Source: Spirochaetia bacterium
Lineage (GTDB): Bacteria > Spirochaetota > Spirochaetia > DSM-27196 > DATKUC01
Length of the DNA stretch: 64,000 nt
Reading direction: 5' to 3'
Assembly: GCA_035530755.1 (NCBI GenBank)
Contig: DATKUF010000036.1
Coordinates: forward strand, 14,354-78,353
Shown: positions 1 to 64,000 of the stretch, one piece after another
Layout of the letters: each line of letters opens with the position of its first letter
Position numbering within the stretch: the first letter of the stretch is position 1
Translations under genes and position numbers: made by a program
Notes under the pieces: generated by a model
What the model saw: only the letters and a program-made list of their open reading frames with translations
Told to the model about the DNA's origin: nothing
Database searches by the model: none

Positions 1-1
1 C

Positions 2-178
2 CTGCAGGCAATGCGCGCACGATCGAAGCCGAGCAGCGGGGTGGACTTCACCCGGACGCATCCGCTGCCCGCGGACCGCATTACAGACGTACAAAAGACT
101 ATCGGCAACTACAAGGCTCCCGGCTACGATACCGCGGTTACAAAACAGCGGTTCGAGCAGGCGCTGAGCGGAATCTGA
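2..178 (+). CDS. 3' end of a gene entering from the left edge; possible M48-type metallopeptidase C-terminus
   Basis: Frame 2 is open from the window edge to TGA 176-178. It is absent from the ORF track because no start lies in the window. The tail reads ...GVDFTRTHPLPADRITDVQKTIGNYKAPGYDTAVTKQRFEQALSGI. T-H-P-x4-R-I resembles the conserved C-terminal element of M48 (HtpX/BepA-like) peptidases. Only 58 codons are visible. Confidence 0.35.
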   Translation: MQAMRARSKPSSGVDFTRTHPLPADRITDVQKTIGNYKAPGYDTAVTKQRFEQALSGI

Positions 179-501
179 CTCTTCTGAGGCGGCACTGGTT
201 CACTGTCCGGCGGCCTTGAACCGCCGGACCCTGCCGCACGCCAATCCAAACTCCTGAAAGGGGGCGTCCCATCAGCACCAAAAAATCCGTCCAGAGAAAA
301 GCCGAAACCAACGAGTCCGAGGAACAATCATCGGGCGCAACGCTGGTTCCGCGTCTGCTTCGCGGCGCCGCAGTAGGTGCGGCCGCGGCGCTTGTCGCGG
401 CGGTTCTCCTGCTTACGGGGACACTCGGCACCTTCGAGGCGAAGACCTGGGATGCACGCGCTCGGCTTTTTGCCCGACCCGACAGCGCGACAAGCAATGT
501 C

Positions 502-2505
502 GTGCTGATTCTGCTGGACCAAAAGAGCTACGATTGGGGAAAACAGACCAACGGCTGGAACTGGCCCTGGCCGCGCGAGGTCTACGCCGCAGTGGTGGAT
601 TTTTGCGCACGGGCCGGTGTGAAGGCGCTCGGATTCGATGTGCTGTTCAGCGATCCCTCTTCCTACGGCGTGGCAGATGATCAATCGTTCGGGGATGCGC
701 TCGGTGGGTTCGGCCACAGCGTCGCTGCGGTCTATCCCGGCACAGACAAGGGCGGCGTTAAAGTCTGGCCCGATTCCATCCCGACACCTCCGGTGCAAAT
801 TGATGGACTTGCGACCTGGCTCACCGGGACACGAAAGGCGGATTATACCTCCGAGTACGCTCGGTTCCCTATTCCGGAGGTGGCGCGAAGTGCCGCTGTG
901 CTCGGGAGCGTCAACTTCACCAATGACCCCGACGGCGTATACCGCCGGGGCCGGTTTTTCCGGATCTTCGACGGCAAGGTTGTTCCCTCAATCGCACTCG
1001 CGATGTATGTGGCCGGTGCGGAGAATCCGCCTCAGATCAAGATCGCGCCCGGCCGGTTCAGCGTGAATAAGGATCGAATACCAATCGACGCCGACGGGCT
1101 GGCGATCCTTCACTTCACAAGCCGATCATCTGATCGCACCCATCAAGCGTACAGCGCCGCTGCAATTGTCCAGAGTGACATCCAGCTCATGTCCGGCGAC
1201 AAGCCGACCGTTGATCCAAAGGAGCTTACCGGGAAGTACGTGCTGTTCGGTTTTTCCGCGCCCGACCTCTACGACCTCCGTCCGTCTCCGCTTGCTGCAA
1301 TTGTCCCGGGAGTCGAAATCCACGCCACCATGCTGGACAATCTCCTCTCCGGCTCGTTCATGCGGGCGGTCCCTGTTTGGCAGACTATCGTCTACCTTGC
1401 GCTTCTGGGAGTCGCAGCCGGTCTCCTCGGAGCCGTGATCAGCGGAACCGTCGGAACCATCCTCCTGTTCGTCCTCATGCTCCCGCTCCCCGTGGCAGCG
1501 AGTTTTCTCATGTATACCCAGGGCTACTGGCTGCAGCTCATTGCCGGGCTGGTTGCCGTTGCCCTCGCGCTCACCGGCGCGAACGTCGCGAACTATGCAA
1601 CCGAGGGCCGGCAGCGCCGGTACATCAAGAATGCGTTCCAGCAGTATCTGAGCCCGGCCGTGATCGAGCAGCTCATTGCGCATCCGGAGCGATTGCAGCT
1701 CGGCGGAGTCCGGCGCGAACTTTCCATCTTCTTCTCCGACCTCCAGGGCTTCACCGGCATATCGGAAGGGCTTTCGCCGGAGGAGCTGACTGCGCTTTTG
1801 AACGACTACCTGTCAGCGATGACCGACATTATCCAGGAGGAGGGCGGCACCATCGACAAGTATGAGGGGGATGCCATTATCGCCTTCTGGAACGCTCCCA
1901 TCGGCCAGAATGACCACGCGGTCCGAGCGATTCGCGCCGCGCTTCGATGCCAGGCCAAGCTGACCGAAATGCGGCCCGGGTTCCGTGACCGCGTCAACAA
2001 GGACATGTACATGCGTGTCGGCGTAAACACCGGTGCTGCGGTAGTCGGTAACATGGGTTCTCACACCCGGTTCGACTACACGATGCTCGGAGATGCAGTG
2101 AACCTCGCTTCACGTCTGGAAGGCATCAACAAGCAGTTCGGGACCTACACGATGATGTCTCAGACGACGAAGTCGGCATTGAACGACGCTTTTCCCGCGC
2201 GGGAACTTTCCCGCGTTGCGGTGGTCGGACGAAAGGAACCGGTGGTTGTCTACGAACCGATGCTGGCAGAAGAGTTTGAGTCGCGCCGACCCAAAATCGA
2301 GGAGTTCCTGGCCGCGCTTCATCTTTTTTATGACGGACGATTCCTGACCGCCGCCGCCGGTTTTGACGCACTATCGGACGCTGATCCCGCCGCGAAAATG
2401 TATGCAAGAAAGTGCCGCGAACTTGCGAAACACTACGGAGTTACGAGTCCCGGCGACGCGCCCCCTGCAGACTGGGAGGGTGTCTGGGTGATGACTGAGA
2501 AATAA
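502..2505 (+). CDS. CHASE2 sensor domain / class III adenylate (or guanylate) cyclase
   Basis: 667-aa ORF. The N-terminal half is CHASE2-like (ILLDQKSYDWGKQTNGWNWPWPREVYA...), followed by hydrophobic helices (WQTIVYLALLGVAAGLLGAVISG, LIAGLVAVALALTGANV). The C-terminal cyclase core has LSIFFSDLQGFTGISE, YEGDAIIAFWNAP and RVGVNTGAAVVGNMGS..FDYTMLGDAVNLASRLEG. The true start is probably upstream of the track GTG (see finding). Confidence 0.9.
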   Translation: MLILLDQKSYDWGKQTNGWNWPWPREVYAAVVDFCARAGVKALGFDVLFSDPSSYGVADDQSFGDALGGFGHSVAAVYPGTDKGGVKVWPDSIPTPPVQIDGLATWLTGTRKADYTSEYARFPIPEVARSAAVLGSVNFTNDPDGVYRRGRFFRIFDGKVVPSIALAMYVAGAENPPQIKIAPGRFSVNKDRIPIDADGLAILHFTSRSSDRTHQAYSAAAIVQSDIQLMSGDKPTVDPKELTGKYVLFGFSAPDLYDLRPSPLAAIVPGVEIHATMLDNLLSGSFMRAVPVWQTIVYLALLGVAAGLLGAVISGTVGTILLFVLMLPLPVAASFLMYTQGYWLQLIAGLVAVALALTGANVANYATEGRQRRYIKNAFQQYLSPAVIEQLIAHPERLQLGGVRRELSIFFSDLQGFTGISEGLSPEELTALLNDYLSAMTDIIQEEGGTIDKYEGDAIIAFWNAPIGQNDHAVRAIRAALRCQAKLTEMRPGFRDRVNKDMYMRVGVNTGAAVVGNMGSHTRFDYTMLGDAVNLASRLEGINKQFGTYTMMSQTTKSALNDAFPARELSRVAVVGRKEPVVVYEPMLAEEFESRRPKIEEFLAALHLFYDGRFLTAAAGFDALSDADPAAKMYARKCRELAKHYGVTSPGDAPPADWEGVWVMTEK

Positions 2506-2508
2506 CTG

Positions 2509-3948
2509 ATGGTGACTCTTCTCATCGATTGGTTGCTCCGGCTGGTGCAGAGACGGATGAACGGACTCGCTTCCCGAAGAACTCTTGCGCGGGTCGCACG
2601 ACGGGCGTGGTTGCCACGAAGCGAAAAGATCCCTGAATCGGAAACGGAGTTCGGGGCGGGACTCCTTCATCATCTACAGGAGAAGCGGCTGCGCTCCACC
2701 ATTCGTTTTGCCGCGAAGAACTCCCCCTACTACCGTGAGCTTTTTGAAACACATCGCATGCGCCCCGCCGATGTACGGTCGGTATCCGACCTTCGGCAGC
2801 TTCCGGTAACCGATTCGGAGGCAATGAACGACTGGCGAAAGTTTCTCGCCGTTCCACAGGAGCAGCTGCTCGTTGTGGCCGGTTCGGCCGGCACCGGTCC
2901 AACACGGAAAACCGTCGCGTTTACCGCGGCGGACTGGAACCAGGTTTGCACCGCGCGGGCGGTCGCCATCGGTATGCTGATTGGCAGCCGGCGGGCACCA
3001 GGGGTCGCGAAAACGACCGGCGACGGCGATCGGGCTGCCGGGAAAGGGGCTCTCATGATCCTTCCACCGGCGTCGGCGGGGTGGGTGGACAGCCGCCTTT
3101 TCCGTGACGCTCTGGCGAGGACCGGTGTGCCGCTGTTCGAAGCGGGTACCGACGCGCCGGAAGAGGCCGTGCGACTGCTCGTGGAGTTCACGCCCGCACT
3201 GCTCATCGGTACACCGCATTCACTCGATATCCTGACCCGATGTGCCGCGGATGTGGGGTTTGCCTACCGTCCGTCGGCAATAATCAGCCTGGCCGACGCT
3301 CTTTCGACCGCGGTCCTTTCCCGTCTGAACGTCCACTGGGACAGTGCAGTCGTTGCATGCTACGGCTCGGCAGAGCTCGGAGGCGCACAGTCGGTTGCGT
3401 TTTCATCGTGCCGTGGAACTCATCTGAACGCACTCGATCTGATTGTTGAAATCCTCGATCCCGAAACCGGCGATCCCGCGGCACTGGGGGACCTGGTGGT
3501 GACGACTCTGCTTCGCCGGGCAATGCCGCTCATCCGCTACCGGACCGGAGACACGGCACGCTGGGTGCAGCATGAGTGCCGTCTGCCGTTTCCTTCGTTG
3601 GAGATACTCGGCAGTCGGACCGGCGTCCTGTTTCGAAATCGCACGATCGGCGCGCGTGAGCTTTCCGAATGCATCGCCGGCGTCCCCGGAACATCCGGGC
3701 GTCTGCTGTGGCGATACGAGAACGCAGCCTCGGGCGGCGGAAGCAGCGTGGCCATAGAACGAGCCGGTTATGGCCCGGGTTCCGCGACCGACGAGAATGA
3801 GATCCTCGTGCAACTCCGTCGCGCAATCGAGAGTGCATTACCGCCGGGCACCTCCGCTGCTCTGCGCGGCGACAGACTCGCGATCTCTGTGTGCGACGAC
3901 TTGCCCGGCCAGATAAGGAATGTCCGTATCGAGGACCATAGTACGTAG
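2509..3948 (+). CDS. Adenylate-forming enzyme, phenylacetate-CoA ligase / F390 synthetase-like (PaaK/CapK family)
   Basis: 479-aa ORF starting 4 nt after the cyclase stop. FAAKNSPYYRELFETHRMRPADVRSVSDLRQLPVTD is the typical opening of this family. It has a degenerate P-loop (GSAGTGPTRKTV) and the AMP-binding motif IRYRTGDTARW. The start codon is uncertain. Confidence 0.6.
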   Translation: MVTLLIDWLLRLVQRRMNGLASRRTLARVARRAWLPRSEKIPESETEFGAGLLHHLQEKRLRSTIRFAAKNSPYYRELFETHRMRPADVRSVSDLRQLPVTDSEAMNDWRKFLAVPQEQLLVVAGSAGTGPTRKTVAFTAADWNQVCTARAVAIGMLIGSRRAPGVAKTTGDGDRAAGKGALMILPPASAGWVDSRLFRDALARTGVPLFEAGTDAPEEAVRLLVEFTPALLIGTPHSLDILTRCAADVGFAYRPSAIISLADALSTAVLSRLNVHWDSAVVACYGSAELGGAQSVAFSSCRGTHLNALDLIVEILDPETGDPAALGDLVVTTLLRRAMPLIRYRTGDTARWVQHECRLPFPSLEILGSRTGVLFRNRTIGARELSECIAGVPGTSGRLLWRYENAASGGGSSVAIERAGYGPGSATDENEILVQLRRAIESALPPGTSAALRGDRLAISVCDDLPGQIRNVRIEDHST

Positions 3949-3986
3949 TCGCCGGCGTGTACTTGTGTGCTCGTAAGAACGGGGGT

Positions 3987-4652
3987 ATGGTTCAGGTGAT
4001 GCAGAATCTGTTCCTGGTTTCACGAGGAATAATTCACCCATCGCTTCGCGCTCGAAAGCATCTTTTTTCCCTGCTCTCGTCCTCGGGAACCATCGCAATT
4101 TCTGCTCGCAACGCTGCGCGGGCCACATTTTCAAGTCTTGACCCCGCCGAGACGCCCGCTGCAATACTTTTCTACAACCGGCGCGTGCCGGCCGTCGGCA
4201 GCGACTCGAAGCAGGAGCCCGGGTACGATGAGCTGCTCGACTCCTATCTGCTCGCAGGCGGCGGTCTTCTGATAATCGGTAGTTCAGACCTGCCTCAGGG
4301 GAACGGTTGCGAACGGTTTCCGCGGGCTCGAGTTCTGATCCATCAGGTGAATGAGTTTTCCCGGGTCTTTGAAGGGGTGGGAGATTTTGAATTCAAAGAT
4401 ACGGTTTTTACCAGAACAGTTGCCGAAGGTACGGAGATCCAGTTTACGGTGTCCGGCCCGTGGCCGGGCGATGCCGATTCTCACCACAATGAAATACCGG
4501 TTGTTTGGACTCGATACAGGGGCAGGGGACGCCTTTGCTACATCGGCCTTGAATTGCGCGCCGCGAGTCTTCGACACGCGGGGGTTCGCGCAATAGTCCT
4601 TCAGGCCGTCGAATGGCTGTTGCTTGCCCGCCGAGACTCCTCCTCAGTTTGA
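3987..4652 (+). CDS. ThuA-like (class I glutamine amidotransferase-like fold) protein
   Basis: The tail NEIPVVWTRYRGRGRLCYIGLELRAASLRHAGVRAIVLQAVEWLL resembles the ThuA-domain ending (PV.WT..YGKGRVFYT.LGH). An LLIIGSSD strand is present. Start is ambiguous (ATG 3987 or 3999; track start 3957). Confidence 0.45.
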   Translation: MVQVMQNLFLVSRGIIHPSLRARKHLFSLLSSSGTIAISARNAARATFSSLDPAETPAAILFYNRRVPAVGSDSKQEPGYDELLDSYLLAGGGLLIIGSSDLPQGNGCERFPRARVLIHQVNEFSRVFEGVGDFEFKDTVFTRTVAEGTEIQFTVSGPWPGDADSHHNEIPVVWTRYRGRGRLCYIGLELRAASLRHAGVRAIVLQAVEWLLLARRDSSSV

Positions 4653-5036
4653 CTTCGACGGCGCGGTTGGGTTCTTCCTTCCGAGGTAATCCTGCAGAAT
4701 CTGAACGAGAGTCTGCAGAGTCTCCTGCGGTATGCTGTCGAGACGACTTGAGAGCTGCGCCGTCAGCGTCTTAAGTTCCTGCGTCGACTCTTTATTCCGC
4801 TCTATGTCGCCAATGAGTGACTGAAGGGTTGATTTCAGCGAATTCAATGTTTCGACGTCGGATTTGACCTTGTTCACATCGTTGGAAGTTTCGGCGAGCC
4901 GGGCATCGGTTTCTTCCCTGGTGGTCGAAATGTGTTTGTCCACATACCCCGTAGTGGCGATGAATCCGAGAAATCCGGTATTCGTGCAACCTAGGAACAA
5001 GAGGGCCAGAACCGGCACATACGCGAGACGTTTCAT
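4644..5036 (-). CDS. Coiled-coil lipoprotein, unknown function
   Basis: Start moved to ATG 5036, preceded by a GGAGG Shine-Dalgarno sequence. MKRLAYVPVLALLFLGC has a lipobox (L-F-L-G-C). The remainder is heptad-like (NDVNKVKSDVETLNSLKSTLQSLIGDIERNKESTQELKTL). Confidence 0.6.
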   Translation of the reverse strand: MKRLAYVPVLALLFLGCTNTGFLGFIATTGYVDKHISTTREETDARLAETSNDVNKVKSDVETLNSLKSTLQSLIGDIERNKESTQELKTLTAQLSSRLDSIPQETLQTLVQILQDYLGRKNPTAPSKSN

Positions 5037-5146
5037 GGGTACCTCCGCGGTGATTCTCATTCGTATCACGATTGGAGGCCCAGCTCAAGTCCGAATGTCA
5101 TCCCCTCGACAGTTCGCGGTTGTTCTCCACGCGCAGGGAACGGTTT

Positions 5147-6124
5147 TCACTCAAGAAGCGCCTGGGTGACTTCAATTGCCTCCGCAAGGCGTGCCTCCGG
5201 ATTCCCGTGAAGAAGGATCGCTTCGCTTCCTGTATCCGAAATCCGCGTGACGCATCGCTCGAGGAATTCGGACATCCCCTTATCGGCGGATGGAACGACA
5301 AGGTATCGGTCGTAGCGCTGCGCCCGGAAATAATGATCTGCGGCGGTATGTATTTCCTTTGAAAGTTGCGGAAAGTGGAGCTCAGCACGAACCGTTATCT
5401 GGAGCGCGGATGATTCAACGAAAAGAACGCGGTTCGCCTGAGCTGCGATCGCAGCCTCCGATGCGGCCTGGGCGCGAAGCAGCTCATCAAGTGAATCCGC
5501 AGAAAACGCGTTGTCGGAGCGTGAAAGCCAGAAGCGTGCATAATCGGTGACGTAGAGGGTGGAGCATTCCCGGGCAAGGGCGCGCGCGAGTTCATCCTGC
5601 GGAATTGTCGGATTAAGCGCCGAATCAGAAACCACGCAGATTCGCCGTAGATAGTAAGGTCGAACCGGCGGCGGAATGAACTTCCAGTTTCCGATAGGGT
5701 CCTTCCGGATCTCGGTCGCCGATACCGGGAAAACCGATCGCGCGGGGTCAACCGCAATGAAGGCCGCGCCAAGATCGACCGCAAGTTGCTTTCCGTAGTC
5801 CTCGGATGCGAAGACGAAATCGACTCCCGTCGGGACGTACCGTCTGATGGTCCGTGCCCAGATCGAGGTCGATCCCGGAGAATCCTTCTTTGCCTCGGGG
5901 ATCTCGTCGGTAATGTGAACGATATCGCAACCGGGAAACAGTTGTTGCATCCATCGGAATCGCAGCTCGCCGGGGATCGGCTCGCCGGGGAGAGTGCAGA
6001 CGAGCACGGTGAGGCGATCGCAGAAATTCCGCGCGAAGTCGACAAGATAGATGTGACCGGCGTGGGGCGGCATAAAGCGTCCGATGACCACGCCACGCGT
6101 GGGCCGCGGCGGCGATGTTTGCAT
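5147..6124 (-). CDS. nadR: NadR-like NMN adenylyltransferase with a degenerate ribosylnicotinamide-kinase-like C-terminal domain
   Basis: GVVIGRFMPPHAGHIYLVDFA carries the (H/T)xGH nucleotidyltransferase motif, and VSATEIRKDP carries ISxTxxR. The C-terminal half aligns to the NadR kinase domain, but the Walker A position reads SDSALNPT rather than GxxxxGKS. Confidence 0.7.
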   Translation of the reverse strand: MQTSPPRPTRGVVIGRFMPPHAGHIYLVDFARNFCDRLTVLVCTLPGEPIPGELRFRWMQQLFPGCDIVHITDEIPEAKKDSPGSTSIWARTIRRYVPTGVDFVFASEDYGKQLAVDLGAAFIAVDPARSVFPVSATEIRKDPIGNWKFIPPPVRPYYLRRICVVSDSALNPTIPQDELARALARECSTLYVTDYARFWLSRSDNAFSADSLDELLRAQAASEAAIAAQANRVLFVESSALQITVRAELHFPQLSKEIHTAADHYFRAQRYDRYLVVPSADKGMSEFLERCVTRISDTGSEAILLHGNPEARLAEAIEVTQALLE

Positions 6125-6176
6125 AAACGGGGTTCTATAGTAACATCAATTGTGCCGTGTGGTAAGGGGACACAAG

Positions 6177-7160
6177 ATGAACGACGACCGAAAGTATCTC
6201 ATCGGCTTTGATCTGGGTGGAACGAAAATGCTCGGTTGTCTCCTTACCCGGGATTTCGAGATTGTTGCGCGCAACAAGGAGAAGATTCGCGACGGGTCGA
6301 ACGGCGAAGAGGTATTCGACCGACTGACGAAGTGCATCACCACACTCGTGGAGAGTTTTGGCATAAAAATGGACGAAGTTGCGGGCGCGGGCGTCGCGGT
6401 GCCCAGTCCGATCGATCTCGCTACCGGTGTAGTTCTCGAGACTCCGAACCTCGGCTTTCGCGATTTTCCTTTGAAGGCGCGGCTCGAAGAATCGCTCGGT
6501 ATCCCGGTGATCCTCGAGAACGATGTGAACGCCGGGACATACGGCGAGCTGCGCCGGGGCGCGGCCGTTGGATACCGTCACGTGATAGGACTCTTCCCCG
6601 GGACCGGGATTGGCGGGGGAATCGTGATAGACGGAAAGCTCTATCGCGGAGCGACCGGGGGCGCCGGCGAGATAGGCCACATGATCATCCAGCTCGACGG
6701 CCCGCTATGCGGCGCTGGGCACTATGGCTGTCTGGAATCGGTCGCCTCGAAGACGGCGATGGCGAAGGATGCTGCGATGCTCGCGACCACAGGCGGGGCA
6801 CCGGTGATGGCTTCGCTCGCAGGCGGGGACGTATCAAAGATGAAGAGCAGTGTGTTTGCCAAGTCGATCGAGGGTGGGGATACCGGCATCGCCCGGCTGC
6901 TCGAGCGCGCGGCGTACTTTCTCGGGATAGGCCTCGCGAATTGCGTGAATATCTTCAATCCGGAAGCTATCATTGTGGGGGGTGGTCTGGTCGAGAGGTT
7001 CGGCGACGCCTATCTCTCGGTCGCCGAGAGGTCAATGAGAGAGAATGCGATGCAATCGCTCGCAAAAGTGGTGAAACTTCTGCCGGCAAAACTCGGCGAC
7101 GACGCCGTCGCGATCGGCGTCTCGTCGCTTTTGGCTGAAGCGCTCGCGAACAAGACGTAG
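6177..7160 (+). CDS. ROK-family sugar kinase (glucokinase-like)
   Basis: Start moved to ATG 6177 after an AAGGGGA Shine-Dalgarno sequence. Motifs: YLIGFDLGGTKM (phosphate-1), PGTGIGGGIV, GGAGEIGHM, CGAGHYGCLESVAS (ROK Zn/Cys region). There is no N-terminal HTH, so this is a kinase rather than a repressor. Confidence 0.85.
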   Translation: MNDDRKYLIGFDLGGTKMLGCLLTRDFEIVARNKEKIRDGSNGEEVFDRLTKCITTLVESFGIKMDEVAGAGVAVPSPIDLATGVVLETPNLGFRDFPLKARLEESLGIPVILENDVNAGTYGELRRGAAVGYRHVIGLFPGTGIGGGIVIDGKLYRGATGGAGEIGHMIIQLDGPLCGAGHYGCLESVASKTAMAKDAAMLATTGGAPVMASLAGGDVSKMKSSVFAKSIEGGDTGIARLLERAAYFLGIGLANCVNIFNPEAIIVGGGLVERFGDAYLSVAERSMRENAMQSLAKVVKLLPAKLGDDAVAIGVSSLLAEALANKT

Positions 7161-7176
7161 GCTTCGTCGGAATCAT

Positions 7177-8730
7177 ATGGAAAAGAAAAAAACACTGATC
7201 GCTCCCAAAATTGTTGCGGTTGTCGACATAGGGTCGACCGCCATTCGGATAGTAATTGCCGAGATCGACGAGAAAGGTGACTGGAAGCGCCTGGATCGCG
7301 CAACCAAGCCGGTCCCGCTTGGCCGGGACGTGTTCATGTCGGGACACCTCACCCGTGAGACAATGCTGCAGGCGATTCGGATTCTCAGCGGCTTCCTCGA
7401 GATGCTTTCCGGCTGGCACATTGGGCCGAGGGACGTGCGGGTGATTGCGACCAGCGCCATTCGCGAGGCGAAGAATCGGGACACGTTCGTCGACCGCGTA
7501 TTCATCAGGACGGGACTTCGGATCAACATCATCGAAGGAGTTGAAGAGAATCACCTCACCTATCTGGCGGTCCAGCACGCGGTCCACGACATGCCCGGCC
7601 CCTTCACCAGATCGAGCTCTCTTATCATCGAGGTAGGCGGGGGAACCACCGAAGTCATGCTGCTCGATCGTGGGAACATGGTGGCGGCGCATTCGTTCCG
7701 CATCGGAACTGTGCGGATCGAGCAGCAGGTGCGACCGCGCTGGGAATCAAATACGCAGATGGAAGGGTATCTGCGCGAGAATTTGCGCGGAACTCTGGAA
7801 ATCATGAACACCGAGCTCAGGCTCGCGCGCGTGCATTACTTCGTCGCCGTCGGGGGCGACGCGCGATTGGCCGCTGCCAGAGCGGGGACGAAGGAGGCCG
7901 AGCACTACTGGATCATCGAGAAGGCGGATTTTGCCGGGTTTCTCGCGCAACTGGCCGAGCTGTCGGTGGATGAGATCGTCACTCAGCTGGGCGTAACCTA
8001 CAACGAGGCGGAGGGGTTGTATCCGGCCCTGGTGATCTACAACCTTTTTCTTGAAGCCACCGGCGCCCGGCAGCTCATTGTTCCCGATGTCAGTATCCGG
8101 GAAGGAATGCTCGTTAGCTTCGCCCTCGGCAATACGAGCGATGTCAGGGCCGAGCTCTACGGTCAGGTTGTCACCTCGGCAAAAAGCCTTGGGCGGAAGT
8201 TTCATTACGATGAAAAACATGCTATTCATGTGGCGAAGCTGGCGCTCGCGTTTTTTGACCAATTTCAGAATGATCACGGTCTGGAACATCACGCTCGACT
8301 GTTGATGGAGGTCGCGGCAATCCTCCACGACATTGGCAACTTCGTCCGATCGAGCGGCCATCACAAGCACGGACAATATATTGTCGCGAATTCGGAAATA
8401 TTTGGACTCTCTCGCGAGGATATTCGGATCATTTCGAACGTTGTCCGATATCACCGCAAGTCGATGCCCCTGGCATCGCACCCGTCGTTCGTATCGCTTC
8501 GACAGGAGCAACGGCTCATCGTGCTGAAGCTGGCCGCGATGTTGCGCGTTGCCGATGGACTCGACCGAAGTCATCAGCAGCGCGTACAGACGTTTCGTCT
8601 GGAAGTCGCCGAGGGAGATCTCCTTGTGGATTGCACCCACCAGGGCGATATCTCTGTCGAGCGATATGGTATGGCGGTCAAAGCCCTGATGTTCGAAGAA
8701 GTCTTCGGGTATCATGTAGTTATAACTTAG
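7177..8730 (+). CDS. ppx: Exopolyphosphatase / guanosine pentaphosphate phosphohydrolase (Ppx/GppA) with C-terminal HD domain
   Basis: VAVVDIGSTAIRIVIAE and EVGGGTTEV are ASKHA-fold motifs of Ppx/GppA. The C-terminal HD region has AAILHDIGNFV and ISNVVRYHRK. Confidence 0.9.
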   Translation: MEKKKTLIAPKIVAVVDIGSTAIRIVIAEIDEKGDWKRLDRATKPVPLGRDVFMSGHLTRETMLQAIRILSGFLEMLSGWHIGPRDVRVIATSAIREAKNRDTFVDRVFIRTGLRINIIEGVEENHLTYLAVQHAVHDMPGPFTRSSSLIIEVGGGTTEVMLLDRGNMVAAHSFRIGTVRIEQQVRPRWESNTQMEGYLRENLRGTLEIMNTELRLARVHYFVAVGGDARLAAARAGTKEAEHYWIIEKADFAGFLAQLAELSVDEIVTQLGVTYNEAEGLYPALVIYNLFLEATGARQLIVPDVSIREGMLVSFALGNTSDVRAELYGQVVTSAKSLGRKFHYDEKHAIHVAKLALAFFDQFQNDHGLEHHARLLMEVAAILHDIGNFVRSSGHHKHGQYIVANSEIFGLSREDIRIISNVVRYHRKSMPLASHPSFVSLRQEQRLIVLKLAAMLRVADGLDRSHQQRVQTFRLEVAEGDLLVDCTHQGDISVERYGMAVKALMFEEVFGYHVVIT

Positions 8731-8742
8731 AGGTCCGGCAGC

Positions 8743-10914
8743 ATGGCAGAAATTATTCGAACATACAAAAAACACGAAGGTGGACGGTACTTCAACCGCG
8801 AACTGAGCTGGATTGCGTTCAACGAGCGAGTCCTGTCCGAATCGCTGCGACGGGACGTTCCGTTACTCGAACGGCTTCGATTTCTCTGTATCGTTGCGAG
8901 CAATTTCGATGAGTTCTTCATGGTGCGCGTTGCGTCGCTGAAGAGGCAGATCCGGACAGGACGCAGGGTCCATTGCCCATCCGGAATGAGCGCCGAAGAA
9001 CAGTTGCGTGAGATCAGTCTGCGCGTGCGGGAGATCGTCAAAACCAAATACGAATGCCTTCTGGATGATATTCTGCCGCAGCTTGCTGAGGCAGGATTGG
9101 TGCTGAAGGCCCCTGAGACCTATAGCCAGACTCAGAAGAAGTTTCTGGAAGAGCTGTTCCAGGAAGAGGTCTTTCCCGTTCTCACACCGGTCAGGTGTGA
9201 GCTGGGAAAGCCGCTGCCTTATACCGGGAATCTTCGTCTCCACGCAGCGTTTCTGCTTCGGCCGCTGCAGGGTGAAGACTTCCTCGTCCCGGAAACGGGA
9301 GCGGAAGCACTTGCGATTGTGCAGATCCCTGCGGGTATACCTCGCATCCTCTACCTTCCGGAAACCCGGGGGACCGTCTCCTTTGCGCTGCTCGAGCACG
9401 TCATTCGGGACCATGCAGCGCAGCTCTTTCCGGGGTACGAAATAACCGAAGACATGTTCTTCCGTGTCACACGGGATGCGGATCTGGGCGTGGACGAGGA
9501 GCGAGACGAAGACTTCGTAGAGGCTATGGAGCAGGTCCTCGAATCGCGCGAGCACAGCATGGCAATTCGCATGAGCATCAACAAGAGTACCGGGCGCCTG
9601 CGTGAGATGTTGACCGACGCTCTCGCCCTCAACTCGTCCGAAGTTTACATGAAAACCGATCCCATGGACCTGAGCACCTTCATGGAGCTCGTAGATCTTC
9701 CCGGATTCGACCACCTTAGGTACGAAAAGTGGAAGCCTCAGGATTCTCCCTATCTTCCGGAGGAGTCTTCGATCTGGGATGCGTTGAAGAAGCGTGACGT
9801 TCTGCTTCATCATCCTTTTGAGTCGTTCGCGCCCGTTGTGCGACTGGTCCGGGAAGCGGCTACCGATCCGTCGGTGCTGGCAATAAAGATGACACTCTAT
9901 CGCACGAGCGGATCTTCCCCCCTTGTCCAGGCACTCGAGGTCGCGGCCGAAAACGGGAAACAGGTCACAGTCCTGGTCGAACTGAAGGCGCGGTTCGACG
10001 AAGAGCAGAACATAGAATGGGCGCAGCGTCTCGAACGTGCAGGTGTCATTGTCGTCTATGGAATTGTTCGATTGAAAGTACACGCGAAAGCGATTCTCAT
10101 CATCCGCCGTGAGGAAAAAGGCGTGACCCGGTACGTGCACCTGGGAACGGGAAACTACAATGACAAAACCGCACGGGTCTACACAGACCTCGGTTTCATG
10201 ACCACCCAGGACGAACTCGCCTACGAAATTGGTCTTTTCTTCAATTCGATTACCGGCTACTCCGCCATACCGGCCCTTTCCAAGCTCGTGATGGCGCCGA
10301 CAGCGCTCAAGTCACGGCTGCTCCAGATGATAGACCGGGAAGCACAGCGATCGACGCCGGAGAATCCCGGGCGCATCATCGCCAAGATCAATTCGCTCGC
10401 GGATCCGGAGGTCATCGAAGCTCTGTACAACGCCTCGGCAAGAGGCGTGCAAATATCTCTGATTATTCGCGGTATATGCATGCTCGTGCCCGGTGTGCCG
10501 GGGATGAGCGAGAACATCGCTGTCACGAGTGTGGTGGGCCGTTACCTGGAGCACTCGCGAATCTATTTCTTTCACAACGGTGGAGCCGGCGAATACTACT
10601 GCGGGAGCGCCGATCTGATGCCCCGAAACCTCGAACGCCGCGTGGAACTTCTGTTCCCCATCGAGAATCCGGATCTGCAGAAACGCATCAAATCCATCCT
10701 GGAGACCTACCTGGCGGACAACAGTCAGTCGCATGCGCTGCGGCCCGACGGAGTCTACGTGAGACGCGAGTCCGAGTCCGGAGAAGTATCGGTAGGAAGC
10801 CAGTCGGTTCTCTACGAGGCGGCGTGCAATCGGGCAAGCATCGCTGCGCCCGTGAATAGAAAGGAGTTCAGCGTCAGGCGAAAACCGCCGCAGGCGAAGC
10901 GACTTCGCCGCTGA
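8743..10914 (+). CDS. ppk: Polyphosphate kinase 1
   Basis: YFNRELSWIAFNERVLSE is the classic PPK1 N-terminus. Also present: SNFDEFFMVRV, VHAKAILIIRRE, HLGTGNYN and the PLD-like GRYLEHSRIYFF. 723 aa. Confidence 0.95.
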   Translation: MAEIIRTYKKHEGGRYFNRELSWIAFNERVLSESLRRDVPLLERLRFLCIVASNFDEFFMVRVASLKRQIRTGRRVHCPSGMSAEEQLREISLRVREIVKTKYECLLDDILPQLAEAGLVLKAPETYSQTQKKFLEELFQEEVFPVLTPVRCELGKPLPYTGNLRLHAAFLLRPLQGEDFLVPETGAEALAIVQIPAGIPRILYLPETRGTVSFALLEHVIRDHAAQLFPGYEITEDMFFRVTRDADLGVDEERDEDFVEAMEQVLESREHSMAIRMSINKSTGRLREMLTDALALNSSEVYMKTDPMDLSTFMELVDLPGFDHLRYEKWKPQDSPYLPEESSIWDALKKRDVLLHHPFESFAPVVRLVREAATDPSVLAIKMTLYRTSGSSPLVQALEVAAENGKQVTVLVELKARFDEEQNIEWAQRLERAGVIVVYGIVRLKVHAKAILIIRREEKGVTRYVHLGTGNYNDKTARVYTDLGFMTTQDELAYEIGLFFNSITGYSAIPALSKLVMAPTALKSRLLQMIDREAQRSTPENPGRIIAKINSLADPEVIEALYNASARGVQISLIIRGICMLVPGVPGMSENIAVTSVVGRYLEHSRIYFFHNGGAGEYYCGSADLMPRNLERRVELLFPIENPDLQKRIKSILETYLADNSQSHALRPDGVYVRRESESGEVSVGSQSVLYEAACNRASIAAPVNRKEFSVRRKPPQAKRLRR

Positions 10915-10925
10915 GAGAATAGAGC

Positions 10926-11345
10926 ATGGATCGGGAACGAATCGCCGATGACATAGTGCAAAACTCGCGTTTATCCTTTTCCCGCGCCGGCGGTTCCGGG
11001 GGCCAGAACGTCAACAAGGTCAACACCCGCGTGACGGTCCACGTCCCTGTTTCGACGCTGCGAAGCCTCACCGAGGAGCAACAGGCCCGGGTCCGTGTAC
11101 GCCTCGCGGGCCGTATCACCGAAAACGACGAACTTGTGGTCCATGTCGACGAGGAAAGGTCCCAGCTGCGGAACCGGGAGATCGCTCTCCGTCGTCTTTT
11201 TGATCTTATCACTCAAGCAGCCGCCGATCGGCGCCAGCGGCGGCCGACGCGGCCGTCGAATGCGTCGCGTGAAAGACGGATGCAGGAAAAACGGCGCCAC
11301 GGACGGAAGAAGGATTCGCGCCGCGGAAATTTCGACAACGAATAG
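10926..11345 (+). CDS. arfB: Alternative ribosome-rescue factor ArfB (class I release-factor-like peptidyl-tRNA hydrolase)
   Basis: 139 aa with the GGQ motif in SRAGGSGGQNVNKVNTRV and a basic C-terminal tail (RRQRRPTRPSNASRERRMQEKRRHGRKKDSRR). This is the diagnostic ArfB/YaeJ architecture. Confidence 0.85.
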   Translation: MDRERIADDIVQNSRLSFSRAGGSGGQNVNKVNTRVTVHVPVSTLRSLTEEQQARVRVRLAGRITENDELVVHVDEERSQLRNREIALRRLFDLITQAAADRRQRRPTRPSNASRERRMQEKRRHGRKKDSRRGNFDNE

Positions 11346-11385
11346 CGTCACGACCGCGTTGTTCGGACAGTTTGCGGCTGTCCGT

Positions 11386-12528
11386 CTACTGAGTCGAAGT
11401 CGCCTCAAGTCGACAGGTATAACCGTAGCGTCGGGCCCCCGGGGCCGGCCGCAGCAGCGTGATAAAGACCTCCGTTGCCGCCGGTACCCGAACGACCGCC
11501 GGCATGGGAATTGAAGAAATCATGTCGCGCAAGCCCATGTGCACGCGAATCGTAGCGGGGGTGGGCAAGCCGTTTCGGGCAAAGACCACATAGGTCGGGT
11601 CTCGCGAATCAACGCGGAAATCCACAGTACCGCGAGCGACGATGCGCCTCTCGTAGTCCGCGAAGTCGGCGTTTGTGAGTTCGCCGGACGAAAGCGGCAG
11701 GAGCAACGGGACGCCCGGGTGGCAGGAACGGTAGGTCCGTCCCTCCAGCGGGACAACTGGTGCCGACGATCCGTCGAGAAACGAGACCGGGACCGATCTC
11801 ATGCGTCCGGTCTTCGTTGGAATGCGAACATCAAAGTGCAGGTGTGGCCCGGAGGTTCTTCCGGTATTGCCGCTGTACGCGATGCGCTGACCCGCCTCAA
11901 CGGTCTCTCCCGGGCGAACGAGCGAGCCGCCCCTCCTGAGGTGGGCGTAGTTCGCGAACGAGCCGTCATCGTGCGCAATGAGCAGGTAGTTTCCGTGCGG
12001 GGCGAATCCCGCGTCCAGGCCGGAAAGGGAAGAATTGTCCTTCACCTCTGCAACCACGCCGGCGCGTGCCGCGCAGACCACGGCTCCAGCGTCGAGATCG
12101 AAATCGAGCGCGTACTGGTTTTCACCGTAGTGCGAAAACCGGCCATTGTACCCCTGCGTCACCTGATGGATTCTTCCGTGTTCGAACGGAAACAGATATC
12201 GGTGGTACCGGTCCAGCCTCACTTCGTCGGGATTTCCCCGGGCGAAAGAATAGGATACTCCGAAGCTGCGAGGCCCCTTCCCGTCAGGTCTCAACGAGAA
12301 CAGATAGACTCGGTCCGCCCCGCTACGGATGAGCTGTTCGAACGGCATGCGGAGGTCCGGGACGAAGTTTTCCAGGTCGGTAAACTCGAAGCGCAACCAG
12401 GAATCGATAATGGCGTGCGGTCCGGCCAGAAAACGGTACCCGCCCCGACCGTCTTTTTCGGCGTGGACTTTCAATTTTCCGTCCGGGGCTGCCGGATTTT
12501 CCAATCTCCGCGGCACAGCCGAAAACAT
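11386..12528 (-). CDS. M23 family metallopeptidase
   Basis: HYGENQYALDFDL (HxxxD), GNYLLIAHDDGSFANYAHL and YSGNTGRTSGPHLHFDV (HxH) form the LytM/M23 catalytic signature. The N-terminal ~190 aa are unassigned. Confidence 0.85.
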   Translation of the reverse strand: MFSAVPRRLENPAAPDGKLKVHAEKDGRGGYRFLAGPHAIIDSWLRFEFTDLENFVPDLRMPFEQLIRSGADRVYLFSLRPDGKGPRSFGVSYSFARGNPDEVRLDRYHRYLFPFEHGRIHQVTQGYNGRFSHYGENQYALDFDLDAGAVVCAARAGVVAEVKDNSSLSGLDAGFAPHGNYLLIAHDDGSFANYAHLRRGGSLVRPGETVEAGQRIAYSGNTGRTSGPHLHFDVRIPTKTGRMRSVPVSFLDGSSAPVVPLEGRTYRSCHPGVPLLLPLSSGELTNADFADYERRIVARGTVDFRVDSRDPTYVVFARNGLPTPATIRVHMGLRDMISSIPMPAVVRVPAATEVFITLLRPAPGARRYGYTCRLEATSTQ

Positions 12529-12620
12529 ACCCTACTTTGCCTCCCGGCGTCATCCGGATGGCGATCGGGGGTTGACCGCCCCGGTCGACCGTTGGATACT
12601 TCAGCCGTTAAGGAGGCAGC

Positions 12621-13493
12621 ATGGCGCATTGCGTGGTCCCTGCGGCGGAAGAAATCCTCGACAAGGAGTTTCGAGTCCTCGACAAGGGGTTCGTACGCCT
12701 GGTCGACTATCTCGGAGGTGACGAGCGCATCGTGCAGGCGGCGCGGGTCTCCTACGGAGAGGGCACCAAGTCCTTCCGGCAGGATCGTGGGTTGATAGAC
12801 TACTTGTTGCGCAATCGGCACACTTCGCCATTTGAGCAGGTCATTCTGACGTTTCACGCGAAGTTGCCGATTTTTGTTGCCCGGCAGTGGGTGCGGCATC
12901 GCATGGCCCGACTGAACGAAATATCGGGCCGCTACTCCGTCCTGAAAGACGAATTTTATCTGCCCGAAGGAACTGCCGTGGCTCTGCAGAGCGAAGACAA
13001 CAAACAGGGACGCCGGAATGAGCCGGTTCCCGCGGAATTGCAGGAGAGCGCCCGCGCCAGGCTCGCCTCCGGGCAGCAGAACGCCTACGCGGCCTACGTC
13101 GAGTTGCTCGATACCGGCCTGGCCCGGGAACTTGCCAGAATCAACCTTCCGCTGAGCGCCTATACCGAATGGTACTGGCAAATCGATCTCCACAACCTCT
13201 TTCATTTTCTTCAGCTCCGCATGGATCCTCATGCGCAATTCGAGATTCGGGAATACGCACGAACAATTTATTCCATTGCAGCACGGGTTTGTCCTCTTGC
13301 CTGCGAGTCGTTTGACCAGCATCTGGTTGGAGGGGTCAGTTTCTCGCGATCGGAGATGGAGGTTATCGGCGCTCTACTGTCGCCGGATCACGTGAACGAG
13401 GAGACTCTTCGGGCAACTGCAGAAGAGTTCGGGCTGAAGGCTAAGGCACAGGATCGTCTGTTGGGAAAGCTGCGCGGAACCACCATACCCTGA
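12621..13493 (+). CDS. thyX: Flavin-dependent thymidylate synthase ThyX
   Basis: The ThyX motif RHRMARLNEISGRYS (RHRxxSxxxxSxR) is present, together with RHTSPFEQV and QIDLHNLFHFLQLR. Confidence 0.95.
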   Translation: MAHCVVPAAEEILDKEFRVLDKGFVRLVDYLGGDERIVQAARVSYGEGTKSFRQDRGLIDYLLRNRHTSPFEQVILTFHAKLPIFVARQWVRHRMARLNEISGRYSVLKDEFYLPEGTAVALQSEDNKQGRRNEPVPAELQESARARLASGQQNAYAAYVELLDTGLARELARINLPLSAYTEWYWQIDLHNLFHFLQLRMDPHAQFEIREYARTIYSIAARVCPLACESFDQHLVGGVSFSRSEMEVIGALLSPDHVNEETLRATAEEFGLKAKAQDRLLGKLRGTTIP

Positions 13494-13561
13494 TTCGAAC
13501 CCGTCACGGTTCAACAATCTGCGTGGCAGTTCCCATAGGCTGACTTCCGGGCGGTCAGGAT

Positions 13562-14452
13562 TCAGGCCCCTATCACGGCGACAGCCGCCGCCGCGATCGC
13601 TGCGGCTGCGGCCGTGCTCAAAAAGTTGACCACATCGTTGGTAAAGAGCGGAATACCGCGTATTCGGGCGTTAAGGCCGCCGGCATCTTTCCTTTGCTCG
13701 GTCAGATGCCCGGTCCCGGGTCGGATGTAGAGCGGCTGAACGGTCGCTCCGAGAACGCTGTCGAGAACCGCGCCAATCCATCCGGATATCCCGACAATTC
13801 CCGCGTCAACGCCGATCCTCGCAAGGTCGTTCACTCCGCCGAGGACGGCCAAACCGGCCGCAAAAACCACGGCCGCAAGGAGAGCACCCGCGGCGGCCGA
13901 AAGGAATCCCAGACCTGTAACGCCGCCGGACATTCCCGGCAGAATAGGGCGCCGGCTTATGATCGATACAGGTTTGTGGCGCGCGAGAACTCCGAGCTCG
14001 CTCGACCAGGTATCGGCGTTCGCCTCGGCGAAAGCGGCGGCGAGCGCGACAAGCCAGAGGTGGGCGCCTGAGGGCAGGTTCGCCCCCGGAATGCCGACAC
14101 CGGTTGCGGCAAGTAAGAATGGTACCCCGGAAATCGCAAATCCCACTGCGGCAATGAGCCCGACTCCTCCGTTTGCGAGAACCTGTAAAGCGTCGCGCCG
14201 ACTTCCCTTCTCCTGAATCAGCTCGATTCCCGATTTCCGGTCAAGACCGATTCGACTCGCAATCGAGGAGGTCACGAAAAATGCACCCAGGCAGATCCAT
14301 GCCGTCCATCCGGCGAGCAGCAGGATTCCGGCTCCGACGACGAAACCGGTCGCGGCACCGACCGAAGTGACGGCCCGGCGCCAGCCGGCGATAATCGCGA
14401 AGATCCCATTCAGCAACAGGGCCGCGAATATCAGCTCAAACGAAATATTCAT
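13562..14452 (-). CDS. DUF92 / TMEM19-family integral membrane protein (VTE6-like, candidate prenyl-phosphate kinase)
   Basis: Polytopic membrane protein with KGSRRDALQVLANGGVG, the conserved DUF92/COG1836 core. Its start overlaps the stop of the upstream gene by 4 nt (ATGA). Confidence 0.75.
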   Translation of the reverse strand: MNISFELIFAALLLNGIFAIIAGWRRAVTSVGAATGFVVGAGILLLAGWTAWICLGAFFVTSSIASRIGLDRKSGIELIQEKGSRRDALQVLANGGVGLIAAVGFAISGVPFLLAATGVGIPGANLPSGAHLWLVALAAAFAEANADTWSSELGVLARHKPVSIISRRPILPGMSGGVTGLGFLSAAAGALLAAVVFAAGLAVLGGVNDLARIGVDAGIVGISGWIGAVLDSVLGATVQPLYIRPGTGHLTEQRKDAGGLNARIRGIPLFTNDVVNFLSTAAAAAIAAAAVAVIGA

Positions 14453-15204
14453 AGTATCACCAGGTTGTAGAACAGCACCGAAAGAATCGGCACCGTCAGA
14501 TTGTCGAGGCCGAACGGCGTCACCGCCTCGACGATCGTCGCCACACCGGCGACCGCGCCCGCGCGAGCGGCGACTGTTGCCAGACCTGCCTGGGGACAGA
14601 AAGTACCAACGAGGATTGCCCCAACGGTGAACGAGGCGGCGAACATGGTGAGAGACCCTGCGATGCTCTTGGTCGCTCTGTCGCTCGTCGTATCAATGCC
14701 CGCATTCGGCAGCATGTTGCTCCGGCCGGCAACCGCATAGCGGCCTGACTTCACCCGCTCGCCGACCAGCGCGGCCAGTCCGTCCCCCCAGCCCATGATG
14801 AGGATACCAATTCCGCCGGTATAAACCGGAAATACGCCACCGAATGTGAGGAACACTATGGCGAGCAACGACAGTGGGAAGTAGATGGTTCCGAGATTAC
14901 TTCTGTCGGCGTGCGGGCGCAACGTCGCCATTGAGCCCCGTCTCCAGATCACCACATTGAAGATGAGAAAAAACGCAGGGCCGACTGCGGCAAACCAGGG
15001 GTTATCGTGAAAGAGCATGGCGAGCAGCCACCAGTGGGACGCGCCGATGTGCACGATTTTTCGACCGGTGGCTTCACGAACCAACTTTCTCGCGATGAGC
15101 AGTTCGACGACGACCAGGAGGGCGAATACCGCTGCGAATGACACAGCGATGCCCGTCAGATTCCGGTACAGACTGTAATCGCGAGGTCCGATAAACTGGA
15201 GCAT
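14449..15204 (-). CDS. Dolichol-kinase / phytol-kinase-like (VTE5-like, CTP-dependent prenol kinase family) membrane protein
   Basis: Start moved to ATG 15204 (MLQFIGPRDY...). The GRKIVHIGASHWWLLA motif (RK-x-VH-x-G) is typical of phytol/dolichol kinases. There are multiple TM helices and GWGDGLAALVGERVKSGRY near the C-terminus. Confidence 0.7.
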   Translation of the reverse strand: MLQFIGPRDYSLYRNLTGIAVSFAAVFALLVVVELLIARKLVREATGRKIVHIGASHWWLLAMLFHDNPWFAAVGPAFFLIFNVVIWRRGSMATLRPHADRSNLGTIYFPLSLLAIVFLTFGGVFPVYTGGIGILIMGWGDGLAALVGERVKSGRYAVAGRSNMLPNAGIDTTSDRATKSIAGSLTMFAASFTVGAILVGTFCPQAGLATVAARAGAVAGVATIVEAVTPFGLDNLTVPILSVLFYNLVIL

Positions 15205-15266
15205 GCCGTGGGCATTGTACCGCGCTTGAACAACCGGTGCAATTGATCTATTCTTTAAAGAAATCA

Positions 15267-16013
15267 ATGTCAGGTGAAGAACAACAAAAACGGCTTGCAG
15301 TACTTATCGATGCAGACAATACGCAGCCTTCAATTATCGAGCCGTTGCTCGAAGAGGTGGCGAAGTACGGTGTGTCGAGCGTGCGTCGCATTTATGGTGA
15401 CTGGACGAGCCCGAATCTGAAAGGCTGGAAAGAGGTTCTTCTCCAGTTTGCCATACAGCCGATCCAGCAATTTGCCTACACAAAGGGAAAAAACGCTACC
15501 GACAGCGCGATGATAATCGACGCGATGGATCTGCTCTATACCGAGAAGTTCGACGGTTTCTGCATCGTTTCCAGCGATAGTGATTTCACGCGGCTCTCGG
15601 CTCGTATTCGCGAAGCGGGGCTCACCGTTTACGGCTTCGGCGAGCAAAAAACGCCGAAAGCGTTTGTCGGCGCCTGCGACAAATTTATCTACACGGAGAT
15701 TCTACGCAAGAAGGACGAGAAGGAGCCGGAGGTTCGGCCCTCGCTCAGTTCCTCGGACTTGAAACGGGACACACGTCTGGTCACGCTGCTGCGCAACGCG
15801 ATCGAAGACTCTGCGGACGAAAATGGCTGGGCGCATCTCGGCTCCGTCGGAACGAATCTTGCCAATCGGTCACCCGAGTTCGATCCGCGCAACTACGGGC
15901 ACAAGAAGCTCGGGGATCTGATCCGCGTAATCGGCCTTTTCGAAACCGACGGACGTTCTGCGGAGAACTCGCCGGCGAAGAACATCTACGTGCGGGACAA
16001 ACGACGAAAATAG
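15267..16013 (+). CDS. NYN (LabA/PIN-like) ribonuclease domain protein with C-terminal OST-HTH/LOTUS domain
   Basis: Start moved to ATG 15267. NYN core: RLAVLIDADNTQ...RRIYGDWTS...KNATDSAMIIDAMDLLY...FCIVSSDSDFTRLSARIREAGLTVYGFG. C-terminal LOTUS-like region: GWAHLGSVGTNLANRSPEFDPRNYGHKKLGDLIRVIGLFE. Confidence 0.85.
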   Translation: MSGEEQQKRLAVLIDADNTQPSIIEPLLEEVAKYGVSSVRRIYGDWTSPNLKGWKEVLLQFAIQPIQQFAYTKGKNATDSAMIIDAMDLLYTEKFDGFCIVSSDSDFTRLSARIREAGLTVYGFGEQKTPKAFVGACDKFIYTEILRKKDEKEPEVRPSLSSSDLKRDTRLVTLLRNAIEDSADENGWAHLGSVGTNLANRSPEFDPRNYGHKKLGDLIRVIGLFETDGRSAENSPAKNIYVRDKRRK

Positions 16014-16017
16014 TACT

Positions 16018-16434
16018 ATGAGCAGCAAGAATCCCCGGGGGGATCGCGCTCGATTCGGGAATCGCGGCTTCCCCCTTCGCATACTCGACATCCTTTCCAT
16101 TGCCATGGCCCTGGGTGTAGTCGTGCTTTTCACCGTCCAAGCCTATACCGGCGCGGGGAAGAGCAGCGAAGTAAGCATACAGGCGAACGGACAGTACTAT
16201 CTCTATCCTTTGGACCAGGACACCGAGTTTTCGGTATCCGGGCCAATCGGTGAGACCACAATTCAGATTCGAAGCCACGCGGTCAGGGTAGTTTCTTCGC
16301 CGTGCCGCGACAAGATATGCATTGCTGCCGGCTGGCTGTCTCACTCCGGCCAGTGGACTGCCTGTCTGCCGAACCGCGTTTTTGTCCGTGTCGAAGGCGG
16401 CGATCCGGCGCCTGTAGATGCGCAGACATTCTGA
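16018..16434 (+). CDS. NusG domain II-containing (DUF1312) membrane-anchored protein
   Basis: One N-terminal TM helix (ILDILSIAMALGVVVLFTV), then a beta-rich domain with VRVVSSPCRDKICIAAGWLSHSGQWTACLPNRVFVRVEG. The C-x3-C ... C pattern and the LPN+V.V motif are characteristic of NusG_II proteins. Confidence 0.7.
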   Translation: MSSKNPRGDRARFGNRGFPLRILDILSIAMALGVVVLFTVQAYTGAGKSSEVSIQANGQYYLYPLDQDTEFSVSGPIGETTIQIRSHAVRVVSSPCRDKICIAAGWLSHSGQWTACLPNRVFVRVEGGDPAPVDAQTF

Positions 16435-16492
16435 GATTTGATCCGAGATTCGCAGATCTGATGCATGTCGCGCAGAACGGGGGATTGGACGC

Positions 16493-17413
16493 GTGAATGA
16501 TACTCGGAAACCACCTGGTTCTTATCCCGCGATCTGGATCCGGGCGTTGCGACCGTGGACTGTCGCCGTTGTAGCGTTTCCGACCACACTCGGCATTGTA
16601 TTCGCGGACGTCGCGGGGCGGGAGGGCCGACTCAAGGCGGCTCTGGTCCTTGTCTCGGCGGTTCTGCTCCAATTCGGAGCCAATATGGTGAACCACTTTT
16701 TCGCATTTGGCAGCTCGGGACCGGATATAGGGCGCACGGATATCGGCGTGTTCGGGCCCGGCCGCTCACGGATCGATTGGCTCGTCTTTCTCTCCGGCAT
16801 CGGGTGCTTTTTTCTTGCTATTCCCTTTGGAATGATTCTCGTCTACCTCGACGGGGTGCCGATCCTTCTGCTTGGCATTGTCGGTTTCGCGACCGCCTAC
16901 TTCTATTCTGCAGAGCCGGTGAACTATAAGCGACGTGGTTTTGCAGTTCCGGCCGCTTTTCTGTTTCTTGGCCTCTGTATGGTTGCGGGTTCAACCTATG
17001 CGGTACTGGAGCGGTTACCCGGTCGAGCGTTGCTCATTTCGTTTCCCGTGGGTTTTCTTGCTGCCGCGCTGCTTCTCGAAGAGGAGCTGCTTGGCGAGAG
17101 GCGAGACCGGGAAAACGGTGTCGGAACGCTCGCCGTCCGTCTGGGCCCGGCGCGCGGCCGGCTGCTTTTCCTTGTCCTCGTAGTTCTCGCCTACCTCTGG
17201 CCTGCCGTTCTGAACGCCGCATCCCGCGTCCCTCATCAGTCGGGACTTCCGATCTATTTCATCTATGCCGCAACCCCGTTTGCTGCAGCTTCGATTCGAC
17301 AGCTCTATCGGTCGCCCGCGCTCGTGAAGAGGCCGATACCGTGGATGCTTCTGCATCACTACGTCTTCGGCATTTTGTACATTGCGGCCAACTTTTCGCG
17401 AGGGCAGCGGTAG
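16493..17413 (+). CDS. UbiA-superfamily prenyltransferase-like membrane protein, MenA-like but with degenerate Asp-rich motifs
   Basis: WIRALRPWTVAVVAFPTTLGIVFA and LLQFGANMVNHFFAFGSSGPD align to the MenA N-terminus. ERRDRENGVGTLAVRLG aligns to the second motif (RDxxxDrenGkxTLxV). Eight or nine TM helices. GTG start. Confidence 0.7.
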   Translation: MNDTRKPPGSYPAIWIRALRPWTVAVVAFPTTLGIVFADVAGREGRLKAALVLVSAVLLQFGANMVNHFFAFGSSGPDIGRTDIGVFGPGRSRIDWLVFLSGIGCFFLAIPFGMILVYLDGVPILLLGIVGFATAYFYSAEPVNYKRRGFAVPAAFLFLGLCMVAGSTYAVLERLPGRALLISFPVGFLAAALLLEEELLGERRDRENGVGTLAVRLGPARGRLLFLVLVVLAYLWPAVLNAASRVPHQSGLPIYFIYAATPFAAASIRQLYRSPALVKRPIPWMLLHHYVFGILYIAANFSRGQR

Positions 17414-17428
17414 ACCCGCGTATCCGGT

Positions 17429-18160
17429 ATGCTGGAGGTACGTGCCTGTTCGGCTGTATATGGCGAAACTCCGGTGTTCGACCCGCTCTCATTTTCCGTC
17501 GCACCAGGCGAGACTCTCGCCGTGGTCGGGCCGTCGGGTTGCGGAAAATCCACGCTGCTTTCAGTAATCGCGGGCCTCAAAACTCCGGCCGGAGGAGAGT
17601 CTCTACTCAATGGAGCTCGAGTTTCCGCGGGTGACGCTTCGCTGATATTGCAGCAGTACGGCCTGTTTCCCTGGTTCACGGTCATGGAAAACGTGGAGCT
17701 TGGCCTGCGTATACGCCGCATTCCGCGTTCCGAACGGCGCGCAAGGGTACGCGCGGAGCTTGGCAACGTTCACCTGACAGGCCTCGAGCATCGTTTTCCG
17801 GCCGCACTCTCAGGTGGGCAGCAGCAGCGAGTGGCCATCGCAAGGGCGCTCGTTCTCGACCCCGCAGTCCTGCTGATGGACGAGCCGTTCTCGTCCCTTG
17901 ATGCACTCACCCGCGAGCGGCTGCAGGAGCTGCTCCTGGAGGTGCTGCGGGTCCGACAAATCCCGTCCATCATCGTGACGCACAGCATCGAAGAGGCGGC
18001 CTACCTGGGTTCATCGATTGCGGTGATGGCGGGGCGTCCGGCACAGCTGCGCATGATCGAGAACCCGGGTCAGGGGGCGGAAGCGTATCGCCTGAATCCC
18101 CGATACTTCGAAACATGTCGCACAGTTCGCGCGACGCTGGAACGGGAGATCGCGCGGTGA
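17429..18160 (+). CDS. ABC transporter ATP-binding protein, NitT/TauT (nitrate/sulfonate/ThiZ-like) family
   Basis: Walker A GPSGCGKSTLL, signature LSGGQQQRVAIARAL, Walker B LLMDEPFSSLD, H-loop IVTHSIEEA. Confidence 0.9.
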   Translation: MLEVRACSAVYGETPVFDPLSFSVAPGETLAVVGPSGCGKSTLLSVIAGLKTPAGGESLLNGARVSAGDASLILQQYGLFPWFTVMENVELGLRIRRIPRSERRARVRAELGNVHLTGLEHRFPAALSGGQQQRVAIARALVLDPAVLLMDEPFSSLDALTRERLQELLLEVLRVRQIPSIIVTHSIEEAAYLGSSIAVMAGRPAQLRMIENPGQGAEAYRLNPRYFETCRTVRATLEREIAR

Positions 18161-18909
18161 AAGGGTGGAGGCGTCGCGCGTTCCGGGCTGCGAGCGCGGT
18201 TCTGGTTATCACTGCTTTATGGGCCACAGCGACACAGCTTCTCGGGAATCGAATAGTGCCCTATCCCTGGGCAGTTTTCGAACGGTTTCTGGCGCTGCTT
18301 CCCGATCCACTGCTCACGCATATGCTGGCGAGCCTCGCGCGCGTGACGGCCGCCCTTGCCGTGAGCTTCGCGGTCGCGCTCCCGCTTGGAGTTGCAATGG
18401 GAAGGATCAAAGCTTTTGACTGGTTGCTCTCACCCGCTTCCTACCTCATGTTCCCCGTCCCGAAGATAGCGCTTCTTCCGGTCGTGCTCCTCGTCTTCGG
18501 ACTGGGAAACGTGGCCAAGGTATTTCTGGTTACGCTGGTGCTCTTCTTCCAGATTCTCACCGCCGTCCGTGACGGGGCCCGCAATATCGATCGGCGCTAC
18601 CTCCTATCTTTCCGGTCGCTCGGTGGATCCCGGCTCCAGTCGGTGCGCTACGTCATATTGCCGGCGCTTCTGCCGAATCTTTTCACCGCATTGCGCGTGG
18701 GTTCGGGGACCGCGCTGGCCGTCCTTTTCTTTGCCGAAACTTTTTTCACCCGCTTTGGTCTCGGGTACATGATCATGGACGCCTGGACTCGCGTCGCCTA
18801 TCTCGACATGTACGTCGGCATCCTGGGATTGAGCCTGCTCGGACTTGCGCTTTTTGCGGCAATAGACCTCGCCGAGCGGCTTCTCTGTCCATGGGCGCGT
18901 CGGGATTGA
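18157..18909 (+). CDS. ABC transporter permease, NitT/TauT (ThiX-like) family
   Basis: Start moved to GTG 18157, which overlaps the ATPase TGA (GTGA). There are six predicted TM helices and an EAA-like loop (SFRSLGGSRLQSVRYVILPALLP). Confidence 0.85.
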   Translation: MKGWRRRAFRAASAVLVITALWATATQLLGNRIVPYPWAVFERFLALLPDPLLTHMLASLARVTAALAVSFAVALPLGVAMGRIKAFDWLLSPASYLMFPVPKIALLPVVLLVFGLGNVAKVFLVTLVLFFQILTAVRDGARNIDRRYLLSFRSLGGSRLQSVRYVILPALLPNLFTALRVGSGTALAVLFFAETFFTRFGLGYMIMDAWTRVAYLDMYVGILGLSLLGLALFAAIDLAERLLCPWARRD

Positions 18910-18943
18910 AGGCCGGACTCCTTCTTCACCCCAGCACCCGTTC

Positions 18944-20077
18944 TTACGGGTTCACGCGGTCGAGTTTTTCGATGGCTGTCACCGCCGCCGGGTCCGGAGG
19001 CCAGTACTCGCCTGAGGGGACCGCCGTGGGGAAAGCTGCTCTTTTGTATTCTGTGTTAGTGATCTCGAATTTCCCTTCGAGTCCGTCCGTGTAGTACACC
19101 TTGTTATCATCCGTGACGAAGATTGCATCGACTCCTTTGAGCATCCGAATGAGCGCGGCGCCCTTATCCAGCCCCATCACGAATATCGAGGTGGACAGAC
19201 CGTCGCAGATCATCGAGACTCCGCTGTAGATAGTCGTGCTCGTAAGGTGCTGCTGAACCGGGTAGCCGGTCTTCGGATCGATGATGTGGTGGTACATCGT
19301 GCCATTCTTGATGAAGTAGCGTTCGTACGGACCGGAAGTCACCACCGACATGTCGGCAGTGCTCACGATTCCGAGGAACGACCCACGGGTCTGAAACGGC
19401 GTCTGTATCCCGATCCTCCAATTTGCTCCGTCCGGTTTGGATCCGAGCACAAGGATGTTTCCACCGAAGTCCAGGATTGCGTGCTTTACCCCGCCCTCTG
19501 CGAGGATACGCTCCGCCTCGTCGGCCGCATAGCCCTTCGCGATTCCGCCCAGATCGATTCCCATCCCCTTCTTCTCGAGATAGACGGAATTATCCGAGTC
19601 GTTGAGTTTGATCCATCTCCAATTGACCAGCGGAAGCAGAGCCTTGATCTCATCGGGCGACGGAAGCCGTTCGTGGTCCGTTCCTATTCCCCAGAGTTTG
19701 ACTATGGGGCCGACGGTTATGTCGAAGGCGCCGTTGGTAAGCCGGCTGAAGTCCAGTGACGTTTTGATTACGCCGTAGACGTCCGGTGTTACAGGAACCG
19801 GTCTGATGCCCGCCTCCTGATTTATCTTGTCGACCTCGCTTTCGGTACCCTCGGTGGTCATTCTGTTGTGAATGTCGCGCACTCGTGCAAATGCCCGGTC
19901 GAGAACTGCAGAGTTCACCCGGTCATAAACGGTCATCGTAATTGTGGTTCCGAGCAGCAATTCGGTTCGGGATATCGGTTTCGCCGGTCCTCCGGCGCAG
20001 GCTGTCAGCGTGAGCGCCGTCAATCCGAAGAGCATTAAGACTCCCGTGGATATCCGGCCGGTTGTTGATCTGTTCAT
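18944..20077 (-). CDS. apbE: FAD:protein FMN transferase ApbE, lipoprotein
   Basis: Signal plus lipobox (VLMLFGLTALTLTACAGG). ApbE core: GIDLGGIAKGYAADEA, TSGPYERYF, YHHIIDPKTGYP, CDGLSTSIFVMG. There is a ~50-aa C-terminal extension. Confidence 0.9.
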   Translation of the reverse strand: MNRSTTGRISTGVLMLFGLTALTLTACAGGPAKPISRTELLLGTTITMTVYDRVNSAVLDRAFARVRDIHNRMTTEGTESEVDKINQEAGIRPVPVTPDVYGVIKTSLDFSRLTNGAFDITVGPIVKLWGIGTDHERLPSPDEIKALLPLVNWRWIKLNDSDNSVYLEKKGMGIDLGGIAKGYAADEAERILAEGGVKHAILDFGGNILVLGSKPDGANWRIGIQTPFQTRGSFLGIVSTADMSVVTSGPYERYFIKNGTMYHHIIDPKTGYPVQQHLTSTTIYSGVSMICDGLSTSIFVMGLDKGAALIRMLKGVDAIFVTDDNKVYYTDGLEGKFEITNTEYKRAAFPTAVPSGEYWPPDPAAVTAIEKLDRVNP

Positions 20078-20254
20078 GATGAAATCAATAGTACCATAAT
20101 TATCGAATTCGGGTCAATGTATTACTCTTTTGGACGTAAAATAGGGATTAGTTGCTTTACATTATTCGATAAATGTTGTACGATAATTTTCAACCCAGAC
20201 AGAACCAATCTTTGGCCTTCCTTTGGCAGCCCAAAGTTTGCGGAGGACCGTTGT

Positions 20255-22453
20255 ATGGCAGAGAAAACACGTATTTCTATCCTTGGTGCCGGCTACGCCG
20301 GAATTGCTGCAGCGAAGTTGCTCTACAAAAGGTACAAGAAGAAACAGGATGTAGAGATAACCGTAATCGATCGCAACCCGTACCACACTTTGATGACTGA
20401 GTTGCATGAAATTGCCGGGTCCCGCACCGAACCGGGAGCTGTACAGGTGAGCCTTGCAAAGATATTCGGCGGGACAAGCGTCAACGTAGTCATCGATGAA
20501 ATCCAGACTATCGACTTCGAAAATAACCGACTGGTGTCAAAGATCGCCGAATATCCCTACGACCACCTCATAATTGGTGCGGGAGCCGAACCGGAATTCT
20601 TCGGAACACCGGGCGTGCAGGAGCACTCCTTCACCTGCTGGTCGCTCGAAGACGCCATCCGCATCCGCACTCACGTTGAAGACATGTTTCGGGCCGCAGC
20701 GAAGGAACCCGACGAAGCGCAGCGCCGGGAACAGCTGACCTTCGTCATAGCTGGGGCGGGTTTCACCGGAATTGAGCTTGCGGGAGAGCTTCTGGAGCGG
20801 CGCGATGTGCTTTGCACGCAGTACCACATCAATCCCGATGAGGTTCGGGTCATTATCGTGGAGATGAAGGATACGATTCTCCCCATCCTGCCCCCTTGGC
20901 CGGTCAAAAAGGCGGCAAAGTACCTGGCAAAACGTGGAGCCGAGGTGATGCTCAACGCGCCGGTCGCCGAGGCAGCTCCGGGCCGGGTCAAAGTCGGCGG
21001 CGATCACGACGTCGAGATACGAACCCAGACATTCATCTGGACCTGCGGAGTGCATGGGTCCGAATTCACCTCAAAAATCGTCCTCACGAAAGGAAGCTGC
21101 TCACCCGATCACAATGCGGTGGCCTCCATCGAAGGCATCCACGGAATGGCCGGTTGTCATTTCGACGACGACGAACGCTACATCGTGGGAGAACGCGGAC
21201 GCATTCTCGTCAACAAATACTCCCAGTCGGTAGACTTCAAGAATGTCTACCTCGTCGGCGATGTCATGTGGTATGTCATCAACGGAAAAGTCGTGCCTCA
21301 GATCGTAGAGACCGCACTGCAGTCGGGCGACGTAGCCGCCAGAAACATCGTATCCGATATCGAAGGCGGCGAAAAAGAGGAATTCCAGCCAAGGTACCAC
21401 GGGTTTATGGTATCAATCGGCGGCAGGTACGGTGTGGCTCACGGAATGGGGATGTCCTTCTCGGGTTTCATGGCGATGGGCGCGAAACATCTCATCAACA
21501 TGCACTATCTGCTTGGACTCACCGGTATCAACGCTGTGTGGGAGTACATGCAGCACGAGTTTTTCACCATAAAGGACCATCGTTCCTTCATCGGCGGACA
21601 TCTTGCGTGGAAAGTTCCTTCCTACTGGACCTTCCCCTTGCGCCTCTGGCTTGGCGGGAAATGGCTGTACGAAGGCATTAAAAAGATAACGGAAGGCTGG
21701 CTCAACCCGGGTAAAGAGGGGTTGTCCAACGTCTGGACCGGAGCCATCAAGATGCCGGGCGTTCACTTCGCAGCCCCCGTGGCCAACGCCGCAGGGCAGG
21801 CGGCCGGGCACGCCGCCGAAGCAACCTCTGCCGCAACAGCGGTTGCGCAGGCTGCCCCCGCGGCGGCGCAGGCGGCAGCCGACGCGACCTCCGCAGCAAC
21901 CGGAGCCGTCGCCCAGGCTGCGACCGCAGCAGCCCAGACGGCGGCAGACGCGACGTCAGCTGCAACCGGCGCAGTCGCCCAGGCAGCTACCGGAGCGGCG
22001 CAGCACGTAGCAGCCGCAGCGAGTCAGTACGGGCAGCCGCTCAGCGGGCCGTGGGGCATCTACACCTGGTTCGCCCAGAACGTCCTGAGCGCGTCACCGC
22101 TGCTTTCGTTTCTGCTCCAGACCCTGGTGGTAATCATCGAGGTCGGCATCGGACTCGCTTTCGTGGGCGGCGCTTTCACATGGCTTGCGGCCCTCGTTTC
22201 GATCCTGCTCGGCCTGATGTTCATCGCCTCCGGATGGGGGAGCAACGAGATTCTCTGGTACATGTTTGCTGCTCTTGTCATGTTCGGCGGTGCCGGCCGC
22301 GGCCTCGGTCTCGATCACTGGATCATGCCGTGGCTCAAGGATCGCTGGAACGGTACGGGATTTGCAAAGCGCACGTTCCTCTACACCGACGAACCGCGCG
22401 ATCGCTGGTCCCGGAAAGGTCGCCCTGCGAAAGAGCTCGCGGGAAAAAAATAG
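20255..22453 (+). CDS. Type II NADH:quinone oxidoreductase (NDH-2) fused to a C-terminal DoxX/DoxD-like membrane domain interrupted by an Ala-rich tandem repeat
   Basis: Start moved to ATG 20255, after a GGAGGA Shine-Dalgarno sequence. Two Rossmann motifs (ISILGAGYAGIAA, FVIAGAGFTGIELAGEL) and YLVGDV. The C-terminus has DoxX-like helices (TFPLRLWLGGKWLYEGIKKI ... LQTLVVIIEVGIGLAFVGGAFTWLAALVSILLGLMFIASGWG). Confidence 0.85.
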   Translation: MAEKTRISILGAGYAGIAAAKLLYKRYKKKQDVEITVIDRNPYHTLMTELHEIAGSRTEPGAVQVSLAKIFGGTSVNVVIDEIQTIDFENNRLVSKIAEYPYDHLIIGAGAEPEFFGTPGVQEHSFTCWSLEDAIRIRTHVEDMFRAAAKEPDEAQRREQLTFVIAGAGFTGIELAGELLERRDVLCTQYHINPDEVRVIIVEMKDTILPILPPWPVKKAAKYLAKRGAEVMLNAPVAEAAPGRVKVGGDHDVEIRTQTFIWTCGVHGSEFTSKIVLTKGSCSPDHNAVASIEGIHGMAGCHFDDDERYIVGERGRILVNKYSQSVDFKNVYLVGDVMWYVINGKVVPQIVETALQSGDVAARNIVSDIEGGEKEEFQPRYHGFMVSIGGRYGVAHGMGMSFSGFMAMGAKHLINMHYLLGLTGINAVWEYMQHEFFTIKDHRSFIGGHLAWKVPSYWTFPLRLWLGGKWLYEGIKKITEGWLNPGKEGLSNVWTGAIKMPGVHFAAPVANAAGQAAGHAAEATSAATAVAQAAPAAAQAAADATSAATGAVAQAATAAAQTAADATSAATGAVAQAATGAAQHVAAAASQYGQPLSGPWGIYTWFAQNVLSASPLLSFLLQTLVVIIEVGIGLAFVGGAFTWLAALVSILLGLMFIASGWGSNEILWYMFAALVMFGGAGRGLGLDHWIMPWLKDRWNGTGFAKRTFLYTDEPRDRWSRKGRPAKELAGKK
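21812..22006 (+). repeat. In-frame tandem repeat (63+66+66 nt) encoding an Ala-rich 21/22-aa unit inside the NDH-2 fusion gene
   Basis: Codon-by-codon reading gives three units: AAEATSAATAVAQAAPAAAQA (21812-21874), AADATSAATGAVAQAATAAAQT (21875-21940) and AADATSAATGAVAQAATGAAQH (21941-22006). Confidence 0.9.
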
Positions 22454-22519
22454 GCGCGACTCACATCGCATTGTAGAACGTCCCGAATATCTGTACATTA
22501 CACACTGACTGGCGTGTGG

Positions 22520-22550
22520 AGCGGCTGGCAACGTCCAGCCGCTTCTCGTT
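22520..22550 (+). terminator. Candidate intrinsic terminator after the NDH-2 fusion gene
   Basis: AGCGGCTGG (22520-22528), loop CAACGT, then CCAGCCGCT (22535-22543) forms a 9-bp GC-rich stem. It is followed by TCTCGTT. The T-tract is weak. Confidence 0.35.
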
Positions 22551-22577
22551 CCCGGTCGAATCGATGCAGGAAAGAGT

Positions 22578-23723
22578 ATGACACGATTCTGGGACGACTT
22601 CCCGACAATAAAATATGACCTGGAACTCGTACAGGAAGTGATCCTCGAGAGTGTCCGCAGTCGCAGCAGGACGATAACCGAGGCGCTCTCGAACCTGGCG
22701 AATCGTAACGGGAAACTGCTTCGGCCCGGTTTTGTGGTTCTGAGTGCGCGAATCAGGGGCGATGCAGAAACGAACAGGTCCGGGCGCGATGAGCCGGGTG
22801 TGGACTCCGGGGGACCCGGACCTAACCATAAGCCCGCGCTCGGTGAAATCGGTTCGGCAGACAAGAATGGAAGCCTGCGCGTCGAGCTCGCGTTCGCCGA
22901 CGTGCGGGAAAGAGATCGACGACCCGAACCGAAGGCTCTTCCGCAAAACATCTATCGTGTCGCCGCCGCGATCGAGCTGCTCCACCTGGCGACGCTCATC
23001 CACGATGACGTTATCGATGAAGCCGATGTTCGACGTGGACAGCCGACGCTTCACCGTGAGTACGGCACGAAAGAGGCCATTCTCATGGGCGACTTTCTCT
23101 TCAGTCGCTGCTACCGCATTCTTGCCGACAATGCCAGCCTTGAGAACGCGAAACGGCTGGCGATTGTGGTTAGTCAGATCGTCACCGGGGAGATCGAGCA
23201 GTCGGTGCATGGCCCGGAAACCCAATCCACGCCTCGCGCCTATCTGAGACGGGTTGTCGGAAAGACGGCTACTCTGGTGGCCGACAGTTTCTATCTCGGC
23301 GCTTCCGAAGCCGGGATCGGCCTTGCGCAAACGCTTCTACTGCGGCGTATCGGCTACAGTATTGGAATGGCCTTCCAGATCATCGACGACATTCTCGATT
23401 TTACCGGGCGCGCCGACCTGCTCGGCAAAGCACCGGGATCGGACCTTCGCCAGGGCGTCGTGACCTTGCCGCTTATTTATGCGATGAGAGAAGAGGCCGG
23501 GGAGATGATTCGTCGTCGGGTGATGCATCCTGAGAGTCTGACCGACGCCGAAATGACCGATGTCATAGCGCAGATCGACCGATGCGGTGGGTTCGCGATG
23601 GCTCGTGAGAAGGCCGATCTGTTCACCCGGCGCGCACTGCGCCAGATTGCAGTCCTTCCACGGGGCGTCAATCGCGATACCCTGTCCGAAGTCACAAGCC
23701 GGCTCCTCGACCGCGGTTACTGA
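22578..23723 (+). CDS. trans-Polyprenyl diphosphate synthase (HepT/IspB-like) with an N-terminal insertion
   Basis: First DDxxD in ELLHLATLIHDDVIDEADVRRGQPT and second in MAFQIIDDILDFTG. KLLRPGFVVLSA is also present. About 55 extra residues lie between LSARI and the first Asp-rich helix. Confidence 0.9.
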   Translation: MTRFWDDFPTIKYDLELVQEVILESVRSRSRTITEALSNLANRNGKLLRPGFVVLSARIRGDAETNRSGRDEPGVDSGGPGPNHKPALGEIGSADKNGSLRVELAFADVRERDRRPEPKALPQNIYRVAAAIELLHLATLIHDDVIDEADVRRGQPTLHREYGTKEAILMGDFLFSRCYRILADNASLENAKRLAIVVSQIVTGEIEQSVHGPETQSTPRAYLRRVVGKTATLVADSFYLGASEAGIGLAQTLLLRRIGYSIGMAFQIIDDILDFTGRADLLGKAPGSDLRQGVVTLPLIYAMREEAGEMIRRRVMHPESLTDAEMTDVIAQIDRCGGFAMAREKADLFTRRALRQIAVLPRGVNRDTLSEVTSRLLDRGY

Positions 23724-23726
23724 CCG

Positions 23727-25253
23727 TCACTCCGGGTACTTTCGCCGGACATCGCGGAAGGTGTCCTGGATTCCCACGGCCAGATCTACCAGTACCGGAT
23801 CAAAGTGCTTCTCGCGTGCGGCGAGAATCTCTGAGAATGCCTGCTCGTGCAGCCACGGTTCCTTGTATGGCCGCTTGGAGGTGAGTGCATCGTAAACGTC
23901 CGCTATTGCGGTGATGCGGGCGGAGAGGGGGATTTCCGAGCCGCTGAGGCCGTGCGGATAACCGGTCCCGTCCCATCGCTCGTGGTGATGCAATGCGATG
24001 CGCGACGAAAGCGTGAGAAACGACTGCTTGCCGAGCTCCTGTTCAGCTTCATTCAGAATGTTCCATCCCCAGATGGTGTGCTTCTTCATCACTGTCCATT
24101 CCGACGGGGTGAGCGCGCCCTCCTTCAACAGAATACCGTCCGGCACTCCAACCTTGCCGATATCGTGCAGCATCGAAGAGAGGTGCATGTCGTCGATGTA
24201 CTCATCGGAGATATTGAACTTGAACGGCTGGAAGCGGTAGACCTCCGCTGCAAGCGCCGCGTTGTACTCGGAGATTCGGTGGAGGTGTTTCCCGGTCTCG
24301 AGGTCACGATATTCGGCCAAAGCCGCCAGCGATTTCATCGCGGTGGCCTGAGTCTTCTGCAGAACGGAGGTTGTCGCCTGGAGCTTCTCGTTGACCATGC
24401 GATGGTTCTCGAGCGTCTCCTGCAGGTCCTCGTTCAGCCTGACGAAATCGCTGACGTCGAAGAGCACACCGAGCGTGTTACGTCCGATGATCGTCGATGC
24501 GTTCTGGACGACCCGTGTGTCGCCTCGCCCGGTTCTGACGTGCACGTTAATTACTCCGCTCCGACCGTGCAGGATCTGCGCGATTCCCTCGGACCACTGA
24601 TCTTCGTCTGCGAAAAACTGCCCTTTCCCGTTGAGATCCTCGATTCGTTCATACCCGAAGGTGTGAAGAAACACATCATTTACCGACAGGAAATCTCCGT
24701 TCCCGTTCGTGACATACATGGGAATGCTCAGCATGTTCATGAGCCTGCCGAGCATGGCCGGAGTAAACAGATCTGCATCGTCACGGTTTCCGCGGAGGCT
24801 GCGAACCTGTCTTTGCAGCCGTCCCAGGCAGCTGATATCCTGCGCCTTCGACGCGAGAAATCCAAGCGGAAGCTGATTTTGCGCCAGAAACTTGCGCGGG
24901 GAGACGCACTTCAGAAGAATAGCGCCGGCAAGATCTCCGTTCGCCGACGCGAGTGGATAATAGAGAGTTACATCTTTCTGGTATTCGACCGGGAAAATGT
25001 TCTGGGGTATAGGCGATTTTCCGTTGAGGACTGCTGGTTCCTTAGGGAACAGCGGTACTTGCCTGGACGGAATGAGAAAGGAAAAATCTGACGCTTTGTC
25101 GCTGCCGGGATTGTCGAAGTGGACCAGACGTGTGGCACGAACGCCCGGAAACCGATCCAGCCAATCGACGAGCATCCGCATCTTGCGCCCGTTCGAGAGC
25201 TCGTTGTCCAGCTTCCGGAACAGCTCCAGTAACGGTTCGAGTACACGCGTCAT
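23727..25253 (-). CDS. HD-GYP domain cyclic-di-GMP phosphodiesterase with N-terminal sensory (PAS-like) region
   Basis: HLHRISEYNAALA, SSMLHDIGKVGVPDGILLK and ALHHHERWDGTGYPHGLSG..IPLSARITAIADVYDALTSKRPYK give the complete HD-GYP signature. Confidence 0.9.
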   Translation of the reverse strand: MTRVLEPLLELFRKLDNELSNGRKMRMLVDWLDRFPGVRATRLVHFDNPGSDKASDFSFLIPSRQVPLFPKEPAVLNGKSPIPQNIFPVEYQKDVTLYYPLASANGDLAGAILLKCVSPRKFLAQNQLPLGFLASKAQDISCLGRLQRQVRSLRGNRDDADLFTPAMLGRLMNMLSIPMYVTNGNGDFLSVNDVFLHTFGYERIEDLNGKGQFFADEDQWSEGIAQILHGRSGVINVHVRTGRGDTRVVQNASTIIGRNTLGVLFDVSDFVRLNEDLQETLENHRMVNEKLQATTSVLQKTQATAMKSLAALAEYRDLETGKHLHRISEYNAALAAEVYRFQPFKFNISDEYIDDMHLSSMLHDIGKVGVPDGILLKEGALTPSEWTVMKKHTIWGWNILNEAEQELGKQSFLTLSSRIALHHHERWDGTGYPHGLSGSEIPLSARITAIADVYDALTSKRPYKEPWLHEQAFSEILAAREKHFDPVLVDLAVGIQDTFRDVRRKYPE

Positions 25254-25379
25254 GAAAATGGACCCCTCTCATTTCCACTTATCGGCGCGCCTCATCCCAT
25301 ACTTGCGAGAAAACTGGCGAGGTCTTACGAAGTTTCCCGCACGCTCGTACCACACGACTTTTTCAGCGGTGTTGCGAGC

Positions 25380-25979
25380 TCAATCGACTCCCGACTTTCG
25401 CCCGATGCCGACCAGAAACGTCTCGAACGACTCTTTACGGCTGGACTTCGGTTTGAACGGTTTGGCCGTCGTGAACAGCGTACGGAAGCGGGCGAGAAAC
25501 TGGTGCTCCTCTCCGCCCTGGAAGATCTTGACTATCAGGTTTCCGCCCGGTCGGAGGTGGTCCACCGCTATGGCAAGCACGGTATCCACCAGTGCACTCG
25601 ATCTCGCCGTATCCACCGTCCGGTTCCCGGTTGTCGACGGTGCCACATCGCTGAGAACCACGTCAAAGGGAGCATGCGACGCGAGCCACAGGCGAACTTC
25701 ATCGCTCGTAATGTCTCCCTGGCGAAACTCGAGATTTCCAGGGACCGGGGAGAGGTTGAGGGGGTTGAGATCGACGGCGAACACCCGACCGCCGCCGATC
25801 CGTTTTGCCGCGTATGCCGACCAGCTTCCCGGGGCCGCCCCTACATCGAGCACGATGTTGCCGGGACGCAGCAGGCCGAAACGCTCCTGTGCCTCCTGGA
25901 GCTTGTAGATTGACCGAGCGGGGTAACCTTCGAGGTGCGCGCGGCGCGTATAGTGATCAGGAGTGTCGCGGCCCGTCAT
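25380..25979 (-). CDS. rlmE: 23S rRNA (uridine-2'-O)-methyltransferase RlmE/FtsJ
   Basis: ARSIYKLQEAQERFGLLRPGNIVLDVGAAPGSWSAYA, VLSDVAPSTTGN and NLIVKIFQG are FtsJ-family motifs. 199 aa. Confidence 0.9.
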   Translation of the reverse strand: MTGRDTPDHYTRRAHLEGYPARSIYKLQEAQERFGLLRPGNIVLDVGAAPGSWSAYAAKRIGGGRVFAVDLNPLNLSPVPGNLEFRQGDITSDEVRLWLASHAPFDVVLSDVAPSTTGNRTVDTARSSALVDTVLAIAVDHLRPGGNLIVKIFQGGEEHQFLARFRTLFTTAKPFKPKSSRKESFETFLVGIGRKSGVD

Positions 25980-25999
25980 CGGTTTTCCCGCCGCCGCAA

Positions 26000-27187
26000 T
26001 CAGGAATCAGACAATGGCGAGACGTAACTCTTCAATGGCGGGAAACCGTTGAAGTAGATCGAGCTGTAGCTCTGCGTATAGGCGCCGGTGGTAAAGATGT
26101 ACACGCGATCGCGGGCCTTTGTCATTGACGGCATCTTGTATTTGAAATCCTGGTACATTACATCCATTGAATCGCAGGTTGGACCGGCGAGGATGATTTC
26201 CTCCGCCTCCCCCTGCCCTTCGAAGTAGATGGGATACTTGATAGCTTCGCCGATTGTCTCGATAAGGCCGCCGAAGAGACCTACGTCCAGGTAGGCCCAC
26301 CGATAGAGGTTGTTCTTGGACTTTTTCGAAATTCGGATAACTTCCGAAACGATGACCCCCGCATCGGCCGTCATTGCCCGTCCCGGCTCCATGTAGATTT
26401 CCGGAAGCGTGTCACCGAAATCTTCGAAAAGGAATCTCTTTATTTCGCTGGCGTAGACATCGAGCGGCAGGGTAGGCGAGAGGTAACTGGCGGGAAAACC
26501 ACCGCCGAGATTGATCATCTTGAGCTTGATCCCTTCGTCCGCCTCTATCGCGTCGAAGAGGTACTTGCAGCGCGCAATCGCATCGTCCCACTGACCGATA
26601 TCGCGCTGCTGCGACCCGACATGGAACGAGAAGCCGAACGGCTCGAGACCGGCGTTGCGCGCCTCGATGATCAGATAGTAGATCATGTCGGAGTGTGCGC
26701 CGAACTTCCGGGAGAGCGGCCAGTCCGATCCGGTCCCTTCAGTAAGCAGGCGGAAAAACACGCGGGAACCCGGGGCTTCCCTTGCGACTTCCTGCAGATC
26801 CTCGTGTGAATCGGTAACAAAAAGCCTGATTCCCTTTTGATAGAAGTACCTGATGTCCTCGGCTTTCTTTATCGTGTTGCCGAAGCTCATGCGGGCCGGA
26901 TCGACTCCAAGCTGCAACAGCTGGTCGAGCTCGAATCGGGTCGCGACGTCAAAGCAGGAACCGAGCTCGTTCAGCAGGGTGATGACTTCGTCGACGGGGT
27001 TTGCCTTGATCGCATAGTATATCTGCGCAAACGGCAGCGCATTCTTCATCTCCATGTACTTCCGCCGGACCGCCTCGAGATCGATTACGAGAAATGGCGT
27101 CTCTTTGTCCTTTGAAAATTCTTTGATGCGCTGAAATCGGTCGGCAGACATGTAGCGATCCAGGGGAAAGTAGTAATTTTCCTGCAT
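26000..27187 (-). CDS. Type III (alanine-racemase fold) PLP-dependent ornithine/lysine decarboxylase
   Basis: PFLVIDLEAVRRKYMEMKNALPFAQIYYAIKANP carries the PLP-lysine. Also present: FSFHVGSQ, INLGGGFPASY, EPGRAM, GPTCDSMD. Substrate (Orn/Lys/DAP-like) cannot be resolved by eye. Confidence 0.8.
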   Translation of the reverse strand: MQENYYFPLDRYMSADRFQRIKEFSKDKETPFLVIDLEAVRRKYMEMKNALPFAQIYYAIKANPVDEVITLLNELGSCFDVATRFELDQLLQLGVDPARMSFGNTIKKAEDIRYFYQKGIRLFVTDSHEDLQEVAREAPGSRVFFRLLTEGTGSDWPLSRKFGAHSDMIYYLIIEARNAGLEPFGFSFHVGSQQRDIGQWDDAIARCKYLFDAIEADEGIKLKMINLGGGFPASYLSPTLPLDVYASEIKRFLFEDFGDTLPEIYMEPGRAMTADAGVIVSEVIRISKKSKNNLYRWAYLDVGLFGGLIETIGEAIKYPIYFEGQGEAEEIILAGPTCDSMDVMYQDFKYKMPSMTKARDRVYIFTTGAYTQSYSSIYFNGFPPLKSYVSPLSDS

Positions 27188-27265
27188 GAATCCTCCTCTG
27201 GTGGTGACGTAGGATAGATATAATCAAATTTCTGCGTTATTGTCATTCCCCATGGGGCTGATTCC

Positions 27266-27294
27266 TTGACCGGCTCGAGAGCTTTCCGTAAATT
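27266..27294 (+). promoter_or_regulatory. Candidate sigma70-type promoter placed for a leaderless rhomboid transcript
   Basis: TTGACC (27266-27271), a 17-nt spacer, then TAAATT (27289-27294). The ATG at 27301 lies 7 nt after the -10 element and no Shine-Dalgarno sequence is visible. Confidence 0.3.
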
Positions 27295-27300
27295 GTGTCC

Positions 27301-27957
27301 ATGAGTACATCACGTCCCGGTTCACTCCTGCGTCGGCCGTTCGAGTACCGGCAGTACAACATTTCGATCATCCTCATTGCGGCGAACGTACTTGTATTTC
27401 TGCTGAACTACATGGCGCCTGAGACCCGGATAGAAATGTCGCTGGTATCGCCGGCGGTACCTGTCGAATATGCGCACACAGCTTTTTGGCAGCTTCTGAC
27501 TTACATGTTCGTGCACGCCGGCTTTTCGCACATCTTCTTCAACATGCTTGGCCTTTTCTTCTTCGGCATTCAGGTGGAACGCCGCGTGGGCAGCAGCGAG
27601 TTTCTCCTGTTTTACCTCGTCACCGGCGTAGGCGCCGGCCTCGTATCCCTGCTCATCTTCTGGCTCACGGGGACTCCCACGATACTGCTTGGTGCCTCCG
27701 GCGCGGTTTTCGGCGTTCTACTTGCGTTCGCCACGTTCTTTCCCACCGCTATGATCTACGTATTCGGAATCATTCCGGTGCGGGCCCCGCTTCTCGTTCT
27801 CGTCTATACCGGTATCGAGCTGTTCTCCCAGCTTACCGGCGCGCGTAGCGGCGTTGCGCACCTCACGCATCTTGCCGGTTTTGCGGTGGCTTACCTCTAC
27901 CTCATTGTCCGGTTCGGGCTGAATCCCATTCGAGTTTTCCTGGGGTCGCGCCGATAG
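27301..27957 (+). CDS. Rhomboid family intramembrane serine protease
   Basis: FSHIFFNMLGLFFFG (HxxxN), the catalytic LLGASGAVFGVLLAF (GxSG), and the His helix VAHLTHLAGFAVAY. Six TM helices. Confidence 0.85.
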   Translation: MSTSRPGSLLRRPFEYRQYNISIILIAANVLVFLLNYMAPETRIEMSLVSPAVPVEYAHTAFWQLLTYMFVHAGFSHIFFNMLGLFFFGIQVERRVGSSEFLLFYLVTGVGAGLVSLLIFWLTGTPTILLGASGAVFGVLLAFATFFPTAMIYVFGIIPVRAPLLVLVYTGIELFSQLTGARSGVAHLTHLAGFAVAYLYLIVRFGLNPIRVFLGSRR

Positions 27958-27965
27958 ATAAACAG

Positions 27966-28667
27966 ATGCCTTCAAACGGGAATGGGCGGTGTGGAGGGAT
28001 CTCCGTACCGCCGGTTTTTTTGGTCTCAATATGCCTGCTCGTCGCCGCGCCGCCTTCCGTCGCCTCAGCAGAAAAGCTGCTCATAGCCGAGTTCTCGGCA
28101 GAAACCCATCCGCTCATCGTCGAAACCCCCGAGCCCCCGACAAAGGAACAGATAGTTCTGTCGCTACTGGAAGAGGCTCGTTTCGCCTTTTCCGGGATGA
28201 TCTATGGATTCGATTTCGTTTATACTCCGAGCGACCCATTACGAAAGGTGGCGGAGGAGTTTGACCTGAAGCCGGTCGCCCAGCTGCGCTGGGGCGATCC
28301 GCGGATGCGAGTCCTGGACACACGGACCGAATCCGATCTGCTGTTCGCCCGCATCACCTACAGTCTGGCCGACTTTCAATTGCCGAGGTGGCAGGGCTGG
28401 CAGAGCAACTCACTCGAACATGCTTCCGGTCTCGGCGCATCCTCCTACCTCAAGGGCCCGAGCTCCCGACACGCGGCGATAGTGGAAGCCATAAAGAACG
28501 CGATACGGGAACAGGTGCGCCAACGAGTCTACAACCGGCCGAGGGAAATTCGCGGCAGTCTTGCGCTGCTCGATGCGCCGCGAATAGCAGTTCGAGAGGG
28601 AAACTACGAGGCCACGGTCCGGATAGCATTGGACGTGAAATCCATCATTCCCTACACAATTTTCTAG
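27966..28667 (+). CDS. Secreted or membrane-anchored hypothetical protein
   Basis: Hydrophobic N-terminus ISVPPVFLVSICLLVAAPPSVASA (signal or anchor). I recognise no other motif. It lies 9 nt downstream of the rhomboid gene. Confidence 0.45.
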   Translation: MPSNGNGRCGGISVPPVFLVSICLLVAAPPSVASAEKLLIAEFSAETHPLIVETPEPPTKEQIVLSLLEEARFAFSGMIYGFDFVYTPSDPLRKVAEEFDLKPVAQLRWGDPRMRVLDTRTESDLLFARITYSLADFQLPRWQGWQSNSLEHASGLGASSYLKGPSSRHAAIVEAIKNAIREQVRQRVYNRPREIRGSLALLDAPRIAVREGNYEATVRIALDVKSIIPYTIF

Positions 28668-28715
28668 GAAAATTCGGTCTGAACTGGCACCCGGTGAAAT
28701 TACCGACCCATCGTC

Positions 28716-29144
28716 TCAAATAATGAAGTAGGCGACCAGCCCCAGCACCCCTCCCACCAGGATCCCCGCGGCAATTTCGGTGATCGAGTGGCCTATCATC
28801 TCGGTCATGCGAATCTCTTCATGGTGATCGAGCCGATCGAGCAGGCGGTTAATGACGACGGTCTGCTGCTGGACGTGGCCCCGGAGCCGGTAGGCGTCGA
28901 AGATCACCACTGCGGAAAAGGCGGCACACACCGCGAAAATGTCCGAACCGATTCCGTCGCGCAGCACGATCAGGACCGACAGGGTTGTGACGAACGCGGA
29001 GTGCGCACTCGGAATTCCCCCGGCCGTCGTCAGATACTTCCACCCTATTCTGCCGTCCCGAATCGAGTAGTACACGAGTTTGAAAACCTGACAGGTTACC
29101 TGTACCGCGCCGGCAGCGATCAGTACGGCTGGAAATCCGTGCAC
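28716..29144 (-). CDS. Divergent PAP2 (DUF212, acid phosphatase/vanadium haloperoxidase-related) membrane protein
   Basis: TAGGIPSAHSAFVTTLS, FDAYRLRGHVQQQ and GHSITEIAAGILVGGVLG are the three conserved blocks of the divergent PAP2 family. Confidence 0.75.
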   Translation of the reverse strand: MHGFPAVLIAAGAVQVTCQVFKLVYYSIRDGRIGWKYLTTAGGIPSAHSAFVTTLSVLIVLRDGIGSDIFAVCAAFSAVVIFDAYRLRGHVQQQTVVINRLLDRLDHHEEIRMTEMIGHSITEIAAGILVGGVLGLVAYFII

Positions 29145-29156
29145 AGCATCCTCCTG

Positions 29157-30689
29157 CTACAGAAGCCTGTTGCGTATCTCTGCGCTCACATAGTCCAGAA
29201 TTGCTACGGTGATCGCGATGAACCAGACTGCTATTCCTGCCTCCCGATACTGAAGGAGACGAATATACTGAAAAAGTATGAAGCCGATTCCGCCGCCGCC
29301 CACTACTCCGATAATCGTCGACATACGCACGTTGATGTCCCACCGATAGATGGAGAATGAGATGAACGGCGATATCATCTGCGGGATGACCGCATACATG
29401 ATTGTCTGCAGCCGCCCCGCGCCGGTCGCCTGGATCGCTTCGATTGGTCCGTGGTCGATACCCTCGATTGCTTCCGAGTAGAGTTTTCCGAGCGCCGCCA
29501 CCGAATGCAGGGTGAGCGCGATGATTCCGGCGAATGGACCCAGGCCCACCCAGACTACCGCGATCAGCGCCCAGATAAGCGGCTCTATCGAGCGCACAAT
29601 GTTGAGAATCGTGCGGGTGAGGAAGTAGATGGCCATCGTGACCCAGGAACCTGACATGATGTTGCGGGACGCAAGAAACGCGATCGGGATCGAGAAGAGT
29701 ATGCCGAAGAAGGTGGCCATCATGCCCATCATGATAGTCTCGACCATCCGTGCGACCGTCAACTTCAGCGCATCGCTGGGAAGCGGGGGGCCGGAGCGGG
29801 AGACCTGGCGCGCTTCGGCTGTGTCGTACTGGGGGCCTTTCGCACTCGGCGGGACCAGTTGGTAGGGCATCGCGAACGAGGTTTCGAATGCACCTGCGGC
29901 GTCAGTCGTGACGCTTACGTATTTGCCACCCTCCCGGGGTTGAAACTCGTTTCCGATCGGGTCGATCCACCATATCTCGGTCCTGGTGTTCGGCCGGAAA
30001 TTGCCGCCCGACAGATGCAGCACCGTCCCGGGTATCATCTGGTTGCTGTCGCTCACTCGGGAGAGCTCGCCCCGGGTCGGCTCCACAATGAGATATGGTT
30101 CTTTCGATTTCTTCTCATTCGGCAGGGGGGCCGGAAACTCCGTGCCTATCAGCACTTTCGCATCCGCGGAGACCGTCTGGTCCTTGTAGGTAATCCCTGC
30201 TTCCCACGGCCACAGTACTTTGGAAAGAGGTCCCCACGCTTTCGGCGCCTCGGTTACCATCTTGCCGAGGTCAATTTCGGAAATCTGCCAGCCGAGCGCG
30301 AAGAATGCTACGATGATTGCGGCAAACAGACCGATGGCCCCCGATTTGCGGCGCAGTTTGGCCGACCGGTAGGCATCCCACGCGGTCCAGAGCCATGCGG
30401 CAATCGTCGCTAAGAGCACCAGAATAAGAAAAAACGGTCGGCGTCCGATTGCTTTCAGGAAGATATCCTGAGATCCGGTCAACCGGGGCGCGAGCGCCAC
30501 CATTCGCGAAATGAACAGCGCGATAATTCCGGTCAAAGAAAGGATAATGAGAATTCCGCGGCCGACTTGCCGGTTGAGTATCTGGCCAAGTCCCGGAACG
30601 AGAAGGGATGCGATTCCGGAAACCGGCGCCGGGAAGAGCGGACGGACCGATACGTCGTTTCGATTCTTTGTCTTCTTGTTGCGGGGCAT
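29157..30689 (-). CDS. phnE: Phosphonate/phosphite-type ABC permease PhnE with N-terminal TM extension and a large extracytoplasmic insertion
   Basis: The C-terminal ~200 aa form the PhnE core (VETIMMGMMATFFGILFSIPIAFLASRN; EAA loop IEAIQATGAGRLQTIMYAVIPQMISP). 510 aa total. The start overlaps the phnC stop. Confidence 0.85.
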   Translation of the reverse strand: MPRNKKTKNRNDVSVRPLFPAPVSGIASLLVPGLGQILNRQVGRGILIILSLTGIIALFISRMVALAPRLTGSQDIFLKAIGRRPFFLILVLLATIAAWLWTAWDAYRSAKLRRKSGAIGLFAAIIVAFFALGWQISEIDLGKMVTEAPKAWGPLSKVLWPWEAGITYKDQTVSADAKVLIGTEFPAPLPNEKKSKEPYLIVEPTRGELSRVSDSNQMIPGTVLHLSGGNFRPNTRTEIWWIDPIGNEFQPREGGKYVSVTTDAAGAFETSFAMPYQLVPPSAKGPQYDTAEARQVSRSGPPLPSDALKLTVARMVETIMMGMMATFFGILFSIPIAFLASRNIMSGSWVTMAIYFLTRTILNIVRSIEPLIWALIAVVWVGLGPFAGIIALTLHSVAALGKLYSEAIEGIDHGPIEAIQATGAGRLQTIMYAVIPQMISPFISFSIYRWDINVRMSTIIGVVGGGGIGFILFQYIRLLQYREAGIAVWFIAITVAILDYVSAEIRNRLL

Positions 30690-31489
30690 TACTCGCCGTC
30701 CTTTTGCTGTTCGCCGGTGAGCGGACCGGTGGCGACCCGTACTGCCTCTTCGCCGTAGATCTCTTTGAACTGTTCGTCGGTCATGTTCCGGATGTCCTCG
30801 CGGGAGCCCTGATAGACAAGCCGCCCTGCCCGAAGGCCGATAACCTGGGTTGCGTAACGCTGTACCAGATCAAGGTAGTGGAGGCTGCAAATGATCGTCA
30901 TGCCCTCATCACGATTGAGCTGCTCGAGGTAACCGAGAATGGTATGAGCGAGTACCGGATCGAGACTCGCGACCGGCTCATCGGCAAGTATGATCGAGGG
31001 CTCCTGCATCAGCGCGCGCGCAATGCCGACACGTTGCTGCTGACCTCCGGAGAGCTCGCTTGCCCGCTTGTTGGATTGTTCGGTGAGTCCGACCCTTTTC
31101 AGCGCGTGGACCGCGCGCTCCCGGTCCTCGCGTGGAAACCTGTGCAGCAGGGTGGGCCAGGTGTTCACATATCCGAGTCTGCCCGCCATGACATTCGTGA
31201 GCACGCTCGAACGACGGACGAGGTTGAAGTGCTGGAAAATCATCCCGATCCTTCGCCTGACCTTCCTCAGCGCCGTTGAATCGGCTGCGGTAACATCCTC
31301 GCCGTCCCACATAATCTTGCCGCTGGTGGGCTCGATGAGCCGGTTGATGCACCGGAGCAGCGTCGATTTTCCGGAACCGGAAAGACCGATTACCACAAGG
31401 AACTCGCCTTCTTTGACCGAGAAGCTCACTTCTTCGAGTGCGCGTGTTCCGTCGTCGTAGACCTTCGTGAGATTCGTTATTTCCAGCAT
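30689..31489 (-). CDS. phnC: Phosphonate-type ABC transporter ATP-binding protein PhnC
   Basis: MLEITNLTKVYDDGTRALEEVSFSV.., Walker A GLSGSGKSTLLRCINRL, signature LSGGQQQRVGIARAL, Walker B IILADEPVASLD. Confidence 0.9.
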   Translation of the reverse strand: MLEITNLTKVYDDGTRALEEVSFSVKEGEFLVVIGLSGSGKSTLLRCINRLIEPTSGKIMWDGEDVTAADSTALRKVRRRIGMIFQHFNLVRRSSVLTNVMAGRLGYVNTWPTLLHRFPREDRERAVHALKRVGLTEQSNKRASELSGGQQQRVGIARALMQEPSIILADEPVASLDPVLAHTILGYLEQLNRDEGMTIICSLHYLDLVQRYATQVIGLRAGRLVYQGSREDIRNMTDEQFKEIYGEEAVRVATGPLTGEQQKDGE

Positions 31490-31657
31490 CAGATACTACC
31501 GTTCGTATTTTAACCGCAGAGCCAAAAAAAAGGCTACCCTGCCGAAACAGTTGCGGGATCCCTCGAGGCCGGCGGGACGACCGGCAAGTCGGTCTCGGTT
31601 CGGCATCGATGGTGGTCTCGTTCTATTCTCCGACCAGGATAGCGCTTCCGTCGATCG

Positions 31658-31683
31658 CAGACCCGGGCTTTCGTCCGGGCCTG
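31658..31683 (-). other. Intercistronic stem-loop between phnD and phnC
   Basis: The minus strand reads CAGGCCCGG-ACGAAAGC-CCGGGTCTG, a 9-bp stem including one G-U pair. It sits directly after the phnD stop inside a 205-nt intercistronic gap. No U-tract follows. Confidence 0.35.
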
Positions 31684-31694
31684 CACAGGAAAAC

Positions 31695-32603
31695 TTACTT
31701 CATCAGGTCTTCGATCTTCATTCCGGAAGACTGCAGAACCTGGCGGAACGGGTCATAGAAGTTGTCTCCCTGCTTTTCGAGACCGGTCCAGGAGTAGGCC
31801 TTCTTCAAGGCATCTTTTCCCTCCGGCGTCTGGGCGATTTCGAGCAGTGCGTTCGTTATCTTGTCGCGAAGATCCTGTGGGACCGTCTTCTGGAACTGCA
31901 CGCCGTCATTCGGGATGTTCACCGATACATTGATAACCTTGACCTTGTCGTTTACGTCCGGATGGTCCTTCTGAATATTCTGGCGCGCATCCACGAAGGT
32001 CGCACCTGCGTCGACGTCTCCGTTATAGACAGCCGTCACAACGGCGGTGTGCCCACCGGCGTCGACAATCTGTTTCAGATCCTTCTCCGGGTTGATTCCT
32101 GCGGCTCTCATGGTCAATTCGGGAATGATCCAGCCACTGGTTGACAAGGGATCCGGGCGCGCGAAGGTTTTTCCTTTCAGGTCTGCGAGAGTCTTTATGC
32201 CGCTTTTTACGTTCGCGATGATCTGGCCGTTGTAGTAGGGCGTCCCGAACCTCACCGCAACAAGGGCGGCCTGTGCCACACCCCGGTCCGCCGCGAGGAC
32301 GTAGGCGAACGTTGCAAGTGAAGCCATGTGAGCCTTCGGCGGTGTGCTAGAAAGCGCTTCAATGACTCCGGCGTAGTCGGTCGCGACCATTACTTTGAAG
32401 TAGAGGCCGGTCTTCTTGAACAACAGGTCCGATACCGCCTGCCCACCCGCAACAATTGTTTGTGTATCACCGGACGGAACGAATGCCCATATGATTGGGT
32501 TTTCTTCCGTGCCCAGTTTCTGAGCCTCTTTGGCTCCCGCTGCCATTGCCAATCCAGCACTCACTAGCAATACCAGGAGCGCAAGGAACACTCTCTTCAT
32601 CAC
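31695..32603 (-). CDS. phnD: Phosphate/phosphite/phosphonate ABC substrate-binding protein PhnD
   Basis: Signal peptide MMKRVFLALLVLLVSAGLAMAAG. PhnD-like blocks: NPIIWAFVPSGDTQ, ATDYAGVIEAL and FARPDPLSTSGWIIP. Confidence 0.85.
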   Translation of the reverse strand: MMKRVFLALLVLLVSAGLAMAAGAKEAQKLGTEENPIIWAFVPSGDTQTIVAGGQAVSDLLFKKTGLYFKVMVATDYAGVIEALSSTPPKAHMASLATFAYVLAADRGVAQAALVAVRFGTPYYNGQIIANVKSGIKTLADLKGKTFARPDPLSTSGWIIPELTMRAAGINPEKDLKQIVDAGGHTAVVTAVYNGDVDAGATFVDARQNIQKDHPDVNDKVKVINVSVNIPNDGVQFQKTVPQDLRDKITNALLEIAQTPEGKDALKKAYSWTGLEKQGDNFYDPFRQVLQSSGMKIEDLMK

Positions 32604-32647
32604 AACACCTCCCGCGATTTTTTGTTGAGAAACCCCTAAATAGACCC

Positions 32648-33679
32648 CTAACCAGAGGGTTTAGCCAGTATAACAGGAAATTTGACAATGCAACAGGCGC
32701 CGGTTTCGTTGACGAGGCGCAGATCTCCACCCAGCGTCGCGACGATAGTCCGAATCAGCGGAATACCGAGTCCGTGTTGCGCGATTCGCTGGTTGTAGAG
32801 CACCGGTTCGGGAAATCCCGCGCCGTGATCGGTCAAGCGCAATTCAGCCAGATCGCCGTCGACCTCAAGCTCGAGATCAATAATGGCGTCGGTATCGACT
32901 CCTGTCCCGAACTGGACGGCGTTCTGCACCATTTCGGTCACCGCCTGGCCCAGCAGTAACGCTTCCCGCGGCCCGATTCTCCAGGTGTCGAGTTCGGGAT
33001 TGAACTCCACGGTGGTCGGTCGGATCCTCTCCAGATGGCGTTCCACGACATCCTGCAGAAAATGCCCGGCGTCCACGTCGGTTGGCGAGGTCGTCCCCGC
33101 GTACAGTATTGCGTAGATCTGCGGGAGAAAGGCGAGGTGTCGGCTGATGTCGGCAACGGGCAGAAGATCCGCGCGCGCTGTTTCCGATTGCGCGTCGGGA
33201 TCGGCCGGCTCAGATGAGAGATTGCGAACGGCACGGGTCGCTTCGAGACCGGCCAGCATGCGGATCGTCTCCATCATGCGATCGAGGCCCTCGCCGATGC
33301 CCGCGCGGAAGCTGTCCCTGTCTGATAGCGCGGCCGCCAGGTCGCCCTGCAGCCGGTCGCGCTCCCGCCTGTTGCGAACCAGAAGTCCGCTGAGAATCCC
33401 CGCGATAACAACCATTGCAAAAGAAGGCAGAAGCGGGCCCGTGCTATCGAGGACCGGAACCCGAAGCGCGCGCCCGACGATGATAAGGGTCACCGGAATG
33501 TTGACCAGCGACAGGAATAGCGCAGGCCACACCCGAACCGTGGCGGCGATCACCACCGGAACGACAGCGATCAGCGATGCCGCAGCGAACGCCCCGCTGA
33601 ACGCCGGCAGGATCATGACGTAAATGATGTAGAGGATGAGAGCCAGGGAAAAGCGTATGTAAAGCCGGGTCCAATCCAT
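32648..33679 (-). CDS. Membrane sensor histidine kinase-like protein (HisKA_2-like + HATPase_c), no cognate regulator adjacent
   Basis: Four N-terminal TM helices. N-box GQAVTEMVQNAVQFG, G1 LRLTDHGAGFP, G2 HGLGIPLIRTIVATLGGDL. The putative phospho-His region is divergent (VADISRHLAFLPQIYAIL). Confidence 0.6.
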   Translation of the reverse strand: MDWTRLYIRFSLALILYIIYVMILPAFSGAFAAASLIAVVPVVIAATVRVWPALFLSLVNIPVTLIIVGRALRVPVLDSTGPLLPSFAMVVIAGILSGLLVRNRRERDRLQGDLAAALSDRDSFRAGIGEGLDRMMETIRMLAGLEATRAVRNLSSEPADPDAQSETARADLLPVADISRHLAFLPQIYAILYAGTTSPTDVDAGHFLQDVVERHLERIRPTTVEFNPELDTWRIGPREALLLGQAVTEMVQNAVQFGTGVDTDAIIDLELEVDGDLAELRLTDHGAGFPEPVLYNQRIAQHGLGIPLIRTIVATLGGDLRLVNETGACCIVKFPVILAKPSG

Positions 33680-33763
33680 GATTTGAGACTCATGATAAAC
33701 GCCGGACGGTCGGGCGGCAAGCGGTGGAACGGGAGACGATCAGCCCCGAGAAAGTTTCGACTG

Positions 33764-35506
33764 TCAAAGCAGCTTCCGCCGACGGAGGCGGTCGGTGAGC
33801 TGTTCGAAGCTGATCCCGTATTGCGACGCAATATCGCTTGCGAAGCTCTTTCCCGCCGGTGCGCCTTTGCGGATGTGGAAAGTGCGAATTGCTGCTGCCG
33901 AATCGAGCCGCTCCTCGACGCCGGCGACCAGACTTCCCAGCCGGCTGCGTCCGTCCGTCGAATCGTTGAGCTCGGCAACCCGGTCGGCCAGCCCATGCAG
34001 ATGCGTAGCGAAGATGCCTCTCGCGCCGAGGACCGAGAGAGCGCGGACGATGTCTTCCGCGAGGTATTCACCCTCGCCTGGACTCGTGCTCGCGAGCGAT
34101 TCATTCAACAGAACCATGCTTCGCTCGGTTATGGTTTCGAAGATGGCGGCGAATCTCTGCGCCTCCTCTCCCAGGCGACCGGTCGCAAGCTGCCCCTTCT
34201 CCTCGGCCGGGAAGTGAGTGACGATCTCATCCGCGGGACTGAGCGTAGTGCTCTCGGCCGGCACGTAGAGTCCGCACTGTGCGAGAACCTGGAGAATGCC
34301 GATGCCCTGCGTGTAGGTAGTCTTTCCCCCCTGATTGGGGCCGGTAAGAATTTGAAGCCGTGCTTCGGAGTCGAGCTCCGCATCATTGAGAACGATGTGA
34401 TTTTTCACATTGCGGTTTGTCTCATCCCGGCCGACGTCGGCCGGGATCGTCTTCCCGGTCTTTTCCAGCAGCCGCGTTGCCAGAAGTAGGTTGTAGAAGT
34501 TCACAGCCCGAAGCTCCCGATCGCCGGGAGACAGAATGCCGGGTTTACACAACGGCAGTCCGGCCGACGCAAGTTCTTTGAAAAGGCTCGCTGCTCCGAG
34601 AAAGAATGCGACGTCGGCCTGCAGGCGTCTCAGAATCGACGTGTTCACCATGAGGTACTTGTTGAGAACATGCACCATCGGTCGCACAGTAGCTCCGAGG
34701 AGCTGCTCGAGATCCTGAAAAAGCGGTGAAAGGGGAAACTTACGATGCGGTTCCCGCGCGTAGGACTCCGGCACGGGGGAACTGTGCATCGGAGCGGAGG
34801 TCACAAACTCGTCGTCACGCCCCACGCCGAAGATTCGAGGAAGCATCGCCTGCTCGCGAAAAGTGAACTCATTTATCGAAAGAAGGGTCGCCTCGACGGG
34901 TCGGAGTCTTTCGTCGAGATTGACGCCGATCGTGACGCTCTGCTTCTTTCGGAGGCCGGCACGAAGCTTCGGGAGCTCATCGCGCATGTTGCTGAACTTT
35001 GGTGACGAGGTGGTCGCCTCGATGTAACTGCGAAAAAGTGTCAGTCCGACGGACCTGATCTCCTCCGTCGCCCTGGAGAACCCGGCCGCAAGAGTCTCGA
35101 TGCAGTCGACGTACAGCTCGAGCTCTCCCAGCCTCCATATCGTCTCCTGCAGCGGCGAACGCGAATCCTTTCGGGTCTCGGCGAACAGCGATATCTCTTC
35201 AATTTTCGGAATGACCGAGGCGAACGCGTCGAACATCGTTTGGGACCGGTAGAAGTCCGAGAAGATATCCTGTCGGTATCGGATTACGTCGGAGTCGATT
35301 GCGGGAGAAGACAGGATCTCGAGCACGCGGGCCGGTTGTACTCCGTTTCGGCTGAGACGGATCGAAAGCTCGGTAAGGCCAAGGTCGCGTACCGTCTCGC
35401 CCGCAAGCGGGCGAAGAGCATCTTCCGGGTTCGAATCGGGCGGGAAGAGGAGACTGCCGCGAAAATCGTTCAGTTCCACACGATAGAATACTGAGCGCCC
35501 GCTCAA
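33764..35506 (-). CDS. MutS-family ATPase paralog (domain V only; no Smr or mismatch-recognition motif seen)
   Basis: Walker A LTGPNQGGKTTYTQGIGILQVLAQCGLYVPA, Walker B MVLLNESLASTSPGEG, and FATHLHGLA. 580 aa. Confidence 0.75.
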   Translation of the reverse strand: MSGRSVFYRVELNDFRGSLLFPPDSNPEDALRPLAGETVRDLGLTELSIRLSRNGVQPARVLEILSSPAIDSDVIRYRQDIFSDFYRSQTMFDAFASVIPKIEEISLFAETRKDSRSPLQETIWRLGELELYVDCIETLAAGFSRATEEIRSVGLTLFRSYIEATTSSPKFSNMRDELPKLRAGLRKKQSVTIGVNLDERLRPVEATLLSINEFTFREQAMLPRIFGVGRDDEFVTSAPMHSSPVPESYAREPHRKFPLSPLFQDLEQLLGATVRPMVHVLNKYLMVNTSILRRLQADVAFFLGAASLFKELASAGLPLCKPGILSPGDRELRAVNFYNLLLATRLLEKTGKTIPADVGRDETNRNVKNHIVLNDAELDSEARLQILTGPNQGGKTTYTQGIGILQVLAQCGLYVPAESTTLSPADEIVTHFPAEEKGQLATGRLGEEAQRFAAIFETITERSMVLLNESLASTSPGEGEYLAEDIVRALSVLGARGIFATHLHGLADRVAELNDSTDGRSRLGSLVAGVEERLDSAAAIRTFHIRKGAPAGKSFASDIASQYGISFEQLTDRLRRRKLL

Positions 35507-35610
35507 CTGTCAAAAATGGCGTTCGGCCCTGCGGACCTGGCACGCTACCGTGAATCCGGTGGGCCGTTCCTGCAGCCTGCTTGCGGTGCCTCACAGATTC
35601 CGGCCGCGGG

Positions 35611-35639
35611 TTGACAGCAGTTTAGCTTCCGCTGATAAT
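35611..35639 (+). promoter_or_regulatory. Near-consensus sigma70 promoter for tRNA-Val
   Basis: TTGACA (35611-35616), a 17-nt spacer, then GATAAT (35634-39), about 22 nt upstream of the tRNA 5' end. Confidence 0.45.
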
Positions 35640-35661
35640 ATGGCCATTCGGTGGCTTTCGC

Positions 35662-35733
35662 GGGCGATTAACTCAGCGGGAGAGTGCTTCCCTCACACGG
35701 AAGAAGTCAGCAGTTCAAATCTGCTATCGCCCA
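35662..35733 (+). tRNA. tRNA-Val (anticodon CAC)
   Basis: Hand-folded cloverleaf of 72 nt. Acceptor GGGCGAT/ATCGCCC; D-arm ACTC-AGCGGGA-GAGT; anticodon arm CTTCC-CTCACAC-GGAAG; variable AAGTC; T-arm AGCAG-TTCAAAT-CTGCT; discriminator A. CCA is not encoded. Confidence 0.9.
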
Positions 35734-35897
35734 CAAAGGCCACCGGCCGAGCACCCGCCTGAACGCGTCTTCGGTTCCCGTAACTGTTACTCACACAGAT
35801 ACTTACTTCCGCTCTATATCCAATCTTCGTCACAGCAATTATAGTTGAATCCGCAGGGGCTGTCGGTTTGATGCGCAGTTCCGGGGGAGGCCGAAAC

Positions 35898-36728
35898 ATG
35901 ACCGGGAAGAGACCTTTTTCGGACAGAGTTGTCGTGATCACCGGCTCGAGCCGCGGGATCGGGCGGGAGACGGCAATCGCTTTCGGTCGCGCCGGTGCGC
36001 GGGTAGTGATCAACGGTCGGGATGCCGAGCGACTCGAGAAGACCGCTGCACAGCTGCGCGCTGAAGGAATAGAGGTCGAAGCCGTCGCCGCAGACATTGC
36101 GCGGGGCTCCGACGCGGCCAGACTCATCAGCGCGGCAAAGGCGCGGTTCGGACATATCGATGTGCTCGTGAACAACGCGGGCGTCTCGATGCGCGGCCTG
36201 TTCTCCGAGCTTGTACCCGAGGTCGTAGAAACCGTCGTGCGGACCAACATCACCGGTGCCGTAGTGCCGACCGTGGCGGCGATGAACGAGCTGCGCGAGC
36301 GTCGCGGGAGCATCATCTTTGTTTCCAGTCTTGCCGGTGTGCATGGCTTTCCAAATGTTTCGATCTACTCCGCCGCGAAGATGGCGCTCACCGGTCTTGC
36401 TCAGTCTCTCGACGCGGAGCTCGCAGGAAGCGGAGTTCACGTCGGGCTGATCTTTCTCGGCTTCACGGAAAATGACCCTGACAAGAGCATTCTTGCGGCC
36501 GACGGTCGCGAGATCATAGTAAAGCGCCGTCACCAGATGAGTCAGTCGCAAGCCGCGCAGGAGATAGTGAAGCTGACGGTCCGCAGGCGGCGGCAGCGGG
36601 TGCTTACGCCTCCCGGCCGTCTCCTCTATCTCGCCGCTCACGTTGCGCCCGTACTCGTCCGCGCCGTTCTGCGGAGATCCGGAGGACGAATCCATGCGGG
36701 AACCTCGGCCCGGGAAGCGAATAGATGA
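35898..36728 (+). CDS. Short-chain dehydrogenase/reductase (classical SDR)
   Basis: Start moved to ATG 35898 after a GGGGGAGG Shine-Dalgarno sequence. VVVITGSSRGIGRETA (TGxxxGIG), NNAG, and the catalytic SIYSAAKMAL (YxxxK). Confidence 0.85.
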   Translation: MTGKRPFSDRVVVITGSSRGIGRETAIAFGRAGARVVINGRDAERLEKTAAQLRAEGIEVEAVAADIARGSDAARLISAAKARFGHIDVLVNNAGVSMRGLFSELVPEVVETVVRTNITGAVVPTVAAMNELRERRGSIIFVSSLAGVHGFPNVSIYSAAKMALTGLAQSLDAELAGSGVHVGLIFLGFTENDPDKSILAADGREIIVKRRHQMSQSQAAQEIVKLTVRRRRQRVLTPPGRLLYLAAHVAPVLVRAVLRRSGGRIHAGTSAREANR

Positions 36729-38245
36729 TCGACCTTGACCGGTGGATGAACGAGAGGACGTTTCATCACTCCCAGTTCAGCGACATCCGCGAGCTCGTGG
36801 CCCGAAAAAGGGCGCAGGGGCTCACCATAAGTCTCTGTTTTCCTGCGCTGAACGAAGAGCGGACGATTGGCCGCGAAATTCGTATCCTGCGTCGTGAGCT
36901 CATGGAGCGCTATCCGCTTCTCGACGAAATCGGCGTGGTGGACAGCGGGAGCACCGACAGGACTCGCGAGGTAAGTGAGCGCGCCGGAGCCTCGTTTCAT
37001 CTCGCTGCGGATTGTCTGCCCTCGCTCGGCTCCCGTCGGGGCAAGGGCGAGAACCTCTGGAAAAGTCTCTACCTTTTCTCGGGCGACATCATTGTCTGGA
37101 TCGACTCGGACATCCGCAATATCCATCCGAAGTTCGTCTACGGGCTGCTGGGCCCGCTCCTGCATGATCCGGCGATCGGCTACGTGAAAGCGTTCTACCG
37201 CCGGCCAATTCGCATTGGACGGCGCACCTTCCCGGGAGGCGGCCGGGTAACCGAGCTGCTCGTCCGGCCATTTCTCAACATGTTCTATCCGGATCTTTCG
37301 CTGTTCGCGCAGCCGCTTTCGGGTGAATACGCGGGCAGACGGCAGCTGCTCGAGCAAATGCCGTTCTTCAGCGGGTACGGCGTAGAGATCGGGCTGCTCA
37401 TCGACCTCGAACAGCGATTCGGAATTGGCGCCATCGCACAGGTGGATGTCGATGAGCGAATCCACCGAAACCAGAATCTGGAAAGCCTCCGGCGGATGTC
37501 CTACGTGATTCTTTCGGTGATGATCGAGCGCTCAGAACAGCTGGGCAAACTGGCGTTGCTCGAAAGTCTCGGTCACCGGCTTCACCTCCTTCAGCGCGAG
37601 GGGGCACACTATCTGCACGCAACCGAGGAAGTCCGCGGCACCGAACGCCCCCCGATGATTACCGTGAGCGAGTATCAGCGGAAACGGGGGATTGCCGATG
37701 ACGACCGGACGCTCATCGAGGGATTCATCGGCCAAAAACGGCAGGTGATGCCGCCGATCATCGCACATATCGACGACGCGATCGTCGTAATGGATATGTC
37801 GTCGAAAACGGCAGCCGAATCATTCCGTGAGCTTGTCGAACGGATTCCGTCTGATCGGTGCCCGGTAGGCGCGCAAGAGCTGGTGACCGGTCTCATCGAT
37901 CGGGAACATAGAATGAACACCGGTCTCGGGCAGGGTGTTGCTATCCCCCATTTCGTGTCGCCACGACTGCGGGCGTTGCAGCTTATAATTGGAAGATCAG
38001 CCGCCGGGATCGACTTTGGCGCCGTCGACCAGGAGCCGGTTCGTCTCGTTGTGATGCTGCTCGCCCCGGAAAACCAGCGTGACCGTTATCTGAATGTGCT
38101 TGCCGCGATCGCCCGACTACTCCAGGAACCGGGAGCCCTGGCGCGTCTGGCCGAAGCAGAGACACCCGATAGCCTTTTGACGGTGCTCAAGAAGTACGAG
38201 GCTCTGATCAGGCTCCGGCAGGAACTCGAGCCGACCGCCGGCTGA
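36725..38245 (+). CDS. Glucosyl-3-phosphoglycerate synthase-like GT-A glycosyltransferase fused to a C-terminal PTS EIIA(Ntr/Fru)-type domain
   Basis: N-terminal ~330 aa: ISLCFPALNEERTIGREI, VVDSGSTDRT, RRGKGENLWKSLY and the DxD motif in VWIDSDI. C-terminal ~150 aa: GLGQGVAIPHFVSP (conserved His) and PVRLVVMLLAPENQRDRYLNVLAAIARLL. The ATG overlaps the SDR stop (ATGA). Confidence 0.7.
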   Translation: MIDLDRWMNERTFHHSQFSDIRELVARKRAQGLTISLCFPALNEERTIGREIRILRRELMERYPLLDEIGVVDSGSTDRTREVSERAGASFHLAADCLPSLGSRRGKGENLWKSLYLFSGDIIVWIDSDIRNIHPKFVYGLLGPLLHDPAIGYVKAFYRRPIRIGRRTFPGGGRVTELLVRPFLNMFYPDLSLFAQPLSGEYAGRRQLLEQMPFFSGYGVEIGLLIDLEQRFGIGAIAQVDVDERIHRNQNLESLRRMSYVILSVMIERSEQLGKLALLESLGHRLHLLQREGAHYLHATEEVRGTERPPMITVSEYQRKRGIADDDRTLIEGFIGQKRQVMPPIIAHIDDAIVVMDMSSKTAAESFRELVERIPSDRCPVGAQELVTGLIDREHRMNTGLGQGVAIPHFVSPRLRALQLIIGRSAAGIDFGAVDQEPVRLVVMLLAPENQRDRYLNVLAAIARLLQEPGALARLAEAETPDSLLTVLKKYEALIRLRQELEPTAG

Positions 38246-38317
38246 GGGGCCGGCTCGACAACCGCAGAAGGAGTTTCATACTGTGTTATACTTCTACCGT
38301 TTAGTGGCGTAACAAGA

Positions 38318-39919
38318 ATGTACACGTTTCTCATCATCGACGACGAACCCATTGTTCGCGAAGGAATTTCAGAAAACATCGACTGGCTCGCTCACGGTTT
38401 CCGCCTCGTCGGCGCATGTCGGGACGGTCGGGAAGGAATTCGAGCAATAGAAGATCTTCGACCGGATGTCGTTCTCACCGACATCTGCATGCCATTCGTT
38501 GACGGTCTCGAGCTGGCGGGGTTCATCGCCGACCGGTATCCTGAAACCAAAACGATTCTTCTGACTGGTTTCGATGAGTTCGAATATGCGCAGGAGGCAG
38601 TCAGGCTCAAGGTCAACGATCTCCTGCTCAAACCGATCACCGCTGATGAGCTTCGCACGAAACTGGACCGGCTCCGTGCCGAGCTCGATGAGGAGCGTCG
38701 CAGACAGCGGGATCTCGCCAGGCTTCGGGAGCAGAACCAGGAGAGTCTCCCGCTTCTGCGTGAACGTTTTCTCAAAAGGCTTGTTCTGGGAGAACTGGAC
38801 GAAGCCGAAGCGGCGCGCAGATGTGCGACCCTCGAAATCGATCTGCCGGGGCCATTCTTCAACCTGCTTATCATCGATCCGGACCGGGTCGACCCCGATG
38901 ACGACATGCGAAGCCTCGCGATTCAGAATGTCGTGGACGGAGTGATGCGCAATCGCGCCGGTGCAATGTCTTTTTCGACCGAAAGGGAACATGTCGTTGT
39001 TCTGCTTTCAGCGGCGGATGGACGTTGCGCGGTCGATCTGGCGCTCGAGACCGCGGAGGAGCTGTCGGAGCGCGTGAGAAGAACGCTTGGGACCACGGTT
39101 TCGATCGGAGTCGGATCGCCCGTGACCCTTATCGCGCACATCGACGAATCCTACCGCGGAGCCCGTGCGGCGCTCGGACAGCGGCTTGTGCTCGGGCCGC
39201 ACCAGATAGTAATTGCCGAACAGATACCGGACGACGTCGGCGAGCAGGTACCTCACGCCGAGCAGCAGGCCCGGGGGAGGGTGATACGCGAGTTCAGGGC
39301 CGGAACGGCCGTACAAACGGAGTCGGCCGTACGAGATTTCGTGGCGCTGTACCGATCGACCGGCCGCAGCGTGGAGGCGTGCTACGTCGGAATGCTGCGA
39401 CTCCTTGCGGACCTGCTGTCCGCGTTCGAATCGCTCGGAGTTCAATACTCTCAGATTCCGGAGACTGCCGACGATCCATTTGGAGAACTCGCGGGACTGA
39501 AGACGCTCGAGGCCATCGAGCAATGGTTTCGCGATCTGCAGCGAAAGGCGCGCGCAGTGATTGCCGAACGGCAGAACCGGCAATCGGTGGCGAAGGCTCT
39601 TGAAGCCGAAGACTACATCGCGGCGCATTTTGCCGAACCCGGTTTGTCGCTCACACGCCTGTGCCGCGCCATCTCGATAAGCAAGAGCTACCTCAGTACC
39701 GTATTCAAGGGTCACACGGGCATGACCTTCGTGGAGTACCTGACGAATATCCGCATGGAACGCGCGCGTGAGCTGCTCGGCTCAAGCAACCTCAAAAGCT
39801 ACGAGGTCGCAGAACAGGTCGGCTTCACCGACGCGCACTATTTCAGCCTCACCTTCCGAAAGCAGACCGGAATAAGTCCGACCGAGTACCGCGACTCGGT
39901 TCGGGGAGTGGCGCAGTGA
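38318..39919 (+). CDS. Response regulator with AraC-type HTH output (YesN-like)
   Basis: REC domain: MYTFLIIDDEPIVREG, DVVLTDICMPFVDGLEL, LLLKPI. C-terminal AraC HTH: LSLTRLCRAISISKSYLSTVFK, GFTDAHYFSLTFRKQTGISPTEYR. Confidence 0.9.
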   Translation: MYTFLIIDDEPIVREGISENIDWLAHGFRLVGACRDGREGIRAIEDLRPDVVLTDICMPFVDGLELAGFIADRYPETKTILLTGFDEFEYAQEAVRLKVNDLLLKPITADELRTKLDRLRAELDEERRRQRDLARLREQNQESLPLLRERFLKRLVLGELDEAEAARRCATLEIDLPGPFFNLLIIDPDRVDPDDDMRSLAIQNVVDGVMRNRAGAMSFSTEREHVVVLLSAADGRCAVDLALETAEELSERVRRTLGTTVSIGVGSPVTLIAHIDESYRGARAALGQRLVLGPHQIVIAEQIPDDVGEQVPHAEQQARGRVIREFRAGTAVQTESAVRDFVALYRSTGRSVEACYVGMLRLLADLLSAFESLGVQYSQIPETADDPFGELAGLKTLEAIEQWFRDLQRKARAVIAERQNRQSVAKALEAEDYIAAHFAEPGLSLTRLCRAISISKSYLSTVFKGHTGMTFVEYLTNIRMERARELLGSSNLKSYEVAEQVGFTDAHYFSLTFRKQTGISPTEYRDSVRGVAQ

Positions 39920-41763
39920 TCGATAGTCGGCATCGCAGTATTCAGACGACTATCGCGCTCGCATTCGGAGCGCTGGTTCTTGCGATGGTCATCATCATGG
40001 CATTCTTGTCATACACCTTCACCCAGGATGCGGTGGAGCAGACGTCACGGGACTACACGCAACTTCTTGTTGCGCAGATACAGACCAACATTGACTCCTA
40101 CGTCACTCATATGGAGAACATCGCCGAAGTCGTTCACCTGAACGAACAGGTGCAGAGTTATCTCAGCTCGGCCGGCAGACTTTCGCAGTCGGAAGAGCAA
40201 CGGTACCAGGAACGAATCTCCGGTTTTCTCAGCTCCATCGCACATACCCGAAACGACATATCGCTCATCCTGATCGTGGATACCCGCGGGCAGGTCATCA
40301 CCCAGGACGCGAGAATCCGATTACGCAGCTCCGTCACGCTGGAAAACGAGGCGTGGTTCAATCGGGCGTGGGAGGCGGCCGGGAAGCCGGTCATTTCTTC
40401 GCCTCATGTGCAGAACATTGTGGAAGGAGTGTACCGCTGGGTGATTACGCTCAGCCGGACCATCAACGACGTGCACACCGGTCGGCGACTCGGGGTGCTG
40501 CTTGTCGATCTGAACTTCTCGGTCATCAACAACCTGGTCAACGACATCAGCCTCGGGAAGAAAGGTTATCTGTTCATCGTGGACCCCGAAGGCGGTATCG
40601 TGTATCACCCGCGTCAGGAGCTGCTGTACAGCGACCTCGAACGCGAGCATATCAACAGGGTACTCGAAGCAGGCGTCGGTTCGTTTTCCGTAAACGACGC
40701 AAGAGGCGATCGCATATATTCCGTGGACGTCTCGAAAGAGACCGGATGGCGCACCGTCGGCGTCAACTACGTATCCGATCTGGTCCGCAACCGCCCCACC
40801 ATCCAGCGCTACTACTTTTACTGGACGCTCGTGTGTGTGGCCGCCGCAATCTTTGTGGCCGCGATCATCTCCTACAGGCTCTCACGTCCGATCACGCGCC
40901 TGCGCAAGTCGATGCAGGCGGTGGAACAGGGCAATTTCGATGTTTCGGCGGAGGTTACCGGCAGCAACGAGATTGGAGCGCTCGCGCGCGACTTCAACAT
41001 CATGATTACGCAGATCAAAGAGCTCATGCTGCGCAACGCGGCAGAACAGGAACAGAAACGCAAGAGCGAGCTTCTGGCGCTGCAGAACCAGATCACGCCG
41101 CACTTTCTCTACAACACGCTGGATTCGGTGATATGGATGGCCGAGGGACGCCAGTATTCCAACGTGATTACCACTATTTCGGCGCTCGCGCGCCTGTTGC
41201 GCCTGTCGATCAGCCGCGGCGACGAGCTGATAAGCATTCATGACGAGATCGAGCACATCAAGAGCTACCTGACGATACAGAAGCTCCGCTACAAAGACAA
41301 ACTGGATTTCGCGATCGATGTCGACAGCGCGCTTATGCCGTTGAAGACGCCGAAGGTCATTCTCCAACCGCTCGTCGAAAATGCGATCTATCACGGCATC
41401 AAGAACAAGGAGGGTACGGGCCAGATTGTCATTACCGGACGCCGGATTCGAAATGTGGTGGATATTCTGGTGACCGATGACGGGGTTGGAATGAGCGAAG
41501 AGAAGCGCCGCGAGATACTGCACAGCCACACAGACGAAATCGACGATTCCGTCTCGGCGAAATCCGCAGGCGGAAACGGCGCGAAACCGTCCCCGGTGCC
41601 GAAAGGCCGGGCAACACGCGTGGGTGTTCTAAACGTCCACGAACGAATCCAGCTCTATTTCGGCCCCGAATACGGTCTCACGTTCCAGAGCAACAACGGT
41701 TGCGGGACAGTCGTGCACGTACGACTTCCGGTTGTGGAGGACGATGATACACACGATGCGTAG
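39916..41763 (+). CDS. Sensor histidine kinase (YesM-like: Cache/dCache, HAMP, His_kinase, HATPase_c)
   Basis: Two TM segments flank a periplasmic domain. HAMP (RPITRLRKSMQAVEQGNFD), phospho-His box QNQITPHFLYNTLDSV, N-box PKVILQPLVENAIYHG, and DDGVGM. GTG start overlaps the regulator stop. Confidence 0.9.
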   Translation: MIDSRHRSIQTTIALAFGALVLAMVIIMAFLSYTFTQDAVEQTSRDYTQLLVAQIQTNIDSYVTHMENIAEVVHLNEQVQSYLSSAGRLSQSEEQRYQERISGFLSSIAHTRNDISLILIVDTRGQVITQDARIRLRSSVTLENEAWFNRAWEAAGKPVISSPHVQNIVEGVYRWVITLSRTINDVHTGRRLGVLLVDLNFSVINNLVNDISLGKKGYLFIVDPEGGIVYHPRQELLYSDLEREHINRVLEAGVGSFSVNDARGDRIYSVDVSKETGWRTVGVNYVSDLVRNRPTIQRYYFYWTLVCVAAAIFVAAIISYRLSRPITRLRKSMQAVEQGNFDVSAEVTGSNEIGALARDFNIMITQIKELMLRNAAEQEQKRKSELLALQNQITPHFLYNTLDSVIWMAEGRQYSNVITTISALARLLRLSISRGDELISIHDEIEHIKSYLTIQKLRYKDKLDFAIDVDSALMPLKTPKVILQPLVENAIYHGIKNKEGTGQIVITGRRIRNVVDILVTDDGVGMSEEKRREILHSHTDEIDDSVSAKSAGGNGAKPSPVPKGRATRVGVLNVHERIQLYFGPEYGLTFQSNNGCGTVVHVRLPVVEDDDTHDA

Positions 41764-42751
41764 AGTATGGAAAATCTGGATACCAATTCTCCTCCTCGTC
41801 GTCGTCGCGGTTGTTCTCAGTCAGACACGGTTCGTCCGACTCATCAACCGGCACGCGCACGAGTCGGTGTATGTCGTGCTGAAAGCCACTGGCCAAAGCA
41901 TGGAATTCTGGCAGATCGTGCGCGCCGGTATCCAGGTGGCTGCCACCGAGTACGACATCGAGCCGAAAATCGTTGGCCCGGAGTGGGAGAAAGACGTCGA
42001 CAAGCAGATCGAAATCCTCGGCCAGGTCATCAAGAAGAAGCCGGACGCGATACTGCTCGCCGCCTCCGATTACAAGCGTCTGGTACCCCTCGCGGAGAAA
42101 GCGGTCAAGGAGGGCATCACGATTGTTACGCTCGACTCGGCGCTCGACAGCGACGCGCCGGTTAGCTTCGTGGCCACCGACAACGTTGCTGCCGGCCGCA
42201 AAGCGGGGGCCGAGATAGCGGGCCTCGTGCCACATGGCCGTCCGATAGCAATCATCTCCCACATCCGGGGAGTCGCGACAGCGATCGACCGCGAGAAAGG
42301 TGTCCGCGACGCATTGAGCGATGCCGGACGGTCTGCGCCGGTCGGAACCTTCTACAGCGAGAACGACTTCGATATCGCATATCGCGAGACGAAGAAACTT
42401 CTCGCCGAGTATCCGAATCTCGGTGGTATCGTCGCGCTGAACGAAAACTCCGCGATCGGCACAGGCAGGGCACTCCGCGACGCCGGTGCGGCCGGGCGGG
42501 TGAAGCTCGTGGGATTCGACAATTCGCAGGAAGAGATCGAATTTCTCGAGGACGGGGTAGTCCAGGCTCTTATCGTGCAGAAGCCGTTCAACATGGGGTA
42601 TCTCGGAATACGAACGGTGGTGCAGGCCCTGCGCGGCGAAAAGGTTCCTCGAGTCATCCATACCGAATCGGTACTGGTCCGAAAAGAGGACATGTTCACA
42701 CCGGAAAACCAGAAACTGCTTTTCCCCATTCTTCGAGACCGGCAGGAGTAG
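41744..42751 (+). CDS. Membrane-anchored periplasmic sugar-binding protein (type I PBP), probable co-sensor for the YesM/YesN pair
   Basis: N-terminal anchor RRVWKIWIPILLLVVVAVVL, then a PBP1 fold: YVVLKATGQSMEFWQIVRAG, KPDAILLAASD, ITIVTLDS, GIVALNENSAIGTGRAL, VKLVGFDNS. Start is ambiguous (41744 or 41756). Confidence 0.8.
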   Translation: MIHTMRRVWKIWIPILLLVVVAVVLSQTRFVRLINRHAHESVYVVLKATGQSMEFWQIVRAGIQVAATEYDIEPKIVGPEWEKDVDKQIEILGQVIKKKPDAILLAASDYKRLVPLAEKAVKEGITIVTLDSALDSDAPVSFVATDNVAAGRKAGAEIAGLVPHGRPIAIISHIRGVATAIDREKGVRDALSDAGRSAPVGTFYSENDFDIAYRETKKLLAEYPNLGGIVALNENSAIGTGRALRDAGAAGRVKLVGFDNSQEEIEFLEDGVVQALIVQKPFNMGYLGIRTVVQALRGEKVPRVIHTESVLVRKEDMFTPENQKLLFPILRDRQE

Positions 42752-42850
42752 GCGGATTCCGTACGATTGCGACCAATCCGTGGAATATTCTCCATTTACC
42801 GCTGGTACAAAGCATGCGAAGCTCTATGGAGAGCGTAAGGAGTCGCGTCA

Positions 42851-44371
42851 GTGGGCCAGCAAATCCTTTTAATGGAGAAAATAGACAAGCGCTTCACGGG
42901 CGTGCATGCCCTGAACCAGGTAGACTTCGACCTCAACGAGGGTGAGATCCACGCCCTCGTCGGCGAGAACGGTGCCGGCAAGTCCACGCTGATGAAAGTT
43001 CTTGTCGGAATTAACTCGAAGGACTCCGGCGAAATCCACTACCTCGGCCGTCTGTTCAATCCCCGCAATCCACGACACGCCATGGAGATGGGAATTGGCA
43101 TCATTCATCAAGAGTTGAACATGATGGACCACCTCACTGTCGCCCAGAACATCTTTATCGGACGGGAATCCACCCGAATGAATGGAATGCTGCTGGACAA
43201 GCGAGAGCAGAACAGGCGGACGGCAGAGCTGTTCAAGCGGCTCAAGATGAATATCGATCCGACCGAGCAGCTCTCGCGTCTCACGGTCGGGAAGCAGCAG
43301 ATGGTGGAGATCGCCAAGGCGGTATCGCATCGATTGCGCGTGCTCATCCTCGACGAGCCGACCGCGGCGCTCACCGAAAGCGAAATCAAGGAGCTTTTTG
43401 TCATCATGCGGGACCTCGCGAGCCGCGGGGTGGGCATGATTCACATTTCGCACCGACTCGAAGAGATCCACCAGATCGCCGACCGGGTCACGGTCCTGCG
43501 TGACGGGGAGCTGGTCGGCACGAAGAACACTTCAGAAGTCACCAAGGCGCAGATCATCAACATGATGGTCGGTCGGGTAATCTACGAAAAACCGAAAGCG
43601 AAGAGCAATGTTCTTGCCGATGCGCCGGTCGTTCTTCGCGTGCAGAACCTGAACGCGGGAAGGCTGGTTCGCAACATCAGCTTCGAGCTTCGCAAAGGCG
43701 AGATCCTCGGATTCTCCGGCCTCGTCGGGGCGGGTAGAACCGAGACTGCACGGGCGATTTTCGGCGCGGATGAGATTCAAAGCGGAACCATCGAGATAGG
43801 CGGACGGCGCGTTACGATTCGGTCGCCCGAGGATGCAGTTGCCCATGGATTGGGATACCTCTCCGAGGACCGCAAGCGGTATGGGCTGGCCGTGAATCTC
43901 AGCGTCAAAGACAATCTGGTCATGGCGACCTACGACCTTTTCGTTCGCGGACTGTTCGTGCATGCAGGAAAAATCCGAAAAGTGTCCGAGGAATACGCGG
44001 ATCGGCTCAGCATAAAGACGCCTTCGCTGGAACAGCTTCTTCGCAACCTCTCCGGCGGCAATCAGCAGAAGGTGGTTATAGCGAAGTGGCTGATTCGCAA
44101 CTGCGACATCCTCGTTTTTGACGAACCGACCCGGGGAATCGACGTTGGTGCGAAAAGCGAAATATATACGTTGATGAACGAATTGGTGCGGGAAGGCAAA
44201 TCAATCATCATGATCTCTTCCGAGCTGCCGGAGATTCTCCGCATGAGCGACCGAATTATCGTCATGTGCGAAGGTCGAATTACCGGAGAGCTTGCCATCG
44301 AAGATGCAAGCCAGGAGGCGATCATGGAGTATGCCACCATGGGGCACCAGGAAGTCCTTGCCGGGAGTTGA
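42851..44371 (+). CDS. Sugar ABC transporter ATP-binding protein, duplicated cassette (RbsA/MglA type)
   Basis: Two cassettes: GENGAGKSTLMK ... LTVGKQQMVEIAKA ... LILDEPTAAL, and GLVGAGRTE ... LSGGNQQKVVIAKWL ... LVFDEPTRGID. Confidence 0.9.
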   Translation: MGQQILLMEKIDKRFTGVHALNQVDFDLNEGEIHALVGENGAGKSTLMKVLVGINSKDSGEIHYLGRLFNPRNPRHAMEMGIGIIHQELNMMDHLTVAQNIFIGRESTRMNGMLLDKREQNRRTAELFKRLKMNIDPTEQLSRLTVGKQQMVEIAKAVSHRLRVLILDEPTAALTESEIKELFVIMRDLASRGVGMIHISHRLEEIHQIADRVTVLRDGELVGTKNTSEVTKAQIINMMVGRVIYEKPKAKSNVLADAPVVLRVQNLNAGRLVRNISFELRKGEILGFSGLVGAGRTETARAIFGADEIQSGTIEIGGRRVTIRSPEDAVAHGLGYLSEDRKRYGLAVNLSVKDNLVMATYDLFVRGLFVHAGKIRKVSEEYADRLSIKTPSLEQLLRNLSGGNQQKVVIAKWLIRNCDILVFDEPTRGIDVGAKSEIYTLMNELVREGKSIIMISSELPEILRMSDRIIVMCEGRITGELAIEDASQEAIMEYATMGHQEVLAGS

Positions 44372-44376
44372 AAAGT

Positions 44377-45663
44377 ATGGCAGATGCAACCATCGAAATC
44401 AGCCGAATGCAGCGGTTCAAGCAGCAGGGTCTCAAGTACATGCTTGCTCCGGCCGCGCTGCTCATCCTCTACGTTTTGTTCGGGATACTTGGACGTGATT
44501 ACTTCTCCTACCCGACCTTCGTAAACATCATTGACGCGGCCTTCTACATCGGGTTCATCTCTATGGGTGTTACCTTCGTGATCATAAGCGGCGGAATCGA
44601 TCTTTCGGTCGGGACCGTCATGATGGCGGCGACCCTCATTGGTGGAACGGCGATGAAACACGGGCTGCCCATGGTGCCGACCCTCTTGTTGATTATCGTA
44701 GTTGGCCTCCTCTTCGGACTTTTCAACGGGCTGCTGGTGTCGCGGCTCAAGATGCCGCCGTTCATCGTCACTCTCGGTACCATGATGATCTCGATGGGTG
44801 TCGGTTCGATCGTCTCGAACGTGCAAAGTGCGACCTTCCCCATTCGCAGCGCCCCGGGAGGTTGGTTCAAGAGCATCTTTCTCTACCTCAGTCCCAACGG
44901 CGTCAATATTCCAACGGGCGCCTTCCTGCTGGTGGCGATTGCGGTGATCTGTCACCTCATGCTTTCGAATACGAAACTGGGCCGCTACACCTACGCCATC
45001 GGCAGCAACAAAGAGGCGGCACGCCTCTCGGGTGTCGATGTCAAGAAGTGGGAGCTTCTGGTCTACGTGATCGCCGGTGGAACTGCCGGTATCGGCGGCA
45101 TCTCCTACGCCGCAATCTATACCACGATTCTCCCGGCGCAGGGCCAGGGATTCGAGTTGTACGCAATCGCAGCCGCAGTTATCGGCGGCACCTCGCTTGC
45201 CGGAGGAGTCGGCACCATCTGGGGCACAATGATCGGCGTTTTCATCATGTCGGTTCTTGCCACCGGATTGCCTGCCATGGGACTTCAGGCGCACTGGCAG
45301 ACCTTCTTCACCGGTGTCATCGTGATCGGCGCGGTGCTCCTCGATATGTACCGGAACAAGAAGGCGTCGGAGGTTCGCATCGTAACTCCAGCAGACACGT
45401 ACCGGACGTCGATGATGGACAAGATCGCGTTGATCAAGCATGAGGCGTCGGTCCACAAGTCGGCAGGACGGTCTTCTGAAGCTGCAGCGTTGCAGAAGCA
45501 GATCGTCGAAGCGCGCGTGGAGATGAAGGCAACCTACGCGAGAATGAAGGCGGAAGAGAAGGCCGATGAGGCGCGGGTCCGGGCCGAAGAAAAGGCGGCG
45601 GACCGGGATTTTGCCGAAATGCTTCGGGCACGGGAACTGGAACAGGAAAGCAGCGCGAAATGA
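44377..45663 (+). CDS. Sugar ABC permease (RbsC/BPD_transp_2 type) with a ~100-aa charged C-terminal tail
   Basis: Start moved to ATG 44377, just after the ATPase stop. The core has GGIDLSVGTVM, PPFIVTLGTMMI, IGGTSLAGGVGTIWGTMIG. The tail is Lys/Glu/Ala/Arg-rich. Confidence 0.85.
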   Translation: MADATIEISRMQRFKQQGLKYMLAPAALLILYVLFGILGRDYFSYPTFVNIIDAAFYIGFISMGVTFVIISGGIDLSVGTVMMAATLIGGTAMKHGLPMVPTLLLIIVVGLLFGLFNGLLVSRLKMPPFIVTLGTMMISMGVGSIVSNVQSATFPIRSAPGGWFKSIFLYLSPNGVNIPTGAFLLVAIAVICHLMLSNTKLGRYTYAIGSNKEAARLSGVDVKKWELLVYVIAGGTAGIGGISYAAIYTTILPAQGQGFELYAIAAAVIGGTSLAGGVGTIWGTMIGVFIMSVLATGLPAMGLQAHWQTFFTGVIVIGAVLLDMYRNKKASEVRIVTPADTYRTSMMDKIALIKHEASVHKSAGRSSEAAALQKQIVEARVEMKATYARMKAEEKADEARVRAEEKAADRDFAEMLRARELEQESSAK

Positions 45664-45760
45664 CGGCAACGGTCGGTCGCGGACAGAATTACGGTAAATT
45701 TCCCGGAATACGGGTTCAGTCCTGGGCGTACGCTCGGGCAGAAAAATTACGGAGGTATCT

Positions 45761-46894
45761 ATGAGTATTTCCAGACGTACAGGAGCGTTGCTTGTTGCAG
45801 TCGCTTTCCTCTTGGCGCTCGCGCTCCCCGTTTTTGCGAACGGTTCGAAAGAGAGCGGAAGTCAGGGATCGGCGGCGCAGGGCAGCAAGATCTTCATTCC
45901 TATGGTTTCGAAGGGATTCCAGTTCCAGTACTGGCAGGTCGTCATGAAGGGCGCGCAGGCAGCCGCGAAGAAGTACGGCGTCGACATGACCTTCGAAGGG
46001 CCGCCAACTGAGAGCGACATTCAGATCCAGGTCCAGGAACTGTCGAACGCGATGGCGAAGAACCCGTCTGCCATCTGTCTCGCAGCGCTCGACACCAATT
46101 CAGTCATGGACATGCTGAACCAGGCCGTCGCCAAGAAAATCCCGGTCATCGGGTTTGACTCCGGAGTTCCGAATGCACCCAAGGGCGCTATCTACGCGAC
46201 CGCGTCAACCGACAACATGGCTGCAGCCGGCATAGCGGCCGACCATATGTTCGCGAAGATCAAGGACAAAATCATTGCGGCCACCGCATCGAATCCGGTC
46301 ACCATCATCGATTTCAACCAGGATGCCACCAGCCAGTCGGTTACTTTCCGTGGTAAGGGTTTTCGCGATGAGATGGTCAAGCTGATCGAGACCCAGGGCA
46401 ACCATCCGGCGAGCGACATCAAAGTCACCGGCAATCCGGCCTACATCGCGTCGGACAGCCCGAACAGTTCGAATCCAGCGGTCATTATCGAGGCGATCGT
46501 CCCTGCCAGCACGAAGACCGTGGACGCGACCAATTCGGCCAACGCCATCCTGAGCCGCTTCAAGTCCAGCAACATCGCAGGAATCTTCTGCTCGAACGAA
46601 GGTACCGTGAGCGGAGTGCTCGCCGCCACCAATGACGGCAGTGCGATCCCGACCCAGTACCCCGGCCTGATCGTCATCGGTTTCGACGCCGGAAAGGCCC
46701 AGAAGACCGCCGTCCGCAAGGGTTACTTCCTCGGCTCGATCACCCAGGACCCCTACATGATCGGGTACGACGCGATGGAGCTTGCCTACAAGGCAGTGAA
46801 GGGCGAGCCCGTATCGAACGTAGACACGGGTGCAAAGTGGTGGGATGTTTCCAACATGGACCAGCCCGACATCGCTCAGCTCCTCTACGATTGA
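45761..46894 (+). CDS. Sugar ABC substrate-binding protein (type I PBP)
   Basis: Signal MSISRRTGALLVAVAFLLALALPVFANG. PBP1 blocks: KIFIPMVSKGFQFQYWQVVMKGA, NPSAICLAALD, IPVIGFDSG, GIFCSNEGTVSG, VIGFDAG. Confidence 0.85.
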   Translation: MSISRRTGALLVAVAFLLALALPVFANGSKESGSQGSAAQGSKIFIPMVSKGFQFQYWQVVMKGAQAAAKKYGVDMTFEGPPTESDIQIQVQELSNAMAKNPSAICLAALDTNSVMDMLNQAVAKKIPVIGFDSGVPNAPKGAIYATASTDNMAAAGIAADHMFAKIKDKIIAATASNPVTIIDFNQDATSQSVTFRGKGFRDEMVKLIETQGNHPASDIKVTGNPAYIASDSPNSSNPAVIIEAIVPASTKTVDATNSANAILSRFKSSNIAGIFCSNEGTVSGVLAATNDGSAIPTQYPGLIVIGFDAGKAQKTAVRKGYFLGSITQDPYMIGYDAMELAYKAVKGEPVSNVDTGAKWWDVSNMDQPDIAQLLYD

Positions 46895-46924
46895 GAAATC
46901 GAAGTCTACGATTGAGAAATCGAA
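46884..46924 (+). repeat. Perfect 20-nt direct duplication (21-nt period) spanning the stop codon of the binding-protein gene
   Basis: TCTACGATTGAGAAATCGAA occurs at 46884-46903 and again at 46905-46924, separated by a single G. The first copy contains the TGA stop (46892-46894). Confidence 0.85.
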
Positions 46925-46941
46925 CTATTTAAAACGTTTGA

Positions 46942-47003
46942 GGTCCCGGGAAGATTTCCCGGGACCGAATAAAGGCTCGCCTCTCGGCGGGCCTTTATTT
47001 TTT
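46942..47003. terminator. Two consecutive hairpins between convergent operons; the second is an intrinsic terminator
   Basis: Hairpin 1: GGTCCCGGG-AAGATTT-CCCGGGACC (46942-46966), a perfect 9-bp stem. Hairpin 2: AAAGGCTCGCC-TCTC-GGCGGGCCTTT (46971-46996), followed by ATTTTTT (to 47003). On the opposite strand hairpin 2 is followed by TTTATT. Confidence 0.6.
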
Positions 47004-47021
47004 CGTGACGGCCTGACGGGT

Positions 47022-47648
47022 CTACGCCGCTGATAGTTCTGCCCGCACAAAGTAGAGGCTCTTCTGCCTCGGCGAATCGCTTACCTCCAGAACCGTGAAC
47101 CCGGCGTCGCGAAGCATTTCGCGAAGCTCGTCCGGCGGGATGCGAACCTCCATGGGCGGGCCAAATCCGCCGTCTATGCGGTCGATTTCTATCATAAAGA
47201 GGGTTCCGCCCGGTTTGAGAACGCGCGCGGCCTCGGCGAGTGCCTGCGTGCGGGTATCGATGTCGTGGAGCATCATCGACAGGAGAACCACGTCGACCGA
47301 GCTGTCGGCAAGCGGGACGTTTGCCGCAGGGGCGGTGATCCCCTCGACATTCGAAAGCTGCGCCTCTTTCACCCGTCGCAGGGTCGTGTCCACCATGGAC
47401 TTCTGAAGATCAACCGCGTACACCTTCCCCGCAGTCAGAAATCTCGCCGCGGGTAGCGTGAAGAATCCTGCTCCGCACCCCAGGTCGAGCATGACGGCGT
47501 CGTTCCGGGTGAGAAATTGCGGGAGGATCTCGTCTGGCGGGAGCATCGTTTTTCGATGTTCTTCCCTGGCGAGCAGCACTTCGGGGTCGAAACCTGGAAG
47601 AATGTGGCCGCCGAAATGAACGCCGTGCTTGTGTTTTTTGTCCTGCAT
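47022..47648 (-). CDS. Class I SAM-dependent methyltransferase
   Basis: Start moved to ATG 47648 after an AAGGAG Shine-Dalgarno sequence. Motif I is VMLDLGCGAGFFTLPAA, with post-I YAVDL and VLKPGGTLFMIE. Confidence 0.8.
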   Translation of the reverse strand: MQDKKHKHGVHFGGHILPGFDPEVLLAREEHRKTMLPPDEILPQFLTRNDAVMLDLGCGAGFFTLPAARFLTAGKVYAVDLQKSMVDTTLRRVKEAQLSNVEGITAPAANVPLADSSVDVVLLSMMLHDIDTRTQALAEAARVLKPGGTLFMIEIDRIDGGFGPPMEVRIPPDELREMLRDAGFTVLEVSDSPRQKSLYFVRAELSAA

Positions 47649-47707
47649 AGAATCGTCTCCTTTGTCACATGACATTGATGCTTTTTGCGCCCGTTCCCGT
47701 CGAAGGG

Positions 47708-48910
47708 CTACCGCACATAAGCCTGACCGGTCGCGGTCTCGAGCCTCTGCGCGCGCGCTGAGGGGCGACTCTTCAGAAACAGTGCGAGGAGCCCGGCCGC
47801 AAGCGGCAGTGCGAAAAGCAGCGCCATCGCAGCGCCGATCCCGGCGGCATCGCCGATGGATCCCACCGGTATCACGAGCAGTGCGCCGAGCCCTCCCGCG
47901 AAGCCCATGCTGATTCCGGCAGCAAGCGCCTTGTTGTCAGGGATTGCCTCCTGTGCGGCGACGACCGTCACCGAGAAGTTCGACATGAGCGTTGCGCCGG
48001 CCAGTCCAAGAAGCACCATGCTGAGCGCCCCCTGGGTGACAAGGAAGCCGAAGAACAGCGGCGTAGCGAGGATCAGGGAACCTGCGATGAGCCGCTTGCG
48101 CCCGTAATGGTCGGAGATCAGCCCTCCAATGATCCCGCCGATCGCGCCGCTCAACAGCATGATCGTCAGAAGATGGCTCGAGGCGATATTCGAGAGATTC
48201 CGCGACCTGAAGTAGAGCGGCAGTATTGCGAGCATGCCGGTGTACGCGAGGGATCGAAGCGCAATCACGCCGACCAGGACGCTCAGCTCGCTCGCAGCCG
48301 ATTTCAGCGACGCCGCCATCTGTGCAATTGTTGGCCTCGCTGCGGCGGCAGCCGGGGACCTTGGCGTGAAGAACAACAGCAGGAGCGCGACCAGGGCACC
48401 GGGAACCACCGTGAAGACGGTGGCGTGCAGGCCATAGGTCTGAAAGAGCGGAATCAGCAGGAGCGGGCTCAACGCAAAGCCGAGGTTCCCACAGGCGATA
48501 AACGCCGAAAGGACTACCGCCTTACGATTTCCGGCGGCGTTGCTGACGAGCGTAGATGCCTGAGGGTGAAAGGCAGCAGTACCGAGTCCGGCCAGCGCGG
48601 CGACAACTACGAGCAAGGGGTAGGAGTGGATGATTCCGGTAAGCGCGAGCAGCACGGCCATCCACACGGTCCCCAGATTGAAAATCCATCCCCTGCCACT
48701 CCCGTCAAAAAGGTAGCCGAAGAACGGCTGTGCAAAGGACGAGGTTATGGTGAAAATCGCTACAAGAACAGCTGCCTGAGTCACCGTAAATCCGGGGATG
48801 AGCACCACCAGGAACGGCAGCATCTGCGGCAGGTAGTTTGAATACAGATCGTTCAGCATGTGCGAAAGTGAAAGCACGGAAATTGCCGCAACCGGCCTGG
48901 TGTTTTTCAT
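47708..48910 (-). CDS. MFS transporter
   Basis: Start moved to ATG 48910 after an AAGGAG Shine-Dalgarno sequence. Twelve predicted TM helices and an MFS loop motif (GLISDHYGRKRL). Confidence 0.85.
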   Translation of the reverse strand: MKNTRPVAAISVLSLSHMLNDLYSNYLPQMLPFLVVLIPGFTVTQAAVLVAIFTITSSFAQPFFGYLFDGSGRGWIFNLGTVWMAVLLALTGIIHSYPLLVVVAALAGLGTAAFHPQASTLVSNAAGNRKAVVLSAFIACGNLGFALSPLLLIPLFQTYGLHATVFTVVPGALVALLLLFFTPRSPAAAAARPTIAQMAASLKSAASELSVLVGVIALRSLAYTGMLAILPLYFRSRNLSNIASSHLLTIMLLSGAIGGIIGGLISDHYGRKRLIAGSLILATPLFFGFLVTQGALSMVLLGLAGATLMSNFSVTVVAAQEAIPDNKALAAGISMGFAGGLGALLVIPVGSIGDAAGIGAAMALLFALPLAAGLLALFLKSRPSARAQRLETATGQAYVR

Positions 48911-48961
48911 GAAAGCGCTCCTTCTGATCATGCGGCGCGTGCTGCCGCATCTCCGCAATCG

Positions 48962-49300
48962 TCAGATTGACGGCTCAAGTTCTTTGTACCTGTCGAGAAA
49001 AAACTGGAGGTTGGCCTGGCGTCGCCTGATGTCTTCGGCATGCTCGGCAAGTGCCGCAGAACCGCGCCTGCTCAGGGTGTACCATTTCCGCGGCGCTCCG
49101 GAATCTTCAGGAACCCACCGCGTCTCGACGAGTCCCTGCTCTTCCATCTGTTTGAGACTGCGATAGACGATGGCACTGTCGGAGAGGCAGAACGGAAGCT
49201 CCGTCTGAAGGCGGGAGAGAAGCAGCGCCCCATAGGACGGACCATCGGCAAGAAGCAGCAGCAAAAAAGCCGGCGTATGCCGTCCGTGCGTCTTGGCCAT
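48962..49300 (-). CDS. PadR family transcriptional regulator
   Basis: FLLLLLADGPSYGALLLSRLQ..., AIVYRSLKQMEEQGLVETRW and PRKWYTLSRRG form the canonical PadR winged helix. 112 aa. First gene of the PadR-MFS-methyltransferase operon. Confidence 0.85.
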   Translation of the reverse strand: MAKTHGRHTPAFLLLLLADGPSYGALLLSRLQTELPFCLSDSAIVYRSLKQMEEQGLVETRWVPEDSGAPRKWYTLSRRGSAALAEHAEDIRRRQANLQFFLDRYKELEPSI

Positions 49301-49322
49301 ATGTGGAAATCACCTCCAGTAA

Positions 49323-49353
49323 GTGTTAAACACATCTAACTGTTAATAACAGT
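49323..49353. promoter_or_regulatory. Two palindromes upstream of padR, candidate operator
   Basis: GTGTT-A-AACAC (49323-49333) and the perfect 7-1-7 palindrome ACTGTTA-A-TAACAGT (49339-49353). They lie 23-53 bp upstream of the padR ATG (49300, minus strand). Confidence 0.4.
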
Positions 49354-49459
49354 ACCAACCGGCCTGCGCAACGTCAAGCTCAATCATCCCGCTCCGCCAT
49401 TTTTTTCGCACACCGCCCCACAAATTCTCACCTCCGTGCGTCTTATACTGTGAAGACCA

Positions 49460-50011
49460 ATGAGCGAAGAGTCAGACCGACGAATTGGAGTAGAAAAACT
49501 CGAGGCCGCTTACGTGGAACAGAAGCCGGCGTTTCTGCGTCTCGGCGGTCGGGTTGCGAACCGCTTCATGGATGCTGAGGACGTTGTGCACGACGCCTTC
49601 GTCAGCGCGCTGTCCCGGGTAAACGTCGGCGGCGCAGTCGGCGACTCGGCCGCGTGGATCTACACGGGAATCCGCAACCGCCTGATCGATCTATGGCGGC
49701 GGGAGAGGGTACATCGAGACAAGGGCGAGGTGAATGTCGCCCAGGAAACTCTCGAGGAGATAGTCTGTGCGACCGGATTCGATCCGGCAGACGCAGTCGT
49801 GCAGGACGAACTTGCCGACGCGCTCGCCGAAGCGATCGACGCACTGCCGGAATCGCAGCGTGAGGTGATCGTCGCTCAGGTCTTCGAAGGAACGACTTTC
49901 CGCGAGCTGTCACAGCGGAGTGGAGTCTCCCCGGACACGCTCGCCGCGCGCAAACGGTCTGCGGTCCGTGCCATAGCCCGCGCGCTGCGCGGATGGATCG
50001 ACGAAGGCTGA
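49460..50011 (+). CDS. ECF-type RNA polymerase sigma-70 family factor
   Basis: Region 2: EDVVHDAFVSAL ... WIYTGIRNRLIDLWRRE. Region 4: LPESQREVIVAQVFEGTTFRELSQRSGVSPDTLAARKRSAVRAIARAL. Confidence 0.8.
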   Translation: MSEESDRRIGVEKLEAAYVEQKPAFLRLGGRVANRFMDAEDVVHDAFVSALSRVNVGGAVGDSAAWIYTGIRNRLIDLWRRERVHRDKGEVNVAQETLEEIVCATGFDPADAVVQDELADALAEAIDALPESQREVIVAQVFEGTTFRELSQRSGVSPDTLAARKRSAVRAIARALRGWIDEG

Positions 50012-50031
50012 ATGAGAAAGGAGAAAATTGT

Positions 50032-50394
50032 ATGAGTGGATCAAAAAGCGGTCGCCACTTCGACTGGCAGAAGATCGGTGTCCCCGCACGAATCGGGATC
50101 ATTCTTGCGGGAGTCGTCGCAGCGGCCGGATTTTTCGTTCTGGCCGGTTTCATTGTGGTGTGGCTCTGGAACTGGCTGATGCCTGTGATCTTTCGCCTTC
50201 CGCAGATAGGCTTCTGGCAGGCCTGGGGATTACTCGTGCTTTCGAGCATCCTGTTCAAGCGACACCCGTCGGCCTCACATGCAGGCCGCGAACGGAGAAG
50301 AAAGCAGGCGCTTCGCGAACGAATGCATGAAATGGGCGACAGGGGCGAGTCGGGACCGGAATCAGTCACCCCCGGCCCGGGCGAGGTAATGTAG
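50032..50394 (+). CDS. Small two-TM membrane protein downstream of the ECF sigma factor (possible cognate regulator)
   Basis: Start moved to ATG 50032 after an AAAGGAGAAAA Shine-Dalgarno region. Helices are IGIILAGVVAAAGFFVLAGFIVVWLW and FWQAWGLLVLSSILF, with a basic tail. No zf-HC2 anti-sigma motif was seen. Confidence 0.5.
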   Translation: MSGSKSGRHFDWQKIGVPARIGIILAGVVAAAGFFVLAGFIVVWLWNWLMPVIFRLPQIGFWQAWGLLVLSSILFKRHPSASHAGRERRRKQALRERMHEMGDRGESGPESVTPGPGEVM

Positions 50395-50817
50395 GTGGCC
50401 GAGCATGTCTGCCCATGGTGGCTTGGTTACCTTCTCGCGAGCCCGGTACGCAGAGCGATGCAGAATCCGCAGACAATTCTCGGGCCGTGGGTGACGCCCG
50501 GGATGACGGTCGTCGAACCCGGCTGTGGGATGGGGTACTTCAGTCTCCCGATTGCACGGATGGTTGGAGCGGACGGCCGCGTCGTCTGCGTCGACGTCCA
50601 GGAAAAAATGCTTGCCGGGCTGACCCGGCGAGCCGAACGCGCGGGCTTGCTCGAAAGAATCGAAGCGCGCCTTTGCGATACCGACTCTCTTGCGGTTGAA
50701 GATTTCGAGGGTCAGGCGGACTTCGTCCTCGCGTTTGCTTTCGTGCACGAAGTGCCCGATGCGGATCCGCAGATTCCCCGCAGTCTGGCAGCAGTCATGC
50801 AGAATGGAGCGGCCTGA
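50395..50817 (+). CDS. Class I SAM-dependent methyltransferase, apparently 3'-truncated
   Basis: Motif I VVEPGCGMGYFSLPIA, post-I VCVDVQ, and FAFVHEVPD. The ORF stops about where the KPGG block is expected, roughly 60-70 aa short of the paralog at 47022-47648. Confidence 0.55.
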   Translation: MAEHVCPWWLGYLLASPVRRAMQNPQTILGPWVTPGMTVVEPGCGMGYFSLPIARMVGADGRVVCVDVQEKMLAGLTRRAERAGLLERIEARLCDTDSLAVEDFEGQADFVLAFAFVHEVPDADPQIPRSLAAVMQNGAA

Positions 50818-50841
50818 GGTATCAACGAGCTTGTTGATGCC

Positions 50842-51612
50842 TCAGAAACCGTCATACTTCGCGAGCGTTTTGAGCAGCGCGGCGAAATCCTTCGGGTAGG
50901 GAGCCTCGAACGTGTATTTCCGGTCGAACAACTCGAAGCTGATCGCGCAGGCATGCAGCGCAACGCGGGAGATGAGCGGTCGTTCAGGTCCTTCGCCGGA
51001 GTGGCGGTAGCCACGTTTCAGTTCCGACAGGTAGGCGGCAGCACCTCGGTAGAGAGGGTCGCAGACTACAGGATAACCCTCCCGCGAGAGGTGTGCGCGA
51101 ATTTGATGCATGCGGCCGGTCACCGGTCGGCATTCCACAAGCGAAAAATGGCGGGATGTGGAAAGCGTAGTGACGATCGTTTGAGACGGGCGTCCCCGCC
51201 GTGTGTCCAGCACTGCGCGAAAAGTCGAGACCGGCGACACCTCTTCGCCGTCGAGATGGAAGGGAACGTAGACCGAGGAAATGGTACGCAGCGGGTGCTC
51301 GATTGTTTCTCCGGCGAAAGCGGCCCGTCCCCAGACCAGCGCATGGTAGATTTTTCTTACCTGCCTCCGACGGAACTGTTCGGCAAGAACGCGATGGACC
51401 GGAAAGTGCTTCGCGGCCACTATGACTCCGCTCGTTTCGCGATCGATTCTGTGACAGAGCCTGGTTCCTGGATTTCGGGCGCGAAGAAGGCCGAGAAGAC
51501 TCGGTCGCGAGGTATCCCGCTCATCTGCGCTTGCCAATCCGGCCGGCTTGTTGATGATGATGATGTCGTCGTCCTCGTAGAGGAGCATGTCGTCGATTCG
51601 AAACTGTTTCAT
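50842..51612 (-). CDS. RluA-family pseudouridine synthase
   Basis: DDIIIINKPAGL, the catalytic HRIDRETSGVIVAAK, YHALVWG, GRMHQIRAHL. Confidence 0.85.
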   Translation of the reverse strand: MKQFRIDDMLLYEDDDIIIINKPAGLASADERDTSRPSLLGLLRARNPGTRLCHRIDRETSGVIVAAKHFPVHRVLAEQFRRRQVRKIYHALVWGRAAFAGETIEHPLRTISSVYVPFHLDGEEVSPVSTFRAVLDTRRGRPSQTIVTTLSTSRHFSLVECRPVTGRMHQIRAHLSREGYPVVCDPLYRGAAAYLSELKRGYRHSGEGPERPLISRVALHACAISFELFDRKYTFEAPYPKDFAALLKTLAKYDGF

Positions 51613-51694
51613 GAGTCTGGACCGGGGTTACTATAGTCCGCCCCACGCGAAATTGAAAGCCGGAAAGGAGGGCTCGCGCGGGTGATAACCCGAC

Positions 51695-53353
51695 TCACCG
51701 ACCGAACGACGAGGCATAGCGCTCGTCGGCATAACGGGAAAGGGGCCGGCGAAGAAGCAGTGCGCCGACTGCTGCGGCCGCCCCTGCAAGGAGGACAGTG
51801 AACGGTCCTTTCGTTCCGGCGGCGATCGAGACAATGACGATTGCGGCCAAAGCGATCGTCATGAGAAAGACCAGCCCCATGGAAACCAGCACGTTCGTGT
51901 TCTGTTTCATTGCCTGCTGCGGGTGTGTCCAGTCGAGAAGCGGTCGGCGCAGGTCAGTGGCAATCGATATCGCGAAGATCAGATCGAGGACAGGAATCCC
52001 GGCGGCGATAAGGGAGATCGTATTCACCATGCCGAGCCGTAGAAGGATTGCAGCGATGAGTACATTCAATATAAAAGCCGGTCCGAAAAGCAGAAAGAAA
52101 CAGGCTCGCTTGCCGCCGATCTGCTGTCGTCCGGACAGCGGAAGACTGAGGCTCAGGCCGACGCTTTTTCCCTCCCGGGAGATGGCAGTCGCAGACACAG
52201 TGTTGAATCCCGCCATCAAAGTCAACACCCCGAGCACGATCGAAACAGTGAACGGAAAGCCCCGGATCACGGGAACGGCTCCGGAAAGGACTTCCGCAGG
52301 CGTCACCAGAGTGAAAATGACAAGTACGAGAGGCAGGATTACCACTTCCCCGGCGACTTCCACGAGGAAGGTCGAGTTCGACGACAGGATCGTGAGCTCG
52401 CGATAGACAAGCGCCCACATGACCGGACGCCGCCGAAGGATTCCGCCAATCCGAGTAGCCGAACCGCGTGACGCCTTCCGGGCGGCGAACTCACCGCGCG
52501 ACATCATCTGGGAAAGATACCCGTGATTGACAAGGAGTGCGGCAGCCAGAGTCATGACGGCGCCTACCGCTGCGAAGGGCAGAAGCAATGCGGGCGAGCG
52601 GGGCCCAACGGCGCCCCACAGAAGCGGCGGGATCGAACCACCGATGGAAATGAGTCCTGCCGCCAGCGACCGCATTGCTGCCGTCGGTCCAGCGGCGGAA
52701 ACGGAGCTCATCATGCTTCGGGAGGCTGCTACCTGGAAGAAGATGAGCATGAGGATCAGAAGCACCATCCCGGACGTTTCGAGGGCAACACGGTGGCGGC
52801 TGATGTTGATTGCGCGGGTAAGCGCAAGAACTAGCATCACCGACAGCGCGAGCGGCGGAAGGGATCCGGTGAGCATGACCGTCAGCGCGCCGACTATCCC
52901 GGAAAGGGTGATCCCCTGCGCCGCCAGATAGATAATGAATGCCGGGGCAAGGACCAGAACCTGGACCGGGAGTGTGTACGCATAGAGCAGCAGATAATTC
53001 GCCGCCACTATCCGTTTCGGCGGAATCGGAAGCGACAGCAGCAGTTTTGTATCGTGCGAGAAGTAGAGAAGCGAGATTGCGATTGGAAAGCTCACTACCA
53101 GAGTCAACGCCCAATCGGTGAAGATAGCCGCCAAAAGCGAGAGCTCCGGCCGCCCGACGGCCACGCCGAGCCGGTAGAGCGCTACGGAGTTCTGGATGAG
53201 GAAGAGCAGACCGAATGCTCCCAGAGCGCCGAACCCGATGACCGCCAGAGGCAGTATCCACACCTGTCCTCCGATTCGCAGCCGCTCCAGCCGGCCGCGC
53301 GACAGCCAGGTTGTTGCTTCGACCTTGATCCTAAGGAGCGAGAGCGTCTTCAT
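51695..53353 (-). CDS. Polytopic membrane protein, putative ABC exporter permease
   Basis: 552 aa with 12 or more hydrophobic helices. Its start overlaps the upstream ABC ATPase gene by 23 nt. I recognise no catalytic motif; the assignment rests on operon context. Confidence 0.55.
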   Translation of the reverse strand: MKTLSLLRIKVEATTWLSRGRLERLRIGGQVWILPLAVIGFGALGAFGLLFLIQNSVALYRLGVAVGRPELSLLAAIFTDWALTLVVSFPIAISLLYFSHDTKLLLSLPIPPKRIVAANYLLLYAYTLPVQVLVLAPAFIIYLAAQGITLSGIVGALTVMLTGSLPPLALSVMLVLALTRAINISRHRVALETSGMVLLILMLIFFQVAASRSMMSSVSAAGPTAAMRSLAAGLISIGGSIPPLLWGAVGPRSPALLLPFAAVGAVMTLAAALLVNHGYLSQMMSRGEFAARKASRGSATRIGGILRRRPVMWALVYRELTILSSNSTFLVEVAGEVVILPLVLVIFTLVTPAEVLSGAVPVIRGFPFTVSIVLGVLTLMAGFNTVSATAISREGKSVGLSLSLPLSGRQQIGGKRACFFLLFGPAFILNVLIAAILLRLGMVNTISLIAAGIPVLDLIFAISIATDLRRPLLDWTHPQQAMKQNTNVLVSMGLVFLMTIALAAIVIVSIAAGTKGPFTVLLAGAAAAVGALLLRRPLSRYADERYASSFGR

Positions 53354-54071
53354 CGGTCAGCTCCAGAAAAAGTTTTTCGAGAGTGGCATCGGCTTCACCC
53401 GCGGTTCGCCGCAGCTCGGCGAGCGGACCGGCGGCGATCATCCGTCCGCCGCGAATTATGCCGACCCGGTCGCAAAGCCGTTCCGCGACCTCCATGACGT
53501 GGGTCGAGAAGAAGACCGTTCCTCCGCGGCTGCACAGCTCGCGCATCTTTTCCTTCAAGACGAACGACGCGCGTGGGTCGAGGCCTACTATCGGCTCATC
53601 GAGTATGAATACCTCCGGACGATGAAGCAGTGCCGCAATTATGGACAGTTTCTGCCGCATTCCGTGAGAATAGGCGCTGATTCGTTCGTCGAGCTGACCC
53701 TTCAGCTCAAACTGTTCCGCCAGTTCTGCGATTATGCTTCGCTTGTCGGTCGGCACTTCGTAGACGTCCGCAATGAAACCCAAGAATCGGCCTCCCGTCA
53801 GATTATCGTACAGCATTGGCTCATCGGGAACGTAGCCGATACGGCGTTTGAGTTCCAGCGGACTGCTCAGGCAGTCGATGCCGTCCACCTCGGCTCTGCC
53901 GCTATCGGGTCGAAGAAGGCCGACGAGGATCTTGATAGTCGTGGTCTTGCCCGCGCCGTTCGGTCCGAGAAACCCAAACAATTCACCACGTTCGACGCTG
54001 AACGTCAGATCATTCAGCGCATTCGGTCCGTTTTTGCCGTACCGTTTAGACAGATGTTCGAGTCGGATCAT
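53331..54071 (-). CDS. ABC transporter ATP-binding protein (ABC-2/DrrA-like)
   Basis: Walker A GPNGAGKTTTIK, signature YSHGMRQKLSIIAALL, Walker B FILDEPIVGLD, H-loop FFSTHVMEVAE. Confidence 0.9.
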   Translation of the reverse strand: MIRLEHLSKRYGKNGPNALNDLTFSVERGELFGFLGPNGAGKTTTIKILVGLLRPDSGRAEVDGIDCLSSPLELKRRIGYVPDEPMLYDNLTGGRFLGFIADVYEVPTDKRSIIAELAEQFELKGQLDERISAYSHGMRQKLSIIAALLHRPEVFILDEPIVGLDPRASFVLKEKMRELCSRGGTVFFSTHVMEVAERLCDRVGIIRGGRMIAAGPLAELRRTAGEADATLEKLFLELTDEDALAP

Positions 54072-54269
54072 TGTTGGCTCCCCGCGAGGGCCACATTATC
54101 GCCTGTTGGGCGATCGAGTGCAACAATTCCGGTGTCGGCCCCGAAGAAAAACATTGACAGACGCAGGGATTCAACGTAGAATTATTTCGTGACGTGAATT
54201 AATTCCATAAGAAATGGGTAGTATGTCTATTTATATAAGAAATTTATATCAATACGAAAGGGGAAATTA

Positions 54270-55457
54270 TTGAGGACTTCGCAGCCGAAGGATCGCCGAT
54301 CCCGACCGAGTCAAACGGCTGACCTCAAGTCGAACAACAGATCCCTCATCCTGCAGTCGCTCTTCAAGCATCCCTTGCGTTCGCGACACGACCTTATCGC
54401 GGAGACCCAGCTTGCACCCTCGACAATCTCCAGCATCACGGCCGAGCTGCTCGACCAGGGATTGATCCGACGCGCCGGAGACGTCGGACACAGCGGAGCC
54501 GGAAGGCGCTCACAGATCCTTGCGCGGAACCCCGCCGCGGGCTACGCCGCGGCGGTGCACGTCACACCTGAGAGGTGCCGGATCGGAGTGGTTGATTTTG
54601 GTTACAACGTGCTCGAAACTCAGGAGCTCATTTTCGACCGTGGATTTCAGGAACACTATACCTCCGACGTTGTTTCTGCGCTTCTGAAACTTGTCGCCCG
54701 GCTCCGGGCCGGAGCAAGGCTTGTTGCCGTTGCGCTCGCTCTGCCGAATCATCCCTACAACGTCGCTGCGATACACGACCAGTTCCAGCAGGCGTTCAAG
54801 ACCGTTCCGGTCCACCGTATCAACAATACCGAGGCAATGGCGGTGCACGAGTTCTACCGGAGGCTCGGTCAGGAACTTCACACCGCTGTCTACGTCTATG
54901 TCGGCACCGGAATCGGCTCGGGGCTCATTATCAATGGGAACCTCTATCGCGGTGTGCATGGCGACGCGTGCGACTTCGGTCACATGTACATGACCGACCG
55001 GCCGCTGCTCTGTCGATGCGGCCGAGAGGGTTGTCTGGAGACTGTCGCATCCGAGCAGGCGGTCTCCTCGGCGCTTGCCGGCCATTTCCGTCTTGCCCGT
55101 CCGCCGGTCCGCGAAGAGCTCATCGAGTTTCTGATCGCCCGGCTTACCGCGCATGACCCCTTCTGCACGAGTCTCATTCGTGAGGCAGCCGACTACCTGG
55201 GCAAAGGGCTCTTCAATCTGGTGTCAATCACCGACCCCGAACGCGTGATTGTCGCCGGTCGACTGACAACCCTCGGCCCGCTCTACTGGACCATGGTCCA
55301 GGAATCCTACATGAAGCGCGTGAGAAGCTATTCGCCGCAGACCGTGCCTCTGGAGTTCGTGACTGTCCGCGACGATTCGGCCCTTATCGGAGGCGCAATG
55401 TTCTCGTTCATTACTCTCTACTGCGGGGTGGTTCAACCGGTCGCTGCGGCGGCCTGA
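54270..55457 (+). CDS. ROK family transcriptional regulator (NagC/XylR-like)
   Basis: N-terminal winged HTH: NNRSLILQSLFKHPLRSRHDLIAETQLAPSTISSITAELLDQGLI. ROK domain: VGTGIGSGLIING, GHMYM, CRCGREGCLETVAS. TTG start after an AAAGGGGAAA Shine-Dalgarno region. Confidence 0.85.
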   Translation: MRTSQPKDRRSRPSQTADLKSNNRSLILQSLFKHPLRSRHDLIAETQLAPSTISSITAELLDQGLIRRAGDVGHSGAGRRSQILARNPAAGYAAAVHVTPERCRIGVVDFGYNVLETQELIFDRGFQEHYTSDVVSALLKLVARLRAGARLVAVALALPNHPYNVAAIHDQFQQAFKTVPVHRINNTEAMAVHEFYRRLGQELHTAVYVYVGTGIGSGLIINGNLYRGVHGDACDFGHMYMTDRPLLCRCGREGCLETVASEQAVSSALAGHFRLARPPVREELIEFLIARLTAHDPFCTSLIREAADYLGKGLFNLVSITDPERVIVAGRLTTLGPLYWTMVQESYMKRVRSYSPQTVPLEFVTVRDDSALIGGAMFSFITLYCGVVQPVAAAA

Positions 55458-55483
55458 AGAAAACGGTCGGAAAGGAGGCGTCT

Positions 55484-56779
55484 ATGTCCAGATCGGGAAA
55501 ATGGGTTGCATTCGCAATCTTCGCATTTGCTGCGGTCTCGGTTGCGATGGCGGGAGGCAAACAGGAGCCTGCCATGCAAAAGCCGGTATCAATTCAATTT
55601 GCTATTTCTCCTCGGGAGGTCGGAAAGGTAATACCCGATTACATTTCCGGATTCGAGAAAGAAAATCCAAACATCAAGGTCGACTGGCTGCAGGTTCCCG
55701 GCGTACCCGACGAGCAGCACACGCTCTACGTCACCAATATGGCGTCTCAGGCGGATAAGCCCGATGTGCTCGCGGTCGATGTGATCTGGCCCGGCGAGTT
55801 CATCGCGAACGGATGGGCGGCGCCGATCAACGATTCCTTCTCCTCGTCTGAGCTCAGCCAGTACCTGCCGGGAATGATGAACTCGGTAACTGTGGACGGT
55901 AAAGCCTACGGTGTGCCGCTCTACACCAACGCCATTCACCTTTTTTACCGGAAGGATCTCCTGGACAAATACGGACTGAGCGTACCAAAAACCTGGGAGG
56001 AACTGGCGTCTACCGCAAAAGAGATTGTACAAAAAGAGAACAATCCTGACCTCGTGGGTTACATCAGCATGTGGGCGCAAATCGAAGGATTGTTCATGAA
56101 CTACCTTCAATTCTTCTGGGGAGCGGGCGGCCACTTCTTCGACAACGCAGGCAAAGCCTCGATCGACACGCCGGCCGGCGTCAAGGCGCTCAAGACGATG
56201 GTCGGATTCGTGAAGGACGGACTTGCCCCGCAGAGCATCATCACCTACAAACCCAACGACGCGATGGCGCTGTTCCGGCAGGGCAGGGCAGTATTCATGG
56301 TCGTCCAGGATTTTGTTTGGCCGATGCTGAACGCCGCCGACTCGCCGGTCAACGGAAAAGTTGGAATGACACGCGTACCCTATTTCGCCGGACACCCGGA
56401 TGCAAGCACTGTTTGCATGGGGGGCTGGATTCTCATCGTGAATCCCTACTCCACTCACAAGGCCGAGGCGGCCAGGTTCATAAAATACATAACCTCCGAG
56501 AAGGCCGGTCTCGAGATGGCTGTCCAGACAGGCAGTATGCCTGCCCGCAACGGAATGGACGCCAACGCCCAGCTGCTCCAGCAGTATCCGATAGCCAAGC
56601 AACTTTACGCCGATTTCGCGGTCGGTGACGTTCGGCCGTCGGCTCAGGCCGGGGCCAGGTATCCGGAGCTCTCGCATGAGATGCAGCTGGAGATCCACTC
56701 CGCGCTTGCCGGGGAGAAGACCCCGGAGCAGGCTCTGGCAGACGCCCAGAAGAACGTGACGAAAATTCTGGGAAAGTAG
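55484..56779 (+). CDS. Extracellular solute-binding protein family 1 (CUT1 sugar ABC)
   Basis: Signal KWVAFAIFAFAAVSVAMAGG. Typical SBP_bac_1 blocks: PDVLAVDVIWPGEF, VDGKAYGVPLYTNAIHLFYRKD, GGWILIVNPYS. Confidence 0.85.
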   Translation: MSRSGKWVAFAIFAFAAVSVAMAGGKQEPAMQKPVSIQFAISPREVGKVIPDYISGFEKENPNIKVDWLQVPGVPDEQHTLYVTNMASQADKPDVLAVDVIWPGEFIANGWAAPINDSFSSSELSQYLPGMMNSVTVDGKAYGVPLYTNAIHLFYRKDLLDKYGLSVPKTWEELASTAKEIVQKENNPDLVGYISMWAQIEGLFMNYLQFFWGAGGHFFDNAGKASIDTPAGVKALKTMVGFVKDGLAPQSIITYKPNDAMALFRQGRAVFMVVQDFVWPMLNAADSPVNGKVGMTRVPYFAGHPDASTVCMGGWILIVNPYSTHKAEAARFIKYITSEKAGLEMAVQTGSMPARNGMDANAQLLQQYPIAKQLYADFAVGDVRPSAQAGARYPELSHEMQLEIHSALAGEKTPEQALADAQKNVTKILGK

Positions 56780-56864
56780 ACTCGAAGGATAGGACTCGGT
56801 GTGACATCGGGGCGTGCCGGCAAAGCGTCCGGGCGCCCCTTCCGCCGATCTCAAGTGAGCGGTT

Positions 56865-57749
56865 ATGGTCCAAAGAAAGCTGAACGACTCTACCTACGGC
56901 CTGCTCCTCGTTGCGCCGGTGTTCATAATCGTAGTCGGGATCCTCTTTCTCCCGACTCTCTACACCATCGGGTTAAGCCTTTCTAATTTTTCGTTCCTGA
57001 AAGGGCACACACTCCGTTTTGTAGGATTCACCAATTTCGTTTCGATATTTTCCGATTCCGAGTTCGTTTCGTCCCTCGCCAACACCGTAGTGTTTACCGT
57101 GGTAACGGTCTTTCTAGAGCTTTCAATAGGGCTGGTACTCGCGTTGATCCTGAACCGAAGCTTTGCTTTCATGGGGCTCCTGCGAACCACAATTCTATTC
57201 CCGTGGGCGCTTCCCACAGCGCTGAACGCGATCATCTGGAGATGGTTGTTCAATCCGGATTTCGGATTCTTCAATACTATTCTTATCCAGCTGGGTCTCA
57301 CGAGCGTGAAGACCAACTGGCTCGGCGAGATTCCCCTCAGTATGTACAGCATGATGACCGTTGCTATCTGGAAAACGAGCTCGTTCATGGCGCTGATTCT
57401 CCTTACGGGCCTCCAGACTATACCGGGGGACCTGTATGAAGCCGCGGAGATCGACGGTGCAGGATGGTTCTCGCGATTGCGGAAGATCACCCTGCCCCTG
57501 TTGGTCCCTTCGATTCTTCTTGCGCTGCTATTCCGCTCGATGGACGCGTTTCGAGCCTTTGAGCTGCCGTTTGCGCTGACCGAAGGCGGGCCTGCCGGTT
57601 CGACGCAGACGCTCAGCCTCTTCGGCTACCGGCAGTTCTTCCAGTTCCTGAAATTCGACACGGGTTCCGCGGTGTCGGTGGTACAGTTTGTTCTTATCCT
57701 GCTTCTTGGAACCTTCTATCTTCGAATATTCCGCACGGAGAACGAATGA
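56865..57749 (+). CDS. Sugar ABC permease (MalF/BPD_transp_1 type)
   Basis: Six TM helices and an EAA loop (YEAAEIDGAGWFSRLRKITLPLLVP). Confidence 0.9.
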   Translation: MVQRKLNDSTYGLLLVAPVFIIVVGILFLPTLYTIGLSLSNFSFLKGHTLRFVGFTNFVSIFSDSEFVSSLANTVVFTVVTVFLELSIGLVLALILNRSFAFMGLLRTTILFPWALPTALNAIIWRWLFNPDFGFFNTILIQLGLTSVKTNWLGEIPLSMYSMMTVAIWKTSSFMALILLTGLQTIPGDLYEAAEIDGAGWFSRLRKITLPLLVPSILLALLFRSMDAFRAFELPFALTEGGPAGSTQTLSLFGYRQFFQFLKFDTGSAVSVVQFVLILLLGTFYLRIFRTENE

Positions 57750-58588
57750 TGCAGGCAAATCTTTTCGGACGCGTGATCAGTCTCATTGCTAAGTATCTGT
57801 TCGTTCTATTCTTAGTCGTTCTGTTCTTCTTTCCCGTCGCCTGGATCCTGTTGACGTCGATCAAGACGACAGGCGACATCTACGCGTGGCCGCCGGTCTA
57901 CATACCGGCTCATCCAACGCTGCAGAACTACCACACGGTGCTGTTCGGATCAAAATTGGGGCGCTACATCCTGAACTCGGTGATTGTGTCCTCGTTGTCG
58001 ACGCTATCCGTGCTCTTTTTCGCGTCCCTCGCCGGGTACAGCATCGCGCGGATACGTTTCCGAGGCCGCCATCTGCTTCTGATGTTTTTCCTTTCGATGT
58101 CGATGTTTCCGCAGCTGGCAATCGTTCCCTCACTTTTTATCTGGTTTCGTCAAATCGGGCTCATCAACAGTTTCATGGGAATCGTTCTTGCCTATACCGG
58201 TCTGTTCTCACCGCTCGCCCTGTGGATTCTCGCGACCTATTTTCGGACTATTCCCCTTGAAATTGAAGAATCCGCCAAACTCGACGGTTGCAGCCGCCTA
58301 CGGATTCTCTGGTCGATCCTCATGCCCCTTTCGATCCCCGGTGTAATTGCGGCCTCGCTGATTGTGTTCATCCAGACCTGGAATGAGTTCTTCCTCGCGC
58401 TTGTCATTCTTTCGAAGAATCTGCTGCGGACGGCAACAGTCGGAATTGCGCTCTACCCGGGGGAGTACGCATTCCCCTGGGAGCTCATTACGACCGCGAC
58501 CTTTCTCGCCATCGTGCCGATCTTCGCACTTACCGCGGTTTTCCAGAAACAGATCATTGGCGGTCTGACCGCAGGCTCGTTGAAGTGA
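57746..58588 (+). CDS. Sugar ABC permease (MalG type)
   Basis: EAA loop EESAKLDGCSRLRILWSILMPLSIP. The ATG overlaps the upstream stop (ATGA). Confidence 0.9.
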   Translation: MMQANLFGRVISLIAKYLFVLFLVVLFFFPVAWILLTSIKTTGDIYAWPPVYIPAHPTLQNYHTVLFGSKLGRYILNSVIVSSLSTLSVLFFASLAGYSIARIRFRGRHLLLMFFLSMSMFPQLAIVPSLFIWFRQIGLINSFMGIVLAYTGLFSPLALWILATYFRTIPLEIEESAKLDGCSRLRILWSILMPLSIPGVIAASLIVFIQTWNEFFLALVILSKNLLRTATVGIALYPGEYAFPWELITTATFLAIVPIFALTAVFQKQIIGGLTAGSLK

Positions 58589-58635
58589 ATGTGCGGCAGA
58601 ATCCGATCCAAATCAGGCAAAGGAGTCTGTGAATC

Positions 58636-59748
58636 ATGAATACTCTCTCTCAGCATGCCCGGGAGAAGCTGTCGGCTTTCGCGAGAGCTCTTGTCGATCA
58701 GAGTGCGGCGAAAGTCATCGTCCCCCCGCAGGAGTCCCGTGAAGGATTCTGGTTCGGAGCCGGAAACCTCTCCATCGGTCCGGATGGCGCGATGTACCTC
58801 ATCGGAAGATACAGGAACTTTGGTGACTCCCGGACCGGACTCGGCGCAGGAACACGCGGCCTCGAGCTCGCGATCTTCCGATCGACCGACCGTGGGAAGA
58901 GCTTCACAAAGATCGTGAGTTTTTCGAAATCCGGCTTGAACAACGGAAAGCGGGAAGTTGTATCGATAGAGGGGGCGAAACTCCTGTTCGGTGATGGCGG
59001 AGTAGAGCTTTTTGTCTCGACCGAAAAGAGGGGAATTGCCTATCCGGCCGGGCTCGAAGCTTTTCTGAAACCCGGAACCGGCGTGTGGACAATCGACCAC
59101 GCCCGCGCCGACTCAGTTGAGGGGCTCGCCGACGCGGCGATTGATCCGCTCATCGAGTGCAGCGATCCCCGGTGGCTTCACGTAAAGGATCCGGCAATTC
59201 ACCGAAGCCCGGGCGGCGAGACGGTGCTCTACTTCTGTACGCATCCGTTCAACTGGTCGAGCGCCAACACCGGAATGGCAGTGCGCCCGGCAGGCAGCGA
59301 CAGTTTCGGCGAGCCTGACTTCGAGCGGTTCCCCCGCGGATTCACCTGGGATGTTGCGGCAAGCAGGGTGACCGGCATGGTTCCGGTTCCGCCGGTCGGT
59401 GCGTTCGCAGACCGGCGACAAATCTTCATACTCTTTTACGACGGAGCGGAGTCTCTTCGGAAATACGATGAACATCCGTCCGCAGTCAGCCGGCCGAGAG
59501 GATACTCATGCGAGGAGCTCGGTGGCGCTGCGTTCAGCGACGAAGGACTCATCGGCCCGATCGAACGGCTCTCGCAGACACTCCCGTACTTCGTGAGTCC
59601 GCATGGAACGGGCTGCAGCCGGTATGTCGATGTGCTCGAGACCGAAGAGGGTTACTACGCGAGCTGGCAGCAGTCGCAGCCTGACCGCTCGCAGCCGCTT
59701 GTCCTCAACTTCGTCCCGCGAGCGGACGTGGAACGCATTCTTCGATAG
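58636..59748 (+). CDS. Hypothetical protein with a BNR/Asp-box-like motif; possible beta-propeller glycosidase of the sugar operon
   Basis: There is no signal peptide. RSTDRGKSF fits the Asp-box pattern S-x-D-x-G-x-[ST]-[WF]. The rest is beta-rich, and it is the last gene of the ROK-regulated CUT1 operon. Family not recognised by eye. Confidence 0.4.
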   Translation: MNTLSQHAREKLSAFARALVDQSAAKVIVPPQESREGFWFGAGNLSIGPDGAMYLIGRYRNFGDSRTGLGAGTRGLELAIFRSTDRGKSFTKIVSFSKSGLNNGKREVVSIEGAKLLFGDGGVELFVSTEKRGIAYPAGLEAFLKPGTGVWTIDHARADSVEGLADAAIDPLIECSDPRWLHVKDPAIHRSPGGETVLYFCTHPFNWSSANTGMAVRPAGSDSFGEPDFERFPRGFTWDVAASRVTGMVPVPPVGAFADRRQIFILFYDGAESLRKYDEHPSAVSRPRGYSCEELGGAAFSDEGLIGPIERLSQTLPYFVSPHGTGCSRYVDVLETEEGYYASWQQSQPDRSQPLVLNFVPRADVERILR

Positions 59749-59758
59749 GGCCTCGCGG

Positions 59759-60784
59759 CTATGGCTGTTGCGCCAGCGGGTTCACGATGCTTTCCGCCGC
59801 ATAGACGGACGGAATCAGACCCATTGCCGTCATCGTTCTGATCGACTCCTGATAGCGGGCAGTGTCAATGTACCCGTAGCCTTTGGGCGAATTCCAGAGG
59901 TCCGCCGTCGTGCGCAGAGCGCTGGTGAGAAAGGGTCTCTGGCTCTCGTTGGCGCCGTTGATGTATTTCATCGCTATTGTGACCGATTCGTCTATATGGC
60001 CTGCAGTGTATTCCATCGCCCTTTTCGTCGCCTCGAAAAAACGTTCGAGGACATCGGCGCGGTTTTTGAGATCCGCCTTGGAGCTGATAAACGACGAGCT
60101 CACGAGGTTCGAGAAATTCATGACGTCCCATGCGTTGATGGGCACATTCATCTGCCGGAGCTTCACCGGCTCGTTCGTCACGAAAACGACGGCGCCCGCA
60201 ATTTTGTCGCTGAGCAGAGCCGGAATCTGCGTATAACCGATCTTTTCGACTTTGACTTTGTCCTTGAGATTGTAGTGTTCGAGGAAGAGCTGAAGCCCGA
60301 TATAGCTCGTGCCGAACAGCTCGGGAACTCCAATGGTTTTTCCGGCAAAATCCGCCGGAGTGTCCACCACGCCTTTCCTGGCTACAATTGTCACCGGATA
60401 TCGCTCGTAGTACTGAAAGGCCGCGGCGAGCGCAAGTCCCTTCGATCCGGCGATTATGAGCTGATCCGAGTCGGCAAGCCCGACATCGATCTTCCCTGCA
60501 AGAAGCAGCGAGTAGATGTCCATGCCGAATCCGTACTCAATCTTCAGATCAACGCCAGCGTCCCGGTAGTAGCCCTTTTCAATTCCGACGTACAACGGCG
60601 TAAACTGGATATTGGGGATGTAGGCGATTGCAAGCTTTACCGGATCGAGCTGCTGCGCGTGCGCCAGCGGTAAGGCTGCCGTCATGAGTAGAAGCACAAG
60701 TCCGGTCATTCGCGACGCACCGCCGCGCGGCCGCGTGATCCACTTAATGAATGCCGTGAAGGTCTCCCGCATCTGTTCTCTCAT
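59759..60784 (-). CDS. ABC substrate-binding protein, NMT1/THI5-like (ThiY/RibY-like)
   Basis: Start moved to ATG 60784, 2 nt after the stop of the upstream gene. Signal MTGLVLLLMTAALPLAHA. Blocks: LKIEYGFGMDIYSLLLAGKIDVGLADSDQLIIAGSKG and GKTIGVPELFGTSYIGLQLFL. Confidence 0.8.
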   Translation of the reverse strand: MREQMRETFTAFIKWITRPRGGASRMTGLVLLLMTAALPLAHAQQLDPVKLAIAYIPNIQFTPLYVGIEKGYYRDAGVDLKIEYGFGMDIYSLLLAGKIDVGLADSDQLIIAGSKGLALAAAFQYYERYPVTIVARKGVVDTPADFAGKTIGVPELFGTSYIGLQLFLEHYNLKDKVKVEKIGYTQIPALLSDKIAGAVVFVTNEPVKLRQMNVPINAWDVMNFSNLVSSSFISSKADLKNRADVLERFFEATKRAMEYTAGHIDESVTIAMKYINGANESQRPFLTSALRTTADLWNSPKGYGYIDTARYQESIRTMTAMGLIPSVYAAESIVNPLAQQP

Positions 60785-60786
60785 AT

Positions 60787-62367
60787 CTATCTCCTTGAAC
60801 CTGATTTTCTCTTTGCCTGAATGAGCGCATAAAGTCCGCTTGCGATACCAAAATAGAAGAGCCCGAGGAAACCGAGCCACAAAAGCCCGACGAACATCAG
60901 CTCCATGTCGAAATTCGCCTTCGCCAGATTCACGAGTGCACCAAGCCCATCCTGTCCGGATACGAACTCGCCGACGACCGCGCCGATAACCGACAGAGTA
61001 ATCGAGACCTTGATCCCGCTGAAAATGACCGGGAGTGCCGCCGGAAGCTCGAACCTGGTGAATGCACGCCTGCGCGTCGGTCTGTAGAAGCGTACAAGCG
61101 TGCGCACCCGCTCCTCCGCCAGGTGAATGGCCGAAATGTTGTTGATGAGCATCGGAAAGAACATGAGAATGACGGCGGTTGTTACCTTCGGCGCGAAACC
61201 GAACCCGAACCAGAGCACCAGGAAAGGTGCGAGCGCTACGGCGGGGATAGTGTTCAGCGCGATAAGATGAGGCATCATGAGATTGGAGGCGACTTTAGAT
61301 TTTGCTATTGCATATCCGAGAACCAGCGTAAGGACAAAGGCGATCAGGAATCCGGTCGCCGATTCGTAGACAGTGGCCGCGAGGTTCGGGAGGATCGACC
61401 CGTCAAGCAGCGTCGATACGAAACGGGTGATTATGGCCGCAGGCGCGGGAAAAATGTAGTCGGGGACCTTGAACCGGCTTTTCACGAATGAGAGAAGCAG
61501 AAAGATGACGACGGCTTCTACCGGGATGAGCCAGCGATTGTAGTTTCTCTTGAAACTGCCGAGTAGTTTCGCTGCGATTCCGGTCGGCGGTTTCACGGTC
61601 TGAAGCTCGACCGCGGGTTCAGGCCGCGTGCTCCACAGTGCCTTGGCCTCTGCCCGGATCGACCTGTCCACACGTGATTCCGCATCGGTCAGCGAAAATT
61701 GTTCTCTGCTCTCCTGTCCGTTACGTTCAATGCGCTCAGTTTTGATGATTCCCGCAGGTTTGTTTGATAGCACGTAAACCGTGTCTGAAAGAAAGCAGGC
61801 CTCCTCGACCGAGTGCGTAACCATGACAACCGTCTGGTCTGCCCGCGAGTGGATATTCTTGATGAGGATGTTCAATCGTTCCCGGCTTATTATGTCGAGA
61901 GAGGAGAATGGCTCATCGAGCACCAGCAATTCCGGACGTGTTACCAGCGCCCGAGCGATCTCGACGCGCTTCTTCATCCCCCCGGATAGCTCATTCGGGA
62001 ACAGGTGTTCGTAACCTTCGAGGCCGACGGTCTCCAGGATGTGAAGCGCGCGTTTACGGATCTCTTCGGTTACCGGGATTCCGCGAGACTCAAACGGGAG
62101 AAGCACATTCGACAATGCATCGCGCCATTCCAGCAGCGAATCATGCTGAAACACGAATGATGTGTTGGCAGTCGAGACTTCCACGGATCCCTCAAAATGG
62201 CGATGCATCCCGAGCAGAATATAGAGCAGCGTCGTTTTACCGCAACCGGAGGGGCCGACGAATGAGACGAACTGATTCTGGCGTACATCGAAGGAAATGT
62301 CCCGAAGCACGGGATTTGCAAAAGCAAAATTCAGATTTTGGACGTGAATGAGCGTTGCATCATCCAT
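60787..62367 (-). CDS. Fused ABC ATPase (N-terminal) and NitT/TauT-type permease (C-terminal)
   Basis: N-terminal half: GPSGCGKTTLL, LSGGMKKRVEIARAL, LVLDEPFSSLD, VTHSVEEA. C-terminal half: six TM helices with an EAA-like loop (LVRFYRPTRRRAFTRFELPAALP). Single 526-aa ORF. Confidence 0.9.
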   Translation of the reverse strand: MDDATLIHVQNLNFAFANPVLRDISFDVRQNQFVSFVGPSGCGKTTLLYILLGMHRHFEGSVEVSTANTSFVFQHDSLLEWRDALSNVLLPFESRGIPVTEEIRKRALHILETVGLEGYEHLFPNELSGGMKKRVEIARALVTRPELLVLDEPFSSLDIISRERLNILIKNIHSRADQTVVMVTHSVEEACFLSDTVYVLSNKPAGIIKTERIERNGQESREQFSLTDAESRVDRSIRAEAKALWSTRPEPAVELQTVKPPTGIAAKLLGSFKRNYNRWLIPVEAVVIFLLLSFVKSRFKVPDYIFPAPAAIITRFVSTLLDGSILPNLAATVYESATGFLIAFVLTLVLGYAIAKSKVASNLMMPHLIALNTIPAVALAPFLVLWFGFGFAPKVTTAVILMFFPMLINNISAIHLAEERVRTLVRFYRPTRRRAFTRFELPAALPVIFSGIKVSITLSVIGAVVGEFVSGQDGLGALVNLAKANFDMELMFVGLLWLGFLGLFYFGIASGLYALIQAKRKSGSRR

Positions 62368-62375
62368 TCGATAGA

Positions 62376-62395
62376 CTCCGCGCTTCTTCGCGGAG
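62376..62395 (-). promoter_or_regulatory. Shine-Dalgarno-sequestering hairpin (expression platform of the FMN riboswitch)
   Basis: The minus strand reads CTCCGCG-AAGAAG-CGCGGAG. The 3' arm contains the GGAG Shine-Dalgarno sequence, 9 nt before the ATG at 62367. Confidence 0.4.
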
Positions 62396-62466
62396 AGAGT
62401 GTGGGAGAGTGAAGGTCAAGAAAGGATCTCAATAGATAGACTACTATCGACAAGATAACCTTTCTC

Positions 62467-62585
62467 TCTTCTCCCATCCAGACTCTCACTGTCGGCAACG
62501 GAATCTCACCGTTTCCCCCGCTGGCATGGCTGCCACCGGATTGCGGACTATAACCGCCGGTCGGGATTTCTCCCTCCCTCGAAGA
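62467..62585 (-). promoter_or_regulatory. FMN riboswitch (RFN element) aptamer
   Basis: The minus strand reads TCTTCGAGGGAGGGAGAAATCCCGACCGGCGGTTATAGTCCGCAATCCGG ... GGGGGAAACGGTGAGATTCCGTTGCCGACAGTGAGAGTCTGGATGGGAGAAGA. This matches the invariant RFN cores (GGG.GAAA.TCCCGACCGGCGGT..AGTCCGC and GGTGA.ATTCC...GCCGACAGT.A.AGTCTGGATGGGAGAAG). P1 closes as TCTTC/GAAGA. Confidence 0.9.
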
Positions 62586-62603
62586 AAAAAGGTTGTTCTA
62601 GCA

Positions 62604-62632
62604 TAGATACGATTTTCAACGTGATTAGTCAA
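62604..62632 (-). promoter_or_regulatory. Candidate sigma70 promoter driving the riboswitch-controlled operon
   Basis: The minus strand reads TTGACT (62632-62627), a 17-nt spacer, then TATCTA (62609-62604), about 20 nt upstream of the aptamer. Confidence 0.45.
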
Positions 62633-62816
62633 GTGAGATTCCGCAACTTGCCGTTTCGGTTGCCGCGTAGGTATTATTGTCGCGTGCTGACCTTCACCGG
62701 AAGCTCCTGATGCACAACTGCCTCTTTTTTGCTGACGCGGCTCTCGCTGCGTCCGGTGTCATTTCGGCTTTCACGCCCTCGACATACAATTCTACTTCAC
62801 CAGAAAGGAACACCTT

Positions 62817-64000
62817 ATGACCAATCGTTCACGCGCGACTGTTGCGATTCTTCTCGCCGTTGCACTCGTCTCGCTCGCCGGATGCACCTCTCAAAGCGCC
62901 GCGATCGCACCGACCGGAAGTGCTGTCGATGTCGTTCGCACGACCCTCGACAACGGGCTGCGGGTAGTCGTTGTTCGGGACCCGCTTGCTCCGGTCGTCA
63001 CACAGCAGATCACCTACTTTGCCGGATCGAAAGAATCGCCCGCGGGTTTTCCGGGGACGGCCCACGCTCAGGAGCACATGATGTTCCGCGGTGCGTCCGG
63101 ATTGAGCGGGGACCAGCTGTCTCAGATCTCCGCCCAGCTTGGTGGGAACATGGACGCTTTCACTACAGAAGATACAACGAGCTACTACTTCACCGTGCCG
63201 GCTTCCGATCTCGACGTCACGCTCAAAATCGGCGCGATCCGCATGTCGAGTGTGGACGACAGGCAGTCCGACTGGGAGAAAGAGCGCGGTGCGATAGAGC
63301 AGGAGGTGGCCCGGGACAACTCGAACCCGCTCTACGTCCTGGAATCGAAAGCGCAGGCCGCCGTTTTCGCCGGTACACCCTATGAGGACACCGGCCTCGG
63401 AACGAAACCGACCTTCGACAATACGAACGCGACGCTCCTCAAGAGCTTTTACGATAGCTGGTACGCCCCGAACAACGCTCTCCTGGTTGTGGCCGGCGAC
63501 GTCGACCCCGCAAAGGTTACCTCGAAGATCCGGGAGCTGTACGGATCGATTCCAAAACGGAATCTTCCCGCACGTCCTGCGTTCAATCTGAAACCTGTCG
63601 CGCCGCAGACTTTTTCGTCGACAACCGATCAGTCCTACGGCATTGTGGCATTTGTATTCCGCATGCCCGGGTATCAGAGTCCCGACTACGCGACGGCCCG
63701 GCTGATGGCGCGCGTGCTCGACTCTCAGCGCGGCGCGCTCACCGAGCTCGCCTATCAGGGCAAGACACTCAATTCCGGATTCAGCTATCAGGCGATGGTG
63801 AGGGGCGGCTACGCCTACGCGTGGGCGGCATTTCCGGCGGGCACCGACCCGAAAAAGATCGAGACTGAGGTCCGCGATGCGGTCGAGAAGTCAAAGGCAG
63901 GCGTGGCGCCCGATCTGATTGCGGCCGAGAGAAGCCGAGCCATTCTGGCAACCGAGCTTCAGAGTAATTCGGTTTCCGGGCTCGTGAACGCATGGACAAA
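62817..64000 (+). CDS. M16 (pitrilysin) family zinc peptidase lipoprotein, 3'-truncated by the window edge
   Basis: Not in the ORF track because there is no in-window stop. ATG 62817, frame 3, open to the edge. MTNRSRATVAILLAVALVSLAGCTS carries a lipobox. The inverted zinc motif HxxEH is in GTAHAQEHMMFRG, with RGAIEQEV downstream. Confidence 0.85.
   Translation, partial: MTNRSRATVAILLAVALVSLAGCTSQSAAIAPTGSAVDVVRTTLDNGLRVVVVRDPLAPVVTQQITYFAGSKESPAGFPGTAHAQEHMMFRGASGLSGDQLSQISAQLGGNMDAFTTEDTTSYYFTVPASDLDVTLKIGAIRMSSVDDRQSDWEKERGAIEQEVARDNSNPLYVLESKAQAAVFAGTPYEDTGLGTKPTFDNTNATLLKSFYDSWYAPNNALLVVAGDVDPAKVTSKIRELYGSIPKRNLPARPAFNLKPVAPQTFSSTTDQSYGIVAFVFRMPGYQSPDYATARLMARVLDSQRGALTELAYQGKTLNSGFSYQAMVRGGYAYAWAAFPAGTDPKKIETEVRDAVEKSKAGVAPDLIAAERSRAILATELQSNSVSGLVNAWT

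Follow-up and report, generated by a model that had tools for sequence, protein, structure and literature searches.

A canonical FMN riboswitch and its predicted expression platform upstream of a RibXY-like operon in a Salinispira-like spirochaete

The operon, its promoter and the FMN aptamer

The window analysed here, a 64,000-nucleotide stretch of DNA from a Spirochaetia bacterium, contains an intergenic region of 449 bp (62368-62816) that separates a two-gene operon from a divergent M16 peptidase gene starting at 62817. An earlier sequence-only reading of this DNA had put the length of the divergent region at 450 bp, in agreement with this measurement. The operon and all leader elements described below lie on the minus strand. 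The first gene (60787-62367) encodes a single 526-aa protein in which an ABC ATPase (PF00005, aa 21-154) is fused to a BPD_transp_1 permease (PF00528, aa 348-510, 7.8e-22); by its Pfam and NCBIfam matches the protein is of the NitT/TauT type and resembles RibX with an ATPase of its own. The start codon taken from the list of open reading frames (ATG, 62365-62367) sits 37 codons before Walker A, the same as in relatives, and the N-terminus MDDATLIHV aligns with those of the orthologues. The stop of the fused gene is only 2 nt away from a RibY-like gene (59759-60784) for an NMT1/THI5-type periplasmic binding protein (PF09084, 8.3e-34) of about 341 aa counted from the ATG at 60784. The binding protein has its closest solved relative in ThiY, which binds a pyrimidine (3ix1, 4.9e-12).

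Homologues of the fused protein are numerous in Spirochaetia, with a top identity of 92%, and the best named one, from Salinispira pacifica, is 82% identical. Some of them (P0053, P0071) carry the JGI label 'putative riboflavin transport system permease protein', and in all orthologous loci that were examined the next gene after the fused one is an NMT1 gene. RibXY was described as a COG0600 permease and a COG0715 binding protein encoded behind an FMN riboswitch, and the RibXY system of the Chloroflexus species C. aurantiacus complemented an E. coli riboflavin auxotroph (PMC4418817). The same study took conservation of the FMN riboswitch upstream as its criterion for RibXY orthologues; here, a full match to the FMN riboswitch model RF00050 precedes the fused gene in 31 of the 32 orthologous loci with enough upstream sequence. 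The domain content, the FMN riboswitch and the JGI labels together suggest that the two-gene operon encodes a RibXY-like riboflavin importer. In 2015, only RfuABCD was listed for Spirochaetes, and an associated ATPase was noted in just a few Chloroflexi (PMC4418817). The present loci would extend the FMN-riboswitch-controlled importers of the RibXY type, here with a fused ATPase, to Spirochaetia.

The promoter TTGACT-17-TATCTA proposed in the sequence-only reading was found at 62632-62604, with the -35 hexamer TTGACT at 62627-62632 and the -10-like hexamer TATCTA, after a 17-nt spacer, at 62604-62609. From the end of TATCTA it is 14 nt to the Rfam match and 18 nt to the TCTTC of P1 described below. 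A consensus promoter scan did not call the operon promoter because its -10 is weak, agreeing with TATAAT at 3/6 positions and lacking the final T. Nevertheless, about 10 orthologous leaders keep TTGAC(T/A) and 'cgTAT' at a fixed spacing from the aptamer, and in them the -10 variants TATCTA, TATGTA, TATCAA and TATTCA each follow 'cg'. This conservation gives good phylogenetic support to the putative promoter, and transcription probably starts near 62597.

The whole window was compared with Rfam by cmscan at gathering thresholds. On the minus strand, 62590-62462 matched RF00050 with 97.0 bits (E 3.5e-21), well clear of the gathering score of 66.2 bits, and the match was not truncated, spanning positions 1-138 of the 138 in the model. 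The aptamer lies on the same strand as the RibXY-like operon, 94 nt upstream of it. Both halves of the RFN element that had been read in the reverse complement of 62467-62585 are present there, and the P1 core closes as TCTTC (62585-62581) with GAAGA (62471-62467), also as read before; in the Rfam structure P1 has 8 bp, UUUUCUUC/GAAGAGAG, including two G.U pairs. The consensus core is largely intact, as 60/66 highly conserved (upper-case) positions of RF00050 are identical in the window aptamer, and the 6 departures include a J1/2 variant, GAGGGAGGG, that is found throughout the clade.

Helices P1-P6 (62462-62590) were further supported by covariation. When the Rfam-derived structure of the window was laid over 24 distinct aptamers located before orthologous operons, 98.1% of the cells in P1-P6 were paired, and compensatory changes on both sides occurred in 13/28 aptamer pairs. 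None of 500 shuffles was as good, and slid controls were only 41-63% paired. P6 and the base of P2 are invariant across the 24 aptamers and thus uninformative for covariation. Because the RF00050 match is full-length and no shuffle equalled the covariation, we regard the aptamer assignment as secure, and 62590-62462 as confirmed to be a genuine, canonical FMN (vitamin B2) riboswitch.

The riboswitch is an ordinary one. Riboswitch annotation is routine in Rfam-based pipelines such as NCBI PGAP, and standard annotation with Rfam would detect this element. The claim of the sequence-only reading that no annotation track would reveal the element is wrong, since a default Rfam scan at gathering thresholds finds the aptamer at once. 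Its presence would mark the operon as a flavin-responsive riboflavin importer, which has little importance beyond annotation. Apart from RF00050, the whole-window scan returned one tRNA and nothing else.

Orthologous loci and lineage-specific platforms

Orthologous loci were gathered by exact-protein look-ups, from a genome-contig match (L001) and by a metagenome scan with the permease half of the fused protein. A scan of genome contigs with the alignment of the whole protein picked up generic ABC motifs and gave mostly unrelated ATPases; the orthologues it contained were only L001 and L002. No FMN element was found at five more distant fused homologues with 38-44% identity (L003, L004, L005, L010 and L016).

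The expression platform behind the aptamer varies by lineage, and we observed the SD inside P1, an intrinsic terminator or a linker similar to that of the window. In L090, L091, L104, L106 and L107, the 3' strand of P1, GGGAGAAGGAAGGA, is the SD itself and lies 3 nt before the ATG, and in L109 and L112 the aptamer extends at its end into the ATG. The SD-in-P1 orthologues are unambiguously translational in design and show that control at translation initiation is common in this operon family. The KSB3 locus (L089 = L103) has two classic intrinsic terminators after the aptamer, and a U-run is present at L110 (= L113). For the window, no terminator-like site was found on the minus strand between the aptamer and the ATG (62368-62461), as the sequence-only reading had said in noting no U-tract terminator. 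The comparative set illustrates how one aptamer-operon pair can swap platforms among an SD in P1, a separate sequestor hairpin and intrinsic terminators.

Window-like leaders have a linker of 80-125 nt, in which a hairpin that we call H1 is followed by a pyrimidine tract and then by the RBS. H1 (62418-62466 in the window) consists of an outer helix, GAGAAAGG/CCUUUCUU, that encloses AUCUUG/UGAGAU and GAUAG/CUAUC, with a 5' arm that shares nucleotides with the outer end of P1. Every window-like leader was predicted to form H1 when folded freely. A MAFFT alignment of nine window-like platforms (A2) was out of register around CCUUUCUU; pair counts for the platform were therefore limited to a five-sequence, Salinispira-like sub-clade (alignment A3) composed of the window, L081, L082, L092 and L116. 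In this sub-clade the outer 8 bp of H1 are invariant, and one inner pair is altered on both sides. The inner sequence of H1 is different in L086 and L100, with the pairing retained.

The SD hairpin and the predicted folds of the leader

The SD of the fused gene lies in a 7-bp hairpin (62376-62395, -11.9 kcal/mol) formed by CTCCGCG (62395-62389), a loop of AAGAAG (62388-62383) and CGCGGAG (62382-62376). The sequence-only reading had described this hairpin as burying GGAG 9 nt before the ATG; the hairpin is present, and the spacer between GGAG (62379-62376) and the ATG (62367) is 8 nt, not 9. A perfect stem of at least 7 bp covering the SD appeared by chance in only 19/20,000 shuffles of the linker. 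The stem is kept in L081, L082, L092 and L116, with no change in the 3' arm and with loops that vary across the sub-clade (AAGAAG, AAGAGC, AGGAUA and ACGCUA). In the 5' arm, two C-G pairs have become U.G and one disruptive A.C occurs in L092. These changes are one-sided only among the five sequences, and the covariation of the hairpin in the sub-clade appears supportive but thin. The hairpin that pairs with the SD is statistically unusual and conserved, and its existence is supported on both counts. In the predicted folds, the probability of the SD being unpaired was 0.01 with the aptamer enforced and 0.14 on average in the free ensemble, and that of its two central G's was about 0 even in the free ensemble.

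The leader (266 nt) was predicted to fold at -98.9 kcal/mol when left free, compared with -75.4 kcal/mol when the Rfam aptamer was enforced. The free fold unzips P1, J6/1 and P6 and pairs 62487-62459, the 3' half of the aptamer, with 62425-62395. The anti-aptamer helices are arranged around H1 and comprise GAGAGU/ACUCUC, UGG/CCA, GGG/CUC, GAAG/CUUC and GAGAAAGG/CCUUUCUU. As a duplex they amount to -25.8 kcal/mol in the window and to values between -21.5 and -33.5 kcal/mol across all 13 window-like leaders, and RNAalifold recovered the anti-aptamer helix for the sub-clade. The large energy excess of the free fold suggests that sensing would be kinetic and co-transcriptional, as for the ribB FMN riboswitch, which exerts both translational and Rho-dependent control (PMC11571811).

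The strand that invades the aptamer in this fold belongs to a pyrimidine-rich tract of 36 nt (62392-62427), among them 17 C and a single G. By its composition and its pairing in the free MFE structure, the tract is a candidate anti-P1/anti-aptamer strand and a possible Rho-loading site. Reading from 62427 to 62392, it contains the 3' arm of H1, a segment that we call tract 1 (62417-62400) and the start of tract 2. The complement of tract 1 is found at the 3' end of the aptamer (GAAG/GGG/UGG). The pyrimidine-rich tract is paired in the free fold and becomes single-stranded only once the aptamer is locked.

In the window, tract 1 (anti-P1) and tract 2 (anti-SD) are separate copies that overlap by one nucleotide, and thus the anti-P1 helix and the SD hairpin can coexist. 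A 6-bp SD hairpin persisted in the free fold for 7/8 choices of the 3' boundary. The sequence-only reading had expected P1 and a direct anti-sequestor pairing to be the alternative folds, which was not borne out, as the free fold uses the upstream tract 62425-62395 instead and retains the hairpin. In the single-tract relatives L087, L083 and L093, one and the same segment serves as anti-aptamer and as anti-SD.

Opening of the RBS was 3-4.5 kcal/mol cheaper in the free ensemble of the window than in the aptamer-locked ensemble, and the difference had the same sign in 12/13 leaders. The effect was not specific when the aptamers were replaced by dinucleotide-shuffled ones, 13/50 of which were as good or better for the window and 8/50 for L082; for the single-tract leaders L093 and L098 it was specific (0/50). 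Because RBS opening is unspecific and the SD hairpin persists in the free fold, we consider an anti-sequestor/sequestor switch only plausible for the window, by analogy with the sister lineages.

Several other pairings were considered and set aside. The 5' strand of P1, UUUCUUCG, can pair with CGAAGAAG, which covers the sequestor loop and the 5' arm; this pairing is the MFE at one 3' boundary and has -12.8 kcal/mol as a duplex. It was rejected as a conserved mechanism, as the loop of L116, ACGCUA, is unrelated. Pairing of UCGAUAG in H1 with CUAUCGA in the spacer between the SD and the ATG is unconserved in L082, L092 and L116 and was treated as chance. In L093, L083, L098, L092 and L116, the start region AUGGAUGA mimics GGAUGGGAGA of the aptamer, and one CCAU-containing tract might pair with either of them. 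In the window, the tract has a C.A mismatch with AUGGAUGA at the A of AUG; this candidate was likewise set aside, and the MDD/MDE N-terminus shared among the proteins may reflect simple common descent.

The regulated step and comparison with known systems

Taken as a whole, the following model seems probable to us, and we hold it with moderate confidence: a sigma-70-type promoter, the FMN aptamer, an anti-P1 helix and the SD hairpin would together provide FMN-dependent OFF control of a riboflavin importer. TTGACT-17-TATCTA would drive a leader of about 230 nt, the first 129 nt of which are the FMN aptamer. When FMN is bound, P1, J6/1 and P6 would be locked and the downstream pyrimidine tract would be left unpaired, while the RBS would be held in the 7-bp GC-rich hairpin (CUCCGCG/CGCGGAG), giving low initiation. 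When FMN is scarce, H1 would nucleate the anti-P1 helix, and the tract at 62425-62395 would invade the 3' half of the aptamer at 62487-62459. The three-part logic of P1, anti-P1 and a sequestering stem would be that of E. coli ribB, and we take a translational OFF design like that of ribB, perhaps combined with a Rho component, to be the most likely platform. FMN-dependent OFF control is the natural reading for a flavin importer. We infer that expression is repressed upon FMN binding, mainly through translation initiation, and that the RBS is more accessible in the anti-P1 state, although the energy models did not show this last effect specifically for the window sequence.

As the SD hairpin may form with and without FMN, regulation could instead act through the loading of Rho. 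The aptamer and the operon would be the same, and the main step would be Rho-dependent termination or mRNA decay, not SD occlusion: the hairpin would slow initiation with or without FMN, FMN would free 62427-62392 for Rho, and without FMN this tract would be buried and transcription would read through. The occurrence of the hairpin in free and locked ensembles alike and the unspecific effect on RBS opening are consistent with such a scheme, as is a C-rich and G-poor tract that only the locked aptamer leaves unpaired. For E. coli ribB, Rho utilization sites within the riboswitch were reported to become exposed upon FMN binding, along with greater accessibility of a linker region (PMC11571811). 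However, the pyrimidine richness of the tract is already explained by its pairing to the purine-rich 3' end of the aptamer, at 36 nt it is on the short side for a Rho utilization site, and the sister lineages have plainly translational designs or intrinsic terminators; control mainly through Rho or decay is possible in our view, though unlikely. To our knowledge, Rho-dependent control by a riboswitch has been shown for no spirochaete. It seems quite unlikely that in the sub-clade the pyrimidine strand acting as both anti-P1 and anti-SD in sister lineages has been duplicated, that the SD hairpin has thus been insulated from the aptamer and that control is exerted mainly via the C-rich tract, by Rho loading or decay, or via a start-codon helix, CCAUUC/GAAUGG, which was found in L092 and L116. 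If this were true, a spirochaete riboswitch would carry a constitutive 'sequestor' and have its real output at the transcript level. On a small scale, the locus could serve to test whether duplication of an anti-P1/anti-SD tract moves control from translation to Rho.

The sequence-only reading had assigned the switch to the 5' arm of the SD hairpin itself. In this scheme, CUCUCUCC (62399-62392) would pair with the 3' strand of P1, GGAG(A)AGAG, in the absence of FMN and release GGAG, and formation of P1 would return the arm to the SD. The complementarity to this J6/1-P1 strand is real, with 8 bp and one bulge and a duplex energy of -11.6 kcal/mol, near the -11.9 kcal/mol of the hairpin. The ensemble containing this pairing (-90.9 kcal/mol) is still more stable than the aptamer-locked one (-79.6 kcal/mol), and the anti-aptamer and anti-SD nucleotides are identical in L087, L083 and L093. 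The anti-sequestor role fared worse than the complementarity: forcing the pairing cost +12.5 kcal/mol relative to the free ensemble, because tract 1 gives a longer helix and lets the hairpin form. In addition, about 20 nt of better-matching sequence would have to be looped out, and L082, L092 and L116 differ in tract 2 (UUUUCUCU, AUUCCCUC), which weakens the register. A direct switch of this kind is highly unlikely for the window. That the aptamer is decayed or non-regulatory, or that it regulates something else because the transporter, like some RibXY homologues, carries a substrate other than a flavin, seems extremely improbable. Some RibXY homologues elsewhere are indeed found behind TPP, ykkC or T-box elements (PMC4418817), and ThiY, the closest solved relative of the binding protein, has a thiamine pyrimidine as its ligand. 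Against this, the covariance-model match has a high score over the full length of the model, the conserved core is intact, and the aptamer is kept with compensatory changes in 31/32 loci from several lineages, suggesting purifying selection on an FMN-sensing leader for this operon.

The ribB-like translational OFF design that we prefer can be set beside several known systems. The window leader is like E. coli ribB in that about 100 nt of linker without an intrinsic terminator follow the FMN aptamer, a predicted anti-P1 strand is set against P1, a sequestering stem lies on the RBS, and the alternative fold has a large thermodynamic excess (PMC11571811). Unlike ribB, the leader would control an importer and not a biosynthetic gene; its anti-P1 and anti-SD strands are separate tracts in tandem, and the predicted sequestering hairpin coexists with anti-P1. 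With RibXY of Chloroflexi and Actinobacteria the operon has in common an FMN riboswitch followed by co-transcribed genes for a COG0600-type permease and a COG0715/NMT1 binding protein (PMC4418817). It differs from those systems in that a single 526-aa polypeptide holds both the permease and its ATPase and in that the host is a Salinispira-like spirochaete. The aptamer family is the same as that of B. subtilis ribD and ypaA-type leaders, whose intrinsic-terminator design is used by the KSB3 orthologue; unlike them, the window has no GC-rich stem with a U-tract after the aptamer. With the SD-in-P1 sister loci the window shares the aptamer, the operon and, as far as its leader can be read, the translational logic, whereas in place of an SD within P1 it has a 94-nt linker and a separate hairpin.

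Genes and RNAs around the riboflavin-importer operon

When the whole window was scanned, the only Rfam or ARAGORN match besides the FMN riboswitch was a tRNA-Val with a CAC anticodon (35662-35734, + strand). On the same strand at 55484-58588, ORF translations gave a binding protein of 431 aa and two permeases of 294 and 280 aa, and these genes appear to form an operon for a sugar-type ABC importer.

Between this operon and the binding-protein gene of the riboflavin-importer operon lies a 370-aa ORF (58636-59748, + strand), convergent with the binding-protein gene and without a match in Pfam or NCBIfam. Three related loci (L082, 5675-6787; L116, 2755-3218; L117, 2745-3208) likewise have a convergent 370-aa gene at this place, again without a Pfam match, and the ORF is therefore a conserved neighbour. 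On the other side, the operon is divergent from an M16 peptidase gene (62817-63998, + strand; Peptidase_M16 and M16_C), whose product carries a lipoprotein-like signal (…LAGC). The scanner called only one promoter-like site in the intergenic region, TTGCCG-18-TATTAT (62648-62677, + strand), and it is oriented toward the peptidase gene.

Variation within the aptamer

At window positions 62570-62580, spanning J1/2 and the start of P2, the aptamer has GAGGGAGGG instead of the Rfam consensus aGGGCaGGG, and this variant is clade-wide, being common to most of the spirochaete orthologues. The aptamers of L085 (2772-2916; = L095) and L098 (314-459) carry an insertion of ~20 nt in the P2 loop, e.g., CAGGCCGAAUGAGCCUGG, which has hairpin-forming potential of its own. 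L111, with 49% identity to the permease half, is the sole orthologue-like locus in which no RF00050 match was found across the whole locus despite enough upstream sequence.

Alternative pairings of P1 and the start region

P1 can be extended to ~14 bp by pairing window 62591-62594 with 62456-62460 (AACCUUUUUUCUUC / GAAGAGAGAA(A)GGUU), and AAAGG therefore has two possible partners, the 5' extension or the CCUUU of the linker hairpin H1. In L085, the extended helix shows a compensatory change from U-A to C-G.

Window-like genes open with AUGGAUGA (MDD/MDE), which is similar to GGAUGGGAGA of the aptamer, as seen at window 62360-62367 and in the orthologous start regions. Five loci (L093, L083, L098, L092 and L116) have a tract with CCAU that is able to pair with either the start region or the aptamer GGAUGGGAGA. 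The explanation could be that the first codons are constrained at the RNA level, or it could simply be shared descent.

Expression platforms across lineages

Comparison of L090 (2862-3002), L091 (2858-2997), L104, L106, L107, L109, L112, L089 (2804-3000; = L103) and L110 (= L113) showed that one aptamer-operon pair is combined with three expression platforms depending on the lineage. In one the SD lies within the 3' strand of P1, in another a separate hairpin serves as the sequestor, and the third relies on intrinsic terminators.
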